Source: Crocinitomicaceae bacterium
GTDB taxonomy: Bacteria > Bacteroidota > Bacteroidia > Flavobacteriales_D > Parvicellaceae
Assembly: GCA_002723085.1 (NCBI GenBank)
Contig: PBNK01000026.1
Coordinates: 8,965-72,964 of the forward strand
Length of the DNA: 64,000 bases
Reading direction: 5' to 3'
The notes beneath the pieces were generated by a model. It worked only from the letters and a program-made list of their open reading frames with translations, did not search any database and had not been told where the DNA came from. Positions 1-64,000 of the stretch are shown one piece after another; positions within the stretch are counted from its first letter, which is position 1; each line of letters starts with the position of its first letter. Position numbers and translations under genes: made by a program.

Positions 1-1480
1 TATGATGTCTGTGACGGAACGGCAAACTCTTTAGTTTCTGGAGGAGATTTGCCATATGCTTTTTCTTGGTCTAATGGAGAAACATCAAATAATGCTGTTG
101 CTTTATGTGTGGGGTCAAATTCTGTTCTTGTAACAGATGCTAATGGCTGTCAAATACAACAAACAGTTATAATTGATTCTGAACCTAACATCTCTAGTTC
201 CGCTTCCATTGTAGACGCAAGCTGTGGTGCCTGTGACGGGCAAGCGGTAGTTTCTGCTGTTGGAGGTTCTGGTTCTTTAAGTGTTATATGGTATGATGGT
301 ATTACAGGGCCTAACCATGCTAATCTTTGCGCTGGAGTTTACAGTTATGAAGTGGTGGATGCTAACGGATGTAGCACAATTGATTATTTAACAGTAAATA
401 ATGCCAATGGTCCTACCAATCAAACCATTTCTGTTGTTGATGCTTCTTGTTATGGAGCTTCTGATGGAAGTGCTTCTGTTATTCCAATCGGAGGAACCCC
501 TCCTTATTCTTATTATTGGCCACACAACGGACAAACCTCTAATGTCTTAGCTGGGGTTAGTGCTGGATTATACTTTTTAGAAATAATTGATGATGAAAAC
601 TGCTTAAGGGTTGTTCCTGTAGAGATTGGGGAGGCGGGTCCTATCTTAATTCAATCAGTTATTAATGATGCTAATTGCGGAATTAGTGATGGCGCTATTT
701 CAATTGCTTCTTTTGGTAGTTTTAGCCCATATACCATTAACTGGACTGGGCCTAATGGTTATACTGGCTTAGGAAACAATATAACAGGCTTATCTTCGGG
801 GCATTATAATGCAAACATTTCTAATGCTTTAGGCTGTGTTGAAGACTTCCCCTTTGAACTAAACTCAATTAATGGTTTATTTGTAGAGCTTACTATTACC
901 CCACCAACTTGTTCTGACCTTTGTAATGGGGAAGCATTTGCTACAGTATCTAACTCTAGCGGGGGTGCCATTGATTATCAATGGAGCAACGGAAATACAT
1001 CTGCTTCTGTTATTGGGTTGTGTTCTGATTCAATAATTAATGTTGTTGTTCAAGATTTATCTAACGGTTGTACAAGTTCTGCAACCATATCAATTATTGG
1101 CCCTGATCCAATTTTGTTAGGTTCTCCTTTAATAATTGACCCAACATGCTTTGGTTCATGTGATGGAGAGGCTGGCGTTGTGCCTTTTGGAGGGAGCAAC
1201 ATATTCTTAGTTAATTGGTCTTCTTTAGGATCTTCTAATATCTACCAAACAGGATTGTGTGATGGAATTTATGATGTTGTTGTTTCTGATCAAAACGGAT
1301 GTATAGCTCAACAGTCAATCACAATAACTGAACCAAATGAAATTTCAATTGTTACAGATTTAGTTGTTAATGCTTATTGTCCTAATCAGCCTGATGGTTC
1401 AATTAATATATCTGTTGTTGGTGGAGATGGTAATTACCAATACAATTGGTCTGATAGTAGCTCTGTTTTTACATCTAATA
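1..1480 (+). repeat. Divergent protein-level SprB-type repeat modules inside the adhesin gene
   Basis: A D.(S/N/T)C....DG.A motif recurs with conserved spacing: VCDGTA, DASCGACDGQA, DASCYGASDGSA, DANCGISDGAI, PPTCSDLCNGEA, DPTCFGSCDGEA, NAYCPNQPDGSI. Confidence 0.7.
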
Positions 1481-2352
1481 GTCAAGATATTACTGGCCTT
1501 CTGCCGGGTGAATATATTATATTTATAAATGATGGTAATCTTTGTACAGGAACAGATACCATTAATGTCTTTGCAGATAATATTATTTCTTCATTAGTGG
1601 CAAACGACACTTCAGTTTGTATTGACAATTGTTTAGATTTAATAGGGTTGGGTACAGGAAGTAATTCGCTAACTTTTTCTTGGTCTCTTTTAGACTCCAA
1701 TTCTGTTTTGTCCGCTACAGACAGTGTAAATTTTTGTTTTAATGATAGTGCTGGATTAGTCTCTTTTGTTTTTACAGTTTCTGATCAAAATTGCTCTGAT
1801 TCAGATACTATTTCTGTTACCGTTTTTGACGTACCTGTTGTTGACGCTGGAGATTCAATTCAAGAAATATATGGAACAAATGTTCTGCTCGGTGGTACCC
1901 CTTCGGGGCCTCTTGGTTCTAGTTATTCATGGTTCCCGTACATTAATTTCAATAATTTAGATGATACAACTTCTGAAAATCCAGAAATTGAATTACTAAT
2001 TAATCAAACATACACAATGTTTGTTACAGACAGTAATGGATGTTTCAATCAAGACAGTATATATGTTGAGTTAATTCCAGAAATTAATTATTCCTCTGGC
2101 TTTTCTCCAAATGACGATGGGATAAATGAAAGTTGGAAAATAAATCAAATAGAACAATTTCCTAATTGTATTGTAGAAATTTATAATCGTTGGGGCGCGA
2201 AATTGTTTACTTCTGACCCTGGGTATACAACTCCTTGGGATGGTAAATACAAAAACTCTCTTCTACCTGTTGGAACATATTATTATATTATTGAATTAAA
2301 CGATATTAAGTTTCCTGAGCCCATAACAGGACCAATAACCATTATAAGATAA
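1..2352 (+). CDS. Surface adhesin-like protein with SprB-type Cys-pair repeats and a T9SS type-B (gliding-motility-associated, CHU_C-like) C-terminal sorting domain; 5' end lies outside the window
   Basis: Frame 1 is open from base 1 (YDVCDGTANS... precedes the TTG at 49), so the gene is cut by the window edge. There are at least 7 D(A/P)xCxxxxDGxA modules about 70-80 aa apart. The C-terminus FSPNDDGINESW...YNRWG...VGTYYY is typical of type-B T9SS CTDs. Confidence 0.85.
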   Translation, partial: YDVCDGTANSLVSGGDLPYAFSWSNGETSNNAVALCVGSNSVLVTDANGCQIQQTVIIDSEPNISSSASIVDASCGACDGQAVVSAVGGSGSLSVIWYDGITGPNHANLCAGVYSYEVVDANGCSTIDYLTVNNANGPTNQTISVVDASCYGASDGSASVIPIGGTPPYSYYWPHNGQTSNVLAGVSAGLYFLEIIDDENCLRVVPVEIGEAGPILIQSVINDANCGISDGAISIASFGSFSPYTINWTGPNGYTGLGNNITGLSSGHYNANISNALGCVEDFPFELNSINGLFVELTITPPTCSDLCNGEAFATVSNSSGGAIDYQWSNGNTSASVIGLCSDSIINVVVQDLSNGCTSSATISIIGPDPILLGSPLIIDPTCFGSCDGEAGVVPFGGSNIFLVNWSSLGSSNIYQTGLCDGIYDVVVSDQNGCIAQQSITITEPNEISIVTDLVVNAYCPNQPDGSINISVVGGDGNYQYNWSDSSSVFTSNSQDITGLLPGEYIIFINDGNLCTGTDTINVFADNIISSLVANDTSVCIDNCLDLIGLGTGSNSLTFSWSLLDSNSVLSATDSVNFCFNDSAGLVSFVFTVSDQNCSDSDTISVTVFDVPVVDAGDSIQEIYGTNVLLGGTPSGPLGSSYSWFPYINFNNLDDTTSENPEIELLINQTYTMFVTDSNGCFNQDSIYVELIPEINYSSGFSPNDDGINESWKINQIEQFPNCIVEIYNRWGAKLFTSDPGYTTPWDGKYKNSLLPVGTYYYIIELNDIKFPEPITGPITIIR

Positions 2353-2353
2353 C

Positions 2354-3274
2354 ATGATAAAAAACTTTATACATATCATCTCGTGGTTCTTTTTTATTCT
2401 TTTTTGCTGCAATAATACAAAGGCTCAGCAACTTCCTATCTATGGTCAATTTTATTTAAATCAATACATAAATAATCCTGCTTTTGCTGGAAAAGAAAAC
2501 CACTTTAATGTTACTTCTAATCATCGTTACCAATGGGTTGGAATTACTGATGCTCCAAGAACATATACTTTAAGCGTTAATGGGCCTACAAAAGATCTTA
2601 AGGGGGGCTTAGGGGGGTTTTTATATACTGATCATGTTGGCCCGACAAGAAGAACCGGAGCTCAACTCTCATATACACATCATCTAAAAATAAATGAAAA
2701 AATTAAGCTTGCTCTTTCATTAAGCGCTGGATTAATAGAATGGAATATTGATGGGGGTAAAATAAGTTTAGATGATATGGGAGATCCCGCCATGTCGAAT
2801 ATGCTTATGAAAACACTAGTTCCTGATGCAAAATTTGGGTTTCTTTTATATGGCAATAATTGGCACTTTGGTGCTGCAGCACCAAACTTGTTACAAAATC
2901 AACTAAAACTTTCAAACATTACTGGATCTTCTTCTGCGTTGAATAAGCTAGAGGATCATTATTTAATCCACGCTGGATATAATTATGTTTTAAACAGTGA
3001 TTTTACAATTGACCCTTACTTAATAGTTAGATATGTTTCGCCAGCGCCTATTCAAGTAGAGTTGATTTCAAGAGTGGTTTGGAAAAACATGGTTTGGGCT
3101 GGAGTTGGGTATAGAACTAATGATGCTGCTTCTATAATGTTGGGCTATACTTTTAAAGAAAATCTTTCTATTGGATATTCATATGATTTTACCACATCAA
3201 ACCTAAATAACTATAGTTCTGGTTCACATGGTTTTATTTTTAGAATCCTTTTTAATCAAGACTCTGAAGAATAG
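2354..3274 (+). CDS. PorP/SprF family type IX secretion system outer-membrane protein
   Basis: It has an N-terminal signal peptide followed by QQLPIYGQFYLNQYINNPAFAG, the typical PorP/SprF N-terminal motif. The rest is beta-barrel-like with alternating hydrophobicity. It starts 1 nt after the stop of the type-B CTD cargo gene. Confidence 0.85.
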   Translation: MIKNFIHIISWFFFILFCCNNTKAQQLPIYGQFYLNQYINNPAFAGKENHFNVTSNHRYQWVGITDAPRTYTLSVNGPTKDLKGGLGGFLYTDHVGPTRRTGAQLSYTHHLKINEKIKLALSLSAGLIEWNIDGGKISLDDMGDPAMSNMLMKTLVPDAKFGFLLYGNNWHFGAAAPNLLQNQLKLSNITGSSSALNKLEDHYLIHAGYNYVLNSDFTIDPYLIVRYVSPAPIQVELISRVVWKNMVWAGVGYRTNDAASIMLGYTFKENLSIGYSYDFTTSNLNNYSSGSHGFIFRILFNQDSEE

Positions 3275-4830
3275 TCCTTATTTTTTATCCCAAAAAGGAG
3301 AAAGGTGTTTATTCCCGCAAAAATTGTTACACCAGCCTGTCTTTCTAACATGTCATCTGCTAAAAAGCTTATTATTATTATTGTTAAAAATGGCGCGTAA
3401 AGTAAATTAATGGTGTTTTTTGTTTTTATTATAGGGTAAATAAGAGTTATTAACCAGAAAATAAAACCAAATAAACCTAGGTTGATGAAATCCGTAATAA
3501 ACTGATTATGAGCCCTTAATTGGTTTTTTGATGATAGTCCCTTTTTTTCACTAGTATAATATTTTTTATATGCTTGTTTTGTTCCCCCTGTTCCTTTGCC
3601 GAAAAAAAAGTTTTCTTTTATTAGTTGTTTTGCTATTTGTAAAAAAGTAATTCTTTGAGTTACAGAATGGTTATTTGAGGTTTTAAGATTTTTATAATTA
3701 TTTAATTCAAACAAAACTGACCTAAGTCTCTTTTCAAAAAGATTATAATTAACACTTGTTGTTATTCCTTCTTCTATTTTTTTTATATCTGCATTTGACA
3801 AGGCTAATACCCCTTCTCTATCCTTTTTAAGGCCTTTAGAGGTTAAATATCTATATAGAGTATATTTTAAGGCTTGATTCTTCTCGTCTTTACCTGAAAA
3901 GGTTTTTTTGCTTCTTTCATTCCAGGTTTTTTCGGCTTCTTTTGGGGCAACATTAATCCACAAAAGGTATCCGTTTTCCGTTTCTAGACTAGATTTATCA
4001 TGAATATATTTTTCGCCTAAAGGTGTTAAAGTTGATAGGTTTAATAGTTCGTTTTTGTCTTTAATCTTTTTGTGGTCTATGAATATTGTTGTGCTGTAAA
4101 TTGTTAATGATATGATGGGTATGATTAGAATTAAAATTGAAAGGGTATTTTTCATAAAACCCTCTTTATATGTTTTAATTGAAACATATAAACAAACGGC
4201 TAAGAGTAGGCAGATAATTCCAGTGATGGATTGTAAAATATATAAAATAAACATAAACCATAAAAACAAGAATATAGAATGTATCTTATATTTGGTTTTG
4301 TGTACAAGAAATAAAAGAACAACCATACCAAATGATACTAGAGAGGAATACCTTATATGTGACATAAATAGAGAGATGTCTCTAAATGTACCGGTAGTTT
4401 TTTTTGGAGTAATAAATCCTAAATCTGCACAAAAAACAATAATTGAACTTATCAATAAGCCTAATATAAAAGAATAGGTTACTTTTTTTAATTCCAAATT
4501 AGACAGAGAAGGGGTTGTTCCTATAATTATTGGTAAAAAAAGCAAAGGAAGTTTTATTCTTAAATCATCAATACCGTCTGAAAAGACTTGTGTTTGAAAC
4601 AACCACAAAACTTGAATTATAAAGGCTCCTGACAATATTGTTGGGGCGTATTTAAGTTCTTTATTTTTTTTTAACTTTTGTTTAAAACCGCCCTCAAAAA
4701 GCCAGTTTAAAGTAAGGGATATAATGGCTATGCTCATTATAAACTTTCCTAGTGAAACGCCAAAGGCTAACAATAAAAGAAAATAAATATATAATTTTCT
4801 ATGTGTGTTTTCTAAAAGAAGCGGCTTCAT
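3256..4830 (-). CDS. O-antigen ligase (Wzy_C)-like polytopic membrane protein
   Basis: The product has many predicted TM helices. A C-terminal LRAHNQFITDFINLGLFGF motif resembles the AHN..L.....G..G signature of O-antigen ligase-like proteins. There is a large hydrophilic loop in the middle. Confidence 0.55.
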   Translation of the reverse strand: MKPLLLENTHRKLYIYFLLLLAFGVSLGKFIMSIAIISLTLNWLFEGGFKQKLKKNKELKYAPTILSGAFIIQVLWLFQTQVFSDGIDDLRIKLPLLFLPIIIGTTPSLSNLELKKVTYSFILGLLISSIIVFCADLGFITPKKTTGTFRDISLFMSHIRYSSLVSFGMVVLLFLVHKTKYKIHSIFLFLWFMFILYILQSITGIICLLLAVCLYVSIKTYKEGFMKNTLSILILIIPIISLTIYSTTIFIDHKKIKDKNELLNLSTLTPLGEKYIHDKSSLETENGYLLWINVAPKEAEKTWNERSKKTFSGKDEKNQALKYTLYRYLTSKGLKKDREGVLALSNADIKKIEEGITTSVNYNLFEKRLRSVLFELNNYKNLKTSNNHSVTQRITFLQIAKQLIKENFFFGKGTGGTKQAYKKYYTSEKKGLSSKNQLRAHNQFITDFINLGLFGFIFWLITLIYPIIKTKNTINLLYAPFLTIIIISFLADDMLERQAGVTIFAGINTFLLFGIKNKDYSSES

Positions 4831-4831
4831 T

Positions 4832-6469
4832 TTATAATCCTAAAATACTATAATATAAAGAATCATTATTAAAAATTTCAAAACACTCTAATATGTACGG
4901 GTCTTTATTTAAGGAGGCTTCAATTCTTCCCTTTTGAAAATAAACTCTTGAAACTATTTCATTTTCAATAAAATAAGTTATTTCGTCTTGAAATTTATCT
5001 AAATCTTTCTCAACGTTAACAGAAAACACACTATCAAGCTTATTGAAAAGCTTTTTGTTTTCTTTAAAATACTTTTCTTTCTCAGCTACTTTTTTTAACT
5101 CTTTTAGATGAAAATTTGTTTCCGTTTGGTAGGTAATATTTTTAAGCGAAACGAAAGATTTAAATTTATCATATTCCTCCTGTTTTATTTTAAAGTGTTC
5201 TGGTGGAGCGATACTATCTACATTAGAATATTCATTTGTTACATAATCAAAAATTATATCGTTATATAACAACTCTTCTGTTATTACACTATAATATTCC
5301 ATCGATATGGTTTTGTCTGGCTCAACTCCTCTTGCATCATAAACCTTTCTTCCTGATCTAGTAAAAAAAGTATTAACAAGGCTGTCTGCTATTCTTTCTG
5401 ATTTTCCTTGGTTTGTTTTGTTTGAGTAGTCTATTTTTTGAATGCACCTTCCGCTTGGGGTATAGTATTTAGCTACTGTTAATTTAATTTGGGCGCCAAA
5501 ACTTAGTTTTTTTGTTTGTTGAACCAATCCTTTTCCATAGCTAGGAAAACCAACTACTATTGCTTTATCAAGGTCTTGCAAGCTTCCAGCTACTATTTCA
5601 CTTGCTGATGCAGAATTTTCATCAATTAAAACAATTAGTTTAAGTGTTGTATCAATAGGGTTTAGAGTTGTAAAATAATTTCTATTCATTTCGGGAATTC
5701 TACTTTTCGTAGTAACTACAAGTTGTCCTTTTGGGATGAAAAAGTTTACAATTTTTACTGCCTCATTAAGCAACCCACCACCATTTGATCTTAAATCTAA
5801 TACTAAATTTGAAATGTTTTTTTCTTTTAATTCTAATAACGCTGTTTGTGTTTCTTGAGCCGCTGTTTGTGTGAAAGAAGTAAGTTTTATATAGCCCGTT
5901 TTTGAATTAATTTTTTTATGCAGCGGTACAGATGGAAGCTTAATTTCTTCTCTTTTAATAATAATATTTTTTATTTTTTCTTTTCTATTAATTTTTAATT
6001 CTAGTGTTGATTCAGCTGGACCTTTTAAAAAATCTCCTATTTCTTGGATTGTTTTTTCTTTTATTGGTTTGTTGTTAATTTCAATTAGTTTATCTCCTAT
6101 TTTTAGGCCCGATTTATGTGCTGGTGAATTTTCATACATCTCTGTGATGATAATGTTGCCCTTAGACCTCTTTATGCTTGCGCCTATTCCCCCATATTGA
6201 CCAGTTGTGGTAAATCGAAAATCTTCTATTTCTGACTCTGAAATGTATACTGTAAATGGGTCTAGTGATTGAAGCATTGCATCAATTCCTTTTTTCATTA
6301 ATTGTCCTGGTATTATTTCTTCTACATAAAAATTATTAATTTTTTCATATACACTTCCCATTATTCTTAGGTTTTTACTTATTTCAAAATAATCTTTTTC
6401 TCTATTACTATTTGATATTAAAATAAGCATTAATAGCGCTGTTGTTGTTAAAAAAAATAATCTTTTCAT
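4832..6469 (-). CDS. S41 family C-terminal processing peptidase (tail-specific protease) with PDZ domain
   Basis: It has a signal peptide and a PDZ-like segment (SPAHKSGLKIGDKLIEINNKPI). The S41 core is present (LDLRSNGGGLL, ENSASASEIVAGSLQD, GKGLVQ). Confidence 0.85.
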   Translation of the reverse strand: MKRLFFLTTTALLMLILISNSNREKDYFEISKNLRIMGSVYEKINNFYVEEIIPGQLMKKGIDAMLQSLDPFTVYISESEIEDFRFTTTGQYGGIGASIKRSKGNIIITEMYENSPAHKSGLKIGDKLIEINNKPIKEKTIQEIGDFLKGPAESTLELKINRKEKIKNIIIKREEIKLPSVPLHKKINSKTGYIKLTSFTQTAAQETQTALLELKEKNISNLVLDLRSNGGGLLNEAVKIVNFFIPKGQLVVTTKSRIPEMNRNYFTTLNPIDTTLKLIVLIDENSASASEIVAGSLQDLDKAIVVGFPSYGKGLVQQTKKLSFGAQIKLTVAKYYTPSGRCIQKIDYSNKTNQGKSERIADSLVNTFFTRSGRKVYDARGVEPDKTISMEYYSVITEELLYNDIIFDYVTNEYSNVDSIAPPEHFKIKQEEYDKFKSFVSLKNITYQTETNFHLKELKKVAEKEKYFKENKKLFNKLDSVFSVNVEKDLDKFQDEITYFIENEIVSRVYFQKGRIEASLNKDPYILECFEIFNNDSLYYSILGL

Positions 6470-6804
6470 TGGTGTATTTTGAGACAGACTTGTTTCATTA
6501 TTTCTAAAAGCTCTTTCTTGGTTATTAATTTTGAAGAAAGATAAACAAAACCTATATGGAATTTTTTGTTTTGTTTATTATAGTGATTATTATAAAATAT
6601 TTCCTTTAGGAGTCTTTTTACCCTATTTCTATCAACGGCTTTTGATAATTTTTTTTTTGAAACTGTAAATAAAATTTTTGTTTCTTCAGAAGGGATATAG
6701 TGTGCTCTAATGGGAAATTTTTGCGTGACTTTTCCCTTAATAAACAAATTATCAATTGATTTTTTATCTGTTAGGGTTTCTTTTTTCCTTAGGCTCTTAG
6801 CCAT
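6466..6804 (-). CDS. rnpA: Ribonuclease P protein component
   Basis: The 112-aa basic protein carries the motif KKLSKAVDRNRVKRLLKEIF, typical of RnpA. It overlaps the downstream gene by 4 nt. Confidence 0.85.
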   Translation of the reverse strand: MAKSLRKKETLTDKKSIDNLFIKGKVTQKFPIRAHYIPSEETKILFTVSKKKLSKAVDRNRVKRLLKEIFYNNHYNKQNKKFHIGFVYLSSKLITKKELLEIMKQVCLKIHQ

Positions 6805-6824
6805 TAATCTTTATTGTGTTTAAA

Positions 6825-6832
6825 CAAATTTA
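6825..6832 (-). promoter_or_regulatory. Bacteroidota -7 promoter box TAAATTTG (TAnnTTTG) upstream of rnpA
   Basis: It matches the consensus exactly, 21 nt from the rnpA ATG. No convincing -33 TTTG was seen. Confidence 0.35.
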
Positions 6833-6859
6833 GAATAATGTTTTAAAGTAAGGTTTGTT

Positions 6860-7603
6860 TTACTTCTTTCCTACTTTAATAAAGTTCTCAATAGCCATAG
6901 TCATTGATGGTAGACCAGGCATTGGGGCTTGAATATCTATTCTTAATCCAGCTTGTTGTGCAGCTTTTGCTGTTGTGGGTCCAAAAGCCGCTATTTTTGT
7001 TCCGTTTTGTTTGAATTTAGGAAAATTTTTAATTAGAGATTGTATTCCTGAAGGGCTGTAAAAAACCAACATATCGTATTTTACTTCCTCTAAATCAGAA
7101 AGGTCGCTACAAACTGTTTTATAAAGAATTGCATTTTGATATTCAACATTATTTTTTTCTAGTTGTTCAGGTATGTTCTTTCTTTGAATATCAGAACAAG
7201 GAACAATAAATTTTTCCGTTTTGTGTTTTACAACAAGCTGCATCAAGTCTTGAAATGTTTGTTTTCCGAAAAAGATTTTTCTTTTTCGATATACAACATA
7301 ATTCTGTAGGTAATAAGCAACAGCCTCAGAAACACAAAAATATTTCATATCATCAGGAACAACAAACCTTGTTTCCTTTGCAATTCTAAAATAATGGTCA
7401 ATAGCCATTCTTGAAGTAAAAATGACTGCTGTATAATTAGCTAAATTTACTCTTTGTTGTCTAAAATCTTGGGGGTCCACTCCTTCTACATGAATAAAAG
7501 ACCTATAGTCAACTTGTAAATTAAATCTATCTGCTAAATCACTAAAAGGATTTTTATCTGTTTTGGGTTCTGGTTGAGAAACAAGAATTGATTTTATGCT
7601 CAC
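6860..7603 (-). CDS. hemD: Uroporphyrinogen-III synthase (HemD family)
   Basis: The 247-aa product starts ILVSQPEP...NPF..L and has the two-lobed HemD-like pattern seen in Bacteroidota HemD homologues. It uses a GTG start. Confidence 0.7.
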   Translation of the reverse strand: MSIKSILVSQPEPKTDKNPFSDLADRFNLQVDYRSFIHVEGVDPQDFRQQRVNLANYTAVIFTSRMAIDHYFRIAKETRFVVPDDMKYFCVSEAVAYYLQNYVVYRKRKIFFGKQTFQDLMQLVVKHKTEKFIVPCSDIQRKNIPEQLEKNNVEYQNAILYKTVCSDLSDLEEVKYDMLVFYSPSGIQSLIKNFPKFKQNGTKIAAFGPTTAKAAQQAGLRIDIQAPMPGLPSMTMAIENFIKVGKK

Positions 7604-7651
7604 AATCTATACTTTTTTCTTTGTTTAAACACTTCTCTTACCCCGGATAAA

Positions 7652-8272
7652 TTATAAGACATAACCCATAATACACACCAAAGGTAGGATTTCAAGGGTG
7701 CAAAGGTATGAAAATAAATGGAAATATGAAACATTTGAAGCCCTGCCAGAAAAAAAATAGTATGTAGTTCTACAAAGCAATAGAGAAAGAAAGAGTAAAA
7801 TAACCATTTTATTTATTGTAATAGCTTCTTTTTCATAAATTATATTTATTAAAGAAACTGGTAAAAGAAACAGCCCTTGTATAATCACTGTAATGTTGTG
7901 AGAGTTTTGATAACTATTAAATAATGTTCGCTCTTCAAACAGCCGACCAGAAAAAATAATAATAATTTTTTTTGAATAAAATAAACAAGGGGCTAAAACA
8001 CAAAGCGTTGTTTTAGCTATAAATAATTCTGAAGGAAATGAATAAATATAAATGCAATGAATAAAAACTGACAACAAATAAAAGTGTAAAATGTTTTGGT
8101 CTGCTTTAGTATTTTCGAAGTGTTTGAACCTTGTTTTGCTAGTGTGGGATAGCATTATTGTTTTTATTGATTGCGGGGCGGTTCTGCTTATTTTAGCTAA
8201 AACAAAAATGGAAAAAATAAGAGGAATAAATAACCAAAAATTCTCTTGTATCGTTCTTTCAAATAATATCAC
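7652..8272 (-). CDS. Polytopic membrane protein, DUF4271-like
   Basis: The 206-aa product has 5-6 hydrophobic helices. From memory, its position next to the hemD-like gene is conserved in Bacteroidota. It uses a GTG start. Confidence 0.45.
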   Translation of the reverse strand: MILFERTIQENFWLFIPLIFSIFVLAKISRTAPQSIKTIMLSHTSKTRFKHFENTKADQNILHFYLLSVFIHCIYIYSFPSELFIAKTTLCVLAPCLFYSKKIIIIFSGRLFEERTLFNSYQNSHNITVIIQGLFLLPVSLINIIYEKEAITINKMVILLFLSLLLCRTTYYFFSGRASNVSYFHLFSYLCTLEILPLVCIMGYVL

Positions 8273-8340
8273 AATTATTATAATGTTTCAATTAAACCGC
8301 TTGCTTTTTTGTAAATGTACTGAAATGATGGTTCTTTTTT

Positions 8341-8348
8341 TATTTTTG
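8341..8348 (+). promoter_or_regulatory. -7 box TATTTTTG upstream of trhO
   Basis: It matches the consensus exactly, 19 nt from the ATG at 8367. Confidence 0.35.
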
Positions 8349-8366
8349 CAATCTTAATCAAGCATT

Positions 8367-9410
8367 ATGAGCGTTAATTTTCCATATAATAAGCTTAATC
8401 GTTTAGCTGCTGAAGAAAAAATAAAAGAGGAAAAATTTAATCGTTTAACTCTTTCTTTTTATCGGTATGTAAACATTGATGAGCCAAAAAAAGTTAGGGA
8501 TGATTTGTTTTTTGCTTGGGAAAAATGGGGGGTGTTGGGTAGAATTTATATTGCAAATGAAGGAATTAATGCCCAGCTGTGTATTCCTGAACATTTTTTT
8601 AAAAAATTTGAAGACCATTTAAATAATTATGCTGTTTTTAAAAAAATTCCTTTTAAGGTCGCTATAGAAGAGACTAAAATTGCTTTTTACAAACTTACTA
8701 TTAAAGTAAAAAAACAGATTGTTGCAGACGGTTTGAAGTATAATGAATATGATGTGACAAATGTTGGTCGACATTTAAATGCTGAAGAATGGAATAAATC
8801 AATTGATGGAGGAGCTATAGTTGTTGATATGAGAAATCATTATGAAAGTGAGATTGGGCATTTTGAAAACGCTATATGCCCGGAAGCTGAAACTTTTAGA
8901 GAAGAATTACCAATGGTGAAAGAGCTGTTAAAAGGTAAAGAAGATGAGAAAGTTTTGCTTTATTGTACTGGTGGTATTCGTTGTGAAAAAGCCTCTTCTT
9001 ATTTAAAACATTTCGGATTTAATGATGTGAACCAGCTTCATGGGGGGATAATTAATTATAAGCATCAAATACAAAACGACAAGTCGCTTGATAATAAGTT
9101 TTTAGGAAAAAACTTTGTGTTTGATGATCGTTTATCTGAAAGAATTTCAGATGATATAATTAGCAATTGCCATCAATGTGGTGAACCTTGTGATGTTCAT
9201 GTTAATTGTAAAAACGTACATTGTAATTTACTTTTTATTCAATGTAAAAGTTGCCAAAAAAAACACTCGGGTTGTTGTTCTCCTTCTTGTATTGATGTTA
9301 TTTCTCTTAGTGAAAAAGAACAAAAAAAATTACGATCTGGGGCTGAAAAAAAGAAAATGTATCACAGTCATAAAAAAGTAGATTTACGATCTGCATTTAA
9401 GAATAAATAA
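8367..9410 (+). CDS. trhO: Rhodanese-domain tRNA uridine(34) hydroxylase (UPF0176/YceA family) with Cys-rich C-terminal extension
   Basis: The N-terminal SFYRY...GRIYIANEGINAQL and the rhodanese active-site loop LYCTGGIRCEKAS are present. The tail is Cys-rich (CHQCGEPCDVHVNCKNVHCN...). Confidence 0.85.
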   Translation: MSVNFPYNKLNRLAAEEKIKEEKFNRLTLSFYRYVNIDEPKKVRDDLFFAWEKWGVLGRIYIANEGINAQLCIPEHFFKKFEDHLNNYAVFKKIPFKVAIEETKIAFYKLTIKVKKQIVADGLKYNEYDVTNVGRHLNAEEWNKSIDGGAIVVDMRNHYESEIGHFENAICPEAETFREELPMVKELLKGKEDEKVLLYCTGGIRCEKASSYLKHFGFNDVNQLHGGIINYKHQIQNDKSLDNKFLGKNFVFDDRLSERISDDIISNCHQCGEPCDVHVNCKNVHCNLLFIQCKSCQKKHSGCCSPSCIDVISLSEKEQKKLRSGAEKKKMYHSHKKVDLRSAFKNK

Positions 9411-9419
9411 AGAGAAGTT

Positions 9420-12400
9420 ATGTCTATAAAATTTAATGAAAGAAAAAATGTAGATTTATCTAAGGTTGCTGAGAAAATTTTGGCAAAATGGGATAAGGAT
9501 AAAACTTTTCAAAAAAGCATTGAAACAAAAGATCAAAATAATTCTTTTGTTTTTTATGAGGGGCCCCCTTCGTCAAACGGGTTGCCTGGAATTCATCATG
9601 TTATGGCAAGAACCATTAAAGATGTTTTTTGTAGATACAAGACGCTTAAGGGTTACAGGGTTAACAGAAAAGCTGGTTGGGATACTCATGGTCTACCTGT
9701 TGAATTGGGTGTAGAAAAAACATTAGGAATAACAAAAGAAGACATTGGGAAAAAACTGAGTGTTGAAGAGTATAACAACGCTTGTAAAAAGGCGGTAATG
9801 AAATATACTGACGTTTGGAACGACTTAACACACAAAATGGGTTATTGGGTAGATACTGAAAACCCCTACATTACTTATGAAAATAAATATATTGAATCAG
9901 TTTGGTGGTTGTTGTCGCAAGCTTATAAAAAAGACTTGATTTATAAGGGTTATACGATTCAGCCTTATTCACCAAAAGCTGGAACAGGGCTTAGTTCTCA
10001 TGAGCTGAACCAGCCTGGGTGTTATAAAATGGTTAAAGACACTTCTGTTGTTGCTCAATTTTCTTTATGTATCGACTCCGATAACCTACTATTTAAGGAT
10101 GAAAAAGAGGTGATGATCCTTGCTTGGACAACAACTCCTTGGACACTTCCTTCAAATACAGCCCTAGCTATTAATTCAAAAATAAAGTATGTTCTTGTTA
10201 AGACCTTTAATCAATATACTTTTAAGCCTATAACTGTTGTCGTTGCTCTAAAATTAATTGACGCTGTTTTTGGTGGGGGTTATTTTGAAGATGAAAACTT
10301 GCCTTTCGATAAGGAAAATAAAAAGATTCCATATAAAATCATTAAAGAGATTGATGGAAAAGAGCTTGTTGGGTTAAAATACCATCAATTAATGCCTTTC
10401 GCTTTACCTCATGAAAAGCCAGAGAATGCATTTAAAATTATTCATGCTGATTTCGTGTCTGTTGATGATGGTACTGGCATTGTTCATATTGCTCCTACTT
10501 TTGGTGCTGATGATGCAAAGGCAGCATTAAACAATAATATTCCTGGGTTGTTGGTTCTTGATGAAAACGACCAATTAGTTCCTTTAGTTAATCTTAAGGG
10601 TTGTTTTAGAAAAGAAATGGGCGAGTTTGCTGGAAAATATGTAAAAAATGAATTTTATAAGCCTGATGAAGTTCCAGAAAAAAGCGTTGATGTAGAATTA
10701 GCAATTTTGTTAAAAAAAGAAAATAAGGCCTTTAGGGTTGAAAAATACGAACACAGTTATCCACACTGTTGGAGAACAGATAAGCCTATTCTTTATTATC
10801 CTTTAGATTCTTGGTTTATAAAAGTAAGCTCTTTCAAAGACAAAATGGTGAAGTTGAATGAGAGTATAAACTGGAAGCCTAAATCAACTGGAACAGGTCG
10901 TTTTGGAAATTGGTTAGAAAATGCTAACGACTGGAACCTTTCTAGGTCAAGGTTTTGGGGGATTCCCATTCCTATATGGAGAACAGAAGATGGAAAAAAA
11001 GCCATTTGTATTTCATCCATTGAAGAATTAAAATCAGCTATTGAAACTTCAGTTAAAAAGGGCGTTATGAAAAATAACCCCTTAAATTGTTTTAAGGTAA
11101 ATGATTTTTCAAAAGAAAATTATGACACTATAGACCTCCATCGACACTTTGTTGATGATATTATTCTTAGCTCCGATTTGGGAGAGCCCATGTATAGAGA
11201 ACAAGACTTAATCGATGTGTGGTTTGACTCTGGCTCAATGCCTTATGCACAATGGCACTATCCTTTTGAAAATAAAGACGCTGTTGAGGGTGGTTCTTGT
11301 TTTCCTGCTGATTTTATTGCTGAGGGTGTTGATCAAACTAGAGGTTGGTTTTATACTCTTCATGCAATCTCTACTTTTGCGTTTGATAGTGTGGCTTATA
11401 AAAATGTGGTTTCTAATGGTTTGGTTTTAGATAAAAATGGCCAGAAAATGTCTAAAAGATTAGGGAATGCTATAGACCCTTTTGAAACACTTAAAACTTT
11501 TGGTGCTGATGCAACAAGGTGGTATATGATTACTAATGCTCAACCTTGGGATAATTTAAAATTTAATCTTGAGGGAATTAATGAAGTTAAAAGGAAGTTT
11601 TTTGGAACTCTTCAGAACACATATAGCTTTTTTAGCTTATATGCTAATCTGGATGATTTTGATTATAAAAACTCGTTTATTGATGTAAAATTTAGACCAG
11701 AAATAGATCGCTGGATTATATCTAAGTTAAATTCACTAATTTCTAATGTGGATAAATGTTATTCTGATTATGAACCAACAAAAGCAGGAAGGTTAATTCA
11801 AGCATTTGCTGTTGATGATTTAAGCAACTGGTATGTAAGGTTGTGTAGAAAACGTTTTTGGAAAGGAGAAATAAATGATGATAAGCTTGCGGCTTATCAA
11901 ACGCTTTATACTTGCTTAAAAACAATTTCATTGTTAAGTTCTCCGATTGCTCCTTTTTATTGTGATTTATTATACAATGACTTAATTAAATCCAACAATG
12001 ACGATGATTTTTCTGTTCATTTGGCAGATTTTCCGACTGTTAATACAAAACATATTGATATAGCTTTAGAGAAAAAAATGGGCTTAGGGCAAGAAATAAC
12101 CTCCTTGATTTTGAGCTTAAGAAAAAAAGAAAAACTAAAGGTGCGTCAACCGTTAAGTAAGGTATTAATTCCTTCTTTGGGGGAAGAATTTGATGTGGAT
12201 GTTTCTGCAATTAAAGCCCTTGTTTTAAATGAGGTGAATGTTAAAGATTTAGCCATTTTAGAGGCTAATAATAACTTATTAAAAAAGCAAGCTAAGCCAA
12301 ACTTTAAAACAATTGGCCCAAAGTATGGAAAACACATGAAGGAAATAGCAAAAAAAATATCTAATTGGAAGGAATTGGAAATTAACCAATATGAAAAAAA

Positions 12401-12803
12401 TAAAGCTTATTCTTTTATTGTTAATGAGGAAGAGATTTTCTTAAATGATGACGATGTAAATATAATTACATCCGACATACCTGGGTGGAAAATTGCTTCA
12501 TCAGGGGATATTACAGTTGCTCTTGATGTAAATATTAATAAAGAACTAAGAGAAGAAGGGGTTGCCAGAGACTTTGTTAATAAGGTTCAAAACTTAAGAA
12601 AAGATTTGGATTTAAATATTACTGACAATATTGAAATAAAAATTTCATCTGACAGCGATTTTAAGGCGGCAATTAACAACAATTTAAATTATATTTGTTC
12701 GGAAACTCTTACTAAAGATATTATTTTTGTAAACAAGCTGGAAAACGCATATAGTGTAGAAGAAAATAAAGACAGTGCTTTATTTTCAATTGTTAAAATA
12801 TAA
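9420..12803 (+). CDS. ileS: Isoleucine--tRNA ligase (long, type-2-like form)
   Basis: The 1127-aa product has the class I HIGH-type motif (PSSNGLPGIHHV) and KMSKRLGN. The overall IleRS pattern is clear. Confidence 0.97.
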   Translation: MSIKFNERKNVDLSKVAEKILAKWDKDKTFQKSIETKDQNNSFVFYEGPPSSNGLPGIHHVMARTIKDVFCRYKTLKGYRVNRKAGWDTHGLPVELGVEKTLGITKEDIGKKLSVEEYNNACKKAVMKYTDVWNDLTHKMGYWVDTENPYITYENKYIESVWWLLSQAYKKDLIYKGYTIQPYSPKAGTGLSSHELNQPGCYKMVKDTSVVAQFSLCIDSDNLLFKDEKEVMILAWTTTPWTLPSNTALAINSKIKYVLVKTFNQYTFKPITVVVALKLIDAVFGGGYFEDENLPFDKENKKIPYKIIKEIDGKELVGLKYHQLMPFALPHEKPENAFKIIHADFVSVDDGTGIVHIAPTFGADDAKAALNNNIPGLLVLDENDQLVPLVNLKGCFRKEMGEFAGKYVKNEFYKPDEVPEKSVDVELAILLKKENKAFRVEKYEHSYPHCWRTDKPILYYPLDSWFIKVSSFKDKMVKLNESINWKPKSTGTGRFGNWLENANDWNLSRSRFWGIPIPIWRTEDGKKAICISSIEELKSAIETSVKKGVMKNNPLNCFKVNDFSKENYDTIDLHRHFVDDIILSSDLGEPMYREQDLIDVWFDSGSMPYAQWHYPFENKDAVEGGSCFPADFIAEGVDQTRGWFYTLHAISTFAFDSVAYKNVVSNGLVLDKNGQKMSKRLGNAIDPFETLKTFGADATRWYMITNAQPWDNLKFNLEGINEVKRKFFGTLQNTYSFFSLYANLDDFDYKNSFIDVKFRPEIDRWIISKLNSLISNVDKCYSDYEPTKAGRLIQAFAVDDLSNWYVRLCRKRFWKGEINDDKLAAYQTLYTCLKTISLLSSPIAPFYCDLLYNDLIKSNNDDDFSVHLADFPTVNTKHIDIALEKKMGLGQEITSLILSLRKKEKLKVRQPLSKVLIPSLGEEFDVDVSAIKALVLNEVNVKDLAILEANNNLLKKQAKPNFKTIGPKYGKHMKEIAKKISNWKELEINQYEKNKAYSFIVNEEEIFLNDDDVNIITSDIPGWKIASSGDITVALDVNINKELREEGVARDFVNKVQNLRKDLDLNITDNIEIKISSDSDFKAAINNNLNYICSETLTKDIIFVNKLENAYSVEENKDSALFSIVKI

Positions 12804-12813
12804 TTTTGAAAAA

Positions 12814-13194
12814 ATGAATAAAGAAAAAAATAGATATAGCGATGTTGAGCTTGATGAGTTTAGAGGTATTATTGAAAAAAAACTTATCGAAGCAAATGAA
12901 GATTTAGTGATCCTCAAAGGTTCTTTATCTCATAAAGACGACCACGGAACTGATGATACCGGAAGGTCTTTTAAGATGATGGAAGATGGCGCTGAAACGC
13001 TTATGAGAGAAGAAAACGCACAACTGGCTGCCCGATCTGAAAAATTTATTAAAAACCTTGAAAACGCCTTAATAAGAATAAACAATAAAACTTATGGTGT
13101 TTGTAGAAAAACTGGGAAATTAATTAGTAAAGAAAGGTTAAAACTTGTCCCTCACGCTACTTTAAGCATAGAGGCCAAAATGGCAGAGGGTTAA
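12814..13194 (+). CDS. DksA/TraR family C4-type zinc-finger-like regulator
   Basis: It has a coiled-coil N-terminus and the C-terminal YGVCRKTGKLISKERLKLVPHATLS typical of Bacteroidota DksA/TraR proteins. I used the ATG at 12814 rather than the track start at 12775, which lies inside ileS. Confidence 0.75.
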   Translation: MNKEKNRYSDVELDEFRGIIEKKLIEANEDLVILKGSLSHKDDHGTDDTGRSFKMMEDGAETLMREENAQLAARSEKFIKNLENALIRINNKTYGVCRKTGKLISKERLKLVPHATLSIEAKMAEG

Positions 13195-13204
13195 TTTTTT
13201 TGGT

Positions 13205-13888
13205 TTGTCAAGAAAAAAATTAGCAATTTTTCTTATTTTATTGGTTCTATTTATAGATCAATTTTCAAAAATTTGGATCAAATCCCATTTTTCATTAACA
13301 CACAGCGATATAAACATATTTCAATTAGGTTTTATTGAAATTGAATTCATAGAAAACCCAGGCATGGCTTTTGGATTTTCTTTTGGGAATATTTATGGTA
13401 AATATTTATTGAGTTTATTTAGAATCGGTGCAGTTTTTGCAATTGGTTGGTATTTATTAAAGTTAATTTCTATAAAAACGCATTTTGTTTTCATTGCTTG
13501 TGTTTCATTAATTTTTGCTGGGGCATTAGGAAACATTTTAGATAGCTTGTTTTATGGGTTGATGTTTGATAGTGGAACCGTTTGGGACCCTTTAATTAAT
13601 GGCGGTGATGGCCGATGGATTGGGTATCCAGGAATATCTAATTTGAATTTTAACGGCTATGCGGGCATGTTGGAAGGTTGCGTTGTAGATATGATACATT
13701 TTAACTTTGAGTGGCCTAGTTGGGCTCCTTTTGGGCTTAAAGGAGAGGTTTTTCCTCCTGTTTTTAATGTTGCTGACTTTGCTATTTCTTTCAGTGTTGG
13801 GGTAATTGTTGTATTTTATAAAAAAATTGTCCGGGATGAAGATGTTAATTTTAAAGCTTTATTTAAGTTGCGTAAAGACGTTAATTAG
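13205..13888 (+). CDS. lspA: Lipoprotein signal peptidase II
   Basis: Conserved motifs are present (FIDQFSKIWI, NPGMAFGF, GALGNILDS, VVDMIHF, FNVADFAIS). It sits in the classical ileS-lspA linkage. It uses a TTG start. Confidence 0.85.
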   Translation: MSRKKLAIFLILLVLFIDQFSKIWIKSHFSLTHSDINIFQLGFIEIEFIENPGMAFGFSFGNIYGKYLLSLFRIGAVFAIGWYLLKLISIKTHFVFIACVSLIFAGALGNILDSLFYGLMFDSGTVWDPLINGGDGRWIGYPGISNLNFNGYAGMLEGCVVDMIHFNFEWPSWAPFGLKGEVFPPVFNVADFAISFSVGVIVVFYKKIVRDEDVNFKALFKLRKDVN

Positions 13889-15146
13889 CCTGTTTTTTTG
13901 TTTTATCTCTTTATTTTCTTTTTCGCAAAAGGTGGTGTGCGGCCCTTTACTGGGTGAATGCACAGATAGCAGTGCTGTATTTTGGTTAATGACAAAAAAC
14001 TCTACTGATTTAGTTTTAAATGGTTCTAATTTTGGATTAGATTTTGAAATTTTGCCAGACACTAATATGTCTAAGTTGTTTAAAAAATACAAGGCTTATA
14101 AATTGCTTTTTAGTCACCCTAATGTTTCTACCATTTCTTTTTCTATAAACCTTTCTAAAAAGAAAAGTGAAGATTATTCATATGAAATTAAGTCAAAGAA
14201 CAATGAATTCTTATTCGGGTCTTGTGGATTTATTGCTGATGGTTTTGCTAAAGCTTATCGTGCTTGGAATACTACGAAAATATATCGCTCTATGATTAAA
14301 GAGCCTGCAGATAAAATGATTTGGATGGGAGATAATTTATACTTAATGCCTTTCTATGATTTAAAAAACTTAAAGCGTATTTATAATCGATATATAGGTG
14401 TAAGGTCAAACAAAGATTTAGCCTCTTTTCTTTCTTCAGGTATAAAACATTACGCAACTTGGGATGATCATGATTTTGGACCTAACAATTGTGAAGGGGA
14501 TTTTGAAAACGCGCACTTAACAACGTCTGCATTTAAAAACTTTTGGGTCAACCCCATTTCAAAAGAGTCTTTTGGTGTTTCTTCTGTTGTAAAAAATGGT
14601 GATGTAGATTTTTTTTTAACGGATTCTAGAACCAGTAGAAGCGTTTCTAACGGAACATACTTAGGGGAAAAACAAACAGCTCAACTTAAAAGAAACCTTA
14701 AAAGCTCTAAAGCTATTTTTAAAATTATTGTTAGCGGAAGTCAAGTTATAAACCCACTAAGTGATCATGAATCTTATTTAGATTTTCCAAAAGAACGCGC
14801 AGACTTAATAAATTTTATTCACGAAGAAAATATAAATGGTGTTCTGTTTTTTTCTGGAGATAGACATCATTCTGAAATATACAGTGAAAAAAAAGAAAAT
14901 TATCGATATGATTTATATGATTTAACCTGTTCTCCTTTATCAAGCCCTAAACATAATTTGAAATTCTCTAAATTTTTAAAAACTGTTGGAGACCGTGTTG
15001 ATAATTCTTTGATTTTAAAAAAGAATTACGGTTATGGGAAAATAATTTTAATAGACAATCAAAAAGCTTTAGAAATTACTTTTAAAAGTAAAAAAGGAAT
15101 AGAAATCTCTAAATTTATTTTTACTCAAGAAATGCTCGGTTATTAA
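13836..15146 (+). CDS. PhoD-like metallophosphatase (alkaline phosphatase D family), exported
   Basis: It has a signal peptide, WDDHDFGPNN and GDRHHSE metallophosphoesterase motifs. The start is uncertain (ATG at 13836 or 13842), and both candidates overlap the end of lspA. Confidence 0.65.
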   Translation: MKMLILKLYLSCVKTLISLFFCFISLFSFSQKVVCGPLLGECTDSSAVFWLMTKNSTDLVLNGSNFGLDFEILPDTNMSKLFKKYKAYKLLFSHPNVSTISFSINLSKKKSEDYSYEIKSKNNEFLFGSCGFIADGFAKAYRAWNTTKIYRSMIKEPADKMIWMGDNLYLMPFYDLKNLKRIYNRYIGVRSNKDLASFLSSGIKHYATWDDHDFGPNNCEGDFENAHLTTSAFKNFWVNPISKESFGVSSVVKNGDVDFFLTDSRTSRSVSNGTYLGEKQTAQLKRNLKSSKAIFKIIVSGSQVINPLSDHESYLDFPKERADLINFIHEENINGVLFFSGDRHHSEIYSEKKENYRYDLYDLTCSPLSSPKHNLKFSKFLKTVGDRVDNSLILKKNYGYGKIILIDNQKALEITFKSKKGIEISKFIFTQEMLGY

Positions 15147-17947
15147 TAAACTATATTAACAATTTTTTTAGGAACAACAATTACTCTCTTTGGTTCTACC
15201 CCCTTTAGATAGGCCTTGGTTTTTTCATTTTTGAAAATTTCTTTTTCTATCTCTTCTTTATTTAGGTTAATAGGCAACTCAACCGTAAACCTCATTTTAC
15301 CATTAAAAGAAACAGGATACTTATAGTTGTTCTCTATTAAATATTCTGGATTAAACTCAGGAAAAGTTGCTGTTGTTATGCTTTTGGTGTTCCCTAGTTT
15401 TTCCCATAGTTCTTCACAAATATGTGGAGCATAAGGAGAAAGAATAATCAACAACTCTTTAAGTATTTTAGATTTATTACACTTCATAGCTGTCAATTCG
15501 TTGACACAAATCATAAAGGCAGAAACTGGTGTATTGAAGGAGTACCTTTCTATATCTTCTTTAATTTTTTTAATTGTTTTATGTAATGTTTTTAGTTCTT
15601 CTTTAGTGGGGTTTTCATTGGATGTCATAAAAACTTCTTCTTTATGAAATAGTTTCCATAATTTTTTTAAAAACCCTTGTACGCCTGTAATTCCTTGAAC
15701 GTCCCATGGTTTATGTTGCTCCAATGGTCCTAAAAACATTTCATAACAACGTAATGTATCTGCTCCATATTTTTCAACTAAATCATCTGGTGTTTGAACA
15801 TTATATTTTGATTTAGACATTTTATCAATTTCTCTTCCACATATGTATTCTCCCGAATCTTCAAAAACAAATTCTGCATTATTATATTCCTTTCTCCATT
15901 TTTTAAATTTTTCTATATCTAAAATATCTCCATTTAAAAAGTTAATATCTACATGAAAAGAAACTACTTGGTACTTCTCTTTTTTTCCTTTAGAAATAAA
16001 CCTTCCTGTATTTTTATCTCTATATACAAGTGCGGAATTTCCTTGTATCATTCCTTGATTAATAAGTTTTTGAAATGGTTCTTGAAACGGTATATGGCCT
16101 AAATCAAATAAAATCTTAGACCAAAACCTTGAATATAATAGATGTCCTGTTGCGTGCTCTGCTCCTCCTATATATAAGTCCACGTTTTGCCAATAATCTA
16201 TTTTTTCAGACGATGCAAAATCTTCACTGTTTTTTGGATCAACATATCTTATAAAATACCAACTGCTTCCTGCCCACCCTGGCATAGTGTTGTATTCCAT
16301 CCTGTCGCCAAAAATAGAAATATTCCATTTTTCTTTTTCTGCCCTTGCTAATGGGGGGTCTCCTTTTTCTGTTGGTAAATATTTATTTATTTCTGGCAAC
16401 TCTACAACTTTGTTTTCTTCAAAGACATAAGGAATATCATCTTTGTAATAAACCGGGAAAGGCTCTCCCCAGTATCGTTGTCTAGAAAAAACAGCGTCTC
16501 TTAATTTATATTGTGTTTTTCCTTTTCCAATGCCTTTATTTTGTAGTTCGGAGATCGATAGTTTTATAGCTTTTTTAACAGATAGTCCATCTAAAAAATC
16601 AGAATTTACTATTGTAGCATCTTTATCAATATATGCTGATTCCGAAATATTTATTTCTTTAAATATATTTTTTATTTCTATTTGAAAATGTTTAGCAAAA
16701 TCCCAGTCCCTCTGGTCTCCACATGGAACAGCCATTACAGCTCCTGTTCCGTAACTTGCTAACACATAGTCTCCTATCCATATTTGTATTTTTTTACCAC
16801 TAAAAGGATGTATTGCATATGCTCCTGTAAATTCTCCCGAAATGGTTTTTACATCGCTCAGTCTATCTCTTTCTGATTTTGTTAATGCTTTTAATTGATA
16901 TTCTTCTACTTTATGTTTTTGTGATTTAGTTGTAATTTTATCTACTAATGGGTGCTCTGGAGCTAACACCATGAAAGAAACACCAAAAATAGTGTCGGGC
17001 CTTGTGGGAAAAACCTCAATTTTTTCACTAAATCCAGCAATAGAAAATGAAATCGATGCACCTTTAGATTTTCCAATCCAATTTTTTTGAATGTCTTTTA
17101 TAGAGTCTGACCAATCTAATTCTTCTAATCCTCTCAGTAACCTGTCTGCATAAGCTGTAATTCTCATGCTCCACTGTCTCATTTTTTTTTGCTCAACAGG
17201 GTATCCTCCTCTTTCAGAAACCCCATCTTTAATTTCATCATTAGCTAATACAGTGCCTAATTCTGGACACCAGTTCACCCATGTATCTGAAAGATAAGTC
17301 AAACGGTAATTCATTAAAACTTTATTTTGTTGTTTTTCGCTCCATTCTTTCCATTGATTTGATGAAAAAACCTCTTCATATTCTGTCGCTGCACTAACAT
17401 TAATGTTTCCTTCTTTTTCAAAAACATTAATTAAGTTTTTAATGGGTTCTGCTTTGTCTGTTTTTTTATTATACCATGCGTTATAAATTTCTTTAAAAAT
17501 CCATTGAGTCCATTTATAATAATCAGGGGAAGATGTTCTAATTTCTCTGTCCCAATCAAACGAAAAACCAATTTTATCTAATTGTTTTCTATAGCCTGAA
17601 ATTTTATTCCCTTCTTTATCAACACCCCCTTCAATATTTGTTGTTGTTGTTGTCGCTGGGTGTTGTCCTGTTTGGATTGCGTATTGTTCAGCAGGAAGAC
17701 CAAAAGAATCATAACCCATTGGGTGTAAAACGTTGTAGCCATTTAAGTTTTTATAACGAGCAAAAACATCTGATGCTATGTAACCCAAGGGATGACCTAC
17801 ATGTAGGCCTGATCCAGATGGGTAAGGAAACATATCTAAAACATAGAATTTAGGTTTTTCTCTGTTTTCTTCAACCTTAAATGTTTTGTTTTCAGCCCAA
17901 TACTTTTGCCACTTTTTTTCGATTTCTTTATGATTATATAAACTCAT
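15143..17947 (-). CDS. leuS: Leucine--tRNA ligase
   Basis: The 934-aa product has the HIGH-type motif (PYPSGSGLHVGHPLGY) and KMSKSKYN. The overall LeuRS pattern is clear. Confidence 0.97.
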   Translation of the reverse strand: MSLYNHKEIEKKWQKYWAENKTFKVEENREKPKFYVLDMFPYPSGSGLHVGHPLGYIASDVFARYKNLNGYNVLHPMGYDSFGLPAEQYAIQTGQHPATTTTTNIEGGVDKEGNKISGYRKQLDKIGFSFDWDREIRTSSPDYYKWTQWIFKEIYNAWYNKKTDKAEPIKNLINVFEKEGNINVSAATEYEEVFSSNQWKEWSEKQQNKVLMNYRLTYLSDTWVNWCPELGTVLANDEIKDGVSERGGYPVEQKKMRQWSMRITAYADRLLRGLEELDWSDSIKDIQKNWIGKSKGASISFSIAGFSEKIEVFPTRPDTIFGVSFMVLAPEHPLVDKITTKSQKHKVEEYQLKALTKSERDRLSDVKTISGEFTGAYAIHPFSGKKIQIWIGDYVLASYGTGAVMAVPCGDQRDWDFAKHFQIEIKNIFKEINISESAYIDKDATIVNSDFLDGLSVKKAIKLSISELQNKGIGKGKTQYKLRDAVFSRQRYWGEPFPVYYKDDIPYVFEENKVVELPEINKYLPTEKGDPPLARAEKEKWNISIFGDRMEYNTMPGWAGSSWYFIRYVDPKNSEDFASSEKIDYWQNVDLYIGGAEHATGHLLYSRFWSKILFDLGHIPFQEPFQKLINQGMIQGNSALVYRDKNTGRFISKGKKEKYQVVSFHVDINFLNGDILDIEKFKKWRKEYNNAEFVFEDSGEYICGREIDKMSKSKYNVQTPDDLVEKYGADTLRCYEMFLGPLEQHKPWDVQGITGVQGFLKKLWKLFHKEEVFMTSNENPTKEELKTLHKTIKKIKEDIERYSFNTPVSAFMICVNELTAMKCNKSKILKELLIILSPYAPHICEELWEKLGNTKSITTATFPEFNPEYLIENNYKYPVSFNGKMRFTVELPINLNKEEIEKEIFKNEKTKAYLKGVEPKRVIVVPKKIVNIVY

Positions 17948-17963
17948 TTTTTAAACTAATTCA

Positions 17964-17971
17964 CAAAAGTA
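17964..17971 (-). promoter_or_regulatory. -7 box TACTTTTG upstream of leuS
   Basis: It matches the consensus exactly in the 32-nt rsmI-leuS spacer, 17 nt from the leuS ATG. Confidence 0.35.
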
Positions 17972-17979
17972 ATTTTTTA

Positions 17980-18651
17980 TTATTCTTTTCTTATCACAAC
18001 TACTATTTCTCCTTTAATTTTTTTTTGACTAAAATGCTTAAAAAGTTGTTGTGGGGTTCCTGAAATAGTTTCTTCATGAATTTTTGATATTTCTCTTGAA
18101 ATAGAAACCTCTCTGTTTTCTTGAAAAACTTCATCTAATTCTTTCAGTAGTTTTAATAATCTATGTGGAGATTCATATAAAATTATTGTTGTTTTTTCTT
18201 CTTTTATTTTATTAATTGCTTTTGTTCTTCCTTTTTTATGAGGTAAAAATCCATAAAATATAAAAATATCTGAAGGAAAACCTGATTGAATTAATGCTGG
18301 AATAAAAGCTGTTGCCCCTGGAAGACAAAAAACAGGAATGTCTTTTTCTTTTGCTTTTTTTACAAGTAAAAAACCAGGATCACTAATGCCTGGTGTTCCT
18401 GCATCAGAAACAACAGCAACGTCCCCTTCTTTTACTAATAAATCTTCTATTATTTTATCAGCTACTTTATGCTCATTATGTTGATGATAAGAAATTAACT
18501 TATTATTTATGTTGTAATGATTTAAAAGTTTTTTTGTTGTTCTTGTATCTTCAGCGCATATGTATTCTACAGATTTCAACACGTCTATAGACCTGTATGT
18601 TATGTCTTTTAAGTTCCCTATAGGGGTTGGTATTACATATAGTTTATTCAC
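17980..18651 (-). CDS. rsmI: 16S rRNA (cytidine1402-2'-O)-methyltransferase
   Basis: It starts LYVIPTPIGNLKDIT and contains CAEDTR and SDAGTPGISDPG motifs. Confidence 0.9.
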   Translation of the reverse strand: MNKLYVIPTPIGNLKDITYRSIDVLKSVEYICAEDTRTTKKLLNHYNINNKLISYHQHNEHKVADKIIEDLLVKEGDVAVVSDAGTPGISDPGFLLVKKAKEKDIPVFCLPGATAFIPALIQSGFPSDIFIFYGFLPHKKGRTKAINKIKEEKTTIILYESPHRLLKLLKELDEVFQENREVSISREISKIHEETISGTPQQLFKHFSQKKIKGEIVVVIRKE

Positions 18652-19426
18652 TTTTTTTTAATATTTCATTTAATAAGTGTTGTTTAATTAAAATGTTTTT
18701 TTGATTATTTAGTGCTTCTGAATAAGTGATTTTTTCTTTTGATTTTCTGCATATAAATTTATTTTTTTCTTCAAATAAAACAATTTTATTCTGCGTTTGT
18801 GTTTTATATTTAAGGCTTATTTCTGGCTTATTGTCTTTATCTAAATCAGTTACTATAATTGGGTTTTCTATTTTATTCATTAAAGAAAAGTTTACCTCAT
18901 CTGTGTGTATGTTAACTATTTCTTTATCTATGAAATAATAAAAATAGATTCTTTTATTTTTTAAAATTGATCTTAAAATTATATGTTTATTTTGTGGAGA
19001 ATCAAAATAATAAACATCTAATATCTCGCCTTTTACTTCTTTATAATTAATTCTTTCTGTTTGGTTATATAATTTGAAATTACCTTGAATTTTTGTGTCA
19101 AAATATACTTTTTCATTGTAGATTTCTTTAGAATCTTTTTTTACAACTAAATCGAATTTTTGTTGGTTCTGATGATGTTGATGAAAATCATATGGGAAAA
19201 AAAAAGAAATTGTTTTTTGATAGTTTTTTGATTTTTTAATTCTCTTTAATGTTTGTGTTCCTTGGGTAATAAAACATGACCAATTGTTTTCTTCTAAATA
19301 TTCTCCATCTTTTGCAATAATGGTAATTATACCTGAGGAATCTATTTTTATTTGTTCATTTTGCCCATAAAAAAGGTTATAAAAAAATAAAAAAAAAATA
19401 AAACTTAAGTTAATTTTTTTACTCAT
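18644..19426 (-). CDS. Exported hypothetical protein
   Basis: It has a signal peptide (FIFFLFFYNLFYGQ). I recognise no family. It overlaps both neighbouring genes on the same strand, which supports coding. Confidence 0.5.
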   Translation of the reverse strand: MSKKINLSFIFFLFFYNLFYGQNEQIKIDSSGIITIIAKDGEYLEENNWSCFITQGTQTLKRIKKSKNYQKTISFFFPYDFHQHHQNQQKFDLVVKKDSKEIYNEKVYFDTKIQGNFKLYNQTERINYKEVKGEILDVYYFDSPQNKHIILRSILKNKRIYFYYFIDKEIVNIHTDEVNFSLMNKIENPIIVTDLDKDNKPEISLKYKTQTQNKIVLFEEKNKFICRKSKEKITYSEALNNQKNILIKQHLLNEILKKSE

Positions 19427-20955
19427 TTCCTATTTATTTTTAAACCATCAATTTTATATTCTTCTCCGTTTTTATATTGTGTTGTTATAATAAGAGTTCC
19501 TTCTTCATTATATTTTTTCCAATCTCCATTTTTTTCACCTCTTAAAAATGATCCTTCTTCCTTTTTTTTTCCATTAGAATAATAATATATATGTTCGTTA
19601 ATTGGTATATCATTTAAAAATTCACCATCAAAATATGTATTTCCGTTTACATATTTTGCTTTCCATTTTCCTGTTTTCATTCCATCCGCAAAAAATCCTA
19701 CTTCTTCATAGTCATTATAAATATATTTCCATGATCCTTCTTTTATTCCTTCAATATAATTTCCTTCCGTTATTACATTTCCTATACTATCATATTCAAT
19801 CACTTTTCCATTAACTTTACCTCTTCTGTATTCTTCTTTTCTTCTTATTTTTTCGTTTTCATACCACCATGTCCACAAACCTTCTGGTTTGCCATTTATA
19901 TAATTTCCTTTCTGCTCAATAACTTTATTTCTATAATAAAAAACCCACTCCCCTTTCTTTTTATTATTATCAAAATGTCCTTGTTTTTTTATTTCTCCAT
20001 TTTGATAATAATAAATCCAAAGACCATTTTTAGCTCCTAAGGTGTCAACAAAACCTGAAAAAACAATAGTGTCATTTTTATAAAATTCTTTCTTAATGAT
20101 TTTATTATTTTCATCATATACTTTAAATAATCCGTTTTTAATATTGTTTTTTATCACACCTTTAATTGTAAATCCTTCTTTATTTTTTGTTTTACTAATT
20201 TTAGTTTTTATTTTATTTTTTTCTTCTTTTTTTTGATCATTTACTACAATACTTACTCCTCCATTTTTATTATAAATTTTTGTTGCTCCGTTTAATTCAC
20301 CGTGAAAAAAAGTTTGTTTTGATTTAATTTTATTGTTAGGGTAAAAGGTTTTCCAGATTCCATGTTTTTTTAAATCACTATCATACCTGTTTATTTCTTC
20401 TTTTTTAATTATTATCCCCATATCATAATTGATTAGTGATATAATATTTCCTGAAGAATCATATTCTTTTGATAATCCGTTTTTTTGATTATTTAAATAA
20501 TTATACTGGAATTGTGTTTGATTGCTATTTTTAAATTTTATTTCTTCTTGACCGTTTTTGTTGTTATTTTTATATGTAGATGATTTTTTTAATAATCCTA
20601 AAGAGTCATAAGTGTTTGATTTTCCATTTTTTTCATTATTTATGTATTGCTCCTCCTTAATTAAAATACCTTTTATATTATAAAAAGCCCATTCACCATT
20701 TAATTGATTTGCCTTCCAACTTCCTTTAGATTTTATTTGTCCATTAGAGTAATAACTTATCCATTCTCCTTCTGGTAAATTATTAACCAAAAAACCTTCG
20801 CTAGAAAGAATTCCTTTTTCATTATACAGCTTAACATAATTAGAATCTTGACCTAATGAATAATTTATTTGAACAAAACATATATATAATAATATATATA
20901 TATATAATAGTTTATTATTATTAGCTTGTTGATATAGTATAAAACTTTTTACCAA
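19423..20955 (-). CDS. MORN-variant (YwqK-like) repeat protein with N-terminal signal/anchor
   Basis: It has many G.W..YY.NG.....G.y.n....G.W repeats in two blocks separated by a Lys-rich linker. There is no in-frame ATG near the 5' end, so the TTG at 20955 is the only start candidate. Confidence 0.7.
   Translation of the reverse strand: MVKSFILYQQANNNKLLYIYILLYICFVQINYSLGQDSNYVKLYNEKGILSSEGFLVNNLPEGEWISYYSNGQIKSKGSWKANQLNGEWAFYNIKGILIKEEQYINNEKNGKSNTYDSLGLLKKSSTYKNNNKNGQEEIKFKNSNQTQFQYNYLNNQKNGLSKEYDSSGNIISLINYDMGIIIKKEEINRYDSDLKKHGIWKTFYPNNKIKSKQTFFHGELNGATKIYNKNGGVSIVVNDQKKEEKNKIKTKISKTKNKEGFTIKGVIKNNIKNGLFKVYDENNKIIKKEFYKNDTIVFSGFVDTLGAKNGLWIYYYQNGEIKKQGHFDNNKKKGEWVFYYRNKVIEQKGNYINGKPEGLWTWWYENEKIRRKEEYRRGKVNGKVIEYDSIGNVITEGNYIEGIKEGSWKYIYNDYEEVGFFADGMKTGKWKAKYVNGNTYFDGEFLNDIPINEHIYYYSNGKKKEEGSFLRGEKNGDWKKYNEEGTLIITTQYKNGEEYKIDGLKINRK
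20892..20906. repeat. (AT)7A dinucleotide run inside the signal-peptide coding part of the MORN-repeat gene
   Basis: The run encodes LYIYIL; a second (TA)4 lies at 20881-20888. Confidence 0.8.
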
Positions 20956-21262
20956 AAAATTTTGTGTTTTAAGATATGAAATGTTGTCATTATTTTATTA
21001 ACAAAAAAGATAAATATATATTACTGCAAATCAATATTATATATAACATATTAACAAAAAACATTTTATCTAAATAAATTATTTTTGTGTAAACTTTGAT
21101 TAATATTAACATTTAATAAGTATCAAAAATATGTTCAAAAGCTATTTATTCTTTTTTTACTTTAAATTAGATTTTAATATTCTTTTTTATAAGCAACATA
21201 AAAATAAAATAACCAAATAAATATTTAACATTTTTATAAACCCTAATTAACAAGTTAATAAC

Positions 21263-21691
21263 ATGACAATAACAATAGGATGTGATCACGCGGGTGTTGA
21301 TTTAAAAAACCAAATTATTAATATTATAAATGAAAATCATGATGTTTATGATATAGGAACACATACATCAGAAAGTGTAGACTACCCAGATATAGCACAT
21401 AAAGCAATTGATAGGTTGTTAAATAATGAAGCAGAGAGAGTTATTTTGTTGTGTGGTTCGGGAAATGGTATAAACATGACAGCAAATAAACATAAAGGTG
21501 TAAGAAGTGCTTTGTGTTGGTCAGAGGAAATAGCGGTTTTAGCAAGGCAACACAATGATGCAAACACCCTTGCTTTACCAGCAAGATATTTAAACATTCA
21601 GGAAGCAAAAGATATTGTTTTAGCTTTTTTGTCAGTCTCTTTTGATGGAGGCAGACACCTTAAAAGAATAAATAAAATTAATTGTGCGTAA
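21263..21691 (+). CDS. rpiB: Ribose 5-phosphate isomerase B
   Basis: The 142-aa product has the IGCDHAG start and LCGSGNGINMTANK, a RpiB/LacAB family pattern. Confidence 0.9.
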   Translation: MTITIGCDHAGVDLKNQIINIINENHDVYDIGTHTSESVDYPDIAHKAIDRLLNNEAERVILLCGSGNGINMTANKHKGVRSALCWSEEIAVLARQHNDANTLALPARYLNIQEAKDIVLAFLSVSFDGGRHLKRINKINCA

Positions 21692-23141
21692 TTTATTTAT
21701 TTTTCCTTTTCTTTTTTTTACAGCTTGTTCTTTATTAAAACCTAATGAAATAATTGAATCAAATCAAGAGCAAGCACTCAAATACTCTAAGCAAATTTCT
21801 AAACAAGATTTATTTAAAGACTTAAGTGTTTTAGCTTCAGATTCTTTAGAAGGAAGGGAAACAGCAACAAAAGGACAGAAAAAGGCAGCTGAATATATAA
21901 AAAACCATTTTATTAAAAATAACATAAAGTCTGTTTTTGATACATCTTACTATCAACAATTTGAAGTAAATGTTTTCGATTTTACAAATGTTTCTTTAAA
22001 AATAAATAACAATGATTTAAAATTGGTGGATGATTTTTTTGTAATAGGATCTCCTAAAAAAACACAACAAAAAAACATTTCTGTTGTAGATGTTAATTAT
22101 GGTATAGAAAATAATAAAATAAACGACTATTTAAATAAAGATGTTAGTGGTAAGGTAGTAATGATGATGGATGGTCTACCAAAAAATATCCAAGATTATA
22201 ATATAATTGATGGCAACTGGAGAAATAAATTAAAAATAGCAGAGGAAAAAGGAGCAATTGCGATTTTGTTGGTTGTAAATAATTACGAAAAAGAAAACAA
22301 CAGAATTAAAGAACATATACTTTATCCAAGAATGAAAATGCATAATTCTAAAAAAGTTTACAAAAATGAAACACCTGTATTTTATATTTCTAAAAAAGTA
22401 AAATCATTAATTTTAAACAATAATAAAATTATATCATTTCATACATCTGTTAATAACATTACAAAAGCAGAAAATGTTTTGGGCTATATACCAGGAAAAA
22501 AGATTAATGAAGCGTTAGTTATATCAGCACATTACGACCACATAGGTTACGACCAAGGAGAAGTTTGTAATGGTGCAGATGATGATGGTTCTGGAACAGC
22601 AGCATTGTTAAGCATCTCAAAAGCATTTCAAAAAGCATATGAAGATGGTTATCAACCTGAAAGAAGCATTTTATTTTTAGCTGTATCTGGTGAAGAAAAA
22701 GGTCTTTGGGGGTCTAAGTTTTATACAGATAATCCATATTTCGAATTAGAAAAAACAATAGCTGATTTAAATATAGATATGGTAGGAAGAAGAGACACTA
22801 TTCAAAAAAATGATGATTATATCTATTTAATAGGGTCTGATAAAATTAGTAAAGACCTCCATCAAATAAATGAATCTATAAACAGCAAGCATATAGGTTT
22901 TAAATTAGATTATAGATATAATAAAGACAGTGACCCTAATAAATTTTATTATCGTTCTGATCATTATAACTTTGCAAAAAATAATATTCCAGTAATTTTT
23001 TATTTTGGTGGCCTACATGAAGATTATCATATGCCAACAGACGAAATTGATAAAATTAATTTTAATAAGTTAGAAAAAGTTGCTCAATATGTTTTTCTTA
23101 CCGCTTGGGAATTAGCAAATAGAGAAACAAAATTAAAATAA
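21684..23141 (+). CDS. M28 family zinc peptidase lipoprotein with PA-like insert
   Basis: It has a lipobox (FFTACS) and metal ligand motifs (SAHYDH, GADDDGSG, SGEEKGLWGS, DHY). It uses a GTG start. Confidence 0.85.
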   Translation: MRNLFIFPFLFFTACSLLKPNEIIESNQEQALKYSKQISKQDLFKDLSVLASDSLEGRETATKGQKKAAEYIKNHFIKNNIKSVFDTSYYQQFEVNVFDFTNVSLKINNNDLKLVDDFFVIGSPKKTQQKNISVVDVNYGIENNKINDYLNKDVSGKVVMMMDGLPKNIQDYNIIDGNWRNKLKIAEEKGAIAILLVVNNYEKENNRIKEHILYPRMKMHNSKKVYKNETPVFYISKKVKSLILNNNKIISFHTSVNNITKAENVLGYIPGKKINEALVISAHYDHIGYDQGEVCNGADDDGSGTAALLSISKAFQKAYEDGYQPERSILFLAVSGEEKGLWGSKFYTDNPYFELEKTIADLNIDMVGRRDTIQKNDDYIYLIGSDKISKDLHQINESINSKHIGFKLDYRYNKDSDPNKFYYRSDHYNFAKNNIPVIFYFGGLHEDYHMPTDEIDKINFNKLEKVAQYVFLTAWELANRETKLK

Positions 23142-23669
23142 ATGGAAGAAGTAATATTAGTTGATAAAAAAGATGGTGTTTTAGGATATATGGAGAAGCA
23201 AGAAGCTCATATTAAAGGATTAATGCATCGAGCTTTCTCTGTTTTTATTTTTAACTCTAATAATGAGCTTTTGTTACAAAAAAGAGCATCAGATAAATAT
23301 CATTCCGGAGGCCTTTGGACCAACACTTGTTGTAGCCACCCAAGAAAAGATGAAAATAATCTTTCAGCAGCCAATAGAAGACTGAAAGAGGAAATGGGAA
23401 TGGCGTGTAATTTAGAAAAGGTTTTTACTTTTACATATAAAGCACGACTAGATAAAGGCTTAACAGAACACGAGTTTGATCATGTTTTTTTTGGTTTTAC
23501 TAATCAAAAACCAAAAATTAATAAACAAGAAGTGGAGGATTTTAAATACATATCTATTAACGATTTAGAAGAGGCGGTTATTTTAAAACCTGAAGCATTT
23601 ACCGAGTGGTTTTTAATTTGTTTCCCAAAAGTCATCGAAAACATTAAAAAAATAATTAAAAGCAGATGA
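23142..23669 (+). CDS. idi: Isopentenyl-diphosphate delta-isomerase, type 1 (Nudix)
   Basis: Motifs HRAFSVFIFN, LWTNTCCSHP and EHEFDHVF match type 1 IDI. Confidence 0.85.
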   Translation: MEEVILVDKKDGVLGYMEKQEAHIKGLMHRAFSVFIFNSNNELLLQKRASDKYHSGGLWTNTCCSHPRKDENNLSAANRRLKEEMGMACNLEKVFTFTYKARLDKGLTEHEFDHVFFGFTNQKPKINKQEVEDFKYISINDLEEAVILKPEAFTEWFLICFPKVIENIKKIIKSR

Positions 23670-24649
23670 CAAAGATTGGTGTAATTGGAGGAGGAAGTTG
23701 GGGAACCGCATTAGTTAGTATATTAACCAATAATAAATCTAATATTTATTGGTGGATACGTTGTGAACAACACCTGATTAACATTACTGAAGAGAAAAGG
23801 AACAAGAAATACTTACCTAATTGTAATTTAGAAATATCGAAAATAAATTTAACTAACTCATTAAGAGACCTTATTAAATGTTGTGATGTATTAATAATTG
23901 CAACTCCTGCTGAATATATTTTAAAAACATTTGAAAACATTTCTAAAAAAGAAATTTTAAATAAATCAATTATTTCAGCAACTAAAGGTGTTATTCCACA
24001 AAAAAACTTAACTCCTTATAAATTCTTTAAGCAATTAAATAATGAACTAGATTATAGTGTTATTTCAGGACCTTGCCATGCCGAAGAAATAGCTATGTCT
24101 AGGAGAAGTTACTTAACTTTCTCATCATCCAATCCAGAAATCATCAAGAATATAACCCCCTTAATTTCAAATAGCTTTGTGTCTGTTAAACAATCTCAAG
24201 ATGTTATTGGAACAGAACTATCAGCTATTTTAAAAAACATTTACGCTTTATTAGTAGGTGTTTGTCACGGATTAGGATACGGAGATAATTTTCTTTCTGT
24301 ATTGATTTCTTCAAGCGCATCAGAGCTGGGTAACATTATAAATCATGTTGATCCTAAACAAAGAAACATAACCCATTCGGCTTACTTAGGAGACTTGTTA
24401 GTGACATCTTATTCTCTTCATAGTCGAAATAGGAAATTTGGAAACTTTATAGGAAGAGGATATTCCGTTAATAATACAAAATCTTCTATGAACATGGTTG
24501 CAGAGGGATATAATGCTACGAAATGCATATATGAACTTTTAGAAAAAGAAGTTAAAAACTATCCAATCCTTGAAACCACATATAAAATATTATATAAAAG
24601 CTTATCGCCAAAAAATCAAATTAAAAATCTAGAAAACATAATCTCCTGA
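23666..24649 (+). CDS. gpsA: NAD(P)H-dependent glycerol-3-phosphate dehydrogenase
   Basis: It has the N-terminal IGGGSWGTAL, plus GPCHAEE and LKNIYAL motifs. Confidence 0.9.
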   Translation: MTKIGVIGGGSWGTALVSILTNNKSNIYWWIRCEQHLINITEEKRNKKYLPNCNLEISKINLTNSLRDLIKCCDVLIIATPAEYILKTFENISKKEILNKSIISATKGVIPQKNLTPYKFFKQLNNELDYSVISGPCHAEEIAMSRRSYLTFSSSNPEIIKNITPLISNSFVSVKQSQDVIGTELSAILKNIYALLVGVCHGLGYGDNFLSVLISSSASELGNIINHVDPKQRNITHSAYLGDLLVTSYSLHSRNRKFGNFIGRGYSVNNTKSSMNMVAEGYNATKCIYELLEKEVKNYPILETTYKILYKSLSPKNQIKNLENIIS

Positions 24650-24744
24650 AAACCAACAACTTACAAAAACCCCAAGAAAGAGCTTTAGAGGACATTTCAA
24701 TAAATAACACACTTACATGTTCGCGGTTTAGCCTAAAACCCCTT

Positions 24745-24768
24745 AAAACGCTTTATAATGCGTTTTTT
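24745..24768 (+). terminator. Candidate intrinsic terminator hairpin downstream of gpsA
   Basis: AAAACGC (24745-24751) pairs with GCGTTTT (24760-24766) around an 8-nt loop, followed by additional Ts. It overlaps the stop codon of the convergent methyltransferase gene. Confidence 0.35.
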
Positions 24769-25649
24769 CTTAAAACATATATATGACTAGAAAATTCTCC
24801 AGTTTTTTTGCCTTTTAAATTAGAAACAAAACCCCGCCATAATCCAAAAAGCTTAGACCTTCCTTTTTTCTTTTGACTTAACATGCTTATATAAAAAGAA
24901 TCAAAAACAAGGGGAAAAACTTTTTCAAGAACGAATCCATGTTTTTTAGCTAATTTTTTTATATCGTTTTTTGTGAAGTGATATAAGTGAATTGGAAGGT
25001 CCCAAGCAACCCAGTTTTCTTTATAATGTTTGGCGTCATGGGAATTACAATTGGGAAGGCCTAACATTATTATTCCGTTTTTCTTTAGAACTTTTTGAAA
25101 CTGATTTAAATATTTATTTAAATCATAAACATGTTCTAGCACATGCCACAAGGTAATAACATTAAATGTTTCTTCTTCAAAAGAAAAAAAAGAAGAAACA
25201 TTTTTAATAGAAAGATTGTAATTTTTTTGAGCAAATTCAGCTGCTTTTTTTTCAGGTTCAACACCAACAACTTTCCATTTCTTTTTTTGGCAATAATTTA
25301 AAAACTCACCAGTGCCAGAACCAAAGTCTAGTAGTGTTGTATCTTTATTATTAAATAGAGAAATTAATCTTTCCTTTTTCTTTAATTGATAGTTTCTGAT
25401 CAAATGATAAACAAAATTAAACAGCCCTTTTTTAGATGAAGTATGAGAAATGTATTCATTGCTTTGATAATATTTTCCTATTGTTTTTTCAGAAGGTTTA
25501 GGATTAGTAAACCTAAAACCACATGAACAACACTCCACAACAGTAAAAATGTCGTTACTTACGTTATGATCTTTTGCAGAAATGAAATGCTTAAAAGCTT
25601 TTTCATCGCAAACAGGACAGGTTAATATATTTTGTAAATCGTGTTTCAC
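24753..25649 (-). CDS. Class I SAM-dependent methyltransferase with N-terminal zinc ribbon
   Basis: It has a CPVC...CCSC zinc ribbon, then LLDFGSGTGEF (motif I). Only a GTG start is available after the upstream in-frame stop. Confidence 0.8.
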   Translation of the reverse strand: MKHDLQNILTCPVCDEKAFKHFISAKDHNVSNDIFTVVECCSCGFRFTNPKPSEKTIGKYYQSNEYISHTSSKKGLFNFVYHLIRNYQLKKKERLISLFNNKDTTLLDFGSGTGEFLNYCQKKKWKVVGVEPEKKAAEFAQKNYNLSIKNVSSFFSFEEETFNVITLWHVLEHVYDLNKYLNQFQKVLKKNGIIMLGLPNCNSHDAKHYKENWVAWDLPIHLYHFTKNDIKKLAKKHGFVLEKVFPLVFDSFYISMLSQKKKGRSKLFGLWRGFVSNLKGKKTGEFSSHIYVLRKNAL

Positions 25650-25656
25650 GTGGAAC
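25641..25656. promoter_or_regulatory. Copy 1 of an identical 16-mer, GTGTTTCACGTGGAAC (near-palindrome with CACGTG core)
   Basis: It sits in the 9-nt gap after the mnmG stop and covers the GTG start of the methyltransferase gene. Confidence 0.4.
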
Positions 25657-25658
25657 TA

Positions 25659-27530
25659 TTACCGACCTAAATAAATTAATAATATGCTTATATCAGAAGG
25701 TTTTATACCGCTTATTCTAGCTGCTTGCCCAATATTTGTAGGCTTAATTTTATTAAGTTTCTCTTTAGACTCTGTGGATAGCGAAGAAAATTTAAAATAA
25801 TTAATATCTTCAGGAATATTAACATGTTCAAGTCTTTTTAATTTATCAGCATTTTCTTTTTCCCTTTGTATGTAACCATTATATTTAATATTAATCTCTG
25901 TTTGTTCTAGTACATCATCTTTTAAAACTAATTTGTTTTTAATTTGCTGTAATTCTTTAGAGCAATTAACAACATCTCTTATGTTTATATTAGGCCTTGA
26001 AAGAACTGAAATTGCCTTTACTTTCTGAGCTAATTCCTTAGATTTTTTTTCTCTTAACAATGGGTTTATGTCAGAAGGCCTTAATGAGGTTTTTTTAATG
26101 TCTTTCATTAAAGAGTTACTTTCCTTAATTTTCATCAAAACACGGTTATATTTTTCATTGCTTAGAAGCCCAATTTCATTTCCTATTTTACTTAAGCGCA
26201 AATCAGCGTTGTCTTGTCTTAATAATATTCTGTACTCTGCTCTAGAAGTAAACATCCTATATGGCTCTTCTGTTCCTTTTGTAATAAGATCATCTATAAG
26301 AACACCAATGTAAGCCTGATCTCTAGAAAGTATTAAAGGTTCTTTTTCGTTTATTTTTAAATGCGCATTTATTCCTGCCATTATTCCTTGTCCCGCAGCT
26401 TCTTCATATCCTGTGGTTCCGTTAATTTGACCACTGAAAAAAAGATTTTCTATTAACTTTGTTTCAAGTGAGTGTTTAAGCTGAGTAGGAGGAAAATAAT
26501 CGTATTCTACAGCATATCCAGGTCTGAACATTTTTGCCTTTTCAAAGCCTGGTATTGTTTGCATGCTTTTTAATTGAATTTCTTCTGGCAAACTACTAGA
26601 AAAACCATTAATATAAAACTCAATAGTGTTCCAACCTTCAGGCTCAGCAAATATTTGATGTCTGGGCCTATGACTAAACCGGTTAATTTTATCTTCAATT
26701 GATGGACAATATCTAGGCCCTAAAGATTTAATTGCCCCATTAAATAAGGGGCTTCTTTCAAATCCTGACCTTAGAATATCATGGGTTTTATCATTAGTAT
26801 AAGTTATAAAACAACTTTTTTGTTTAATTAATGGGCGTGTATCATCAAAAAAAGAAAACTTTCCCGGGTTATCATCACCGGGTTGTTCTTCCATTTTTTT
26901 AAAATTTAAACTTCTCCCATCTACCCTTGGGGGGGTCCCCGTTTTCATTCTACCCGACTTAAAACCTAGATTTTCTAATTGTTCTGTTATACCACAAGAA
27001 GATTTGTCGCCCATTCTTCCTCCACCAAATTTTTTTTCCCCTAAATGAATAGAACCATTTAGAAATGTGCCGCTATTTAAAACTACACTTTTAGCTTTAA
27101 TTTTAACCCCCATTGCCGTTTCAACACCAACAACTTTATTTTTTTTAACAATTACACCAGTAACCATGTCTTGCCAAAAATCTAAATTTTTAATAGCCTC
27201 TAAATGTTCTCGCCAGAAGTTACTAAATAGTTTTCTATCACATTGAGCTCTAGGGCTCCACATAGCAGGCCCTTTTGACCGATTAAGTAACTTAAACTGT
27301 ATGGCGCTTAAGTCTGTTATTTTTCCTGTTAAACCACCTAAAGCATCTATTTCTCTTACAATTTGTCCTTTAGCTATTCCACCAATAGCAGGGTTACAAC
27401 TCATTTGTCCTATAGTTTCCATGTTCATGGTAACCATTAAAACAGAAGACCCAAGGTTTGCAGCAGCAGCAGCAGCTTCGTTGCCCGCATGACCAGCACC
27501 AACTACAACTACATCATATTCTTTAAGCAT
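25659..27530 (-). CDS. mnmG: tRNA uridine-5-carboxymethylaminomethyl(34) synthesis enzyme MnmG (GidA)
   Basis: The 623-aa product starts YDVVVVGAGHAGNEAA, and the GidA pattern holds throughout. Confidence 0.97.
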   Translation of the reverse strand: MLKEYDVVVVGAGHAGNEAAAAAANLGSSVLMVTMNMETIGQMSCNPAIGGIAKGQIVREIDALGGLTGKITDLSAIQFKLLNRSKGPAMWSPRAQCDRKLFSNFWREHLEAIKNLDFWQDMVTGVIVKKNKVVGVETAMGVKIKAKSVVLNSGTFLNGSIHLGEKKFGGGRMGDKSSCGITEQLENLGFKSGRMKTGTPPRVDGRSLNFKKMEEQPGDDNPGKFSFFDDTRPLIKQKSCFITYTNDKTHDILRSGFERSPLFNGAIKSLGPRYCPSIEDKINRFSHRPRHQIFAEPEGWNTIEFYINGFSSSLPEEIQLKSMQTIPGFEKAKMFRPGYAVEYDYFPPTQLKHSLETKLIENLFFSGQINGTTGYEEAAGQGIMAGINAHLKINEKEPLILSRDQAYIGVLIDDLITKGTEEPYRMFTSRAEYRILLRQDNADLRLSKIGNEIGLLSNEKYNRVLMKIKESNSLMKDIKKTSLRPSDINPLLREKKSKELAQKVKAISVLSRPNINIRDVVNCSKELQQIKNKLVLKDDVLEQTEINIKYNGYIQREKENADKLKRLEHVNIPEDINYFKFSSLSTESKEKLNKIKPTNIGQAARISGIKPSDISILLIYLGR

Positions 27531-27534
27531 AAAT

Positions 27535-27550
27535 GTGTTTCACGTGGAAC
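27535..27550. promoter_or_regulatory. Copy 2 of the identical 16-mer GTGTTTCACGTGGAAC
   Basis: It lies in the 38-nt ybeY-mnmG spacer and ends 4 nt before the mnmG ATG. Confidence 0.4.
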
Positions 27551-27568
27551 AATATAAACATCTGATAA

Positions 27569-27985
27569 TCAATAAATTAACAAAAGCATTTCATTTTCTT
27601 TAGCTCTTATTTTTTTAATTTCTTCGTTAGTTTTATCATTAAAACCACACAAATGTAAGACACCATGAACAATTACTCTATACAACTCATCTAAAAAATC
27701 AATGTTCAATTTTTTAGCATTATCTACTATTCTTGTTATAGAGATAAAAAGATCACCAGAAATTTTTTGTTTTTGAGAGTAATCGAATGTAATGATGTCA
27801 GTATAATAATCATGATTAAGGTATGTTTTATTAATGGCTAACAAATAATCATCATTACAAAAAATAACATTAATATCCCCACATTTTTTATTTTGAAGAC
27901 TAATGCATTTTTCTAACCAAGATTTTGTTTTTTCTGAATTAGGAAGACTATAATCAACCCCATCAGAATGAAATAAAACTCCCAT
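27569..27985 (-). CDS. ybeY: rRNA maturation endoribonuclease YbeY
   Basis: The 138-aa product has the HGVLHLCGFND zinc-binding motif. Confidence 0.9.
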   Translation of the reverse strand: MGVLFHSDGVDYSLPNSEKTKSWLEKCISLQNKKCGDINVIFCNDDYLLAINKTYLNHDYYTDIITFDYSQKQKISGDLFISITRIVDNAKKLNIDFLDELYRVIVHGVLHLCGFNDKTNEEIKKIRAKENEMLLLIY

Positions 27986-27993
27986 TCACGTTT

Positions 27994-28410
27994 TTAAAGT
28001 TCAAATATAATTTCTACAAAAGATCCCTCATTGTGGAAAATAACATCATCAGAAAGATGCCTCATTAGGAAAATTCCTCTGCCGTCAGGAGTTTCTATAT
28101 TTTCTGGGTCTGTAGGGTCAGGTAAATTATTAAAGTCAAAACCAACCCCTTCATCTTTAACATAAAAAGTCAATGAATGATTGTTTACTTTATAAGAAAC
28201 CACAGTTTTTTTATTAATATCATTTAAATTACCATGTATTATAGCGTTGTTAACAGCTTCTGTTACAGCAATCAAAACGTTCCCATACTTTTCAGAGCTT
28301 ATGGTGTGTTTTTCACAAAGAAGATTAATCCATTTTTCTAGAATTAATAAGCTTTTACTTTCAGAACTTAATAAAAGTTCATTTAAAATAGAATCAACAG
28401 TGTTAGGCAT
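27994..28410 (-). CDS. RsbW/SpoIIAB-like GHKL ATPase (anti-sigma-factor-type serine kinase)
   Basis: The 138-aa product has an N-box (EAVNNAIIHG), G1 (VKDEGVGF) and G2 (GRGIFLM). Confidence 0.75.
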   Translation of the reverse strand: MPNTVDSILNELLLSSESKSLLILEKWINLLCEKHTISSEKYGNVLIAVTEAVNNAIIHGNLNDINKKTVVSYKVNNHSLTFYVKDEGVGFDFNNLPDPTDPENIETPDGRGIFLMRHLSDDVIFHNEGSFVEIIFEL

Positions 28411-28417
28411 ATTTTGA

Positions 28418-31400
28418 TCAATTTTCTAATGAATTAAAGTACTCATTTACTTTATTTTTGTAATAAGGTTTCAAATTAGGAGGTATTGTTTTTAACAAGT
28501 CGACCTCTCTTTGCTTCAACCTCTGGTATTCTTCAAATTTATTATTAAAATTATTTTCATTTGTTTTAATACCTTCTTTAGATTCTCTTTCTTTTTGTTG
28601 ATCTTGTTCTTTTAGAGCTTTTTCTAATTCAAGTAATTTAATTTTAATTTCTTCTTGTCTCATTATAGAAGATAGATCAAAATCATTATTTATTATTTCT
28701 TCTTCTGTTTCTTCAATTTTTTCAATCATTTTATTAAGGCCATTTCCTTTTCCAGAACCATCTTTGTTTAGTTCTTGCGCTAGCTCCATTAATTGTTTTT
28801 TAATGGCAGCTTGTTCAGCAGCAAGCCTTCCAAGTTGTTCAAATGAAGATTTACCCCCACCTTTTTGTCCCCCTTTTTTATCACTTAACATTTTTTTCAT
28901 TTGTTCAATTTGTTTTTTTATTTGCTCAGCATTTTGAGATAAAGATTTGCCTGGGGTTTTTCCTTTACCCCCAGGTTTGTTGCATTGACCAGTCCCCGGC
29001 ATATTGTTTTGCATTTGTTTTAACACCTCACTTAATAAAAGAGCAAGTTCATTGGTGTGCATCATTACATTGTGTTGGTTTGATCCAGCAATATTTTTCT
29101 TTCTTTCGGTGATGTTTTTTATGCTGTAATTTAACGACCTTTTTATTTCTTGAACCTCTTTATTTAACATATTACTAATCATAATTTGACGCTTACCCAA
29201 AGCGTCAAGAGAGTCTTCTATTATTTTAACATCGTCTTTTAATTTTCTTTGACTTTGACCAACACCAATGTACCTTGGGTCTTGTGTCGACAAGGTTTTT
29301 AATGTTTTTAATAATTCCTCCTGCTCTAATGAAAAAGAAATAAGGTTCTCTAAAAGCTGACGCAGAGACTCTGCGTCTTCTTCTTTTTGGTTAGAAGAAT
29401 TAGACATTTTATTAAGAGATGAGGCTAATTTATCCATTTCTTCAGCCGCTTTTTTTTGACTTTCAGCCGCTTTTTTCCTTTTATTATTTTCTAATTCGCT
29501 CTCACTTTGATTCATTGCATCATTGATTTGGTTTTCCTGCTCTTCTTTATTTAATTCTTTAGGAGATTCAAGTTCCTCATTCATTTCATTTAGTTCCGAA
29601 AGCTCATTTTGTATTTCAAAGAATTTGTTTTGTAGATTTTCTTGTTCTTTAGTTAGATCAAATAAAGATTGTTTTTTATCATTAGTTTTTTCTTGTAAGT
29701 CTCTTTGTTCTCTACTAAGCTCCTCAAGTTGCTCAGCAATTTTTTCAGCTTTATTTTCAACCTCTAATCTTTTAAAATGTTCTAAGGACCTATCTAACTC
29801 TTTTAAAAGGTTATCTTGACTCATCTCCACGTCTTCCATTTTTTCTAAAAGCTCATCTTTATTCATTTCCTCCATAAGCCTATTCATTTCTTCATAAAGC
29901 TTTTTCATCTCTTCAGACATTAAGTTATCCATCATTTTTTCCAATTGCTTTTGTTTCTCTAAAATTTCTTTGCTTTTTTCCGATAGTTGAGCTTTTTTAG
30001 CCATCTCATTTTGTAGTTTTTTAAGGTTTTGAGTTAAAGCCTCCTGCTTTTTAAAAAAAGCTTCTAGTCGAGACTTATCATTCCAATTCATATCTTTTTT
30101 ACTTAATAGGTCGGCCTTTATATTTTTCAACTCCAGCTGTAAAGCCTCAGCTTCTTTTGAAAGGTTTGCAAAAGAGTTCTCCGTCTTTTCCCTTATTTTT
30201 TTATCAACTTCATTTTTCTCTTTAAAAGAAGGAACCTTTAATTTTTTTTCTGTAGAACGAAAGCTTTTAGGGCCATTAATTGCATCATTATCCCATACTT
30301 CAAAATAATAAGTGAAATCATCACCCGCTTCAAAATTAAGTGAAGTAAAATCAAAGTCATAATAAAAAGAAGTCGAGCGAAAAGAAGCTAAGGGAATATT
30401 AATGGATTTTTTATTAACCCCGATTTGATAATTAAAAGTTAATTTACTTATCCCATAATCATCTTTTATAGACCCATCAAAAAACCTTTGAAGCAGAAAA
30501 GATGAATCAAAAAACTCATTAACCGAAATACTTGGAAAAGCATCCCCTCTAAGTAAGAAATCATACATTGAAGTGTCAGAATGTTCAGAAAAAGAATTTT
30601 CGTTTGTTACTAAGAATTCCTGAGATTCCTTAGGAGTATATTTAAAAGAAAAAGAATTTTTATTATCACCACTAAATACAAAAGAAGAATCAGAAAAAAC
30701 AACCTGAAATGATGAAGTATTTTTTGTCTTAAAATTAAAATAAATTGAAGTCCCAAAAGGAATCACGAGACCACTAAAATCAGAGACAGTGTCATCAATT
30801 AACTCAGTATAGGTTGGATATGCTAAAACAGCATTGAAGCCCGAAAGAGAGGCTTTAGGAAGAAAAAAGACATCAAAATCTTTTGAATAATTGAATCCAT
30901 CAGAAATACGAAACGAAAAATCATTTTGAACGTTTTTGAATTTATATGTGAATTTTGTATCGTCAATTTTTATAGGGAATAATCTTTGACTATTTTTAAA
31001 AAGATATATTTCTTTAGGGGGCTCGCCAACAGTTTCAATAATAATATTTAAATCTTCATTTTCTAAAACACTCAATTTATTATTGTTATTAACAACAAAG
31101 CTGTAGGCCCTATCTGTCGCAAACGAGTCATTATAGTTAATCACCCTGTTTATTGGTTTAATTAAAAAATCAGGCCTTACAAACCCAATAAGAGAAAATA
31201 AGCCAAATAAAAAAACAAAAGCAAAAATGAAGTTTTTATTTCTTTTAAAAGAAATAGTTTCTGAAAGAGAAAAGACACTCAAATCTTTAGCTCTTTGTTG
31301 AATTGAGGCGGATAACAACAACAGCTTAGAATTTTCTTTTTCTTGATTTGAAAGTTGAAGAGTGTTTAAAAGTTTATCTCCAATTTCATTTAACTCCCCG

Positions 31401-31693
31401 CCAATAATTTTCGCAGCAGAAATATGATCTAAACGTCTAAATAATCCCAAATAACGAAAAAAAGGATTCACAAATAAAGAGACAAAAACAACAAAGAGAA
31501 TTAATAGACCCCCACAAAGCAACCCCAACCTAACATTTGTAGGAAAGAAAAAAAGAAATTCTAATCCCCCCACAAAACCCAATAAAACGATAGCATAACA
31601 AAAAAATAACAAACCACCCTTAACAGCCTGAATGGCGTGATACTTTTTAATAAATTTATTAAGTTGAAAGATTAAATTATCAAAAGAGTTCAT
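28418..31693 (-). CDS. Large membrane-anchored coiled-coil protein (DUF4175-like)
   Basis: It has N-terminal TM helices, a beta-rich middle part and a roughly 500-aa E/K/Q-rich coiled coil with Gly/Lys-rich patches. I used the ATG at 31693 rather than the TTG at 31750. Confidence 0.6.
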   Translation of the reverse strand: MNSFDNLIFQLNKFIKKYHAIQAVKGGLLFFCYAIVLLGFVGGLEFLFFFPTNVRLGLLCGGLLILFVVFVSLFVNPFFRYLGLFRRLDHISAAKIIGGELNEIGDKLLNTLQLSNQEKENSKLLLLSASIQQRAKDLSVFSLSETISFKRNKNFIFAFVFLFGLFSLIGFVRPDFLIKPINRVINYNDSFATDRAYSFVVNNNNKLSVLENEDLNIIIETVGEPPKEIYLFKNSQRLFPIKIDDTKFTYKFKNVQNDFSFRISDGFNYSKDFDVFFLPKASLSGFNAVLAYPTYTELIDDTVSDFSGLVIPFGTSIYFNFKTKNTSSFQVVFSDSSFVFSGDNKNSFSFKYTPKESQEFLVTNENSFSEHSDTSMYDFLLRGDAFPSISVNEFFDSSFLLQRFFDGSIKDDYGISKLTFNYQIGVNKKSINIPLASFRSTSFYYDFDFTSLNFEAGDDFTYYFEVWDNDAINGPKSFRSTEKKLKVPSFKEKNEVDKKIREKTENSFANLSKEAEALQLELKNIKADLLSKKDMNWNDKSRLEAFFKKQEALTQNLKKLQNEMAKKAQLSEKSKEILEKQKQLEKMMDNLMSEEMKKLYEEMNRLMEEMNKDELLEKMEDVEMSQDNLLKELDRSLEHFKRLEVENKAEKIAEQLEELSREQRDLQEKTNDKKQSLFDLTKEQENLQNKFFEIQNELSELNEMNEELESPKELNKEEQENQINDAMNQSESELENNKRKKAAESQKKAAEEMDKLASSLNKMSNSSNQKEEDAESLRQLLENLISFSLEQEELLKTLKTLSTQDPRYIGVGQSQRKLKDDVKIIEDSLDALGKRQIMISNMLNKEVQEIKRSLNYSIKNITERKKNIAGSNQHNVMMHTNELALLLSEVLKQMQNNMPGTGQCNKPGGKGKTPGKSLSQNAEQIKKQIEQMKKMLSDKKGGQKGGGKSSFEQLGRLAAEQAAIKKQLMELAQELNKDGSGKGNGLNKMIEKIEETEEEIINNDFDLSSIMRQEEIKIKLLELEKALKEQDQQKERESKEGIKTNENNFNNKFEEYQRLKQREVDLLKTIPPNLKPYYKNKVNEYFNSLEN

Positions 31694-31803
31694 GCTAATA
31701 CTATAGGAAATTAAAATTACATCAAAATCTTCTATTTGAGTTAAAACCAATCACAATAAATCTTAAAACAACCTAAACAGATAAAGAATTAAGCATATAA
31801 TCG

Positions 31804-31811
31804 TAATTTTG
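31804..31811 (+). promoter_or_regulatory. -7 box TAATTTTG upstream of queD
   Basis: It matches the consensus exactly, 19 nt from the ATG at 31830. Confidence 0.35.
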
Positions 31812-31829
31812 TTAAAAACCCAAAATGAA

Positions 31830-32267
31830 ATGAACGTTCGAATAACTAAACAGTTTAATTTTGAGGCAGCTCACGCTCTTGATGGATATGAAGGAAAATG
31901 CAAAGATATTCACGGACACAGTTATCACCTAAAAGTTACTTTTTTAGGAAAACCAAAAAACGACAATGAACTTAGCGACTGTGGAATGGTTGTAGACTTT
32001 GGCGAAGTAAAAAAAGTAGTAAAGACCTATATCCTACCTATATTTGACCATCGTCTTATTTTGCGAAAAGATACACGGTTTCAAGAAATTGCCCCTATAA
32101 ATGAACGCATTCGTTTGGTTGATTACCAACCCACATGTGAAAACATGTTAATAGAAATAGTACAGATATTACAAACCAACAAACCTAAAGGAACCAAATT
32201 GGTTAAAGCTTTTTTAAGAGAAACAGCAAATAGTTATGCAGAGTGGTTAGCAGAAGATAACTCATAA
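31830..32267 (+). CDS. queD: 6-carboxy-5,6,7,8-tetrahydropterin synthase
   Basis: Motifs FNFEAAH and CKDIHGHSYHL are present. The ATG at 31830 is preferred because the TTG at 31809 lies inside a -7 promoter box. Confidence 0.85.
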   Translation: MNVRITKQFNFEAAHALDGYEGKCKDIHGHSYHLKVTFLGKPKNDNELSDCGMVVDFGEVKKVVKTYILPIFDHRLILRKDTRFQEIAPINERIRLVDYQPTCENMLIEIVQILQTNKPKGTKLVKAFLRETANSYAEWLAEDNS

Positions 32268-32271
32268 TAAA

Positions 32272-33078
32272 ATGGAAGAAAAAAAACAAAAAGCAAGTTT
32301 ATGGTTTAGAAAACTTAGAGATGAATTTTGTCAAGCATTTGAAAATTTAGACGGAGGAAGCTTTAAACGAAAAAACTGGAAACACAAAGGAAGTGGCGGA
32401 GGAGAAATGAGCATTATGAAGGGTGATGTTTTTGAAAAAGTAGGGGTAAATATTTCAACGGTTTCAGGGCAATTCACAGAAGAATATCGTTCAAAAATTA
32501 AAGGCACAGAAAGTTCACCTAATTATTGGGCATCAGGAATTAGTTTAGTTGCTCACATGAAATCTCCCAAGATACCCGCATTCCATTTTAATACACGGTT
32601 TTTAGTTACTGGAGAATCTTGGTTTGGTGGCGGTGCAGATATGACACCAACATTTGTAAATAAAAAAGACACAAAACTTTTTCATAGTAAAATGGAAGAA
32701 GCGTGTGCTCCTTATAATGAATCTTATTACCCGGATTTTAAAAAAAGATGCGATGAATATTTTTATTTACCCCACCGAAACGAACCAAGAGGAGAAGGGG
32801 GTATTTTTTTTGATTATCTTAACACAGGTGATTGGGAAAAAGACTTCTCTTTTTTAAAATCTGTGGGCCAAAAAACTCTAGAAGCCATTACTGAAATAGT
32901 AAAACAACACAAAGGATTAAACTGGACAAAGGAAGAAAAAGAGCAACAACTTATTAAAAGAGGAAGATATGTTGAGTTTAATTTATTATGGGACAGAGGA
33001 ACCCTTTTTGGAATTAAAACAGGGGGCTCAACAGAGGCTATACTAATGTCTATGCCGCCAACAGTTAAATGGGCTTAA
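32272..33078 (+). CDS. hemF: Oxygen-dependent coproporphyrinogen III oxidase
   Basis: Motifs WFGGGADMTPT, HRNEPRGEGGIFFDY and RGRYVEFNLLWDRGT are present. Confidence 0.85.
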   Translation: MEEKKQKASLWFRKLRDEFCQAFENLDGGSFKRKNWKHKGSGGGEMSIMKGDVFEKVGVNISTVSGQFTEEYRSKIKGTESSPNYWASGISLVAHMKSPKIPAFHFNTRFLVTGESWFGGGADMTPTFVNKKDTKLFHSKMEEACAPYNESYYPDFKKRCDEYFYLPHRNEPRGEGGIFFDYLNTGDWEKDFSFLKSVGQKTLEAITEIVKQHKGLNWTKEEKEQQLIKRGRYVEFNLLWDRGTLFGIKTGGSTEAILMSMPPTVKWA

Positions 33079-33563
33079 TGAATGATTTAGAAAACATAAA
33101 AAATGCTCTTTCAGTTATTCCTGACCCAGAAATTCCGGTGTTAACAATTAAGGAATTGGGCGTTTTAAGGCAAGTCAAAAAAGAGGCGGACACAATAATA
33201 ATCACCATTACTCCAACATATTCTGGTTGCCCAGCAATGGATCGTTTTCAAACGGATATAAAAAAAGAAATGGCAACACTAAATGTAAAAAAGTATAAAA
33301 TCATTACCCAATATGACCCCGCGTGGACAACGGATTGGTTAAGCTTAGCAGCAAAGAAAAAGTTAAAAAAATACGGAATTGCCCCACCAGAACACAAAAC
33401 AACAGACAAAAACGCAATTCTTGGAGCGCCAAAAAAAGTAACTTGCCCTAGGTGTGACTCTAAAGAAACAAATCTTGTTAGTCCTTTTAGCTCAACAGCA
33501 TGTAAGGCCATGTACGCTTGTAAAGAGTGTTACGAGCCTTTTGAGTATTTTAAATGTTTATAG
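33069..33563 (+). CDS. paaD: PaaD-like protein (DUF59 Fe-S-assembly-type domain plus C-terminal zinc ribbon; 1,2-phenylacetyl-CoA epoxidase subunit D family)
   Basis: Motifs IPDPEIPVLTI, TPTYSGCPAM, DPAWTTDW, YGIAPP and CPRC...STACKAMYACKECYEPFEYFKC are present. An alternative ATG lies at 33078. Confidence 0.75.
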   Translation: MGLMNDLENIKNALSVIPDPEIPVLTIKELGVLRQVKKEADTIIITITPTYSGCPAMDRFQTDIKKEMATLNVKKYKIITQYDPAWTTDWLSLAAKKKLKKYGIAPPEHKTTDKNAILGAPKKVTCPRCDSKETNLVSPFSSTACKAMYACKECYEPFEYFKCL

Positions 33564-34667
33564 TTTAAAAATTTTAAAAACAGAATCTCCAACTTTTACA
33601 AAATAAAGGTTAGGCGACAAATGTTTAAGGCTAATTTGGTTATCATTTTCACTTATTAAACCAGAATAGACAACATTACCAACTAGATTAGTTATTATTA
33701 CCTGTTTATTTGAAGAAGTCGGGTTTTTAATTGTAAATAAATCAGAAACGGGATTCGGAAAACAAGTAATTTTAACCCTATCTTCAGGAACTGAAGTAAT
33801 TAACCCTGATAAATTATATCTAGAAAAAAATTTCCATACCTCTATGCTTGCATTTATGTCTTGGTTTCCCCAAACCCCAGGCCAGTCGTGCCCACCACCA
33901 ATAACTTTAAAGTGTTCAACACTTACTCCGTTATCCCCTCCATCATATACCATATGCTCAACAGTACTCCCATCTGTAAGGTTGATATTAGGAACAGCGA
34001 TAGTTGTTGGCATAGAATTGCAATTATTTTGTCCAACCCAATATTGCAAAATATCATTTATTGACATCGACCAAAGAGGAGAACCATTATAAGGAACCGT
34101 AGCATCTGCTGTACCATGAATTTGCATTATAGGTGTAGGATGAAGAGGATTACAAACATTTAATGTTTGAGGCGTCATTGCCCCTGTAACTGAAGCAACA
34201 GCAGCAAATTTATCGCTAAGTGTACACGCAAGATGGAAGCTCATATACCCACCATTAGACATTCCTGTACTATAAACCCTGTCGGCATTTATATTGTAAT
34301 TTGAAGAAATAGAATCTAATAAAGCAGCAGTAAAGCCAACATCATCAACAGTACTTCCAACTGTCCACCCGCCAACGTTCCAGTGCGCGGACCCATTATT
34401 ATCAAGTGTTCCTTGAGGGTGAACAACAATAAACCCTGCAGTGTCGGCAATAGATTTAAAGTTAGTGTAAGAAAAATTAGTATTTGAATTGCTTGTGTAG
34501 CCATGAAAACAAAAAACCAAAGGAACAGGATTAGCTGAATTGTAAGATGCGGGAACATAAAGAATATAACTTCTTGAAATATTGTCGTGTGTTATGTTGC
34601 CGTTTATTGTTTGTTGGCCACTTATTAAAAGAGGAGCGAAGACTAAAAAAAGTAAAAAATTTTTCAT
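33558..34667 (-). CDS. Secreted esterase (PHB-depolymerase/LpqC-like alpha/beta hydrolase) with T9SS type-A C-terminal sorting domain
   Basis: It has a signal peptide, LVFCFHGYT, the nucleophile elbow GMSNGG, and a C-terminal roughly 75-aa CTD (CFPNPVSD...LYFVKV...). Confidence 0.75.
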   Translation of the reverse strand: MKNFLLFLVFAPLLISGQQTINGNITHDNISRSYILYVPASYNSANPVPLVFCFHGYTSNSNTNFSYTNFKSIADTAGFIVVHPQGTLDNNGSAHWNVGGWTVGSTVDDVGFTAALLDSISSNYNINADRVYSTGMSNGGYMSFHLACTLSDKFAAVASVTGAMTPQTLNVCNPLHPTPIMQIHGTADATVPYNGSPLWSMSINDILQYWVGQNNCNSMPTTIAVPNINLTDGSTVEHMVYDGGDNGVSVEHFKVIGGGHDWPGVWGNQDINASIEVWKFFSRYNLSGLITSVPEDRVKITCFPNPVSDLFTIKNPTSSNKQVIITNLVGNVVYSGLISENDNQISLKHLSPNLYFVKVGDSVFKIFKL

Positions 34668-34730
34668 TTATGCGCTTGTTAGTTTCTTATAAAGTTACAA
34701 AACAAAAAGAAATTGAACTAAAAACGCAAT

Positions 34731-36152
34731 CTAATCATGTGTTGTCAACTTTTTAATCATCCCTTGAAAAATAAAACTATGAAAGGGTAAAACTGAAAAC
34801 CAATACAATCTACCCAAAAGGCCAAGAGGTCTAAAAGTAGCTTTTTGATAAAGTTTGCCGTTTTTTATTTTAAATTCTAACCAAGCCTCTCCAGGAAGTT
34901 TCATCTCAGCAAATAAAAGAAGGCGCCCCTCTTCTTTGTTTGCATAAAGAACTCTCCAGAAGTCCAAAGCGTCTCCTGGATTAATTGAGTTATTGTTTGT
35001 TCTTCCTCTTCTAATTCCAACGCCACCAGAAAGCTTGTCTAAAAATCCTCTTATTGTCCATAGCCAGTTTCCGTAATACCAGCCATTTTCACCACCAATC
35101 GACCAAATTTTTTCAATACAGAGCGTTTTATTACTATATTTTTTTTCTCTAGAATCAATAAGGCAACCATATGAAGGAACTTCAATAAAGTCTGAAATAT
35201 TGATGTTCATTCCGCTGCTTACGTAAGCATCTTTCCAACTGGAAATTATCTCGTTATTCCTTATTTTACTAAAAGCTTTTTCAAGAGATTTTTTATAACT
35301 TAAAGGAGAAATACCTAATATTTCCTGAAGTTTTTTATCTCTACAGATAACTTCAATTTTCATGCTGTTAACTAGAGCGACTGCAAGTTTATAAGATGTT
35401 GAGGTTACAAAATACAACCAGTAAGAAGAAAGACGAGGAGTCATAACAGGAACGATTATAATTCTTCGTTTAAGGTTTCGTGTTTCAGCAAAACCTAATA
35501 GCATTTCTTTATATGATAATACATTTGGACCGCCAATGTCAAAGCTTTCGTTAAAAGTTTTGGAGTTGAATAGGGTTTTATTCAAAAAAAGTATGACATC
35601 TGAAACTCCGATAGGTTGACACTTTGTGTTTAACCATTTTGGAGTAATCATTACAGGGAGTTTCTCAACAATGTCTCTAATAATTTCAAAAGAAGCACTA
35701 CCAGAACCAATAATTATTCCCGCTCTTAGTGTAGTGCAATTATAGGTTCCTTTTCTTAGTTCTAGTTCCACATTTTTCCTTGAACCTAAATGTTTAGAAA
35801 GCTCATCATTATTGATTATTCCGCTCAAATAAACAACATGTTTAGCTTTTGTTTGATTTAGTTTTTTTCTAAAATTAATTGCTGATTCTAGTTCGAGTTT
35901 TTCGTAGTTTGACGAAGTAGACATAGAATGAACTAAGTAAAAAGCCCCATCAATGTCTAAAGGGATATTATTAAGGGTTTCAGACTTTAGTAAATCAAGC
36001 TCAATAATTGTAATATTATTTTTAATGGAATCAGGCGGATGAAAACGACTTTTATCTCTAACACAACAAATAACTTCATGTCCCGCATCCACTAGAACAG
36101 GCAAAAGCCGTTTACCGATATATCCTGTTGCTCCAGTTAGTAAAACTTTCAT
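34731..36152 (-). CDS. NAD(P)-binding SDR-family domain fused to a DUF2867-like C-terminal domain
   Basis: It has the Rossmann start VLLTGATGYIGKRL and a C-terminal region with the GENGWYY...WRV pattern typical of DUF2867. Confidence 0.75.
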   Translation of the reverse strand: MKVLLTGATGYIGKRLLPVLVDAGHEVICCVRDKSRFHPPDSIKNNITIIELDLLKSETLNNIPLDIDGAFYLVHSMSTSSNYEKLELESAINFRKKLNQTKAKHVVYLSGIINNDELSKHLGSRKNVELELRKGTYNCTTLRAGIIIGSGSASFEIIRDIVEKLPVMITPKWLNTKCQPIGVSDVILFLNKTLFNSKTFNESFDIGGPNVLSYKEMLLGFAETRNLKRRIIIVPVMTPRLSSYWLYFVTSTSYKLAVALVNSMKIEVICRDKKLQEILGISPLSYKKSLEKAFSKIRNNEIISSWKDAYVSSGMNINISDFIEVPSYGCLIDSREKKYSNKTLCIEKIWSIGGENGWYYGNWLWTIRGFLDKLSGGVGIRRGRTNNNSINPGDALDFWRVLYANKEEGRLLLFAEMKLPGEAWLEFKIKNGKLYQKATFRPLGLLGRLYWFSVLPFHSFIFQGMIKKLTTHD

Positions 36153-36160
36153 TTTTTAGT

Positions 36161-36793
36161 TTAAAAATCAGGAATGTTATTGTTTCTAACATAAGGAAAA
36201 GAATTTATTTTTCCCACCTTATAATAAGTGTTTAATCCAGAAATTCCCGCACAGGAGTATTTTTCTAAATCAAGTTGCCCAAGCTCATTAATAGAATGCT
36301 CAGGATAAATAACTTTTTTAACATTTCCTATAACCATTGAACAACCATTTGGCAACGGAACACTTTCTAGATGTTTTAATCCTATTTTTACTTTACTTTC
36401 CTTTACAAATGGAGCATAAAAGTCATCAATAAATTCTTTTTCTATTTTCATTCTATCAAATTCAGATTCGTCTGAAGTTAATTTTGCTGAGGTATAATGT
36501 GCTTTTTTAATGAAAGAATCAGAAACATGGTTTATAGTGTAAAAATTTGTTTGAAGAATATTTTTATATGTGTCTCTCGGGTTATTGGTTTGAGGGCGAA
36601 GAATGAATCCAAATTGAGCAGGATTTGACCCAAGATGAACAACAGATGAGAAAATAGCTAAATTATCAAACCCATCTTTCGACCTAGTGCCAATTAAGTT
36701 TGCCGGTTTAATTCCAGATAGAGAATTAATTAAGTTTAGTCTATATTTTCGATCTAAATTATCAATATCTGTAATGTTAAGTTTCATTTTCAT
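36161..36793 (-). CDS. Flavin reductase-like (FMN-binding split-barrel) protein
   Basis: The segment LINSLSGIKPANLIGT...NLAIFSSVVHLGSNP...ILRP resembles Bacteroidota flavin reductase family proteins. Its start overlaps the upstream gene by 17 nt. Confidence 0.65.
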   Translation of the reverse strand: MKMKLNITDIDNLDRKYRLNLINSLSGIKPANLIGTRSKDGFDNLAIFSSVVHLGSNPAQFGFILRPQTNNPRDTYKNILQTNFYTINHVSDSFIKKAHYTSAKLTSDESEFDRMKIEKEFIDDFYAPFVKESKVKIGLKHLESVPLPNGCSMVIGNVKKVIYPEHSINELGQLDLEKYSCAGISGLNTYYKVGKINSFPYVRNNNIPDF

Positions 36794-37784
36794 TGATTTT
36801 AGCTTTTAATTCTTTTTTACATTTTTTCCAAAAGGAAAAAAAAGAAGGATAATATCCTTTTTGTTCACAAATCCAATCTCTATTTTCTTCATTTCCTTTA
36901 TAATGCTTGTTTGTTGGATGCTCTTTGTAAAATAAGTTTTCAAAACTTATTATTTGGGCTAACTCTTGAAACTCACCTACAAAAAGCTTAATGTTTTTTA
37001 AATTGACTGAAAGGCTAATCGCAAAATCTAAGCAATTTTGATTAATTGGAAATTTTTCAAAAAAAGAAGGCTCAAGCAATAAAACCTTTTGAAAACCCTC
37101 ATTTTTATGCCAGTCAGGATCTAAATTATAATAATTAAACACTAAGGTTTTAATGTTCCGTATTTCAGGATCATTTAAACTTGGAAGAATACAATTTGTT
37201 TTTAAATCAGAAACAGGTTTGAGAATATTTGGGGTTGCCATTGAATAAAAATCAGGATATTCCACATCTAAAAAAGTTCCTTTTTGTCCACTGTTGAAAT
37301 ATTTATTAATGTTAGATTGATTTGCGTAGTATTTCTTATTGCTAAATGTACCCGAAACCCATTGCCAACTAAGGTGATTGCTTGCTATATCACCATCATA
37401 TAAGTTGCTATATAACCATTTTGCAGGGGTTAACCAGTGACATTTTGCTACGTTACAACAAACTGAAGCCACATACATTCTCATGTGGTTATGCATATAA
37501 CCAGTTGAATATAAAACTTTAATAGCTTCATCTACGGCATTTATTTTTGTTTCAGCATTTATAATTGCATCAGGAATTTTATGATTTTCTATATTTTGTT
37601 GAGGGTTCTTAAGATCTGTAAAAATTTGATTTTTTTTATTTACCCAAATCAACTGCCAATAATCTCTCCACGCAAGTTCTTGAATGATTTTTTCTATTTT
37701 ACACCAATCAATATTTAGAGATAATATATAATTTACAATTTGTTTTGTTGAAATCACACCTCTGGAAATATATGGACTTAACAT
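36777..37784 (-). CDS. Photolyase/cryptochrome-family protein with inverted topology (N-terminal FAD/catalytic domain, no N-terminal antenna domain; NewPHL-like)
   Basis: It begins directly with LSPYISRG, followed by ELAWRDYW, GYMHNHMRMYVAS and DGDIASNHLSWQWVSG, which are FAD_binding_7 hallmarks. About 150 extra residues follow at the C-terminus. Confidence 0.7.
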   Translation of the reverse strand: MLSPYISRGVISTKQIVNYILSLNIDWCKIEKIIQELAWRDYWQLIWVNKKNQIFTDLKNPQQNIENHKIPDAIINAETKINAVDEAIKVLYSTGYMHNHMRMYVASVCCNVAKCHWLTPAKWLYSNLYDGDIASNHLSWQWVSGTFSNKKYYANQSNINKYFNSGQKGTFLDVEYPDFYSMATPNILKPVSDLKTNCILPSLNDPEIRNIKTLVFNYYNLDPDWHKNEGFQKVLLLEPSFFEKFPINQNCLDFAISLSVNLKNIKLFVGEFQELAQIISFENLFYKEHPTNKHYKGNEENRDWICEQKGYYPSFFSFWKKCKKELKAKINENET

Positions 37785-37882
37785 AGTGACAGCACCATTT
37801 TTATAATTTCTTGTTGCGGCATACTTTGAAGGATTAATTTTTTTAATCCGTAATAAAATTTGTTCTATTTCAGAAGGAAAAT

Positions 37883-38152
37883 CTATCGCTTAGAAATTTT
37901 ATTGTTGGAGATACTCTTTTGTCTAGAACATTTGAATCTTTTTATTTCAGAGCTTCTTTTTTTTAGATGTTTTTTACTGACACCGCTATTAACTCTTTTT
38001 CTCCAAAGTTTAAATGACTTTTCTTTTAACTCTTTTCTCATGAGAGAAATTACATCTTTTTCGGTGTAACCAAACTGAAATCGAATGGCCTCAAAAGGTG
38101 TGCGATCTTCCCAAGCCATTTCAATAATTCTATCAATGGAACTATAATTCAT
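37883..38152 (-). CDS. TIGR03643 (DUF2805) family small protein, a family typically linked to photolyase genes
   Basis: The 89-aa product contains DRIIEMAWEDRTPFEAIRFQFG..EKDVI.LMR.ELK..SFKLWRKRV, the family core as I recall it. Confidence 0.75.
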   Translation of the reverse strand: MNYSSIDRIIEMAWEDRTPFEAIRFQFGYTEKDVISLMRKELKEKSFKLWRKRVNSGVSKKHLKKRSSEIKRFKCSRQKSISNNKISKR

Positions 38153-38421
38153 TTCATAAAATTAAAGCTCTAAACAACAATTAGGAATTTTGTTAATCGT
38201 TAATGTTGATATTACTTATTTTTTAAACCATTAATTTCCCCAGTTTAAATATATAGGAATGAAAAAGGTTCCTAAAACACAAATTTTGTAAGCAAATGAT
38301 CAGGATTATCGTAGCGGCCACAGCATCCTAATCTTTTACATCAAGAACGCTGAAGCGAGCTATAATCGTTGAATATACAACTAAAACGGCTATTATTTTT
38401 ATACATTATTCTCTGTAGTTT

Positions 38422-39165
38422 TTATTCTTCCAATATACTTTCAAGTACATTGTAATATCGTGTCGCAATAAATTCCGCTCCTGATTCATTGTAGTGTACA
38501 TCATCAGCCAACAAACTATCATCAAACCCAGTAAACATATCAACAGCAATAACTTGTGATGTAGATGTGCTTTGGTTTGATGAAATATTTAAAACTTCTT
38601 GCTGCATTTGGTCAAGAAAACTAGTCAATTCAGATGTCATTATATCTGATCGACCAGGTGCCATTTGCTCAATAACAATTGTAACATTTGGATTATTAGT
38701 TTGAAGAATTTCAACAATAGAGTTGATGTTTTCAACGGCATCTTCATAAGGTAATCCTTCAAGCGCATCATTTCCGCCAGGTGAACTAAGGAGCACGATG
38801 TCGGGTGATCCAGTCTCACTTAGCCAACTATTTAGTTCATCTAATATTTGACCTGAAGTCCAACCACCTCTTCCTTCGTGGTCGATGTCAAAAATTTTGT
38901 TATCAAAGGAGGCATAAGAGGCATTATCAGATTGTGTTCCAATGAAATCAAAAGTCCAATTATTATCTATCAGGTTTTTCCAAAGTTCGTAACGAAAACT
39001 TTCATATGCAGGTCTTGCACCTTCAACTCTCGAAGCTCCTAAAGGAAGAATCTTGTTTATTGAATTGCTTTGAGGTTTGGAAATTATTTCATTTTCGTCC
39101 TTGTTACAAGAATTGAACATCATTAACGATATCCCGAGGACTAAAATTTTTAATGTCAATTTCAT
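38422..39165 (-). CDS. SGNH/GDSL hydrolase family lipoprotein
   Basis: It has a lipobox (MMFNSC), a block I-like PLGASRVEG, block III PGGNDA and block V DDVHYN. Confidence 0.7.
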   Translation of the reverse strand: MKLTLKILVLGISLMMFNSCNKDENEIISKPQSNSINKILPLGASRVEGARPAYESFRYELWKNLIDNNWTFDFIGTQSDNASYASFDNKIFDIDHEGRGGWTSGQILDELNSWLSETGSPDIVLLSSPGGNDALEGLPYEDAVENINSIVEILQTNNPNVTIVIEQMAPGRSDIMTSELTSFLDQMQQEVLNISSNQSTSTSQVIAVDMFTGFDDSLLADDVHYNESGAEFIATRYYNVLESILEE

Positions 39166-39190
39166 CGTATTGTTTTTTTCAACGGTTTGG

Positions 39191-39229
39191 CTAAAAATAA
39201 GCGTTAGCGACCCGCAGGGTTATTTTTAG
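39191..39229. other. Perfect 10-bp inverted repeat CTAAAAATAA/TTATTTTTAG enclosing a small GC hairpin (ACCC-GCA-GGGT)
   Basis: It lies between the stop of the repeat-protein gene and the start of the SGNH gene. It could be a terminator, an attenuator or a protein-binding site. Confidence 0.35.
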
Positions 39230-39254
39230 GTTTTGTTATGGGTTGGCTTATAAT

Positions 39255-39731
39255 TTAATAAGAATACTTAACAGCATGCCATATCGCAACAAATTCTTCA
39301 ATAGTCACATAACCATCAATTGTAAACTGAATATCACTAGAATAGCTGGAATTTCCAGTGTATACCTTTCCACTTTTTATTGTTGCTATAACATCACTGC
39401 TATAAGACGAAGTTCCCTTGTATATTTTGCTGTCTTTTATGGTCATTACAATATCACTACTATAAGATGAAGTTCCTTTGTACACTTTTCCATCTGAAAT
39501 ATTATAAAGTACATCACTCGAATAAGAGCTCGTGCCTTTATAAACTTTTTTGCCACTTACCTTGCAAATTACATCTGATGAATAACTAGATGTTTTTTTA
39601 TATACTTTATCGTTATTTAGATTACAAATTACATCACTCGAATATGTACTTGTGCCTTTATAAACCTTAGTCTGTGCATTAGCAAAACTCACGGAAATTG
39701 TCAATATTGCTATTAAAATAATCTGTTTCAT
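39255..39731 (-). CDS. Exported tandem-repeat protein (six 20-aa K[VI]YKGTSSYSSD[VI] repeats)
   Basis: A signal peptide (SFANAQ) is followed by 6 consecutive 20-aa repeats and a unique 17-aa tail. The repeats differ at synonymous sites, which supports a real, selected coding frame. Confidence 0.7.
   Translation of the reverse strand: MKQIILIAILTISVSFANAQTKVYKGTSTYSSDVICNLNNDKVYKKTSSYSSDVICKVSGKKVYKGTSSYSSDVLYNISDGKVYKGTSSYSSDIVMTIKDSKIYKGTSSYSSDVIATIKSGKVYTGNSSYSSDIQFTIDGYVTIEEFVAIWHAVKYSY
39309..39668 (-). repeat. Six tandem 60-nt (20-codon) coding repeats
   Basis: The units are KVYKGTSTYSSDVICNLNND / KVYKKTSSYSSDVICKVSGK / KVYKGTSSYSSDVLYNISDG / KVYKGTSSYSSDIVMTIKDS / KIYKGTSSYSSDVIATIKSG / KVYTGNSSYSSDIQFTIDGY. 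Ser codons switch between AGY and TCN among units. Confidence 0.85.
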
Positions 39732-39853
39732 TTTTTAAATTTTATTAAATACCTACTCTTGATTGGATTTTCGGTTACCTCCCTTTTTCTCTATTTTGTA
39801 AATTACCCATAACGAGGGAATATACGTATTACGTTTATTTCCTATATGTTTTT

Positions 39854-40339
39854 TTAGAAATTAACATCTTTAAAATAAAAGATTGAACCTTCTCCGTTCA
39901 TATAAAATTCGGGGATAACTGAATCTTTTAATACATAATCTCCATCAGGGTATACCGCATACCCAAAACCACATTTAAATTTTTCTTCTAGACTAGATAT
40001 GCTTAGTGTATCTCCATCAAGTTTAAAAAACAAGTTGCAATTCATCATATCTCCTTCATTGTCTTTAACAAAGGAATAAGTGTTTTCACCATTTAAAATC
40101 ATTTTCCCTGTAATCGCACCAGAATTATACGAAGGAGCACCTCGACTTACATCTAAACGGAAAAGCGAAGAACTGTCATTAAGAGGATAAATAAGAATGC
40201 TCCCATGACTGCCTCCGCCATTAGCTGATCCAAAGGAATATTCTCCAGCAATTGGTTTTATAAAGCTCTTTTGTGAGGGTTTAAACATAGAACAAGAACA
40301 AAAAAGGAGAATACCAAAGAGGCAAAAAAAAGTTTTCAT
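39854..40339 (-). CDS. Hypothetical lipoprotein
   Basis: It has a lipobox (LLFCSCS). I recognise no family. Confidence 0.55.
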   Translation of the reverse strand: MKTFFCLFGILLFCSCSMFKPSQKSFIKPIAGEYSFGSANGGGSHGSILIYPLNDSSSLFRLDVSRGAPSYNSGAITGKMILNGENTYSFVKDNEGDMMNCNLFFKLDGDTLSISSLEEKFKCGFGYAVYPDGDYVLKDSVIPEFYMNGEGSIFYFKDVNF

Positions 40340-40403
40340 ATAAGACTTAAATAAATCAAAATAGATAATATAATAACAATCTATTATTGATAGTTAAATT
40401 TAA

Positions 40404-40904
40404 CTAAATATTCATTTGATACAAATTATACAAACCAAGAGCTAGTTTTTTTTTGCCCACTTGAGTAAACCCTTGATTTATGTAGTATTGACAAAGTTTT
40501 TTATTTGAAGAATCACAGTCCAACCTTAAAAAATCAAAATTATTTTTTTTTGCTTGTTTGACAATTGTTTTAATTACATTGCTTCCTATATTTCGCCCAG
40601 AAAAGGCTTCTAAAATAACTAGCGAGTGAATGTATTGACTACGGTCATTCAACTTACCCCAATACAAAAGGTCTTCTTCAGAAATCCTTACCATCCCAAG
40701 GAGAATAGAATCTAAACTTTCAATAAAAAAAAATTCATTTTTATTAAACCCATCTTCTACCCATTTTATTTTTTCAATAGGTGGATCAGCCCAATACCTC
40801 CATTGTTCAATATTTTTATTTGATAAAGTTTTAGCCGCAGACTTTAATAAATTAAAAGCAACAGGAATTTCTTTTTTTTCTGCTTTTCGAAGCGTGTAAT
40901 TCAC
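40404..40904 (-). CDS. GNAT family N-acetyltransferase
   Basis: It has the acetyl-CoA binding motif region (LVILEAFSGRNIGSNVI) and the C-terminal YYINQGF. Its GTG start shares 1 nt with the stop codon of the RND pump gene. Confidence 0.8.
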   Translation of the reverse strand: MNYTLRKAEKKEIPVAFNLLKSAAKTLSNKNIEQWRYWADPPIEKIKWVEDGFNKNEFFFIESLDSILLGMVRISEEDLLYWGKLNDRSQYIHSLVILEAFSGRNIGSNVIKTIVKQAKKNNFDFLRLDCDSSNKKLCQYYINQGFTQVGKKKLALGLYNLYQMNI

Positions 40905-43900
40905 TACACTTCAACTTTTAATTCCCATTTCATTTTTTGAAAAAGCCAAATTTTAAAACGATAAAAAGTGTAATACATTATTGGTACAACCACTAAAGTT
41001 AAAAATGTCGCAAAGGTTAACCCATATATTATTGCCAAACTCATGGGTTTAAAGAAGATAACATTATCACCTCCAAAAAATATTTGAGGGTCAAATTCAG
41101 AAATTAAAGTAAAGAAATTGATATTCAACCCTGTTGCTAAAGGAAACAATCCAAGTATAGTAGTTATGGCTGTCAGCAATACGGGCCTTAACCTTGTTTT
41201 GCCACCTTCAATAATAGCAATTTTTATATCATTATGGCTCAATAAATCTTGTTCGTTCATTTCCAGTTCTTTCCTTTTTCGCCTTCTTAAAAGGTTGGTA
41301 TAATCAACCAAAACAATAGCATTATTTACTACGATTCCAGCTAATGAAATTATCCCAATCATGGTCATAATAATGACAAAATCACTTCTTGAGATTACTA
41401 TACCTAAAAACACACCAGATAAACTCAAAATAACAGAGGAAAGAATGATGACAGGTGTTGAAAAAGCGTTAAACTGAGTAACTAAAATTAAAAGAATAAG
41501 AAAAATGGCTATCAATAATGCTGTGCTTAGGAAGGCCATTTCCTTTTCTTGATCTTCCATTTGTCCAGTAAATTTAGCATTATATCCTTCTTTACTAAAC
41601 GCTTTCCCATTGTCGCTTAATTGAAATTCATTCAGCTCTTTTTTTATTTTAGCTACCACCTCATTAGCATTATACCCTTCTTTAACACCAGAAATAATAG
41701 TGACCATATTGGTTAAGTTTTTTCTTTTTATAGCAGCATGCTTATTGACTATTGTTAAATCCTTAACTACAGCACTAACAGGGATGGTTAGTTTTTGACC
41801 CCTATTGTTCATAAACATTACCTTTTGATTTAAAATCGATTCAAGATTAGAACGGTAAGCCCCAGCAAAACGAATGTTTATGTCATAATCTTCTTCATCA
41901 AAAGAATATGTAGAAATGTCTTTACCAAATAAAGATGTTCTGATGTTTTGTCCAATTTGCCCAGTTGATAATCCCACTCTTTTAGCATATTCTCTATCAA
42001 TTTCAAGGTTTATTTCAGCCTTATTTACTTCAACATCTAACTTTAGTTTTTGAACCCCAGAAATGTTTTTAGCAATTAAATATTGTTGAACCACCCTTGC
42101 TTTTTCAGTAAGCAAACCATAGTCATCAGATCCAGTTATTTCAATATTAATGGCCGGCTTCTGAGGAGGGCCATTTTGTTCTTTATCAACAATAATTCCA
42201 ATATCAGCATTAAATTTCCCAGTTAAAGCCTTTTCTATACGTTTTTTAACCTCACTAGTATTGATTCCATTTCTGTGTGAAAATTCACAAAAAGAAACCG
42301 TAATTCTAGCTTTATGAGGGGTTTCTCCAAAAGAAGGCCCATTCATAGGGTCAGAAGTTCCTTTCCCAACTTGTTCAATTACAGAGGCTATAAAAGCAGT
42401 TTCTATTTTAACTCCATTCTTTGATTCTTCATCAACAACTTCTAATAAAGACCTGCTGTCATTTTCAGATACTGGACTGTTTAAAACACTATCTATAGCG
42501 GCTTTAACAAGTAAGGTGTTTTTATTTGTTTTTGAAATGTTTGTTCCAACAGGAAGCTCTACAAAAATGTTTATGTAATTTGGTTGGTTATCAGGGAAGA
42601 ATAAAACTTTTGGAGGGAAAATACCCGTTAAGAAAAAGGATAAAAACAAAGTGATAATTGTACCGCTAATTATCCAAATTGGTCGTTTTCTATTTAGAGA
42701 CCAGCTTAAAAACCTTTTGTAGCCGTTCTCAATTTTTGGCAAAAACTTTTCTTGAAACCATATGGTCATTGGGCTTAAAATAAATGCATTAAGCAATGTT
42801 AAAAGAGCAAAAACAACCAATAGGTTTGCAAGCCAAATCATACTAATTAAATAAAAAGGGACTGAAAGAAACCCAATAATTAAAAAGTATTTAACAGCTC
42901 TTTTTTTACTCACTTTTTCTTCATCAACACGCATTAAAACAGCAATCAAAACAGGGTTTATTACTAAGGCCACAAAAAGAGAAGACCCTAAAACAATCAT
43001 TAGTGTTATGGGTAGATATTGCATAAATTCTCCCATTATTCCTGGCCAAAGCGCAAGAGGAACAAATGCGGCAAGAGTTGTTGCTGTAGAGGCAATAATA
43101 GGCCAAGCTACTTCACCAACTCCTTTTTTAGTTGCTTCAAAAGGGGAGTATCCTTCATCCATTAATCGATAGACGTTTTCAACCACTACAATTCCATTGT
43201 CAACAAGCATCCCTAAAGCAAGCACCAGAGAAAATAAAACCATTATATTTAAACTCACGCCAGCAGAATTAAGCAATATAAAAGAAAGGAACATTGAAAA
43301 CGGAATGGCAATTCCAACAAAGAGAGCATTTCTTAATCCAAGAAAAAACAGCAAAACAAACACCACTAAGATCACTCCAAACACAATAGAGTTTTCAAGA
43401 TTGCTTACTTGAGATCTAATCATAATGGATTGATCATTTGTATAAGTAAGTTTCATGTCTTTAGGAAACTTAGACTCTATTGAGTTTATAGAAACTTTAA
43501 GTTGATCAATAGCATTAATTATATTGGCCCCCGCCCGTTTTTTAACATCCAACATCACTACAGGTTCTCCATTTTGTCTGGCATAACTTGAGGTGTCAGC
43601 ATCAGCAAAAGAAACATCCGCAACATCCCTTAAGTAAATGTTGTCTTGATCCTCATGTTTTACCACTAGGTTTTCTAGGTCTTTAAAATCTTTAAATTTT
43701 CCATCCAGAATTAAAAAATGATCAATTCCGTCTACTTTTAAATTTCCAGCTCCTAAAGTTGTATTTTCACTTTGAATAGCACTTTCTATATCTGAAAAGC
43801 TTACTCTTTTTGCTTCAGCATCAAATTTTCTAACTTCAATTTTTACTTTTTTTATTTGAACCCCTCTTATATCAACAGCATTAATTTCAGGAATGGTTTC

Positions 43901-44428
43901 TACAAGGTCTTTAATTAAATCAGCCTGTTCTTTTAATACATCTACAGGATAATCGCCAGAAAGATTGATATTTATTATAGGAAATTCATTAACATCAATC
44001 TCTTGAATAGTAGGTTCAACGGGTAAATCTTGAGCAAAAGTTTTGGTTGACTTGGCATCACTTAAAGCTTCCTCAACAAATCTTTTAGCATCTTTTGGAG
44101 AAATTCCAAAATCAAATTTGATTTGTAATACTGCAAAATCTTGAATAGATGTTGATGAAATTTCGTCAACCCCCTTTAGCTTATTCAATTCTTTTTCAAA
44201 GGGCTTAATAATTTTATCAGTTATTATTTCAGCGGAATTCCCAGGGTAAGGTATGTTTACATAAATTTCAGGAACTTCGATTTGCGGAAAACTTTCTCTG
44301 GGCATTTTATTGTATGAAGAAATGCCCCCAATTAATAAAATGGCTATTATAAGATAAACTGTTTTTCGATTGTTAATTGCTAAAGACGATAAACCAAATT
44401 CTCGCCAATTTTCTATTTGTTTTTTCAT
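40904..44428 (-). CDS. Efflux RND transporter permease subunit (AcrB/HAE-type)
   Basis: The 1174-aa product has two large periplasmic loops, a conserved TM4 region (LALGMLVDNGIVVVENV) and the second-half equivalent (AGIVVNNAIVLVDY). Confidence 0.95.
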   Translation of the reverse strand: MKKQIENWREFGLSSLAINNRKTVYLIIAILLIGGISSYNKMPRESFPQIEVPEIYVNIPYPGNSAEIITDKIIKPFEKELNKLKGVDEISSTSIQDFAVLQIKFDFGISPKDAKRFVEEALSDAKSTKTFAQDLPVEPTIQEIDVNEFPIININLSGDYPVDVLKEQADLIKDLVETIPEINAVDIRGVQIKKVKIEVRKFDAEAKRVSFSDIESAIQSENTTLGAGNLKVDGIDHFLILDGKFKDFKDLENLVVKHEDQDNIYLRDVADVSFADADTSSYARQNGEPVVMLDVKKRAGANIINAIDQLKVSINSIESKFPKDMKLTYTNDQSIMIRSQVSNLENSIVFGVILVVFVLLFFLGLRNALFVGIAIPFSMFLSFILLNSAGVSLNIMVLFSLVLALGMLVDNGIVVVENVYRLMDEGYSPFEATKKGVGEVAWPIIASTATTLAAFVPLALWPGIMGEFMQYLPITLMIVLGSSLFVALVINPVLIAVLMRVDEEKVSKKRAVKYFLIIGFLSVPFYLISMIWLANLLVVFALLTLLNAFILSPMTIWFQEKFLPKIENGYKRFLSWSLNRKRPIWIISGTIITLFLSFFLTGIFPPKVLFFPDNQPNYINIFVELPVGTNISKTNKNTLLVKAAIDSVLNSPVSENDSRSLLEVVDEESKNGVKIETAFIASVIEQVGKGTSDPMNGPSFGETPHKARITVSFCEFSHRNGINTSEVKKRIEKALTGKFNADIGIIVDKEQNGPPQKPAINIEITGSDDYGLLTEKARVVQQYLIAKNISGVQKLKLDVEVNKAEINLEIDREYAKRVGLSTGQIGQNIRTSLFGKDISTYSFDEEDYDINIRFAGAYRSNLESILNQKVMFMNNRGQKLTIPVSAVVKDLTIVNKHAAIKRKNLTNMVTIISGVKEGYNANEVVAKIKKELNEFQLSDNGKAFSKEGYNAKFTGQMEDQEKEMAFLSTALLIAIFLILLILVTQFNAFSTPVIILSSVILSLSGVFLGIVISRSDFVIIMTMIGIISLAGIVVNNAIVLVDYTNLLRRRKRKELEMNEQDLLSHNDIKIAIIEGGKTRLRPVLLTAITTILGLFPLATGLNINFFTLISEFDPQIFFGGDNVIFFKPMSLAIIYGLTFATFLTLVVVPIMYYTFYRFKIWLFQKMKWELKVEV

Positions 44429-44433
44429 TGGAT

Positions 44434-45564
44434 TTATCTTGAAATTACTTTTATTCTTTGCCCTTCTACAACATTGTTTTTTCCTTCATCAATTATTTTT
44501 GTTCCGGGCTTTAAATTTGAAATTATTTCAACATCATTTCCATTTTGTTTTCCTAATGATACGGAAATAGAAGACACAATGTTGTCAGAATTAATAACTT
44601 TTAGAAAAGATTCGCCTTTAGCATTTTTTGAAATAAGTCTGGTAGAAATAGAAATGCAATTTTCTTTTGAATAATCTCTTATTTTAACGACAGCCATTAG
44701 GTTAGGAACGAGTTTTTCTAAAGGGGAAACAACTTTAGCTTCTATTTTAACCGTTCTGTTTATGGGGTTAATAACCTTTCCAATTCTTGTAATTTTTATA
44801 TTATCAACGCTTTGATTTAAAGAAGGAATAAATGCTGAAACACTATCTCCTATTGAAATTTCTGAAAGCAAATTTTCAGAAACATCAGCAGTTATGTAAA
44901 GATCGTTTAATCCTACTAATTGCAAGACAGGGTTTGCTGGACTTATGGCCTCACCAGATTGTATAAATAATTTTTCTGCGTAACCAGAAAAAGGAGCATA
45001 TAAAATGGTTTTATTTAGTTGAGTCATTAATGTTTGCATAGACTTTTCTAATCCATTATATCTTGATTGTATTTCTTTTAATTGAATCTCTGAACCCACC
45101 CCATCATTATATAGTTTTTGTTGTTTATCAAGTAAAAATTTAGCAAAATCGAGCTGTTCCTTTAATTCTTCTTTTTGAGCCAACAATAATGAGTTAGATA
45201 AATTTAAAACAGGCTCTCCTTTTTTAATAAATTCTCCCTCTTTTACATAAAGAGAACTGATAGTTCCATTAATTTCAGCTCTCAAAATCACTTCTTTTTT
45301 ACTTGAAATTTGACCTTGTAATTCTATAAAATGCTCAAAAAAACTTTCCTCAGCTACTTGAATAGAAACTAAAGGCAGGTCTTCGTTCTGAACTTTTATT
45401 GTATCAAGAGCTAACAGGCTGCTGTCAATTTCGGCCAATTCTTTCTCTAAATTCTCAATTGAGCTAACGACTTCTGATCTTCGAGTGATTAACTCGTCTT
45501 TTGAATTTTTTTCTCCACAAGAAATGGCGATGAACAATAAGGCAATTATTGATTTATTTTTCAT
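44434..45564 (-). CDS. Efflux RND transporter periplasmic adaptor (MFP) lipoprotein
   Basis: It has a lipobox (AISCG), a coiled-coil hairpin, and lipoyl/beta-barrel motifs (V.EG..IKKGEPVL). Confidence 0.9.
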   Translation of the reverse strand: MKNKSIIALLFIAISCGEKNSKDELITRRSEVVSSIENLEKELAEIDSSLLALDTIKVQNEDLPLVSIQVAEESFFEHFIELQGQISSKKEVILRAEINGTISSLYVKEGEFIKKGEPVLNLSNSLLLAQKEELKEQLDFAKFLLDKQQKLYNDGVGSEIQLKEIQSRYNGLEKSMQTLMTQLNKTILYAPFSGYAEKLFIQSGEAISPANPVLQLVGLNDLYITADVSENLLSEISIGDSVSAFIPSLNQSVDNIKITRIGKVINPINRTVKIEAKVVSPLEKLVPNLMAVVKIRDYSKENCISISTRLISKNAKGESFLKVINSDNIVSSISVSLGKQNGNDVEIISNLKPGTKIIDEGKNNVVEGQRIKVISR

Positions 45565-45568
45565 GAAT

Positions 45569-46882
45569 TTATTGATTAATTATTTTGTTTATGGCTAGCT
45601 GTGATGAGATGACATTAAACTCTTTTTTAAGCAATTCTTGTTGAGCAGAAATAACTTGATTTTGAGCCTGTGAAACCAAAAGAACACTACTTGTTCCAGC
45701 TTTATATTTTATAATTTCGTTTTCAAGAACTTTTTCAGCAAAACTCAAACTTTCTTGTGCATTTTTAAGACTCATTTTAGAAAATTTTGAATTGTTTTCA
45801 AGCTGAATAAGCAAAGCAGAAATTTGTGATTCAATGTTTATTAAATCGTTTTGACTTTTTAATAAACTAAGTTCTTTTTGAGTTCTTTTTGATTTACCTT
45901 CTCCACTATTAAAAATAGGGATATTTACCCTAACCCCCCAAACCGTTGCAGGATACCAAGGTAAACTACCGTTTAAAAAATTAAACTCTTCCCTCATGGC
46001 CATTTCTTGATGATTAACAAATCCAGATAAACTGGGGTAACCCTCGCTTTTAACCACTTTTAAGTCAAGGTCACTTAATATTGTGTTTTGCAAAGCAAGC
46101 ATGTAGCTTATAGTTTGATTTGCATTAAAATTTTTAGATAACCCAACCGATGAATTAACGATATCAGCAAAGTTGTCTTCTAGTTTTAAAGAGCTATCTA
46201 ATGGATATCCAATATTGCTTTTTAATTGAATCAAACTTAATTCTTCGTTCATTTTTAACTGGGCAATCGCATTTTCCAATTGTAAAAGCAAAAGGTTTAT
46301 TTCGTCTAACTGATTTAATTCTAAAAAACCTTCTTTAACCATTTTTTGAGTATAGTCGTAAATTTTTTTTATTTGCTCTTTACTATTCTCTGTTAAAGTG
46401 AGGTTTTTATTTATTAATAAAATACTGTAGTATAGCCTTGATATTTTTTCTTGAAAATCAGCTATCTTTTGTTTTTTTATAAGTTGGGTTAAATCAGCAT
46501 ATGCATTAGCAGCACGAATCCCATAAATGTATCTAGCACTAAAAATCAATTGATCTAATCTTAACGAAAGATTGGAATTATAGTCAGTTCCAAATTTCAC
46601 TGGCATCAATTCATTAGTGGGTAATCCAAAAGCGCTAGCGGGAATTACTGTAGTAGGAATGTTTATAAAATTTTGAAAATCTAAACTTCCATTTATTTTA
46701 GGGAGCCCAGCAGAAGTATATTCTTTTATTTTTTGTTCCGCTATTTCTACGTCAATTGAAGCATTTTGTATCTCTGGACTATTTGTATTGGCAAAGTTTA
46801 ATAAATCTTCTAGCGAAGTAGTCTGTGAAACAGCTATGAAATTCATACTAAAAGTTAAAATAGCAATTATATATTTAGTCAT
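45569..46882 (-). CDS. TolC family outer-membrane efflux protein
   Basis: The 437-aa product has a signal peptide and two internal repeats of the coiled-coil/beta pattern. It sits upstream of the MFP and RND genes. Confidence 0.85.
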   Translation of the reverse strand: MTKYIIAILTFSMNFIAVSQTTSLEDLLNFANTNSPEIQNASIDVEIAEQKIKEYTSAGLPKINGSLDFQNFINIPTTVIPASAFGLPTNELMPVKFGTDYNSNLSLRLDQLIFSARYIYGIRAANAYADLTQLIKKQKIADFQEKISRLYYSILLINKNLTLTENSKEQIKKIYDYTQKMVKEGFLELNQLDEINLLLLQLENAIAQLKMNEELSLIQLKSNIGYPLDSSLKLEDNFADIVNSSVGLSKNFNANQTISYMLALQNTILSDLDLKVVKSEGYPSLSGFVNHQEMAMREEFNFLNGSLPWYPATVWGVRVNIPIFNSGEGKSKRTQKELSLLKSQNDLINIESQISALLIQLENNSKFSKMSLKNAQESLSFAEKVLENEIIKYKAGTSSVLLVSQAQNQVISAQQELLKKEFNVISSQLAINKIINQ

Positions 46883-47496
46883 GATATTAGGAATATTTTA
46901 GATTGGTGATTCAAAAAATAACTTCTGCCAAAATCAGAAACAACACCCAACATATAGTGTGTCATTAGTTCTCTATATACTTCAGTAAAAGTAATTAGGT
47001 GACTCTGAAAAAGTTCACCGTTAAATATTAAGTCAATTTTTTCAGCTAAAATTCTTGCCATTATTTCTGGCCTTATTTCTGGACGATAAACACCGAAATC
47101 AATGCCTTTTTTTAAGTTATTTAGAGTTAATTCAAAACTTTTTTGTTTTATAACTTCGTCAAAAACAACCCAAGCTTTAGGATAATATTTTTTTAAATCG
47201 TATTGAGCAGAAGGATGAATGGTTTTGACTTTTTTTAAATCAAGTTGACTCAGCTTAAAAAACTCTTCAATTGGATTAAGGTCTTCCTCAATAATAAGTT
47301 GAATTTTTGACAAATGCTCTTCCATGTCTTGAGTAATCACCTTAGAAACTAAGTCAGCTCTATTTTTATAATAAACGTATAGAGTTTTCTTAGAACAACC
47401 CAGTTTTTCGGCTAAATCGTCCATGGTTAAGCTTTTTATTCCATGTTGTTGGAACAAAAGATGAATTTGGTGATTGATTTCTTTTATTTTTACCAT
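46879..47496 (-). CDS. TetR/AcrR family transcriptional regulator
   Basis: It has an N-terminal HTH ([21 protein letters not shown]). I used the ATG at 47496 rather than the TTG at 47514. It overlaps the TolC gene by 4 nt. Confidence 0.85.
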
Positions 47497-47578
47497 CTCA
47501 AAAATTCGAAACAAAGAAAGTAAACTTTGGGAACTAAAAAAACAAAAAAAGTTTCCTTTAACAATTATTTACAAAAAA

Positions 47579-48994
47579 ATGACAAGATTAAGCATTGTTG
47601 AAGTATTAAAATTAGAAAGTGGTGTTCAGGTTAATATATCTGGGTGGGTAAGGTCTTTTAGAGGCAATAGGTTCATAGCATTAAATGATGGGTCTTGCAT
47701 GCGCAGTATTCAAGTGGTTGTAGATTATGAAAATCTTAGCGATGAAATTCTAGATAAAATTACAACAGGAGCGTCAATAAATGTAAAAGGGAAAATTGTT
47801 GACTCCCAAGGAAAAGGCCAAAAAACAGAAATTGTAGCAAAAGAAGTTAATATAATAGGCACAGCTAACCCTGATGATGTTCAAAAAACAATTTTACAAC
47901 CAAAAAAACACTCCCTCGAGTTGTTAAGGGAACAGGCTCATTTAAGAATGAGAACGAATTTATTTGGAGCCGTTTTTAGGATTAGACACCACATGGCTTT
48001 TGCCATTCATAATTACTTTAACAGTAAAGGATTTTATTATATACATACTCCAATTATTACAGGAACAGATGCAGAAGGAGCTGGGGAAGTATTTAGAGTT
48101 ACCACTCTAAATCTAGAAAACTCTAAATCAGAGGAACAAGATTTTTTTGGGAAACCAACCCACCTTACGGTATCTGGCCAACTTGAAGCAGAGCTGGCGG
48201 CATTAGCTTTGGGCAAAGCATATACTTTTGGCCCAACATTTCGAGCAGAAAACTCCAATACAACAAGACATTTAGCAGAGTTCTGGATGATAGAGCCAGA
48301 AATAGCCTTTGCAGACATAAATGACGATATGGATTTGGGAGAAGATTTTTTAAAATACCTTGTTAAATATGCTCTTGAAAAATGTAAAGAGGATTTAGAA
48401 TTTTTAAACGATAGAGGAATTAAGGAAGAACAACAGTTACCCACTATCCAAAGAAATGAATTCTCGCTTTTAGAGAGGTTGGAGATGATTAGTAATAATG
48501 AATTTATAAGAATAACGTATTCAGAAGCCATTAAAATATTAGAAAATTCTAAGCCTAACAAAAAGAAAAAATTCAAATTTCCTGTTGAGTGGGGAATTGA
48601 TCTACAAAGTGAACACGAAAAGTTTTTAGTTGAAAAACACTTTAAAAAGCCCGTAATAATTTATGATTATCCAGCAAAAATTAAAGCGTTTTATATGAGA
48701 AATAACGATGATGGAAAAACCGTAGCGGCAATGGATGTTTTGTTTCCTGGAATAGGTGAAATAATAGGGGGCTCCCAAAGAGAAGAAAGAGAGCAGGTGT
48801 TGCAACAAAAATGCAAAGAATTTAATATCCCTCAAGAAAGCATTTGGTGGTATTTAGAAACTCGAAAATTTGGCACTGTTCCTCATGCTGGGTTTGGACT
48901 TGGGTTTGAAAGGTTAATGATGTTTGTAACAGGAATGACAAACATTAGAGATGTTATTCCATTTCCAAGAACACCAAAAAACGCAGAATTTTAG
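47579..48994 (+). CDS. asnS: Asparagine--tRNA ligase
   Basis: It has the class II motifs [21 protein letters not shown] and [10 protein letters not shown] used the ATG at 47579; the track start at 47474 overlaps the divergent TetR gene. Confidence 0.95.
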
Positions 48995-49026
48995 TAAATT
49001 TAGAAGAATAAAAAGTGAATTTTTAA

Positions 49027-50469
49027 GTGTTAAAGCAAACCTTACAACAAAGATTATTACAAAAGCTATCGCCTCAGCAGATACAGCTGATGAAGATGTT
49101 GCAATTGCCCACACTAGAGCTAGAACAAAGAATAAAAGAAGAGCTAGAAGAAAACCCAGCCCTTGATGAAGGAGAAGAATTATCTAATTCTGAAAAGGAG
49201 GAAGACTTCATAAAAGATGAAATTACGGACCAAAATTCTCGTGATGAATTTGATTTTAATGAATACATCAATGATGAAACTCCCTCATATAAATTACAAA
49301 GCAATAACCAATCAAATACAGAACAAAAGCAAAGTCCTTATTCGCTTGGAGCGTCTTTTACGGAAAGGCTTTTAACTCAAATAGGTTTACGAATAAAGGA
49401 TGAAAAACAACAATTAATTGCCAAATATATTATTGGTAATTTAGATGATTCTGGATATTTAAGACGGGAGCTATTTAACATTGTTGATGACTTAGCATTT
49501 TCTCAGAATATAATTACATCAGAAGAAGAACTTTTAAAGGCGCTTAAAGAGGTTCAGAATTTAGAGCCAGCAGGTGTTGGCGCTAGAGACTTAAAAGAAT
49601 GTTTATTAATTCAGCTTCGAAAGAAAACAAGAACAATACCCATTAAAACAGCAGAAGTTATTCTTGAAAAATGTTTTGATCAATTTACAAAAAAGCATTA
49701 CTCTAAAATCGCTAAAAAATTAGATATTGATAATAACGCTATTAAAAATGCATTTTCAGAAATTGTTAAACTGAATCCAAAACCAGGCAATTCATTAGTT
49801 GAGTCTAGCAAATCAATTCAACATATCATCCCAGATTTTATTATTAATGATGATAACGGAAAACTAATATTAGAACTTAATCAAAGAAACGCACCTCCAT
49901 TAAAGGTAAGTCCTTCATACATTGAAATGATAAAAGGTTATGAAGAAGGAGCAAAGACCCAAAGAGATAAAGAAGCAATTTTATTTGTAAAGCAAAAAGT
50001 AGATTCAGCAAAGTGGTTCATTGACGCTATTAAACAGCGCCAAAACACTTTAATGGTGACCATGAAAGCAATTTTAAATTTTCAAGAAAAGTTTTTTTTA
50101 AGTGGTGATGAAACCCAATTAAAACCGATGATTTTAAAAGATATTGCTGAAATGGTTGATATGGATATTTCGACAATTTCTCGAGTTGCAAATAGTAAGC
50201 ATGTTTCAACACCATATGGCACGTTTTTATTAAAGTATTTTTTTAGTGAATCTCTTTCCACTGAATCAGGAGAAGAAGTTTCAACAAGACAAGTTAAAAG
50301 CATTCTTAAAGAAGCTATAAACGATGAAGATAAAAGAACACCATTAACGGATGAAAAATTAATGAATGTTCTGAAACTTAAGGGTTATAAAATTGCTAGA
50401 AGAACAGTTGCTAAATACAGGGAGCAAATGAACATCCCTGTTGCTAGACTCAGAAAACAATTGGTTTAG
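49027..50469 (+). CDS. rpoN: RNA polymerase sigma-54 factor
   Basis: It has the N-terminal LKQTLQQRLLQKLSPQQIQ region I, a C-terminal HTH and the RpoN box ARRTVAKYR. It uses a GTG start. Confidence 0.95.
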   Translation: MLKQTLQQRLLQKLSPQQIQLMKMLQLPTLELEQRIKEELEENPALDEGEELSNSEKEEDFIKDEITDQNSRDEFDFNEYINDETPSYKLQSNNQSNTEQKQSPYSLGASFTERLLTQIGLRIKDEKQQLIAKYIIGNLDDSGYLRRELFNIVDDLAFSQNIITSEEELLKALKEVQNLEPAGVGARDLKECLLIQLRKKTRTIPIKTAEVILEKCFDQFTKKHYSKIAKKLDIDNNAIKNAFSEIVKLNPKPGNSLVESSKSIQHIIPDFIINDDNGKLILELNQRNAPPLKVSPSYIEMIKGYEEGAKTQRDKEAILFVKQKVDSAKWFIDAIKQRQNTLMVTMKAILNFQEKFFLSGDETQLKPMILKDIAEMVDMDISTISRVANSKHVSTPYGTFLLKYFFSESLSTESGEEVSTRQVKSILKEAINDEDKRTPLTDEKLMNVLKLKGYKIARRTVAKYREQMNIPVARLRKQLV

Positions 50470-50470
50470 A

Positions 50471-51133
50471 ATGATTTCTTTTGCAAAAATTTTTTCTGTT
50501 ATTTTTCATCCAGTTTTCATCTTGTTATATTCTTTCTGTTTTTATTTTCAAATAGATCACCAGCAGAATTATTTAAACACCAATCCAAGCTTATTCATTT
50601 CCTTATTTATTTTCATATTTATTATGGGTGTTGTTTTCCCATTGATTTCGATGCTAATAATGTATAGGTCAAAAACCATTTCTAGTTTATCCATTCCGAT
50701 TAGGAAAGAAAGACTTCCAATTCTCTTTTTAGTTTTGATTTATTATTCTATGATTTATTATGTTTTTTGGAACTGGAATAATCAATGGGCTAATTCATTA
50801 GAGTTATATTTAAGTTTTTTATTTGGAGGGATTATAACTCTTTTTTTGGCCACAATAATTACATTAAAATGGAAAATAAGCCTTCACTCAATAGCTATTA
50901 GTGGGTTTTCTGGAGGCATGTTGGGAGCTCTTTCAGAAACAATAGGAGATTGGTCATATGTTTATAATATTGAAGAAATGATGATTTATAATACAATATT
51001 ATTGTTCTTAATAGGCCTTATTGCTTCTTCTAGATTAATTCTTAATTCACATACACCAAAACAAGTACTAGCGGGAACGGCTTTAGGTTTTACAATAGAA
51101 TTAATCTGTGTTTTACAACATATCCACATTTGA
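50471..51133 (+). CDS. Polytopic membrane protein, weakly PAP2-phosphatase-like
   Basis: It has 6 hydrophobic helices. The C-terminal SSRLILNSHTPKQVLAG resembles the PAP2 SRxxxxxHxxx motif. I used the ATG at 50471, just after the rpoN stop. Confidence 0.4.
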   Translation: MISFAKIFSVIFHPVFILLYSFCFYFQIDHQQNYLNTNPSLFISLFIFIFIMGVVFPLISMLIMYRSKTISSLSIPIRKERLPILFLVLIYYSMIYYVFWNWNNQWANSLELYLSFLFGGIITLFLATIITLKWKISLHSIAISGFSGGMLGALSETIGDWSYVYNIEEMMIYNTILLFLIGLIASSRLILNSHTPKQVLAGTALGFTIELICVLQHIHI

Positions 51134-51134
51134 A

Positions 51135-51845
51135 TCAAAATCTCATCCAAGATATTCCTATATGAAAAGGAATTAAATTTGGGCCATTTTTATCAAAAAT
51201 AGAAGTCATAGAATAAAACCCAACAAAAGAAATTTTATTAAAGCCAAGACGAATGTAAGGACCATACCTGTATGGAAGAATATGATCTAAGTTGTAAATT
51301 TTAAACTTGATGTTATCGTTTTTGTATTTGCTATGGTTGTTAACTAAAAACCCAGCCTTAAAACCTAGATAAAGCTTAAAATTAAACTTCATTCTATCCT
51401 CTAAGGTTTTATTTATGGTTCTAAAACGAAATTCAATAGGGATGTCTACATAATTCACAGCTAACTTGTTGGTTCTAATTACAGAATCATTAGGAAAGGG
51501 AACTAATGAACTTATATTTGGAGATGAACTTAAGGTTGTAAAATTACCATTATGGTGAAAATTTAAAGATTCAAATCCAAACCCAAGAGCAACGGCAGCA
51601 TTGCTCTTTTTACCTATTGGCATATCTTTAAACCAATAAGCGCCAAATCCAAAAGAATAAAGCCCTTGATTTATTCCTGGAGGGCTTTTTTTCCAGTGAT
51701 TCCAAGTTACATCAATAGCAATTCTATCAAATTTTTCTGTTTCTAAACCATCGGCTTCCCATTTAAAATAAGACAATAAACCTTGTCCATTATAACAATG
51801 GCAAAAAGAAAAAACAAATAGAATATAAAGTAGTTGTTTTTTCAT
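51135..51845 (-). CDS. Outer-membrane beta-barrel protein of unknown function
   Basis: It has a signal peptide, alternating beta-strand pattern and a C-terminal aromatic residue (WMRF). Its ATG at 51845 overlaps the galE stop codon. Confidence 0.55.
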   Translation of the reverse strand: MKKQLLYILFVFSFCHCYNGQGLLSYFKWEADGLETEKFDRIAIDVTWNHWKKSPPGINQGLYSFGFGAYWFKDMPIGKKSNAAVALGFGFESLNFHHNGNFTTLSSSPNISSLVPFPNDSVIRTNKLAVNYVDIPIEFRFRTINKTLEDRMKFNFKLYLGFKAGFLVNNHSKYKNDNIKFKIYNLDHILPYRYGPYIRLGFNKISFVGFYSMTSIFDKNGPNLIPFHIGISWMRF

Positions 51846-52852
51846 AATATACTTAGTTGTTTTTCCCATTCCCATGCGTGTGATAGCGCATCTTCTAGAC
51901 TAAATTTATGTTCCCACCCCAACACTTTTTTAGCTAAGCTACTATTAGCATAAACACAAGGCGCATCACCATCTCTTCTTGGGCCAAAAGTATAATTCAG
52001 GTTTGTTTTGTTAACTTTTTTAAAAGATTCAATTACCTCTAAAACAGAGCTCCCCTTTCCCGTGCCAATATTTAGTATTAAAGGCTTATTATTCTTTTTT
52101 AAATAATTACTAAATGCTAAAACATGAGCCCTTGCTAAATCTAAAACATGTATGTAATCCCTTATACATGTTCCGTCAGTAGTATCATAATCATTTCCAT
52201 GAACAATTAAAGATTCTCTTATTCCAATAGCTGTTTGAGTAATAAAAGGAACTAAATTACTAGGAACACCTAAAGGAAGTTCGCCAATTAAACCTGAAGG
52301 ATGTGCACCAATAGGGTTAAAGTATCTTAACAACGAGATGGAAACACCAGGATTAGATTTAGCGAAATCCGAAAGAATCTGTTCTCCAATTTGTTTAGTA
52401 AAACCATAAGGAGAAAAAGCTTGCTGAATAGGCGAAAACTCTGAAACAGGAACTTTTTTAGGAACTCCATATACCGTACAAGACGAAGAAAATACAAAAG
52501 ATTTAACCTTGCTTTTATTGACGACACTTAAAACATTTACTAATGTTGAAATATTATTATGATAATATTTTAAAGGGTTAGATACAGACTCGTTAACTGC
52601 TTTATCAGCTGCAAAATGAATTATTGCATCAGGTTTTTCTTTTAAAAAAACAGAACTTAATTTTTTAATATCACCACAATCAAAGTTGTATGAAACAAAG
52701 TCCTTGTTTGTTATTTTTTTTATACGTTCAATTATAAAAGGTTTAGAGTTTCTAAAATCATCTATTACTATGGGCTCATAACCATTTTCTAATAAATCCA
52801 CGACAGTGTGAGACCCTATAAACCCAGCTCCCCCAGTTACAATAATTTTCAT
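51842..52852 (-). CDS. galE: UDP-glucose 4-epimerase
   Basis: Motifs VTGGAGFIGSH, the YGFTK catalytic motif and the DGTCIRDYIHV motif are present. Confidence 0.9.
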   Translation of the reverse strand: MKIIVTGGAGFIGSHTVVDLLENGYEPIVIDDFRNSKPFIIERIKKITNKDFVSYNFDCGDIKKLSSVFLKEKPDAIIHFAADKAVNESVSNPLKYYHNNISTLVNVLSVVNKSKVKSFVFSSSCTVYGVPKKVPVSEFSPIQQAFSPYGFTKQIGEQILSDFAKSNPGVSISLLRYFNPIGAHPSGLIGELPLGVPSNLVPFITQTAIGIRESLIVHGNDYDTTDGTCIRDYIHVLDLARAHVLAFSNYLKKNNKPLILNIGTGKGSSVLEVIESFKKVNKTNLNYTFGPRRDGDAPCVYANSSLAKKVLGWEHKFSLEDALSHAWEWEKQLSIL

Positions 52853-52917
52853 GATGATTGATTGGATTGTAAATCTATCGAAATATTCTTTTTTATTAAA
52901 AAACTTGCTTAATATTA

Positions 52918-53466
52918 TTGTTTAAACCTTTAACGTTGGCTTATTCATTAGAAAAAAAAATATTACTTGACGCCCCTATTGAAAAGGTTTGGTTAACCTA
53001 TAGGGATAGCCTACCTAAACTTGTAAGCGTGATGCCAACAGTAGACGAGATAAAAGTTGTTTCAAGAGAGGAAACAAAAGAAGAGGTAAGGTTATTAAAT
53101 AAGTGGAAAATTTCAGGAGGATTGCCAAGTATTATAAAAAACCTTGTCCCAATAAAGTTATTATCTTACAATGATGTCGCGGTATGGAACCAAAAGGATT
53201 ACGTTTGTTATTTTACTGAAACCCCTATTGATGGGAGCGAGATTTACAAATGCGTTGGCAAAAACACCTTTCTTGAGCAAGGAAATAAAACGTTATTAAT
53301 CATTTCGTTTGAATTAATTATCCATCCAGAAAAAATTCCTGGTGTTCCAAGTTTTATTGCAAAAAGCATCGCTCCAAAAATTGAGAAAATAATATCAAAG
53401 GAAGTGGTTAAAAACTTAGCATCAACCTCAAAAGCTGTCGAAAAACACATATCAAAACATTATTAA
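52918..53466 (+). CDS. Hypothetical protein (possibly SRPBCC/START-like fold)
   Basis: The 182-aa ORF has only a TTG start after the upstream in-frame stop. I recognise no motif with confidence. Confidence 0.45.
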   Translation: MFKPLTLAYSLEKKILLDAPIEKVWLTYRDSLPKLVSVMPTVDEIKVVSREETKEEVRLLNKWKISGGLPSIIKNLVPIKLLSYNDVAVWNQKDYVCYFTETPIDGSEIYKCVGKNTFLEQGNKTLLIISFELIIHPEKIPGVPSFIAKSIAPKIEKIISKEVVKNLASTSKAVEKHISKHY

Positions 53467-55889
53467 AAATCTATTCTATAATAGAAAATAGGTAAAAAAC
53501 CTAGTTGATAATTAAGCGCTATGTCGTTTTGATCGGCAATCCCATCATTGTTTGGCGCATAAGAATAGTTTAAAATATTTTTCGCACTAGTTAGGTTTAC
53601 CAAATCAACGCCTATTTCGTGAGTGATTTTTTCTTTGTTAATTTTGTATGTGGTTTTAATATCAAATCTAAAGTAGTCTTTGAATTTATCTTCGTTAAAT
53701 CCTTCGTCTTCAAATATAACCTCACCTTGTTCAGCGGAAGCAATAGGATCAACAATGCCTTTTCGTTTTCCACCAGCACCAGTTACTTTTACCCCTAGAC
53801 CAAATATTTTATTTTTCCCAAGCTCAAACTCTTTACCAGCTAAAAAGTTGGCAGCATAAATACCATTAAAACTTGTGTTTCTTTCAATGCCATCACTTGG
53901 AGTATATTTAGAATTATATAAACAACCAGAAAAAAGAGCGTGCCAATTTTTATTGAAATACCGTTGAATGGTAAGCTCTATTCCATAATTATAACCGGTT
54001 CCATTGTTATTTAATTCATTAGGAAAAACTCTAGCAAAACCGCTACCAGCATTAGTTAAAGAGAATGCTGAAGAATCAAATTCAACAGGAATACCAGTTA
54101 AATCTTGGTAATATGCCTCTGCTTTAATGCCCATGTTTTTATTCAGCTGATGAGAATAACCTATAACAACATGTTTGCTATAAGTTAAGTCTAAGCTTTG
54201 ATTAATTGCACCATTATTTCCATCAGGAATATAATATCTTGTGTATAAAGGCTGAGTTTGAGAATGATAGCCTAAACCAAAAGAAAGAGCGCTTTTTTCA
54301 TTTACGTTCCACCTCATTCCAAACCTTGGCTCTAAAGGAGAAAAATTAAATACAGGGTCTTGTAAATCATCTTCATCAAAAATAACAAGGTATAAACTTG
54401 TTAACCCTGCTGTTATAATAAAATCATCAGAAAATTTATGTTTCCAACTCAAATAAGGCTGAGCCATAAATGAGCTTCCTTTTGTGTTAAATCTATTTCG
54501 GTAAGTTTGAATAGAAGCATTAGTGGTAACACTATCAATAAAGCTAAAGTTTGTAAAATCAGCAACCCAACCCGCTTTCAGGGTGTTCTTTTTGTTAAGT
54601 TTTTTGTTAAATGATGAAGCATTAGAATACCTAATTTTATTAAAATCATAAGCCATATAAGGAGATAAGGTTGCATCGCTCCATTGGCTTGGATTTCTTG
54701 ATACAGTGTCGTGATTAGATAATTGTTTTTCTAAATTGATACAAGTAGTAGACTTAATAAATGCTGTTTCATTTAGTGGTTTGGTGTAAGTAGCCCCACC
54801 GACCAACATGCCAGTTCCAAATCGTTGGTCTTTTGTGTTTTCGCCATACAAGTCTATTTGTGTACTATCGGTTTGCTCACTAACTAATATTTCAATATTG
54901 CTATTACCTCCCATAGCCCAAAGAGAAAGATTACCCCCTTTTTCAAAAGGTAAATTTACTTTTGCAGCAAAATCTTGATAATTTGGAATAGCTGAAGTTC
55001 CTAAATCAAGTCCTAATATGTTAAATATTTTAAGAGTAGCTTTTCTATACATAATTAAATATGAAGCAGCGCTTTTTTTAGATAGTGGCCCCTCCATTAA
55101 AAACTCCGCACCAAACAAACCAACTTGTCCAGTAAGCTCGGTTTTTTCATTGTTTCCATTTCTTATTTTAAGATCAAAAACACCAGCAGTGCTATTTCCG
55201 TACTCTGCTGGGAAAGCCCCAGAAAAGAAATCACTATTACCTAAAAATTTATTATTTAAAATACTTAATGGACCACCCGATGAGCCTGAAATTGCAAAGT
55301 GATTAGGATTAGGAATGGTAATTCCCTCAACCCGATAAATTACGCCTAAAGGAGAGTTCCCTCTTACTATAATGTCATTTCTACTATCATCAGCTCCTTG
55401 AACCCCAGCCAAGTTAGAAGCCATTCTAGCAGGATCTCCTCTACTGCCTGCATATCTTTCTGTTTCTTCAACTGAAAATTGTTGAGCACTAATAATAGCC
55501 ATTTCATTATTCACCTCTCTTTTTTCATTTGAGCTGACCACAAACTCTTCTAGAACTTCTGTTGACTCTTCAATTGAAATGTTTAAAATCACCTCTTTAC
55601 CAGAATTAACAACAATAGTTTGAACTAAAGGTTTGTAACCAATAAAAGTAAATCTTATTTGATGCCTTCCTAGCGGAACATTTTCCAATTTAAATTGACC
55701 ATTTACACTAGTTGCCGAACCGGCATTAAAATCACCATCAACGATTTGAACATTTACACCTGGTAAAGGAAACTGAGATTCAAGGTCAACAACTTTTCCT
55801 TTTACTGTTTGTTGTCCAATAAGCTGAAAAGAAATGCAGTAAAAAAGGATTAATAAAATAGTAGATAATTTAATAATAGAATTTTTCAT
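53463..55889 (-). CDS. TonB-dependent receptor with N-terminal carboxypeptidase-regulatory-like domain
   Basis: A signal peptide is followed by GKVVD..S..PLPGVNVQI, a plug-like region, a long beta-barrel and a terminal F. Confidence 0.85.
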   Translation of the reverse strand: MKNSIIKLSTILLILFYCISFQLIGQQTVKGKVVDLESQFPLPGVNVQIVDGDFNAGSATSVNGQFKLENVPLGRHQIRFTFIGYKPLVQTIVVNSGKEVILNISIEESTEVLEEFVVSSNEKREVNNEMAIISAQQFSVEETERYAGSRGDPARMASNLAGVQGADDSRNDIIVRGNSPLGVIYRVEGITIPNPNHFAISGSSGGPLSILNNKFLGNSDFFSGAFPAEYGNSTAGVFDLKIRNGNNEKTELTGQVGLFGAEFLMEGPLSKKSAASYLIMYRKATLKIFNILGLDLGTSAIPNYQDFAAKVNLPFEKGGNLSLWAMGGNSNIEILVSEQTDSTQIDLYGENTKDQRFGTGMLVGGATYTKPLNETAFIKSTTCINLEKQLSNHDTVSRNPSQWSDATLSPYMAYDFNKIRYSNASSFNKKLNKKNTLKAGWVADFTNFSFIDSVTTNASIQTYRNRFNTKGSSFMAQPYLSWKHKFSDDFIITAGLTSLYLVIFDEDDLQDPVFNFSPLEPRFGMRWNVNEKSALSFGLGYHSQTQPLYTRYYIPDGNNGAINQSLDLTYSKHVVIGYSHQLNKNMGIKAEAYYQDLTGIPVEFDSSAFSLTNAGSGFARVFPNELNNNGTGYNYGIELTIQRYFNKNWHALFSGCLYNSKYTPSDGIERNTSFNGIYAANFLAGKEFELGKNKIFGLGVKVTGAGGKRKGIVDPIASAEQGEVIFEDEGFNEDKFKDYFRFDIKTTYKINKEKITHEIGVDLVNLTSAKNILNYSYAPNNDGIADQNDIALNYQLGFLPIFYYRIDF

Positions 55890-56028
55890 AACATTAGCTG
55901 TTTTAATCTAATGTATTAAAATTATGCCTTAGGAAAGGTTAAATTATATTCAGAAAAGGATGTGTAAAACTATAAGTAAATATGTTAAACCCTTAAAATA
56001 CAGCTGGTTAAATAAAAATAAACGGTCC

Positions 56029-56709
56029 TTAATTTAATAAGGATTCGAAGATTAACTTCCCATCAGTATTGTTAAGCAAAAGGTCAACAGCTCTTTCAGG
56101 GTGTGGCATCATTCCAAATACATTTTTATTTGCATTTGAAATACCTGCGATATTTAAACAAGAGCCATTAGGATTAACTTCTTCAGAAACGACACCATTT
56201 TCATCACAATATTGAAAGATAACTTGATCATTTTTTGTTAATTCTTTTAAGGTTTTATCATCGGCAAAATATCTGCCCTCTCCATGAGCAATAGGAATCT
56301 TAAAAGATTTTTCTTCGTTAAGTTGTTTTGTTATTGGCGTTGTTTTAGAAGAAGGTTTAAGAAAGACGTTTTTACAAATAAATTTTTGTTGATTATTGTG
56401 AAGTAATGCACCAGGAAGAAGCCCTGACTCACAAAGAATTTGAAACCCATTGCAAATACCCAAAACCATGCCTCCATTATTAGCATGTTGTATTATTGAG
56501 TCCATTATCGGAGAAAATCTCGCAATAGCACCAGAACGCAAATAATCGCCATATGAAAAGCCCCCCGGAAGAACAATTAAATCACAATTTTGGATATCGC
56601 TGTCTTTATGCCACAACTCAATCACCTCTTGTTTTAAAACGTTTCCTAATGCATAAATCATATCATGATTACAATTAGATCCTGGAAAAGTAACGACACC
56701 ACACTTCAT
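56029..56709 (-). CDS. purQ: Phosphoribosylformylglycinamidine synthase subunit PurQ (glutaminase)
   Basis: It has the MKCGVVTFPGSNCNHD start, the GICNGFQ nucleophile motif and MPHPER. I used the ATG at 56709; the TTG at 56730 lies inside a -7 box. Confidence 0.9.
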   Translation of the reverse strand: MKCGVVTFPGSNCNHDMIYALGNVLKQEVIELWHKDSDIQNCDLIVLPGGFSYGDYLRSGAIARFSPIMDSIIQHANNGGMVLGICNGFQILCESGLLPGALLHNNQQKFICKNVFLKPSSKTTPITKQLNEEKSFKIPIAHGEGRYFADDKTLKELTKNDQVIFQYCDENGVVSEEVNPNGSCLNIAGISNANKNVFGMMPHPERAVDLLLNNTDGKLIFESLLN

Positions 56710-56727
56710 ATAGAAAAATTTTAAATG

Positions 56728-56735
56728 CAAATATA
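56728..56735 (-). promoter_or_regulatory. -7 box TATATTTG upstream of purQ
   Basis: It matches the consensus exactly, 19 nt from the ATG at 56709. Confidence 0.35.
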
Positions 56736-56763
56736 AAATAATAGCACTCTTAAACCATATGAA

Positions 56764-57726
56764 TTAGCCCAAATATGCAATGATAAACAAGCTAAGAAGA
56801 TAGATGATAAATAAAGAATCTATTATCCAAAGCTTTTTAACATGCATAAAAACAAATGAAACAAGAATGCTTAGAGGAACAAAAGCACTATAAATTGATA
56901 AAGAGTTTGACTTAAAAATAAATACACCTAACCCAACTTGAAATACACATAAAACAAAATAAACAAGAAGTAATTTAATTACTTTTTTAAAACGGTTAGT
57001 TGACCGCCCGTATATAAAAAAGATAATTTTAAACGATAAACTAAGCGTTACAAAAACTAACACTCCAAGAGCCCCCATCATTCTAACATCTATTTTCACA
57101 GAATAGAATAATAAAATCGAAAGCCAGTCGTTAAAAACCTTTAAAGCAGAATCAAAAAATAATAAATAGGCAATTAAGTATATGCCAAAAAATACTAAAC
57201 TTAAAATGGGTATTAAATATTCTTTCCAAACAAATGGCCGAATGATTAAAAGAGATATCCAAGGCAGAATAAACAAAACACAATAGCTGGGAAAACAAAA
57301 TCCAGCTAATAAAATCCAGCAGCAAGCTTTAAAAATATGGTTTTTACAACTTTCATTTCTATAAACCTGAATTAAATGTCCAAAACTAAGAATGCTAAAT
57401 AAATTAGAAATAGCCATTGGGTGAAGAGTTCCATTTGCTGGAAAAAAAAGCATTAAAGAAATATATATCAACCCAGGTAAATAGAAGTTTCTGTTAAATA
57501 AAACGCTTTGATTGACAATTCTATTTATTAAAAGGCTAGAATAAAACAAAACAAACACCCCAATTAAATATTTCAAATAACCAGGTATAAAACGCATTAA
57601 ATAATAAGGCCCTAAATGAGTACCAGAAAAATTTTCATTGTTGAAAACAGGAAACAATGCTAACAGCAACAAAAAGCTGGAGACACTAAAAAAAAATGGA
57701 TGACTTGATCTTAAAGCCGCAATCAT
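56764..57726 (-). CDS. Polytopic membrane protein of unknown function
   Basis: It has about 9 hydrophobic helices. The ATG at 57726 is preferred over the TTG at 57759. Confidence 0.5.
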   Translation of the reverse strand: MIAALRSSHPFFFSVSSFLLLLALFPVFNNENFSGTHLGPYYLMRFIPGYLKYLIGVFVLFYSSLLINRIVNQSVLFNRNFYLPGLIYISLMLFFPANGTLHPMAISNLFSILSFGHLIQVYRNESCKNHIFKACCWILLAGFCFPSYCVLFILPWISLLIIRPFVWKEYLIPILSLVFFGIYLIAYLLFFDSALKVFNDWLSILLFYSVKIDVRMMGALGVLVFVTLSLSFKIIFFIYGRSTNRFKKVIKLLLVYFVLCVFQVGLGVFIFKSNSLSIYSAFVPLSILVSFVFMHVKKLWIIDSLFIIYLLSLFIIAYLG

Positions 57727-57771
57727 AAAACTAAAATTAGCATTAAAACGTGAAGGCAAATAAATATTTAT

Positions 57772-57779
57772 TATTTTTG
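57772..57779 (+). promoter_or_regulatory. -7 box TATTTTTG upstream of the small membrane-protein ORF
   Basis: It matches the consensus exactly, 21 nt from the ATG at 57800. Confidence 0.3.
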
Positions 57780-57799
57780 ATAAAAATTAATTGAAAATT

Positions 57800-57985
57800 A
57801 TGGATTGGTTAGTTTACCCGATAAGAGATTTTTTAGTGTGGTTGTTTGAAAACACATTAGAACCAGCTTCCAATTATCCAAACCTTATTTTTAGTTTACT
57901 TTTGTTATTTGGAGCAACTTATTGGATGTTACTTCAACATAAGTTAAATAAAAAGGCTGACTCGGACCCTGATCAAATAAAATAA
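57800..57985 (+). CDS. Small membrane protein of unknown function
   Basis: The 61-aa product has one clear TM helix (LIFSLLLLFGATYWMLL). Its ATG lies 21 nt downstream of a TATTTTTG box. Confidence 0.4.
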   Translation: MDWLVYPIRDFLVWLFENTLEPASNYPNLIFSLLLLFGATYWMLLQHKLNKKADSDPDQIK

Positions 57986-57986
57986 A

Positions 57987-59267
57987 TTAAGACTTTTTAA
58001 TCAAGTCTTTCCCTATATCTTTTCGATAAAACATTTTGTTAAAAGAAACATTCTCAAGAGTGTTATAGCTGTTTTTTAATGCAGTTTCTAAATTCTTCCC
58101 ATATGCTGTAACTGAAATTACGCGTCCACCATTTGTGATAATTTTATTATCCATATTTTTAGTGCCAGCATGAAAAACTAAACCCCCATTAACATTGTTA
58201 GAAAAAGTTATTTCTTCTCCTTTTTCATATGCCTCAGGATACCCTCCTGAAACAAGCATTACTGTGCTAGCAGATCTAGGATCAATTTCTACATCTCTTT
58301 CAGATAAAGTATTAGTAGCTAAACCGTCAAATAATTCTAAAATATCAGACTTTAATCTAGGAAGAATGACTTCTGATTCGGGGTCTCCTAAACGACAATT
58401 ATATTCAATCACATAAGGATCGCCTTTTACTGCAATTAACCCAAAAAAGATAAAGCCAGAATAATCTATATTTTCTTTTCTTAAGCCTTTAACTGTTGGG
58501 ATAATAATTTGATTTTCAACCTTATCCATAAACTCTCTATTAGCAAACGGCACAGGGGAAATAGCTCCCATTCCTCCAGTGTTTAATCCAGTATCATTCT
58601 CTCCAATTCTTTTATAATCTTTTGCTTCAGGAAGAATTTTATAATTCACCCCATCAGTTATAATAAAAACACTTAATTCAATACCAGATAAAAATTCTTC
58701 AATTACCACAGTATTGCTTGCTGCACCAAATTGACCTTTAAGCATTTTTTTAAATGCTTTTTTAGCTTTCGATAAATCATTTTCAATAATCACTCCTTTT
58801 CCAGCTGCAAGCCCATCTGCTTTTAATACATAAGGGCCTGAAAGAGTTTCTAAATAAGCCAAGCCCTTATCCAATGTGTCATAATTAAAAGAACCATATT
58901 TTGCAGTTGGAATTCTATGTCTTTTCATAAACTCTTTAGAAAAATCTTTACTTCCTTCAAGTTTAGCTCCTTCTTTTTTAGGCCCAACAATGGTTACTTG
59001 ATTTAAGTCAGGAATAGAGTCAAAATAATCGTGAATTCCATTTACAAGCGGATCTTCAGGCCCAACCACAACTATTTTGATCTCTTTTTCAAGAACAAAA
59101 GCAGCAATGCTTTTAAAATCTTTAATTGAAAGGTCTACATTTTCAGCAATTGAATTTGTTCCTGCATTTCCAGGTGCGACATAGAGTTTTTCTAGCTGTG
59201 AACTCTGAGAGATTTTCCATGCTAAAGCATGTTCTCTTCCGCCTGACCCAAGTAAAAGAATTTTCAT
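57987..59267 (-). CDS. purD: Phosphoribosylamine--glycine ligase
   Basis: It has the MKILLLGSGGREHALAWK start and the ATP-grasp pattern. I used the ATG at 59267. Confidence 0.95.
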   Translation of the reverse strand: MKILLLGSGGREHALAWKISQSSQLEKLYVAPGNAGTNSIAENVDLSIKDFKSIAAFVLEKEIKIVVVGPEDPLVNGIHDYFDSIPDLNQVTIVGPKKEGAKLEGSKDFSKEFMKRHRIPTAKYGSFNYDTLDKGLAYLETLSGPYVLKADGLAAGKGVIIENDLSKAKKAFKKMLKGQFGAASNTVVIEEFLSGIELSVFIITDGVNYKILPEAKDYKRIGENDTGLNTGGMGAISPVPFANREFMDKVENQIIIPTVKGLRKENIDYSGFIFFGLIAVKGDPYVIEYNCRLGDPESEVILPRLKSDILELFDGLATNTLSERDVEIDPRSASTVMLVSGGYPEAYEKGEEITFSNNVNGGLVFHAGTKNMDNKIITNGGRVISVTAYGKNLETALKNSYNTLENVSFNKMFYRKDIGKDLIKKS

Positions 59268-59387
59268 AATTTGTTTTTTACAAAGCAATGCAAAATCTTA
59301 CAAATACCGCTAAATACTTTTTAACAACTCTAAAGTTGTTTTAAACATAGTGTGGTGTATCTTTATAGAAATTAAAAAAAAGAAAAG

Positions 59388-59732
59388 ATGAAAAGACATT
59401 TAAACTTAACATTTCTATTTTTTTTATTTTTTGGTTTAACTGCATCTTACAATGCACAGTCAAAAGAAATAAAAATTTTAGTAAATGGAAGCTGTTCAAA
59501 GTGTGAAAATAGAATTGAAAAAGCCCTACAAATTGAAGGTGTTGAACTTGCCGATTGGAACTTAACCACAAAAATATGTGTTGTTAAGTTTAATTCAGCT
59601 AAAATATCAGAAGATAAAATTCATAGAGCAATTGCTTTGGCTGGACATGACACCCCGAAATATAAAGCTGAAGAGGATAAATACCAAGAATTACAATCGG
59701 TTTGTAAGTATAAAAGAATTTACGAAAAATAA
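59388..59732 (+). CDS. Exported heavy-metal-associated (HMA) domain protein
   Basis: A signal peptide is followed by the GSCSKCENRIEKAL metal-binding CxxC motif in a ferredoxin-like HMA context. Confidence 0.75.
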   Translation: MKRHLNLTFLFFLFFGLTASYNAQSKEIKILVNGSCSKCENRIEKALQIEGVELADWNLTTKICVVKFNSAKISEDKIHRAIALAGHDTPKYKAEEDKYQELQSVCKYKRIYEK

Positions 59733-62003
59733 ATGAAGCTAAGTTTTTTTGTTCTTTTTGTTTTTTATTTTCTTATTGGTTTTTCCCAATCACAAAAAAA
59801 GGAAATTCTTAATGGGCGGGTTTTTGAAATAAACGCTGATTCACTCTCTCCATTACCAGGAGTTCATGTTTATTATTCAGGAACAAAAAAAGGCTCCACT
59901 ACAGATAAAAACGGATTTTTTCAACTGGAACACGATCATAATAAAGAGGCCCTTGTATTTAGTTTTATTGGCTATAAACCAGACACATTAATTATTGACC
60001 ATGATCAAGAAATAAATATAATCATGGGTGAGGGTAAAGTTTTAAAAGATTTTGAAGTTGAATTTAAAAAGGGATCTTACTTTTTTTCTAAAATTAATCC
60101 TATTAACGCACACATTATTGGACAGGATGAATTGAGAAAAGCAGCATGTTGTAATTTAGCAGAAAGCTTTGAAACCAACCCATCTATAGACGCTACTTTT
60201 ACTGACGCTGTAACAGGAACAAAACAAATCAAAATGATGGGGCTTTCTGGAAAATATGTTCAAATGCTTTCAGGAAATATACCAGCAATAAGAGGTTTAT
60301 CATCACTTTATGGATTAAAACAAATTCCAGGCGCTTTCATTCATCAAATTTCTGTTTCTAAGGGGGCGGGCTCTGTTTTAAACGGGTATGAGAGCATGGT
60401 AGGTCAACTTAACATGAATTTAAAGCACCCAGAAAATGCAGAAAAGTTTCATTTAAATGTTTATTTAAATCAAGCGGGCAGAACAGAGTACAATGCCTTT
60501 TTTACTCAAAAGGTGACCAAAAAATGGGAAACCACCTTTTCAGCTCATTTTGAAGATCAGTCTAAGAAAAACGATCGTAACGAAGATGGATTTTTGGATG
60601 CACCCCTACATAATGATTATATATTTTTTAACCAATGGAATTACCGATCAAAAAAAATTCATATAGAATTAGGCGCCCATGGCGTACTAAGTAACATGAA
60701 ATCTGGAGCTATTGACCAAACTTTTTCATACCCCGTTAACATTGAAAACCAACAAGTCAACTCCTTTGCTAAAATTGGATATTTATTTCCTAAAGATGAT
60801 TTTAAAAGTTTAGCTCTTCAGTTAAGCGGCAGCTATACAAATCAAAATTCAACTATTGGTTTAACTTCGTATTCAGGGCGCCAATACAGTGGATATGCAA
60901 ACCTAATTTACCAACAAGAATTAGGCGAAAATGATGCGAGTTTTTTTAAAATAGGGGCAAGTTGTCAGCTAGATAGTGTGAATGAAAATGTTCAGTCAAA
61001 TACAATTTATCCTCCAATCAACCGTTTTTTGGAAATAGTTCCTGGTGTTTTTGGAGAATACACTTACAATACAGAAAAATGGGGCGTTATTGCTGGCTTA
61101 AGAGCTGACTACACAAATTTTTACAATAACTATTTCGTCACTCCAAGACTACATTTAAGGCATAATTTTAATAATGAAACAGCGCTAAAATTAATGGCAG
61201 GCAGTGGAAGAAGAACACCTTATATGTTAATGGAAAATATTGGTCTTATGGCTAGCTCAAGAAGCTGGCTACTTGATAACAATGTGTATGGAATGGTTGG
61301 CTTAATGACTGATGTTGGTCAAGAATACTCATGGAATATAGGGATGGCACTGTTAAAAGAATTTACCCTTTTTCATAGAGATGGTGTTTTAACCATAGAC
61401 GCTTATCACACATATTTTATTAATCAACTTGTTGTAGACCTTTATCAATCGGCAAGAGAAGTTCATTTTTACGCTTTGGATGGAAAATCTTATTCAAATT
61501 CTTTTCAAGTCGAGATAAATTATGATTTAAATAGAAGAGTAAAAATTAGAACAGCATATAGGTATCTTGATGTTAGAACGGATTACAATTCTTTACACTC
61601 TCATTTACTAATGAGGAATAACCCATTTGTTTCTAAACATAGAGGTTTTTTAAATATTGATTACACCACAAGAAAAAAGAAAGATAGTCAATGGAAAGTT
61701 GACGTCACTGCTCAGTGGATTGGCAGTCAACAATTGCCAACTACAGAAGACAACCCTTCTTCATATAAATTAGAAGCCTCAAGTCCAAACTACATGTTAC
61801 TTAATGGTCAGATTACTCGAATTTTTAATAAAACAACTGAGTTATATTTAGGCATAGAGAATGCGTTAAACTTTAGGCAACCCAACCCTATTCTTTCAGC
61901 TGAAAACCCACAAAGCCCTTATTTTGACAGCTCAATCATATGGGGCCCTATTTTTGGAAGAATGATATATATTGGGGGTCGATTTACGTTAAATCGAGAT
62001 TAA
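59733..62003 (+). CDS. TonB-dependent receptor with carboxypeptidase-regulatory-like domain
   Basis: A signal peptide is followed by GRVFE...PLPGVHVYY, a plug motif region (AESFETNPSIDA, GTKQIKMMGLSGKY) and a long barrel. Its ATG directly abuts the HMA gene stop. Confidence 0.85.
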   Translation: MKLSFFVLFVFYFLIGFSQSQKKEILNGRVFEINADSLSPLPGVHVYYSGTKKGSTTDKNGFFQLEHDHNKEALVFSFIGYKPDTLIIDHDQEINIIMGEGKVLKDFEVEFKKGSYFFSKINPINAHIIGQDELRKAACCNLAESFETNPSIDATFTDAVTGTKQIKMMGLSGKYVQMLSGNIPAIRGLSSLYGLKQIPGAFIHQISVSKGAGSVLNGYESMVGQLNMNLKHPENAEKFHLNVYLNQAGRTEYNAFFTQKVTKKWETTFSAHFEDQSKKNDRNEDGFLDAPLHNDYIFFNQWNYRSKKIHIELGAHGVLSNMKSGAIDQTFSYPVNIENQQVNSFAKIGYLFPKDDFKSLALQLSGSYTNQNSTIGLTSYSGRQYSGYANLIYQQELGENDASFFKIGASCQLDSVNENVQSNTIYPPINRFLEIVPGVFGEYTYNTEKWGVIAGLRADYTNFYNNYFVTPRLHLRHNFNNETALKLMAGSGRRTPYMLMENIGLMASSRSWLLDNNVYGMVGLMTDVGQEYSWNIGMALLKEFTLFHRDGVLTIDAYHTYFINQLVVDLYQSAREVHFYALDGKSYSNSFQVEINYDLNRRVKIRTAYRYLDVRTDYNSLHSHLLMRNNPFVSKHRGFLNIDYTTRKKKDSQWKVDVTAQWIGSQQLPTTEDNPSSYKLEASSPNYMLLNGQITRIFNKTTELYLGIENALNFRQPNPILSAENPQSPYFDSSIIWGPIFGRMIYIGGRFTLNRD

Positions 62004-62013
62004 TATTATTTCC

Positions 62014-62628
62014 TTACTTAAGGGCGGCAAAGGTTAACCCTTTTTTCTTTATGCCCTCTATTATTTTAGGAAGAGCAGCTAAAGTTTTTTCGCTGAAGTT
62101 TTTATTGTCATGTAAAACAATTATTGCTCCCTCCTTTACATTTTTAAGTACGTTGTTGATAAGGTTTTCTGTAGAACATTTTGGGTCAAAGTCACCACCA
62201 ACAACATCCCACATTATGATTTTATATTTTGAATTAATTTTGCGAATGGCCCAAAAATTTATTTTCCCATAAGGAGGCCTAAAAAGTGTGCTTTTCACAT
62301 AATTAGAAGCTTCATTAATGTTTGCTAAGTATGTTTTTGATGAGGTTTTCCAACCATTTAGGTGATGCATGGTGTGGTTCCCAACAGAATGGCCATCATC
62401 TAAAATAGCTTTGTATAGTTTGGAATATTTTTTAACATTAGCTCCCACACAAAAGAAAGTAGCTAGAACACCATAGCTTTTTAATAAATCTAAAATTTGT
62501 TGAGTATATTCCAACGTTGGTCCATCATCAAAAGTTAGAAAAATATTGTTTTTATGGTTTTTTTCCCCCCATATGAAAGAAGGAAATAAACGCTTTAATA
62601 AAGGGGGTGTTTTATTTAAATAAAACAT
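62014..62628 (-). CDS. Polysaccharide deacetylase (NodB homology) family protein
   Basis: Motifs TFDDGP, HSVGNHTMHH and FRPPYG are present. Confidence 0.85.
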   Translation of the reverse strand: MFYLNKTPPLLKRLFPSFIWGEKNHKNNIFLTFDDGPTLEYTQQILDLLKSYGVLATFFCVGANVKKYSKLYKAILDDGHSVGNHTMHHLNGWKTSSKTYLANINEASNYVKSTLFRPPYGKINFWAIRKINSKYKIIMWDVVGGDFDPKCSTENLINNVLKNVKEGAIIVLHDNKNFSEKTLAALPKIIEGIKKKGLTFAALK

Positions 62629-62629
62629 C

Positions 62630-64000
62630 CTATAAAGACCCCCAATAATATTTATAACGATCAGGAAGGTTTTTTAAAATCCCTTTCTTATTTACAAATT
62701 TACTAGCTTCTCCTTCGTTTAAATAAACTTCTTTTGATTTATCAATTATAGCTTGAAACTGAGAAGGCTCAACTAAAACAGAAGAAAGTTTGATTATTGA
62801 ATCTCTAAATTCGGTTTCAACACTTATCTTTTGTTGATTATAAACCTTTTTCAGAGAATCTATTTCTTCACTTAATTGAGATACTGCATAATTAATCTGT
62901 TGAGCTTGCGGACTACTCATTAGGCTGTCTTTGTTTGATTGGACAAATTGAATCATTGAATTATATTGATTTATCTTATATTCTAAACCAAGTTCAGACT
63001 GTAAAGAATTCATTTTGTTGTTGTATTTGTTCATCAACTTTTCATAGTTGGGATTGCTCATTTGCTCCAAATCATCCAATTGTTTTAAAGCTTCTCCCCA
63101 TTGGTATGCATAGTTTATTAAAAAGTGTTCATTCTGATTTAAAAAGAAGTTAATTTCCGAAATTAAATATTTGGAAAGTGTTTTAGCAATTTTATCGCCT
63201 TTCTCTTTTTCTCCAGCCTTGTAATAGATGCTGCACAAAGCATTTACAGCAGCACTTTTGATTGGAACTTGATTGTTTTCAATAGGCATTTTTTCAAATA
63301 CATTGTCTAAAACAGCAATTGCCTTTTCTCTTTCACCTTGCTGTAAAAGGTAAGCAGAAGTTCTGTATGCAGAATACCTTAGGGCAACAACATGGTTTAA
63401 GCTATAATCGTCAACTAAAACACCAGATTCGTTCATATTTCCCCATAAAAAAGAAACGCTATCAACCCCTTCAGGTTTATTAAGTCCGTAACCACTAGTT
63501 AGTAATTTGTATGTTTTTTCTACATTAAACCCACCGCCATTTGGATCAGAAATGATAGGAACAAGCTTATGTACTAAACCTTCCGTTTGGGTATACTTAG
63601 CCAACTTTTTGTTTGCACCCATTCCAGCTGTTGACGCAAAGCAAATAGGCCTATCCCAATTATAATTTGATAAAATGTCTATAACCGCAAGATCGGCTTT
63701 AGTTGCATATCCACCACTAATTCTCCAGCTAATAGACTTTTCTAAATCGTCTTTTATAAAGCACTTATTGCTTTTCCATGAAGAAGGCTTGTATTCACTT
63801 TTGAATAAAGAATCTTTTACTACTTGATATAGGCTATTTTCAGACTCTACCAAGTAGGTAGTGCCAATTGAAATAAGGCTATCGCAAGGGTTACAAGAGC
63901 TGTCGTTTACTAACAATTCAAAGCTAGCTTTATCTTTTACAGTAATGACATCATTAATTTCGTAATCTAACCCAGCTTGTTTTAAGCTTACTAAACCGCT
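62630..64000 (-). CDS. C-terminal part of a large protein (possibly DUF2723/glycosyltransferase-like with TPR-like tail); 5' end outside the window
   Basis: The reading frame stays open upstream of the track TTG at 63916 to the window edge (...SGLVSLKQAGLDYEINDVITVKDKASFELLVNDSS...). The family assignment is from memory only. Confidence 0.4.
   Translation of the reverse strand, partial: SGLVSLKQAGLDYEINDVITVKDKASFELLVNDSSCNPCDSLISIGTTYLVESENSLYQVVKDSLFKSEYKPSSWKSNKCFIKDDLEKSISWRISGGYATKADLAVIDILSNYNWDRPICFASTAGMGANKKLAKYTQTEGLVHKLVPIISDPNGGGFNVEKTYKLLTSGYGLNKPEGVDSVSFLWGNMNESGVLVDDYSLNHVVALRYSAYRTSAYLLQQGEREKAIAVLDNVFEKMPIENNQVPIKSAAVNALCSIYYKAGEKEKGDKIAKTLSKYLISEINFFLNQNEHFLINYAYQWGEALKQLDDLEQMSNPNYEKLMNKYNNKMNSLQSELGLEYKINQYNSMIQFVQSNKDSLMSSPQAQQINYAVSQLSEEIDSLKKVYNQQKISVETEFRDSIIKLSSVLVEPSQFQAIIDKSKEVYLNEGEASKFVNKKGILKNLPDRYKYYWGSL

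Follow-up and report, generated by a model that had tools for sequence, protein, structure and literature searches.

The gene block that we analyzed in the window (the whole 64,000-nucleotide [nt] stretch of DNA from a Crocinitomicaceae bacterium) is best read as a marine flavobacterial three-gene photoreactivation cassette with a neighbor gene beside it, and not as a four-gene unit; we put the probability of this reading at roughly 0.6. The cassette comprises the genes for a DUF2805 (TIGR03643) protein, a NewPHL-type photolyase, and a flavin-reductase-like protein (FlavRed), and the neighbor gene encodes an SDR-DUF2867 protein. DUF2805-NewPHL-FlavRed is a recurrent arrangement in Bacteroidota and is usually continued by more photolyase genes. 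The features of the block are given in Table 1.

Table 1. Features of the photolyase block and its flank, in window coordinates
Feature	Position	Strand	Description	Basis
DUF2805/TIGR03643 gene	37883..38152	-	89 aa; cassette gene 1	PF10985 and TIGR03643 matches
NewPHL-type "inverted" photolyase gene	36777..37886	-	369 codons, revised 5' end	Homolog coverage, synonymous-change pattern
ATAG junction	37883..37886	-	NewPHL ATA start and DUF2805 TAG stop, 4-nt overlap	
Flavin-reductase-like (FlavRed) gene	36161..36793	-	210 aa; split-barrel, flavoredoxin-like; cassette gene 3	PF01613
NewPHL 3' end/FlavRed 5' end overlap	36777..36793	-	17 nt	
YbjT-like atypical SDR + DUF2867 gene	34731..36152	-	473 aa	Pfam matches
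Intergenic region upstream of block	38153..38421	-	Presumed promoter location	

As first called, the minus-strand open reading frames (ORFs) were at 37883-38152, 36777-37784, 36161-36793, and 34731-36152. The first-pass annotation had described four genes on this strand, with a 17-nt overlap between the photolyase and flavin reductase genes and an 8-nt gap after the latter; these features were all found, and the family assignments of the four genes hold, each with Pfam or NCBIfam matches. The 98-nt gap that it had placed between the DUF2805 and photolyase genes is really coding sequence, and arose as a start codon artifact of the ORF call. The photolyase homologs (362 to 376 amino acids [aa]) align across 35 more residues 5' of the ATG at 37784, and these residues include Y23, R27, N28, G32, and T35, which are conserved in the FAD site. 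The photolyase frame has no ATG, GTG, or TTG codon from its TAA (37892-37890) to this ATG. When the 102 nt in question were compared to those of a 97%-identical strain, the photolyase frame had five synonymous changes and one Y-to-F change, whereas either of the other frames had no synonymous and five nonsynonymous changes. The alignment of the homologs, the FAD-site residues, the missing canonical start, and the pattern of synonymous changes together show that the 102-nt stretch is coding. The NewPHL gene thus begins at the ATA at 37886-37884, which overlaps the DUF2805 stop codon, TAG, at 37885-37883, and the homolog coverage of the extended translation is 97 to 100%.

This junction is not confined to the window. 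The sequence cgATAg or cgATAa, in some loci cgATGa, was found at many loci, and a canonical start codon was missing in 36 of 115 NewPHL loci, 35 of which have ATA, ATC, or ATT at the aligned position. From these alignments, roughly one NewPHL gene in three appears to start at ATA, ATC, or ATT. A different explanation would be a programmed -1 ribosomal frameshift close to the 3' end of the DUF2805 gene, yielding a single DUF2805-NewPHL fusion protein. It would account for a NewPHL gene without any canonical start codon; the photolyase frame is indeed the -1 frame relative to DUF2805, and a run of A AAA C precedes the stop codon at many loci. However, the run is interrupted at some loci (tcG AAA in L014 and tcC AAA in L036), an in-frame TAA lies just two codons 5' of the ATA in the window, and no fusion-length homologs were found among the best 120 matches. 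In addition, ATA, ATC, or ATT occupies the aligned start position at 14 loci that have no canonical start and yet no DUF2805 gene upstream. We consider a frameshift highly improbable.

With the revised start, the spacings within the block are -4, -17, and +8 nt, the second being -11 nt if FlavRed starts at its alternative ATG (36787). In another 44 valid adjacent pairs, NewPHL and FlavRed were -62 to +108 nt apart, mostly less than 40 nt; this set excludes two rows in which the genes are apparently fused, L153 and L173. The apparent fusion at L153 is a computational artifact, and that at L173 was set aside as an unreliable read-through. The region upstream of the block (38153..38421) had no Rfam matches, and its sigma-70-type matches were not above those in shuffled sequences. 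No exact minus-strand copy of the Bacteroidota -7 motif, TAnnTTTG, was found in this region or within the block. Because the homology between the window and a 97% strain, L163, ends at 38128, the upstream region is not shared with that strain.

Judged from its sequence, the window photolyase is a NewPHL-type inverted photolyase. The first-pass annotation had called it inverted, and we found the N-terminal catalytic domain, the C-terminal alpha/beta domain, and the spacing of active-site and Trp residues that match this description. A FAD_binding_7 match lies at the N terminus (residues 34 to 170 of the short ORF), the profile matches residues 225 to 395 of class I photolyase (1TEZ/1OWL), and the revised N terminus leaves no space for a preceding alpha/beta antenna domain. 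Residues ~215 to 370, at the C terminus, are conserved between homologs; in the AF2 model (pTM of 0.77) they include a beta-alpha-beta (alpha/beta) domain that is confidently predicted (pLDDT around 90), and the best Foldseek matches to the model were photolyases. The conserved CPD repair residues of NewPHL comprise a Glu and Trp wedge, one Asn that serves the 3' pyrimidine, and another close to FAD N5. In the window protein, E71, W74, N134, N171, and W177 are present, and in 15 sequences all of them but E71 are invariant. The spacing of these residues is that of E81, W84, N151, and W194 of DsNewPHL, a comparison made to published residue numbers and not by direct alignment. W175 and W152 are also invariant and are 23 residues apart, like W192 and W169 of DsNewPHL, and W82 corresponds to W99, the alternative distal Trp proposed for that protein. 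In the Z domain, W260 is invariant, and the motif reported as GFF is SFF (S349-F350-F351) in 15 of 15 Bacteroidota sequences.

NewPHL is defined by light-driven CPD repair on single-stranded DNA only, with FAD as its sole chromophore (Emmerich et al. 2020, PMC7736829). The NewPHLs of Dinoroseobacter shibae and Methylobacterium mesophilicum have the same topology as the window protein, with the catalytic, FAD-binding domain at the N terminus and a "Z" domain of ~150 aa at the C terminus, and they share with it the CPD-site residues, the proximal and medial Trps, and their spacing (PMC7736829). The window protein differs from them in being a Bacteroidota member, in having SFF in place of GFF, and in the ATA start of its gene overlapping the upstream stop codon. 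The main text of PMC7736829 has neither a gene neighborhood analysis nor partner proteins for NewPHL.

The DUF2805 protein matches PF10985 (2.6e-34; 117.8 bits, cutoff of 22.5) and TIGR03643 (112.7 bits, cutoff of 66.55), and the mean column identity in an alignment of 20 orthologs is 72%. It is small and highly conserved, its N-terminal half is helical, and its tail is rich in Lys and Arg; a single-sequence AF2 model is all helical (pLDDT of 67). A search for relatives among solved structures found none, and similarity to known DNA-binding regulators was not detectable. This basic, helical protein would most likely be an accessory factor or a regulator that binds nucleic acid.

FlavRed matches Flavin_Reduct (PF01613; 49.2 bits, cutoff of 27; 7.8e-13). 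It has no NCBIfam match at an E value of 0.01 or better, so there is no match to a curated reductase equivalog such as RutF or HpaC; in the source annotations, names like "RutF" are generic. The closest solved structure is 3FGE (full length; E value, 7e-49), a structural genomics entry whose name, "putative flavin reductase with split barrel domain," does not assign a function. It is followed by 3BPK, flavoredoxin 2D5M, and NbaA 4Z85, and a nitroreductase and a flavoredoxin are among the nearest relatives with functional names.

To place these genes in a wider context, we fetched 80 NewPHL loci, of which 71, counted at the species level, could be evaluated. At 36 of the 71, the gene immediately before NewPHL on the same strand is DUF2805, in line with the earlier view of it as a photolyase neighbor. 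FlavRed was present in 18, a DPRP photolyase gene in 50, and another photolyase-family gene in 15. The presence of FlavRed tracks that of DUF2805 (odds ratio of 13, P = 2e-4, uncorrected for phylogeny), and half of the DUF2805-NewPHL clusters are without FlavRed. The cassette usually continues into a DPRP-family (FeS-BCP-type) photolyase gene and sometimes into another photolyase-family gene. The same order and strand were found in Cytophagales (Algoriphagus, Ekhidna, and Marinoscillum), in Flavobacteriales (Cellulophaga, Arenibacter, and Maribacter), and in other Bacteroidota metagenome-assembled genomes.

In the reverse test, 80 loci were retrieved via FlavRed alone. NewPHL, another photolyase-family gene, or DUF2805 was immediately upstream of FlavRed in 46 of 60. 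Within the sequence cluster to which the window protein belongs, 46 of 50 members ascertained through FlavRed were linked to photolyase or DUF2805 genes, none was alone, and 4 were on contigs too short to tell. Unlinked copies of FlavRed belong to other sequence clusters, and related clusters (53 to 58% identity) occur away from photolyase genes. The FlavRed clade of the window is thus almost confined to the immediate neighborhood of photolyase or DUF2805 genes, and the partnership of a flavin-reductase-like gene with photolyases that had been proposed is seen from both sides. That it is specific to a photolyase without an antenna is contradicted by the same data: FlavRed occurs equally often after a canonical two-domain photolyase-family gene, before a DPRP (FeS-BCP-type) photolyase gene, or after DUF2805 alone. 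Five loci (L087, L089, L096, L100, and L144) have DUF2805-FlavRed pairs with no photolyase gene for several kilobases.

A second PF01613 family, of 160 aa and with no pairwise similarity to FlavRed found, adjoins NewPHL at L064 and L074. At L148 and L156 it forms a tandem pair with FlavRed, next to a DPRP photolyase gene, and the tandem is present again at L155, where the contig is too short to include the downstream gene. A second, unrelated PF01613 family has been recruited independently to photolyase clusters. Genes for stress and repair functions (SRAP, DUF2452, CIA30, and small SDRs) recur around these clusters, and a CMAS-like methyltransferase gene is also found beside photolyase clusters of Bacteroidota.

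SDR-DUF2867 is a flanking backbone gene that lies outside the conserved cassette. Its product matches Pfam NAD_binding_10, NmrA, Epimerase, and DUF2867 (103.5 bits), has a Gly-rich GATGYIG motif in an N-terminal Rossmann domain, and shares its two-domain architecture (SDR plus DUF2867) with YbjT-type proteins of E. coli; the source name is "YbjT (DUF2867 family)." Its identity is 72 to 77% across orders of Bacteroidota, including Bacteroidales and Marinilabiliales, and this conservation points to a general, housekeeping-type role. The first-pass annotation had all four genes as one unit that supplies, re-reduces, or processes a flavin or deazaflavin chromophore of an antenna-less photolyase. 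The genes are indeed tightly packed on one strand, and the order NewPHL-FlavRed-SDR is kept in an 85% relative and in 97 to 99% strains, the narrow clade of the window; in this lineage all four genes are probably on one transcript. Outside that clade, however, SDR-DUF2867 is located elsewhere. Only 2 of the 71 evaluable loci (L052 and L057, in two different arrangements) have it within 10 kb of NewPHL, where ~0.45 such cases would be expected by chance for the 80 loci fetched (P of about 0.08, by our estimate), and none of the 80 FlavRed-centered loci has it; four other genomic contexts of the gene also had no photolyase genes nearby. An 86% relative shares the genes downstream of SDR-DUF2867, but its homology to the window extends to the SDR start codon (36152) and no farther, and a PMT_2 gene is upstream instead. 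The predicted co-occurrence with NewPHL thus stands for DUF2805 and FlavRed and fails for SDR-DUF2867. The synteny data largely refute the four-gene reading, which we regard as very unlikely, and SDR-DUF2867 may have a loose functional tie to the cassette.

The mechanism that we propose for FlavRed is based on analogy to two-component flavin systems, where a partner enzyme receives its reduced flavin from a PF01613 reductase, HpaC being one example. In the window, a small PF01613 protein is likewise encoded beside proteins that depend on reduced flavin. The partners in the known systems are monooxygenases, whereas the putative partners here are photolyases, and FlavRed matches no curated reductase equivalog. 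Acting as the reductase component and using NAD(P)H and flavin, FlavRed would provide the cluster's photolyases with reducing equivalents or with reduced flavin, so that their FAD could be loaded or maintained as FADH- independently of photoreduction. The idea is plausible because NewPHL photoreduces slowly, 18 to 30 times more slowly than class II photolyase, and its Trp triad is incomplete, with only the proximal and medial Trps conserved (PMC7736829). Yet some three-quarters of NewPHL clusters have no FlavRed, so that it is dispensable for NewPHL function in most species, and NewPHL purified anaerobically from E. coli, which has no FlavRed, was already fully reduced (PMC7736829), which also counts against the reductase role. 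The FlavRed clusters at 53 to 58% identity that are apart from photolyases and the DUF2805-FlavRed pairs without a photolyase also count against it. A functional link between FlavRed and the photolyases, predicted from synteny, is plausible; this particular mechanism for it we offer as tentative.

Two other explanations of the association have to be weighed. FlavRed could be a general light or oxidative stress enzyme, e.g., a quinone, nitro, or free-flavin reductase, that limits photosensitized damage and is needed at the same time as the photolyases without acting on them, the genes being only coregulated. Its occurrence after any of several photolyase classes or after DUF2805 alone would be expected in this case, as would its absence from three-quarters of NewPHL clusters, its relationship to nitroreductase and flavoredoxin, and the company of other recurrent genes such as SRAP and the small SDRs, DUF2452, and CIA30. 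But the linkage of the FlavRed clade (46 linked, 0 alone, and 4 not evaluable) is tighter than a general stress enzyme would predict, and the recruitment of an unrelated PF01613 family into the same clusters also argues against simple coregulation, which we see as possible but somewhat doubtful. Alternatively, DUF2805 and FlavRed could be a regulatory pair in which the flavoprotein acts as a sensor of light or redox conditions and DUF2805, a basic and helical protein, binds DNA to control the photolyase operon. The strong co-occurrence of the two genes, their adjacency where a photolyase gene is absent between or near them, and the small size, helices, and Lys/Arg-rich tail of DUF2805 are all compatible with such a pair. 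It is nevertheless unlikely, given that DUF2805 has no detectable resemblance to known DNA-binding regulators, that half of the DUF2805-NewPHL clusters are missing FlavRed, and that PF01613 proteins are known as reductases or electron carriers and not as sensors.

In Proteobacteria, light- and stress-induced photolyase clusters include accessory SDRs, cyclopropane-fatty-acid-synthase-like methyltransferases, and DUF proteins. The three-gene cassette resembles these clusters in the idea that accessory genes, themselves poorly understood, accompany photolyase genes. The Bacteroidota core is different, consisting of DUF2805, NewPHL, a flavin-reductase-like gene, another photolyase-family gene, and a DPRP photolyase gene. 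In the window, the weak ATA start of NewPHL and its coupling to the stop codon of the preceding gene would keep synthesis of the photolyase low and tied to translation of DUF2805.

The four minus-strand genes of the block (table below) belong to protein families that are all already known, and the ORFs and family matches found agree with those named in the first-pass annotation. We refer to the first three, which encode a DUF2805/TIGR03643 protein, an "inverted" photolyase whose catalytic domain is N-terminal (NewPHL), and a 210-amino-acid (aa) flavin-reductase-like protein (FlavRed), as the cassette; the fourth encodes a YbjT-like SDR-DUF2867 protein. The true spacings within the block are −4, −17 (−11 if counted from the second ATG), and +8 nucleotides (nt). 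The earlier values of −17 and 8 nt stand, but the reported gap of 98 nt is coding sequence, with a true value of −4. Because the cassette genes are so tightly packed, their translation is likely coupled. Sigma-70-type and terminator-like matches were no better than those in shuffled sequences, the exact Bacteroidota −7 motif TAnnTTTG was absent from the coding strand upstream of and within the block, and no Rfam families were found in the window; co-transcription of the block is therefore predicted from gene spacing only.

Features of the block and its surroundings
Feature	Position	Strand	Description
DUF2805/TIGR03643 gene	37883-38152	minus	Family score above the curated cutoffs
Photolyase ORF as first called	36777-37784	minus	FAD-binding domain at the protein N terminus
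FlavRed gene	36161-36793	minus	Flavin_Reduct (PF01613), score above the gathering score
SDR-DUF2867 gene	34731-36152	minus	NAD(P)-binding SDR domain, then DUF2867
Mini-ORF of two codons	38150-38157		ATG AAA TGA, overlapping the DUF2805 ATG (atgaaATGA)
Inverted repeat, 9 bp	38298-38333	minus	GATTAGGAT ... ATCCTGATC, loop of 18 nt
"6-fold beta flower" protein	39255-39731		PF21786, 158 aa, made of KVYKGTSSYSSDV-form repeats
ORF of 1,110 aa	28418-31750		Long Glu/Lys-rich coiled-coil-like stretches

The window has a GC content of about 31%, and a gene neighboring the block encodes a T9SS sorting domain. A TARA Oceans marine metagenome scaffold matches the window, and several contigs encode identical proteins. 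Together, these features suggest that the DNA comes from a marine Flavobacteriales bacterium. The overlap of the mini-ORF with the DUF2805 start may be due to chance. The inverted repeat lies between the GDSL lipase and DUF2805 genes and, read by eye, has no clear T-run. An 86%-identical relative carries a 1,094-aa gene without a Pfam hit in the same position as the 1,110-aa ORF.

That the 98-nt gap is coding was shown by the alignment of homologs, the open frame, and the pattern of substitutions. The homologs of the photolyase are 362 to 376 aa long, and the alignment continues for 35 residues 5′ of the ATG at 37784, taking in the nearly invariant Y23, R27, N28, G32, and T35. Upstream of this ATG, the first in-frame stop codon is the TAA at 37892-37890, and no in-frame ATG, GTG, or TTG intervenes. 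An ATA at 37886-37884 aligns with the Met of the homologs and overlaps the TAG stop codon of DUF2805 (ATAG). In the 102 nt from this ATA to the ATG, the window differs by six substitutions from a 97%-identical strain (L163); when translated as photolyase, five of these leave the protein unchanged and the sixth gives Y→F; in the other two frames, none is synonymous.

Among our numbered comparison loci from other genomes and metagenomes (L001 to L173), 115 NewPHL loci had a 5′ end that could be judged. About a third of these (36) lack a canonical start codon, and in 35 of the 36 the aligned codon is ATA (28 loci), ATC (4 loci), or ATT (3 loci). Many Bacteroidota NewPHL genes thus appear to use ATA, ATC, or ATT starts. 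Where DUF2805 is upstream, the start codon overlaps the DUF2805 stop codon, the junction reading ATAG, ATAA, or, at some loci, ATGA; DUF2805 is missing from the upstream position in 14 of the 35 ATA/ATC/ATT loci. A programmed −1 frameshift fusing DUF2805 to the photolyase is unlikely, because the A-run before the stop codon varies (tcG AAA in L014, tcC AAA in L036) and because the start-less pattern also occurs where DUF2805 is not upstream. A literature search on AUA start codons in Bacteroidetes yielded nothing specific. Automatic gene calls, including the public calls P0001 and P0002, clip about 35 residues off NewPHL; these include FAD-site residues, and the corrected gene model is relevant to both annotation and protein expression.

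The assignment of the window photolyase to NewPHL is based on its sequence and modeled fold. In the family profile, its own N-terminal 180 residues match the catalytic domain at the C terminus of class I photolyases (residues 225 to 395 of 1TEZ/1OWL). The window protein has E71, W74, N134, W152, N171, W175, and W177; the published E81, W84, N151, W169, W192, and W194 of the Dinoroseobacter shibae NewPHL (PMC7736829) have the same spacing, and W82 corresponds to the proposed alternative distal Trp of NewPHL. The AF2 model (pTM, 0.77) is helical in its N-terminal domain and has a confidently modeled beta-alpha-beta domain at the C terminus, and its top Foldseek matches were photolyases and cryptochromes; the PDB copy searched contained no NewPHL structures. 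The closest species-level genome match to the photolyase was an uncultured Flavobacteriales MAG (67% identity), and no other photolyase-family gene was found in the 64-kb window. Of the Trp triad, NewPHL retains only two residues, an incomplete chain, and its photoreduction is 18 to 30 times slower than that of a class II photolyase (PMC7736829).

We fetched 80 species-level NewPHL genome loci with 10-kb flanks and probed them with the window proteins and by de novo ORF clustering; 71 had enough flank to be evaluated. A gene for a photolyase of the FeS-BCP-type DPRP family was within the cluster in 50 of the 71 loci, DUF2805 was directly upstream of NewPHL in 36, FlavRed was within the cluster in 18, and another two-domain photolyase-family gene was present in 15. 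The usual order is DUF2805, NewPHL, sometimes another photolyase-family gene, sometimes FlavRed, and then the DPRP photolyase. The neighborhood association that the first-pass annotation had proposed thus held for DUF2805 and the flavin reductase but not for DUF2867, with SDR-DUF2867 anywhere within 10 kb in only 2 of the 71 loci. DUF2805 accompanied NewPHL in 16 of the 18 loci with FlavRed versus 20 of the 53 without it (odds ratio, 13; P = 2 × 10⁻⁴, not corrected for phylogeny). We found the cassette in Cytophagales (Algoriphagus, Ekhidna, and Marinoscillum), in Flavobacteriales (Cellulophaga, Arenibacter, and Maribacter), and in other Bacteroidota MAGs.

Other genes also recur near these clusters. 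In Flavobacteriaceae, DUF2452 proteins are encoded immediately upstream of DUF2805; in Arenibacter, a gene for an SRAP (SOS-response-associated peptidase) lies upstream of NewPHL; and several loci from Cytophagales and Flavobacteriales encode CIA30-domain proteins on the downstream side. The loci with recurrent neighbors are L065, L067, L072, L075, and L076 (upstream of DUF2805); L033, L039, L042, and L050; and L009, L017, L027, L052, and L068.

The cassette is bounded by two sharp synteny breakpoints. In the 86% relative (L161), DNA homology to the window spans 26733 to 36152, ending exactly at the SDR start codon; the downstream genes are those of the window (esterase, PaaD-like, coproporphyrinogen oxidase, and PTPS), and the cassette's place is taken by a PMT_2 glycosyltransferase-like gene overlapping the SDR start by 4 nt. 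In strain L163, homology ends at 38128, inside the DUF2805 5′ end, directly upstream of which L163 has a CMAS-like methyltransferase and the window a GDSL lipase. The cassette-SDR order is retained in an 85% relative but not outside that narrow clade.

The SDR-DUF2867 protein is 72 to 77% identical to Flavobacteriales, Crocinitomicaceae, Bacteroidales, and Marinilabiliales proteins, labeled "YbjT (DUF2867 family)" in the sources, and its gene has no photolyase gene within 8 kb in any of three other contexts: Saonia flava, a Crocinitomicaceae MAG, and Flavobacterium faecale. Its two occurrences near NewPHL, in L052 and L057, have other arrangements; by our estimate about 0.45 such cases would be expected by chance in the 80 loci fetched, and we judged the difference not significant. 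No SDR-DUF2867 gene was found in 80 loci centered on FlavRed. Together with the breakpoint at 36152, these counts argue against the four-gene unit first proposed: we consider SDR-DUF2867 a neighbor of the cassette rather than a member, and it should not be taken for a photolyase accessory at this locus.

The FlavRed-centered loci were fetched from metagenomes via FlavRed alone (52 to 74% identity). In the 60 with at least 1.5 kb upstream, the immediate upstream gene was NewPHL in 17, another photolyase-family gene in 22, and DUF2805 in 7 (46/60 in all). When the FlavRed sequences were clustered, the window protein fell into a cluster of 50 loci (57 to 73% identity to it), of which 46 were tied to a photolyase or DUF2805, none was demonstrably alone, and 4 were on contigs too short to judge; stand-alone copies belong to other sequence clusters. 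The window's FlavRed clade was thus found almost solely in photolyase gene clusters. A second PF01613 protein, of 160 aa and without pairwise similarity to FlavRed (E = 0.98), adjoins NewPHL in L064 (9169-9648) and L074 (9516-9998); in L148, L155, and L156 its gene is in tandem with FlavRed, and both L148 and L156 also carry a DPRP photolyase gene next to this pair. Because this second family is unrelated, flavin-reductase-like genes were, as judged from these comparisons, recruited into photolyase clusters more than once.

In L087, L089, L096, L100, and L144, DUF2805 and FlavRed are adjacent, and no photolyase gene separates them or lies within several kilobases. The downstream genes in L089 and L100 are those of Algoriphagus loci that have NewPHL in between, as if NewPHL had been deleted. 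L098 has the same downstream genes, but its DUF2805 is a tblastn hit only, with no ATG-initiated ORF. We also considered NewPHL-FlavRed fusions as Rosetta-stone evidence. L153 has a stop codon between the genes, and the in-frame read-through in L173 (221-1954) is unreliable: the scaffold contains Ns, an A8 run immediately precedes the junction, and in a close relative a stop codon is present. The L173 read-through may be an assembly or indel artifact rather than a true fusion.

The first-pass remark that DUF2805 has no assigned function was borne out by sequence and structure searches. Searching the PDB by sequence and by profile produced chance-level hits only, and Foldseek against the PDB with a low-confidence single-sequence AF2 model (pLDDT, 67) gave nothing below an E value of 4.8. 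The extreme conservation of the protein and its basic tail suggest that it binds nucleic acid.

Photolyases are active only with fully reduced FAD (FADH−), and the upkeep of this state in the cell is usually credited to photoreduction via the Trp chain. Members of PF01613 either reduce flavins with NAD(P)H or carry electrons on FMN; among solved structures, those nearest to FlavRed are 3FGE, 3BPK, flavoredoxin (2D5M), and NbaA (4Z85). The genes on both sides of NewPHL encode proteins that track with photolyase clusters. In the simplest mechanism, FlavRed would play a part like that of the reductase in a two-component flavin system, and the photolyases of the cluster would be the flavin-using half. 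The reductase had been paired earlier with the antenna-less photolyase, but because FlavRed also follows other photolyase classes, and DUF2805 alone, its partner is probably not NewPHL specifically.

A bolder reading, to which we give a probability of roughly one in five, is that the FlavRed clade is a "dark activase" of photolyases. Acting without light, this dedicated partner would use NAD(P)H to reduce or load the FAD of NewPHL and of the other photolyases in the cluster; DUF2805 would be an adaptor that binds nucleic acid, and photolyase dosage would be set by the conserved AUA/AUC/AUU start codon. The main rival to the two-component mechanism is co-regulation only, FlavRed being a light-stress enzyme expressed alongside the photolyases whose genes it adjoins. 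That DUF2805 and FlavRed form a sensor-regulator pair is possible but unsupported.

Overall, the cassette is of the general type of a photolyase operon that carries accessory genes. No paper connecting DUF2805, flavin-reductase-like proteins, and photolyases turned up in full-text searches, in keeping with the earlier remark that no function had been described for the combination as a unit. Literature searches on TIGR03643/DUF2805, on DUF2867, and on photolyases with flavin reductases likewise gave no description of the association, and the main text of the NewPHL paper (PMC7736829) contains no neighborhood analysis. Three comparative-genomic observations appear to be new: the conservation of the cluster in Bacteroidota, the reductase clade bound to photolyases, and the ATA/ATC/ATT starts. 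The FlavRed clade and the second recruited reductase-like family together provide a concrete, cheaply testable candidate for an enzymatic route of FAD reduction. If the "dark activase" reading is true, the cassette would be a genetic answer to in vivo flavin reduction where the Trp chain is poor or dispensable.

What the first reader, a model, noticed from the sequence alone, without database searches (positions are those of the whole stretch)
36777..37784. Photolyase-family protein with inverted domain order and no antenna-binding N-terminal domain
The 335-aa product begins at residue 2 with LSPYISRG. In canonical photolyases and cryptochromes that motif opens the C-terminal FAD-binding domain about 200 residues into the protein. 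The other catalytic-domain hallmarks follow in order: ELAWRDYW, GYMHNHMRMYVAS, DGDIASNHLSWQWVSG. Only 98 nt separate this gene from the next upstream gene, so no N-terminal alpha/beta domain can be encoded upstream. Instead, about 150 extra residues follow the catalytic domain (roughly 36777-37250). By eye, part of that tail (KVLLLEPSFFEKF...FAISLSVNLKNIKLFVGEF) loosely recalls the photolyase alpha/beta domain. From memory, this fits the NewPHL class described around 2020: N-terminal catalytic domain, C-terminal capping domain, CPD repair on single-stranded DNA. That class is rarely annotated and little studied in Bacteroidota.
Basis: partly seen in the sequence, partly recalled or inferred. 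Interest (0 to 1): 0.7.

Follow-up and report, generated by a model that had tools for sequence, protein, structure and literature searches.

The report
Short antenna-less photolyase, non-ATG start

Summary
The ORF 36777-37784 (-) and the quoted motifs are real. The architecture is as described: a photolyase catalytic domain first, then a ~150-aa C-terminal domain, with no antenna domain. The protein belongs to the published NewPHL class, also called SPL. Specifically it falls in the Bacteroidetes subgroup "Ba", being 61 % identical to the Cyclobacterium marinum orthologue. All CPD-photolyase active-site residues are present, and it has a Trp dyad instead of a triad.

The protein does not begin at "MLSPYISRG". 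The frame is open and under purifying selection for a further 34-35 codons. That stretch holds invariant residues (Y23, R27, N28, G32, T35), and homology to E. coli photolyase starts there. No ATG/GTG/TTG is available. The best start is ATA at 37886-37884, overlapping the TAG stop of the upstream DUF2805 gene ("ATAG"). In 27 of 83 related loci the gene likewise has only ATA, ATC or ATT at the family start position.

An AlphaFold model is very confident (pLDDT 95). The C-terminal domain has no significant structural neighbour in the PDB, and no structure of this class is solved.

Verdict: a correct identification and a new member of a known kind. The start-codon pattern and the operon partners are the only potentially new points.

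The parts
36777..37886 (-). Proposed full CDS of the SPL/NewPHL-class photolyase (369 aa plus stop), starting at ATA
   Evidence: The open frame extends upstream of the ATG. Homologues cover 97-100 % of the extended protein. The upstream stretch is under purifying selection and carries invariant residues.
37884..37886 (-). Probable ATA initiation codon, overlapping the TAG stop (37883-37885) of the DUF2805 gene as 'ATAG'
   Evidence: There is no ATG/GTG/TTG between the TAA at 37892-90 and Met36. ATG occupies this same codon in L056, L061, L067 and L084. NCBI annotates an ATA start at the identical junction in C. marinum and an ATC start in Kaistella jeonii. 27 of 83 loci have only ATA, ATC or ATT at this position.
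36777..37784 (-). The 335-aa ATG-called ORF of the finding; an N-terminally truncated call
   Evidence: Met36 is not conserved: position 36 is Y, K, R, S or H elsewhere.
37230..37886 (-). All-alpha catalytic FAD-binding domain (residues ~2-220)
   Evidence: PF03441 matches residues 69-205. Photolyase models align from residue 5. AF2 predicts helices over 8-216 at pLDDT >90. Foldseek matches ~205 columns of canonical photolyases and cryptochromes.
36780..37229 (-). C-terminal Z-domain region (residues ~221-370): a linker, then a five-stranded alpha/beta unit and a long terminal helix; carries invariant N255, W260, Q267, N296, H324, P325, G332, R337, F350 and the motif G-Y-[YF]-P-S-F-F-x-F-W-K-K
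   Evidence: It is homologous to the C-terminal region of distant 400-430-aa relatives (hhalign 93 %, E 3.3e-7). It has no significant PDB neighbour.
37883..38152 (-). DUF2805 / TIGR03643 gene (89 aa, basic C-terminal tail), first gene of the operon; its stop overlaps the photolyase start
   Evidence: PF10985 E 2.6e-34 and TIGR03643 E 6.5e-33. It lies immediately upstream in 41 of 83 related loci.
36161..36793 (-). Flavin reductase-like gene (210 aa); overlaps the photolyase 3' end by 17 nt
   Evidence: PF01613 E 7.8e-13. PDB 3fge E 7.3e-49. It is adjacent in 18 of 83 related loci.
34731..36152 (-). SDR-type NAD(P)-binding + DUF2867 gene (473 aa), 8 nt downstream; probable last gene of the operon
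   Evidence: PF11066 E 1.6e-29 and PF13460. It is found in only 3 of 83 related loci.

Best explanation
The gene encodes a short, antenna-less, FAD-dependent CPD photolyase of the NewPHL/SPL class, Bacteroidetes subgroup Ba.

Inferred mechanism. The N-terminal all-alpha domain binds FAD. Blue/near-UV light excites FADH-, which donates an electron to a cyclobutane pyrimidine dimer held by the conserved E71/W74/N134/M138/W177 pocket and splits it. FAD is photoreduced through a two-tryptophan chain (W175 -> W152) rather than the usual triad. The ~150-aa C-terminal Z-domain packs against the catalytic domain and takes the place of the missing antenna domain in shielding the flavin. By analogy with the two characterised subgroup-A enzymes, the substrate is probably single-stranded DNA.

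Expression. The protein is 369 aa. It is most likely initiated at ATA 37886-37884, which overlaps the TAG stop of the upstream DUF2805 gene. Translation is therefore weak and/or coupled to DUF2805. The gene sits in a tight four-gene operon: DUF2805, photolyase, flavin reductase-like, SDR/DUF2867.

Shown here: architecture, residue conservation, family membership, and the extent of the coding sequence. Inferred: FAD binding, CPD repair, ssDNA preference, and use of ATA as initiator.
For: Residue mapping uses the alignment to E. coli photolyase 1dnp: E71=E274, W74=W277, R75=R278, N134=N341, R137=R344, M138=M345, W152=W359, D165=D372, D167=D374, N171=N378, W175=W382, W177=W384. N99 sits at the W306 position. 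All of these except E71 (nearly invariant) and the unconserved N99 are invariant in 108 homologues.

The protein is 61 % identical to the C. marinum orthologue. Published statements say that CmSPL represents subgroup Ba and that SPL equals NewPHL.

The full-length AF2 model has pLDDT 95.2 and pTM 0.92, which implies a confidently packed two-domain protein. The catalytic domain superposes on DASH and class I photolyases.

N-terminus and start codon.
Against: No biochemical data exist for any subgroup-Ba member in the papers I could read. ssDNA specificity is extrapolated from subgroup A, and I could not compare directly with the DsNewPHL or MmNewPHL sequences.

AUA initiates at only about 1-2 % of AUG in E. 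coli, so initiation at ATA is an inference from comparative data and from NCBI's homology-driven annotation, not a measurement.

The window holds no companion class I or (6-4) photolyase, although NewPHLs usually accompany one somewhere in the genome.
Confidence: 0.82

Rival explanations
1. The 335-aa ATG-initiated ORF is the true product, and the upstream in-frame stretch is untranslated.
For: ATG at 37784 is the first canonical start in the frame. A gene caller produced the same 335-aa product for the 97 % relative.
Against: Five of 6 upstream substitutions are synonymous. Y23, R27, N28, G32 and T35 are 100 % conserved, including in all 27 loci without a canonical start. Met36 exists only in this lineage. 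In other such loci the first canonical in-frame codon lies anywhere from residue 15 to 132, which would delete active-site residues. Homology to E. coli photolyase begins at F4-P5.
Confidence: 0.04
2. The photolyase is made as a DUF2805 fusion by programmed -1 ribosomal frameshifting at the gene junction, rather than by initiation at ATA.
For: The photolyase frame is the -1 frame of DUF2805 and the two genes overlap. Several junctions are A-rich, for example 'CAAAAAGATAG' in L086.
Against: In the window a TAA in the -1 frame (37892-90) leaves only 'GCGATAG' for slippage. By my own reading of the codons, no tRNA re-pairing is plausible there. Eleven of the 27 non-canonical loci have no DUF2805 upstream; the Kaistella gene stands 165 nt from its neighbour with an ATC start. 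Other lineages have ATG at exactly this codon.
Confidence: 0.04
3. The gene is decaying: it lost its start codon and is a silent or nearly silent pseudogene.
For: There is no canonical start codon, and AUH codons initiate poorly in E. coli.
Against: The reading frame is intact. Every catalytic residue is retained and the Z-domain is conserved. The same start arrangement persists across whole clades of Flavobacteriales, Cytophagales and Chitinophagales, with at least 11 state changes on the tree and apparent 'repairs'.
Confidence: 0.03
4. The protein is mainly a flavin-based photoreceptor or regulator (a bacterial cryptochrome) and not a repair enzyme. Xu et al. raise this possibility for SPLs with C-terminal extensions.
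For: The protein has a C-terminal extension. It usually sits next to a dedicated (6-4) photolyase gene in relatives. Xu et al. suggest SPLs may retain only residual repair activity or have other functions.
Against: All CPD-contacting residues (E71, W74, N134, M138, W177) are conserved (nearly invariant or invariant), unlike the NewCRY group, which lacks them. Characterised members of subgroups A and Ac do repair CPDs.
Confidence: 0.07

Closest known systems
SPL subgroup Ba (representative CmSPL, Cyclobacterium marinum), Xu et al. 2021, PMC8476157
   Same: The length (363 vs 369 aa) and architecture are the same. The two are 61 % identical over 97 % of the length. The DUF2805 upstream neighbour and the ATA/TAG overlapping junction are the same. 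Neither has the four-cysteine Fe-S motif.
   Different: The downstream partners differ. C. marinum has DUF2256 and an FeS-BCP (6-4) photolyase. The window has a flavin reductase-like gene and an SDR/DUF2867 gene, with no second photolyase within 64 kb.
DsNewPHL (A8LJA9) and MmNewPHL (M7YZC8), Emmerich et al. 2020, PMC7736829; these are the biochemically characterised subgroup-A members
   Same: Both have the inverted topology: a catalytic domain followed by a ~150-aa Z-domain. The E/N/W/W active site, the Trp dyad, and the absence of an antenna domain and of the inter-domain phosphate-binding loop are shared.
   Different: They belong to a different subgroup. Their Z-domains are longer and divergent, and only profile-level similarity to distant relatives was shown. 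FAD content and ssDNA-specific CPD repair were shown for them and are not shown here.
Class I CPD photolyase (E. coli PhrB, 1dnp) and DASH cryptochromes (1np7)
   Same: The catalytic-domain fold and residues match: Foldseek rmsd 2.8 A over 205 columns to 1np7, and 23-25 % identity.
   Different: The N-terminal alpha/beta antenna domain and the inter-domain linker are absent. The third Trp of the triad is missing. A C-terminal Z-domain is added. NCBIfam scores are far below the family cut-offs: 75.5 vs 317 for DASH and 71.9 vs 506 for PRK10674.
E. coli infC and pcnB (AUU-initiated genes)
   Same: A near-cognate AUH codon is used as the initiator, presumably keeping expression low.
   Different: Here the pattern recurs across a third of a whole gene family, mostly as AUA. 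It often overlaps the stop codon of the upstream gene. Nothing is known about regulation.

Membership tests
NewPHL / SPL class | No N-terminal alpha/beta antenna domain (PF00875 / PF04244) | tested here: met
   Pfam finds only PF03441. The frame closes 3 codons upstream of the conserved FPS. About 100 closest cluster representatives are 355-390 aa and align from residues ~3-10.
NewPHL / SPL class | [quoted passage not shown] | tested here: met
   PF03441 E 3.3e-22. PDB phmmer hits to 4u63, 1dnp and 1tez have E ~1e-11. Foldseek finds ~205 aligned columns.
NewPHL / SPL class | Conserved CPD substrate and FAD residues (EcCPDI E274, W277, N341, M345, W384; R344, D372, N378) | tested here: met
   E71, W74, N134, M138, W177, R137, D165 and N171 map to these by the alignment. 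All are invariant across 108 homologues except E71, which is nearly invariant.
NewPHL / SPL class | Trp dyad: only the two inner tryptophans of the triad are present | tested here: met
   W175 and W152 are present. N99 aligns with EcCPDI W306.
NewPHL / SPL class | C-terminal Z-domain of ~150 aa, ordered and packed on the catalytic domain | tested here: met
   Residues ~221-370 are conserved. AF2 gives pLDDT 95 and pTM 0.92 for the full-length protein. hhalign gives 93 % to the C-terminal region of distant 400-430-aa relatives. Packing is inferred from pTM only, because the coordinates were not inspected.
NewPHL / SPL class | Z-domain hallmark: one conserved Trp and a 'GFF' motif | tested here: inconclusive
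   W260 is invariant, W354 is nearly invariant, and there is a motif G345-Y-[YF]-P-S-F350-F351. Without the DsNewPHL and MmNewPHL sequences I could not establish that these are the same positions.
NewPHL / SPL class | Close sequence relationship to a published member | tested here: met
   The protein is 61 % identical (E 1.8e-150) to the C. marinum protein P0021. That protein's locus (SPL followed by FeS-BCP) matches the operon described for CmSPL.
NewPHL / SPL class | Binds FAD only; light-dependent CPD repair restricted to ssDNA | not testable with these tools
   This needs protein expression, spectroscopy and repair assays.
NewPHL / SPL class | Accompanies a class I or (6-4) photolyase in the genome; rarely co-occurs with DASH | not testable with these tools
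   Only 64 kb of the genome is available, and it holds no second photolyase. In relatives an FeS-BCP gene lies within 2.5 kb downstream in 51 of 83 loci.
SPL subgroup Ba (as opposed to subgroups C and Ac) | Lacks the four conserved cysteines of the Fe-S cluster | tested here: met
   By position relative to R137 and D165 (RfSPL C155, C239, C242, C248), the window protein has V118, Q202, T205 and Y211 (sequence). This is an ungapped extrapolation and so approximate.
Canonical class I CPD photolyase / DASH cryptochrome | Two-domain architecture with an N-terminal antenna domain; score above the family cut-off | tested here: not met
   There is no PF00875 match. TIGR02765 scores 75.5 against a cut-off of 317, and PRK10674 scores 71.9 against 506.

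The most novel reading that the evidence does not exclude
In Bacteroidota this photolyase family may have been selected for initiation at AUA, AUC or AUU. In about half of these loci the start overlaps the DUF2805 stop codon ('ATAG' or 'ATAA'), which would suggest termination-reinitiation.

On that reading, the enzyme would be made only when, and in proportion as, DUF2805 is translated. DUF2805 is a small protein with a basic tail. It would then be an obligate partner, for example a DNA-binding subunit that replaces the missing phosphate-binding loop.

In the window's operon variant, the overlapping flavin reductase-like gene would keep the FAD reduced in the dark. That would compensate for the weak Trp-dyad photoreduction.
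Probability: 0.2. Interest if true: 0.6.

Novelty: new member of a known kind. Interest (0 to 1): 0.36.

Why it matters
The class is of evolutionary interest. Both papers that describe it argue that it may be close to the ancestor of all photolyases and cryptochromes. No structure of the class is in the PDB copy searched, and no Bacteroidota member has been characterised.

This window adds no new kind of protein. It does show three practical things.

1. ATG-based gene calling truncates these genes by ~34 residues, and those residues include invariant ones. Anyone expressing the 335-aa ORF would probably get a defective protein.
2. A third of the family lacks a canonical start codon. That gives a natural, comparative test case for near-cognate or coupled initiation in Bacteroidota.
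3. The conserved DUF2805 partner and the occasional flavin-reductase partner are testable leads for how a minimal photolyase binds DNA and keeps its flavin reduced.

Tried and rejected
1. The supplement of the NewPHL paper is not held as text. I therefore could not obtain the DsNewPHL and MmNewPHL sequences for a direct alignment or to locate the 'GFF' motif.

2. A cluster look-up of ten distant 400-430-aa relatives gave no organism names, so I could not assign them to subgroups A or Be.

3. Z-domain versus antenna domain. Foldseek of the isolated Z-domain model found nothing significant: best E 0.086, TM <= 0.44. The weak hits were Rossmann-like phosphopantetheine adenylyltransferases, cytidylyltransferases and methyltransferases, and no photolyase N-domain appeared in the 50 rows listed. 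hhalign against FeS-BCP and PF00875-type N-domains gave 0.7-0.8 % probability. My control between those two N-domains also failed at 0.2 %, so the test has no power and the question stays open.

4. The sigma-70 promoter and terminator scan of the operon gave counts near shuffle expectation, and these models do not suit Bacteroidota anyway.

5. An Rfam scan of the whole window gave no hits.

6. DUF2805 has no significant solved relative (E 0.61). Literature searches on DUF2805 returned only a metagenome-correlation paper with no functional information.

7. I considered a -1 frameshift fusion, a pseudogene, and the Met36 start, and rejected them (see rivals).
Full report
OBSERVATION. Pfam finds a single domain, PF03441 (FAD-binding domain of DNA photolyase, E 3.3e-22), and no PF00875 antenna domain. 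About 150 residues follow the catalytic domain.

THE N-TERMINUS IS MISCALLED. The reading frame stays open upstream of the ATG, as far as a TAA at 37892-37890. I call the translation of 36780-37889 the 'extended protein' (370 codons, AIDFPSEIEQ...), and all residue numbers below refer to it. Subtract 35 to get the numbering of the 335-aa ORF. Several results show that the upstream stretch is coding.
- NCBIfam's E. coli-type photolyase model aligns from residue 5 to its own position 202. The DASH model aligns from residue 19.
- 6120 database homologues were found. The best 120 are mostly 360-376 aa and cover 97-100 % of the extended protein. They begin 'M-x-FPT', in register with window 'AIDFPS'.
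- Against a 97 %-identical metagenomic relative (L001), the 105 nt upstream of the ATG differ at six positions. Five are synonymous in this frame and one is Tyr->Phe.
- Y23, R27, N28 and G32 are invariant and T35 nearly so in 108 homologues.
- Met36 is peculiar to the window lineage. Elsewhere position 36 is Y, K, R, S or H.
From my own memory of the E. coli photolyase structure, the matching E. coli residues (Y222, T234/S235) are FAD ligands, so a 335-aa product would probably be defective. That last point is recalled and was not tested.

THE START CODON. There is no ATG, GTG or TTG between the upstream stop and Met36. At the codon where homologues have their initiator, two codons before the conserved Phe, the window has ATA (37886-37884). 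This overlaps the TAG stop of the upstream DUF2805 gene (37885-37883), giving 'ATAG'. I examined 83 non-redundant loci: the window, 79 species-representative genome loci and three loci fetched by protein identity.
- 27 loci (33 %) have no canonical start upstream of the conserved N-terminus. In all 27 this codon is ATA (22), ATC (4) or ATT (1).
- Other lineages have ATG at exactly this codon, overlapping a TGA stop ('CGATGA': L056, L061, L067, L084). A single G->A change turns ATGA into ATAA, converting the stop TGA to TAA and the start ATG to ATA at once. This step is my inference.
- In the 27 loci the five N-terminal residues named above are 100 % conserved. The first canonical in-frame codon downstream lies anywhere from residue 15 to residue 132, so no downstream start can be the rule.
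- Eleven of the 27 have no DUF2805 gene upstream.
- NCBI's annotation already starts the Cyclobacterium marinum orthologue at this ATA and the Kaistella jeonii orthologue at a free-standing ATC.
- On a neighbour-joining tree the trait needs at least 11 changes, against a mean of 23 and a minimum of 16 for shuffled states. It is therefore inherited through clades but also gained and lost repeatedly. Some lineages show a canonical codon directly after the overlapping stop (L072 'ATAATG', L068 'ATAGTG').
- For scale, ATG, GTG and TTG make up 81.8 %, 13.8 % and 4.35 % of annotated starts in well-annotated genomes, and AUA/AUC/AUU initiate at about 1-2 % of AUG in E. coli (10.1101/063800).
I conclude that the CDS is most likely 36777..37886 (369 aa), initiated at ATA. 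Initiation may be direct or by reinitiation after DUF2805 termination. This is inference from comparative data and not a measurement.

WHAT THE PROTEIN IS. I mapped residues through the phmmer alignment to E. coli photolyase 1dnp.
- Substrate pocket: E71=E274, W74=W277, N134=N341, M138=M345, W177=W384.
- FAD site: R75=R278, R137=R344, D165=D372, D167=D374, N171=N378.
- Electron-transfer chain: W175=W382 and W152=W359 are present, but N99 stands where W306 would be. This gives a Trp dyad.
Position 341 is Asn and position 345 is Met, as in CPD photolyases. From memory, (6-4) photolyases have His at both positions. All mapped residues except E71 (nearly invariant) and N99 are invariant in the family.
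The exhaustive search of 1.84 billion cluster representatives found 180 with E < 1e-30. The best ~100 are 355-390 aa and align from their first ten residues. More distant ones of 400-445 aa align only over the catalytic domain, again from near their N-terminus. Relatives therefore do not carry an antenna domain.

STRUCTURE. AlphaFold2 with a 108-sequence alignment gives mean pLDDT 95.2 and pTM 0.92. Residues 8-216 are all-alpha. After a linker comes an alpha/beta unit (strands 248-251, 267-272, 301-304, 319-322, 333-335 with intervening helices) and a long terminal helix 350-369. Foldseek against the PDB (entries to April 2026) matches only ~205 columns of canonical photolyases and cryptochromes. 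The best hit is Synechocystis DASH cryptochrome 1np7 at rmsd 2.8 A, and TM normalised to the query is never above 0.46. No structure with this whole architecture is solved.
The Z-domain modelled alone (pLDDT 89.4) has no significant PDB neighbour: best E 0.086 and TM <= 0.44. The weak hits are Rossmann-like nucleotide-binding folds such as phosphopantetheine adenylyltransferase.
Profile-profile comparison shows that the Z-domain is homologous to the C-terminal region of the distant 400-430-aa relatives (93 %, E 3.3e-7, 95 columns). They share a 'P-x-S...F' helix and a terminal 'SF[FS]x[FY]W' motif.
The comparison with antenna domains was uninformative because the control failed. The NewPHL authors make a similar suggestion from contact maps.

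COMPARISON WITH WHAT IS KNOWN. Emmerich et al. 2020 (PMC7736829) defined NewPHL by these features: no antenna domain, an N-terminal catalytic domain, a ~150-aa C-terminal Z-domain, a conserved CPD active site, a Trp dyad, FAD as the only chromophore, and CPD repair on ssDNA only. Xu et al. 2021 (PMC8476157) described the same class independently as 'short photolyase-like' (SPL) and state that the two are identical. They split it into five subgroups. Subgroup 'Ba' is mainly Bacteroidetes (20 of 24 members), with C. marinum SPL as its representative, and subgroups A, Ba and Be lack the four-cysteine Fe-S motif.
The window protein is 61 % identical to the C. marinum protein. That protein's locus (DUF2805, SPL, DUF2256, FeS-BCP) matches the operon the paper mentions. 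The window protein is therefore a member of a published class and subgroup. The characterised enzymes belong to subgroups A and Ac. In the papers I could read, no Ba member has been studied biochemically.

CONTEXT. Four genes on the minus strand are packed tightly:
- DUF2805/TIGR03643 (38152-37883);
- the photolyase (37886-36777);
- a flavin reductase-like gene (36793-36161, 17-nt overlap; PDB 3fge E 7e-49);
- an SDR + DUF2867 gene (36152-34731, 8-nt gap).
Across the 83 loci, DUF2805 lies immediately upstream in 41, an FeS-BCP (6-4) photolyase lies within 2.5 kb downstream in 51, the flavin reductase is adjacent in 18, and SDR/DUF2867 is present in 3. The window has no second photolyase-family gene detectable by tblastn in 64 kb (Pfam on 20 other ORFs). 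No Rfam element is present. The DNA is ~30 % G+C. The nearest species-representative genome is an uncultured Flavobacteriales MAG at 67 % identity.

VERDICT. It is a new member of a known kind and not a novelty. The report adds three things:
- a corrected gene model (369 aa, ATA start, overlap with DUF2805);
- the finding that near-cognate AUH starts recur in a third of this family;
- a confident structural model showing an ordered Z-domain with no significant structural neighbour in the PDB.
Function (FAD binding, CPD repair, ssDNA preference) is inferred from residue conservation and from characterised members of other subgroups.

Noticed in passing
window 37883-37886; loci L005, L012, L014, L018, L026, L027, L032-L034, L040, L053, L060, L064, L075, L086 (junction at ~8001-8007 in most): The DUF2805 stop and the photolyase start overlap as ATAG or ATAA in 16 loci and as ATGA in 4. 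A single G->A change would convert the ATG/TGA pair into ATA/TAA. This suggests translational coupling between the two genes that tolerates a non-AUG start.
   Followed up: partly
L085 4001-4003 (Kaistella jeonii); L020, L025, L035: In the Kaistella/Chryseobacterium orthologues the gene has a free-standing ATC start with no upstream gene overlap. In L085 the upstream intergenic region is 165 nt. NCBI annotates the ATC as initiator.
   Followed up: partly
L072, L041, L068, L055, L048 (codon -1 relative to the conserved Phe): Some lineages carry ATG or GTG directly after the overlapping TAA/TAG stop, for example 'GCGATAATG' and 'GCGATAGTG'. This looks like secondary restoration of a canonical start.
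   Followed up: no
window 36161-36793 (-): A flavin reductase-like gene (PF01613; PDB 3fge E 7e-49) overlaps the photolyase 3' end by 17 nt. It is adjacent to the photolyase in 18 of 83 related loci. It could act as a dark reductant for a photolyase with a weak Trp dyad. Neither paper on the class that I consulted turned up this association.
   Followed up: partly
L047, L049, L050, L059, L062 (ORFs at about 9053-10553 in L047 and L050): In one clade of Flavobacteriales/Cryomorphaceae MAGs the short photolyase is followed by a canonical two-domain photolyase-like gene (starts MNIVWLKRDLRLQDH...). A further photolyase-like hit, probably the FeS-BCP gene, lies beyond it, so these loci may carry three photolyase-family genes in a row.
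   Followed up: no
L006, L030, L038, L048, L058, L081, L082: Close homologues (52-61 % identity) occur in bins labelled Chlorobiota, Verrucomicrobia, Gammaproteobacteria and Rhodobacteraceae. This could reflect horizontal transfer or mis-binning of Bacteroidota contigs.
   Followed up: no
window 39255-39731 (-): A 158-aa secreted protein consists of six near-identical ~20-aa repeats (KVYKGTSSYSSDV...). It matches Pfam Bflower_3, the '6-fold beta flower protein' (E 1.9e-38).
   Followed up: no
window 31809-33563 (+): Genes for 6-pyruvoyl-tetrahydropterin synthase, coproporphyrinogen III oxidase and an Fe-S assembly/PaaD-like protein lie just beyond the operon on the opposite strand. No link to the photolyase was established.
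   Followed up: no
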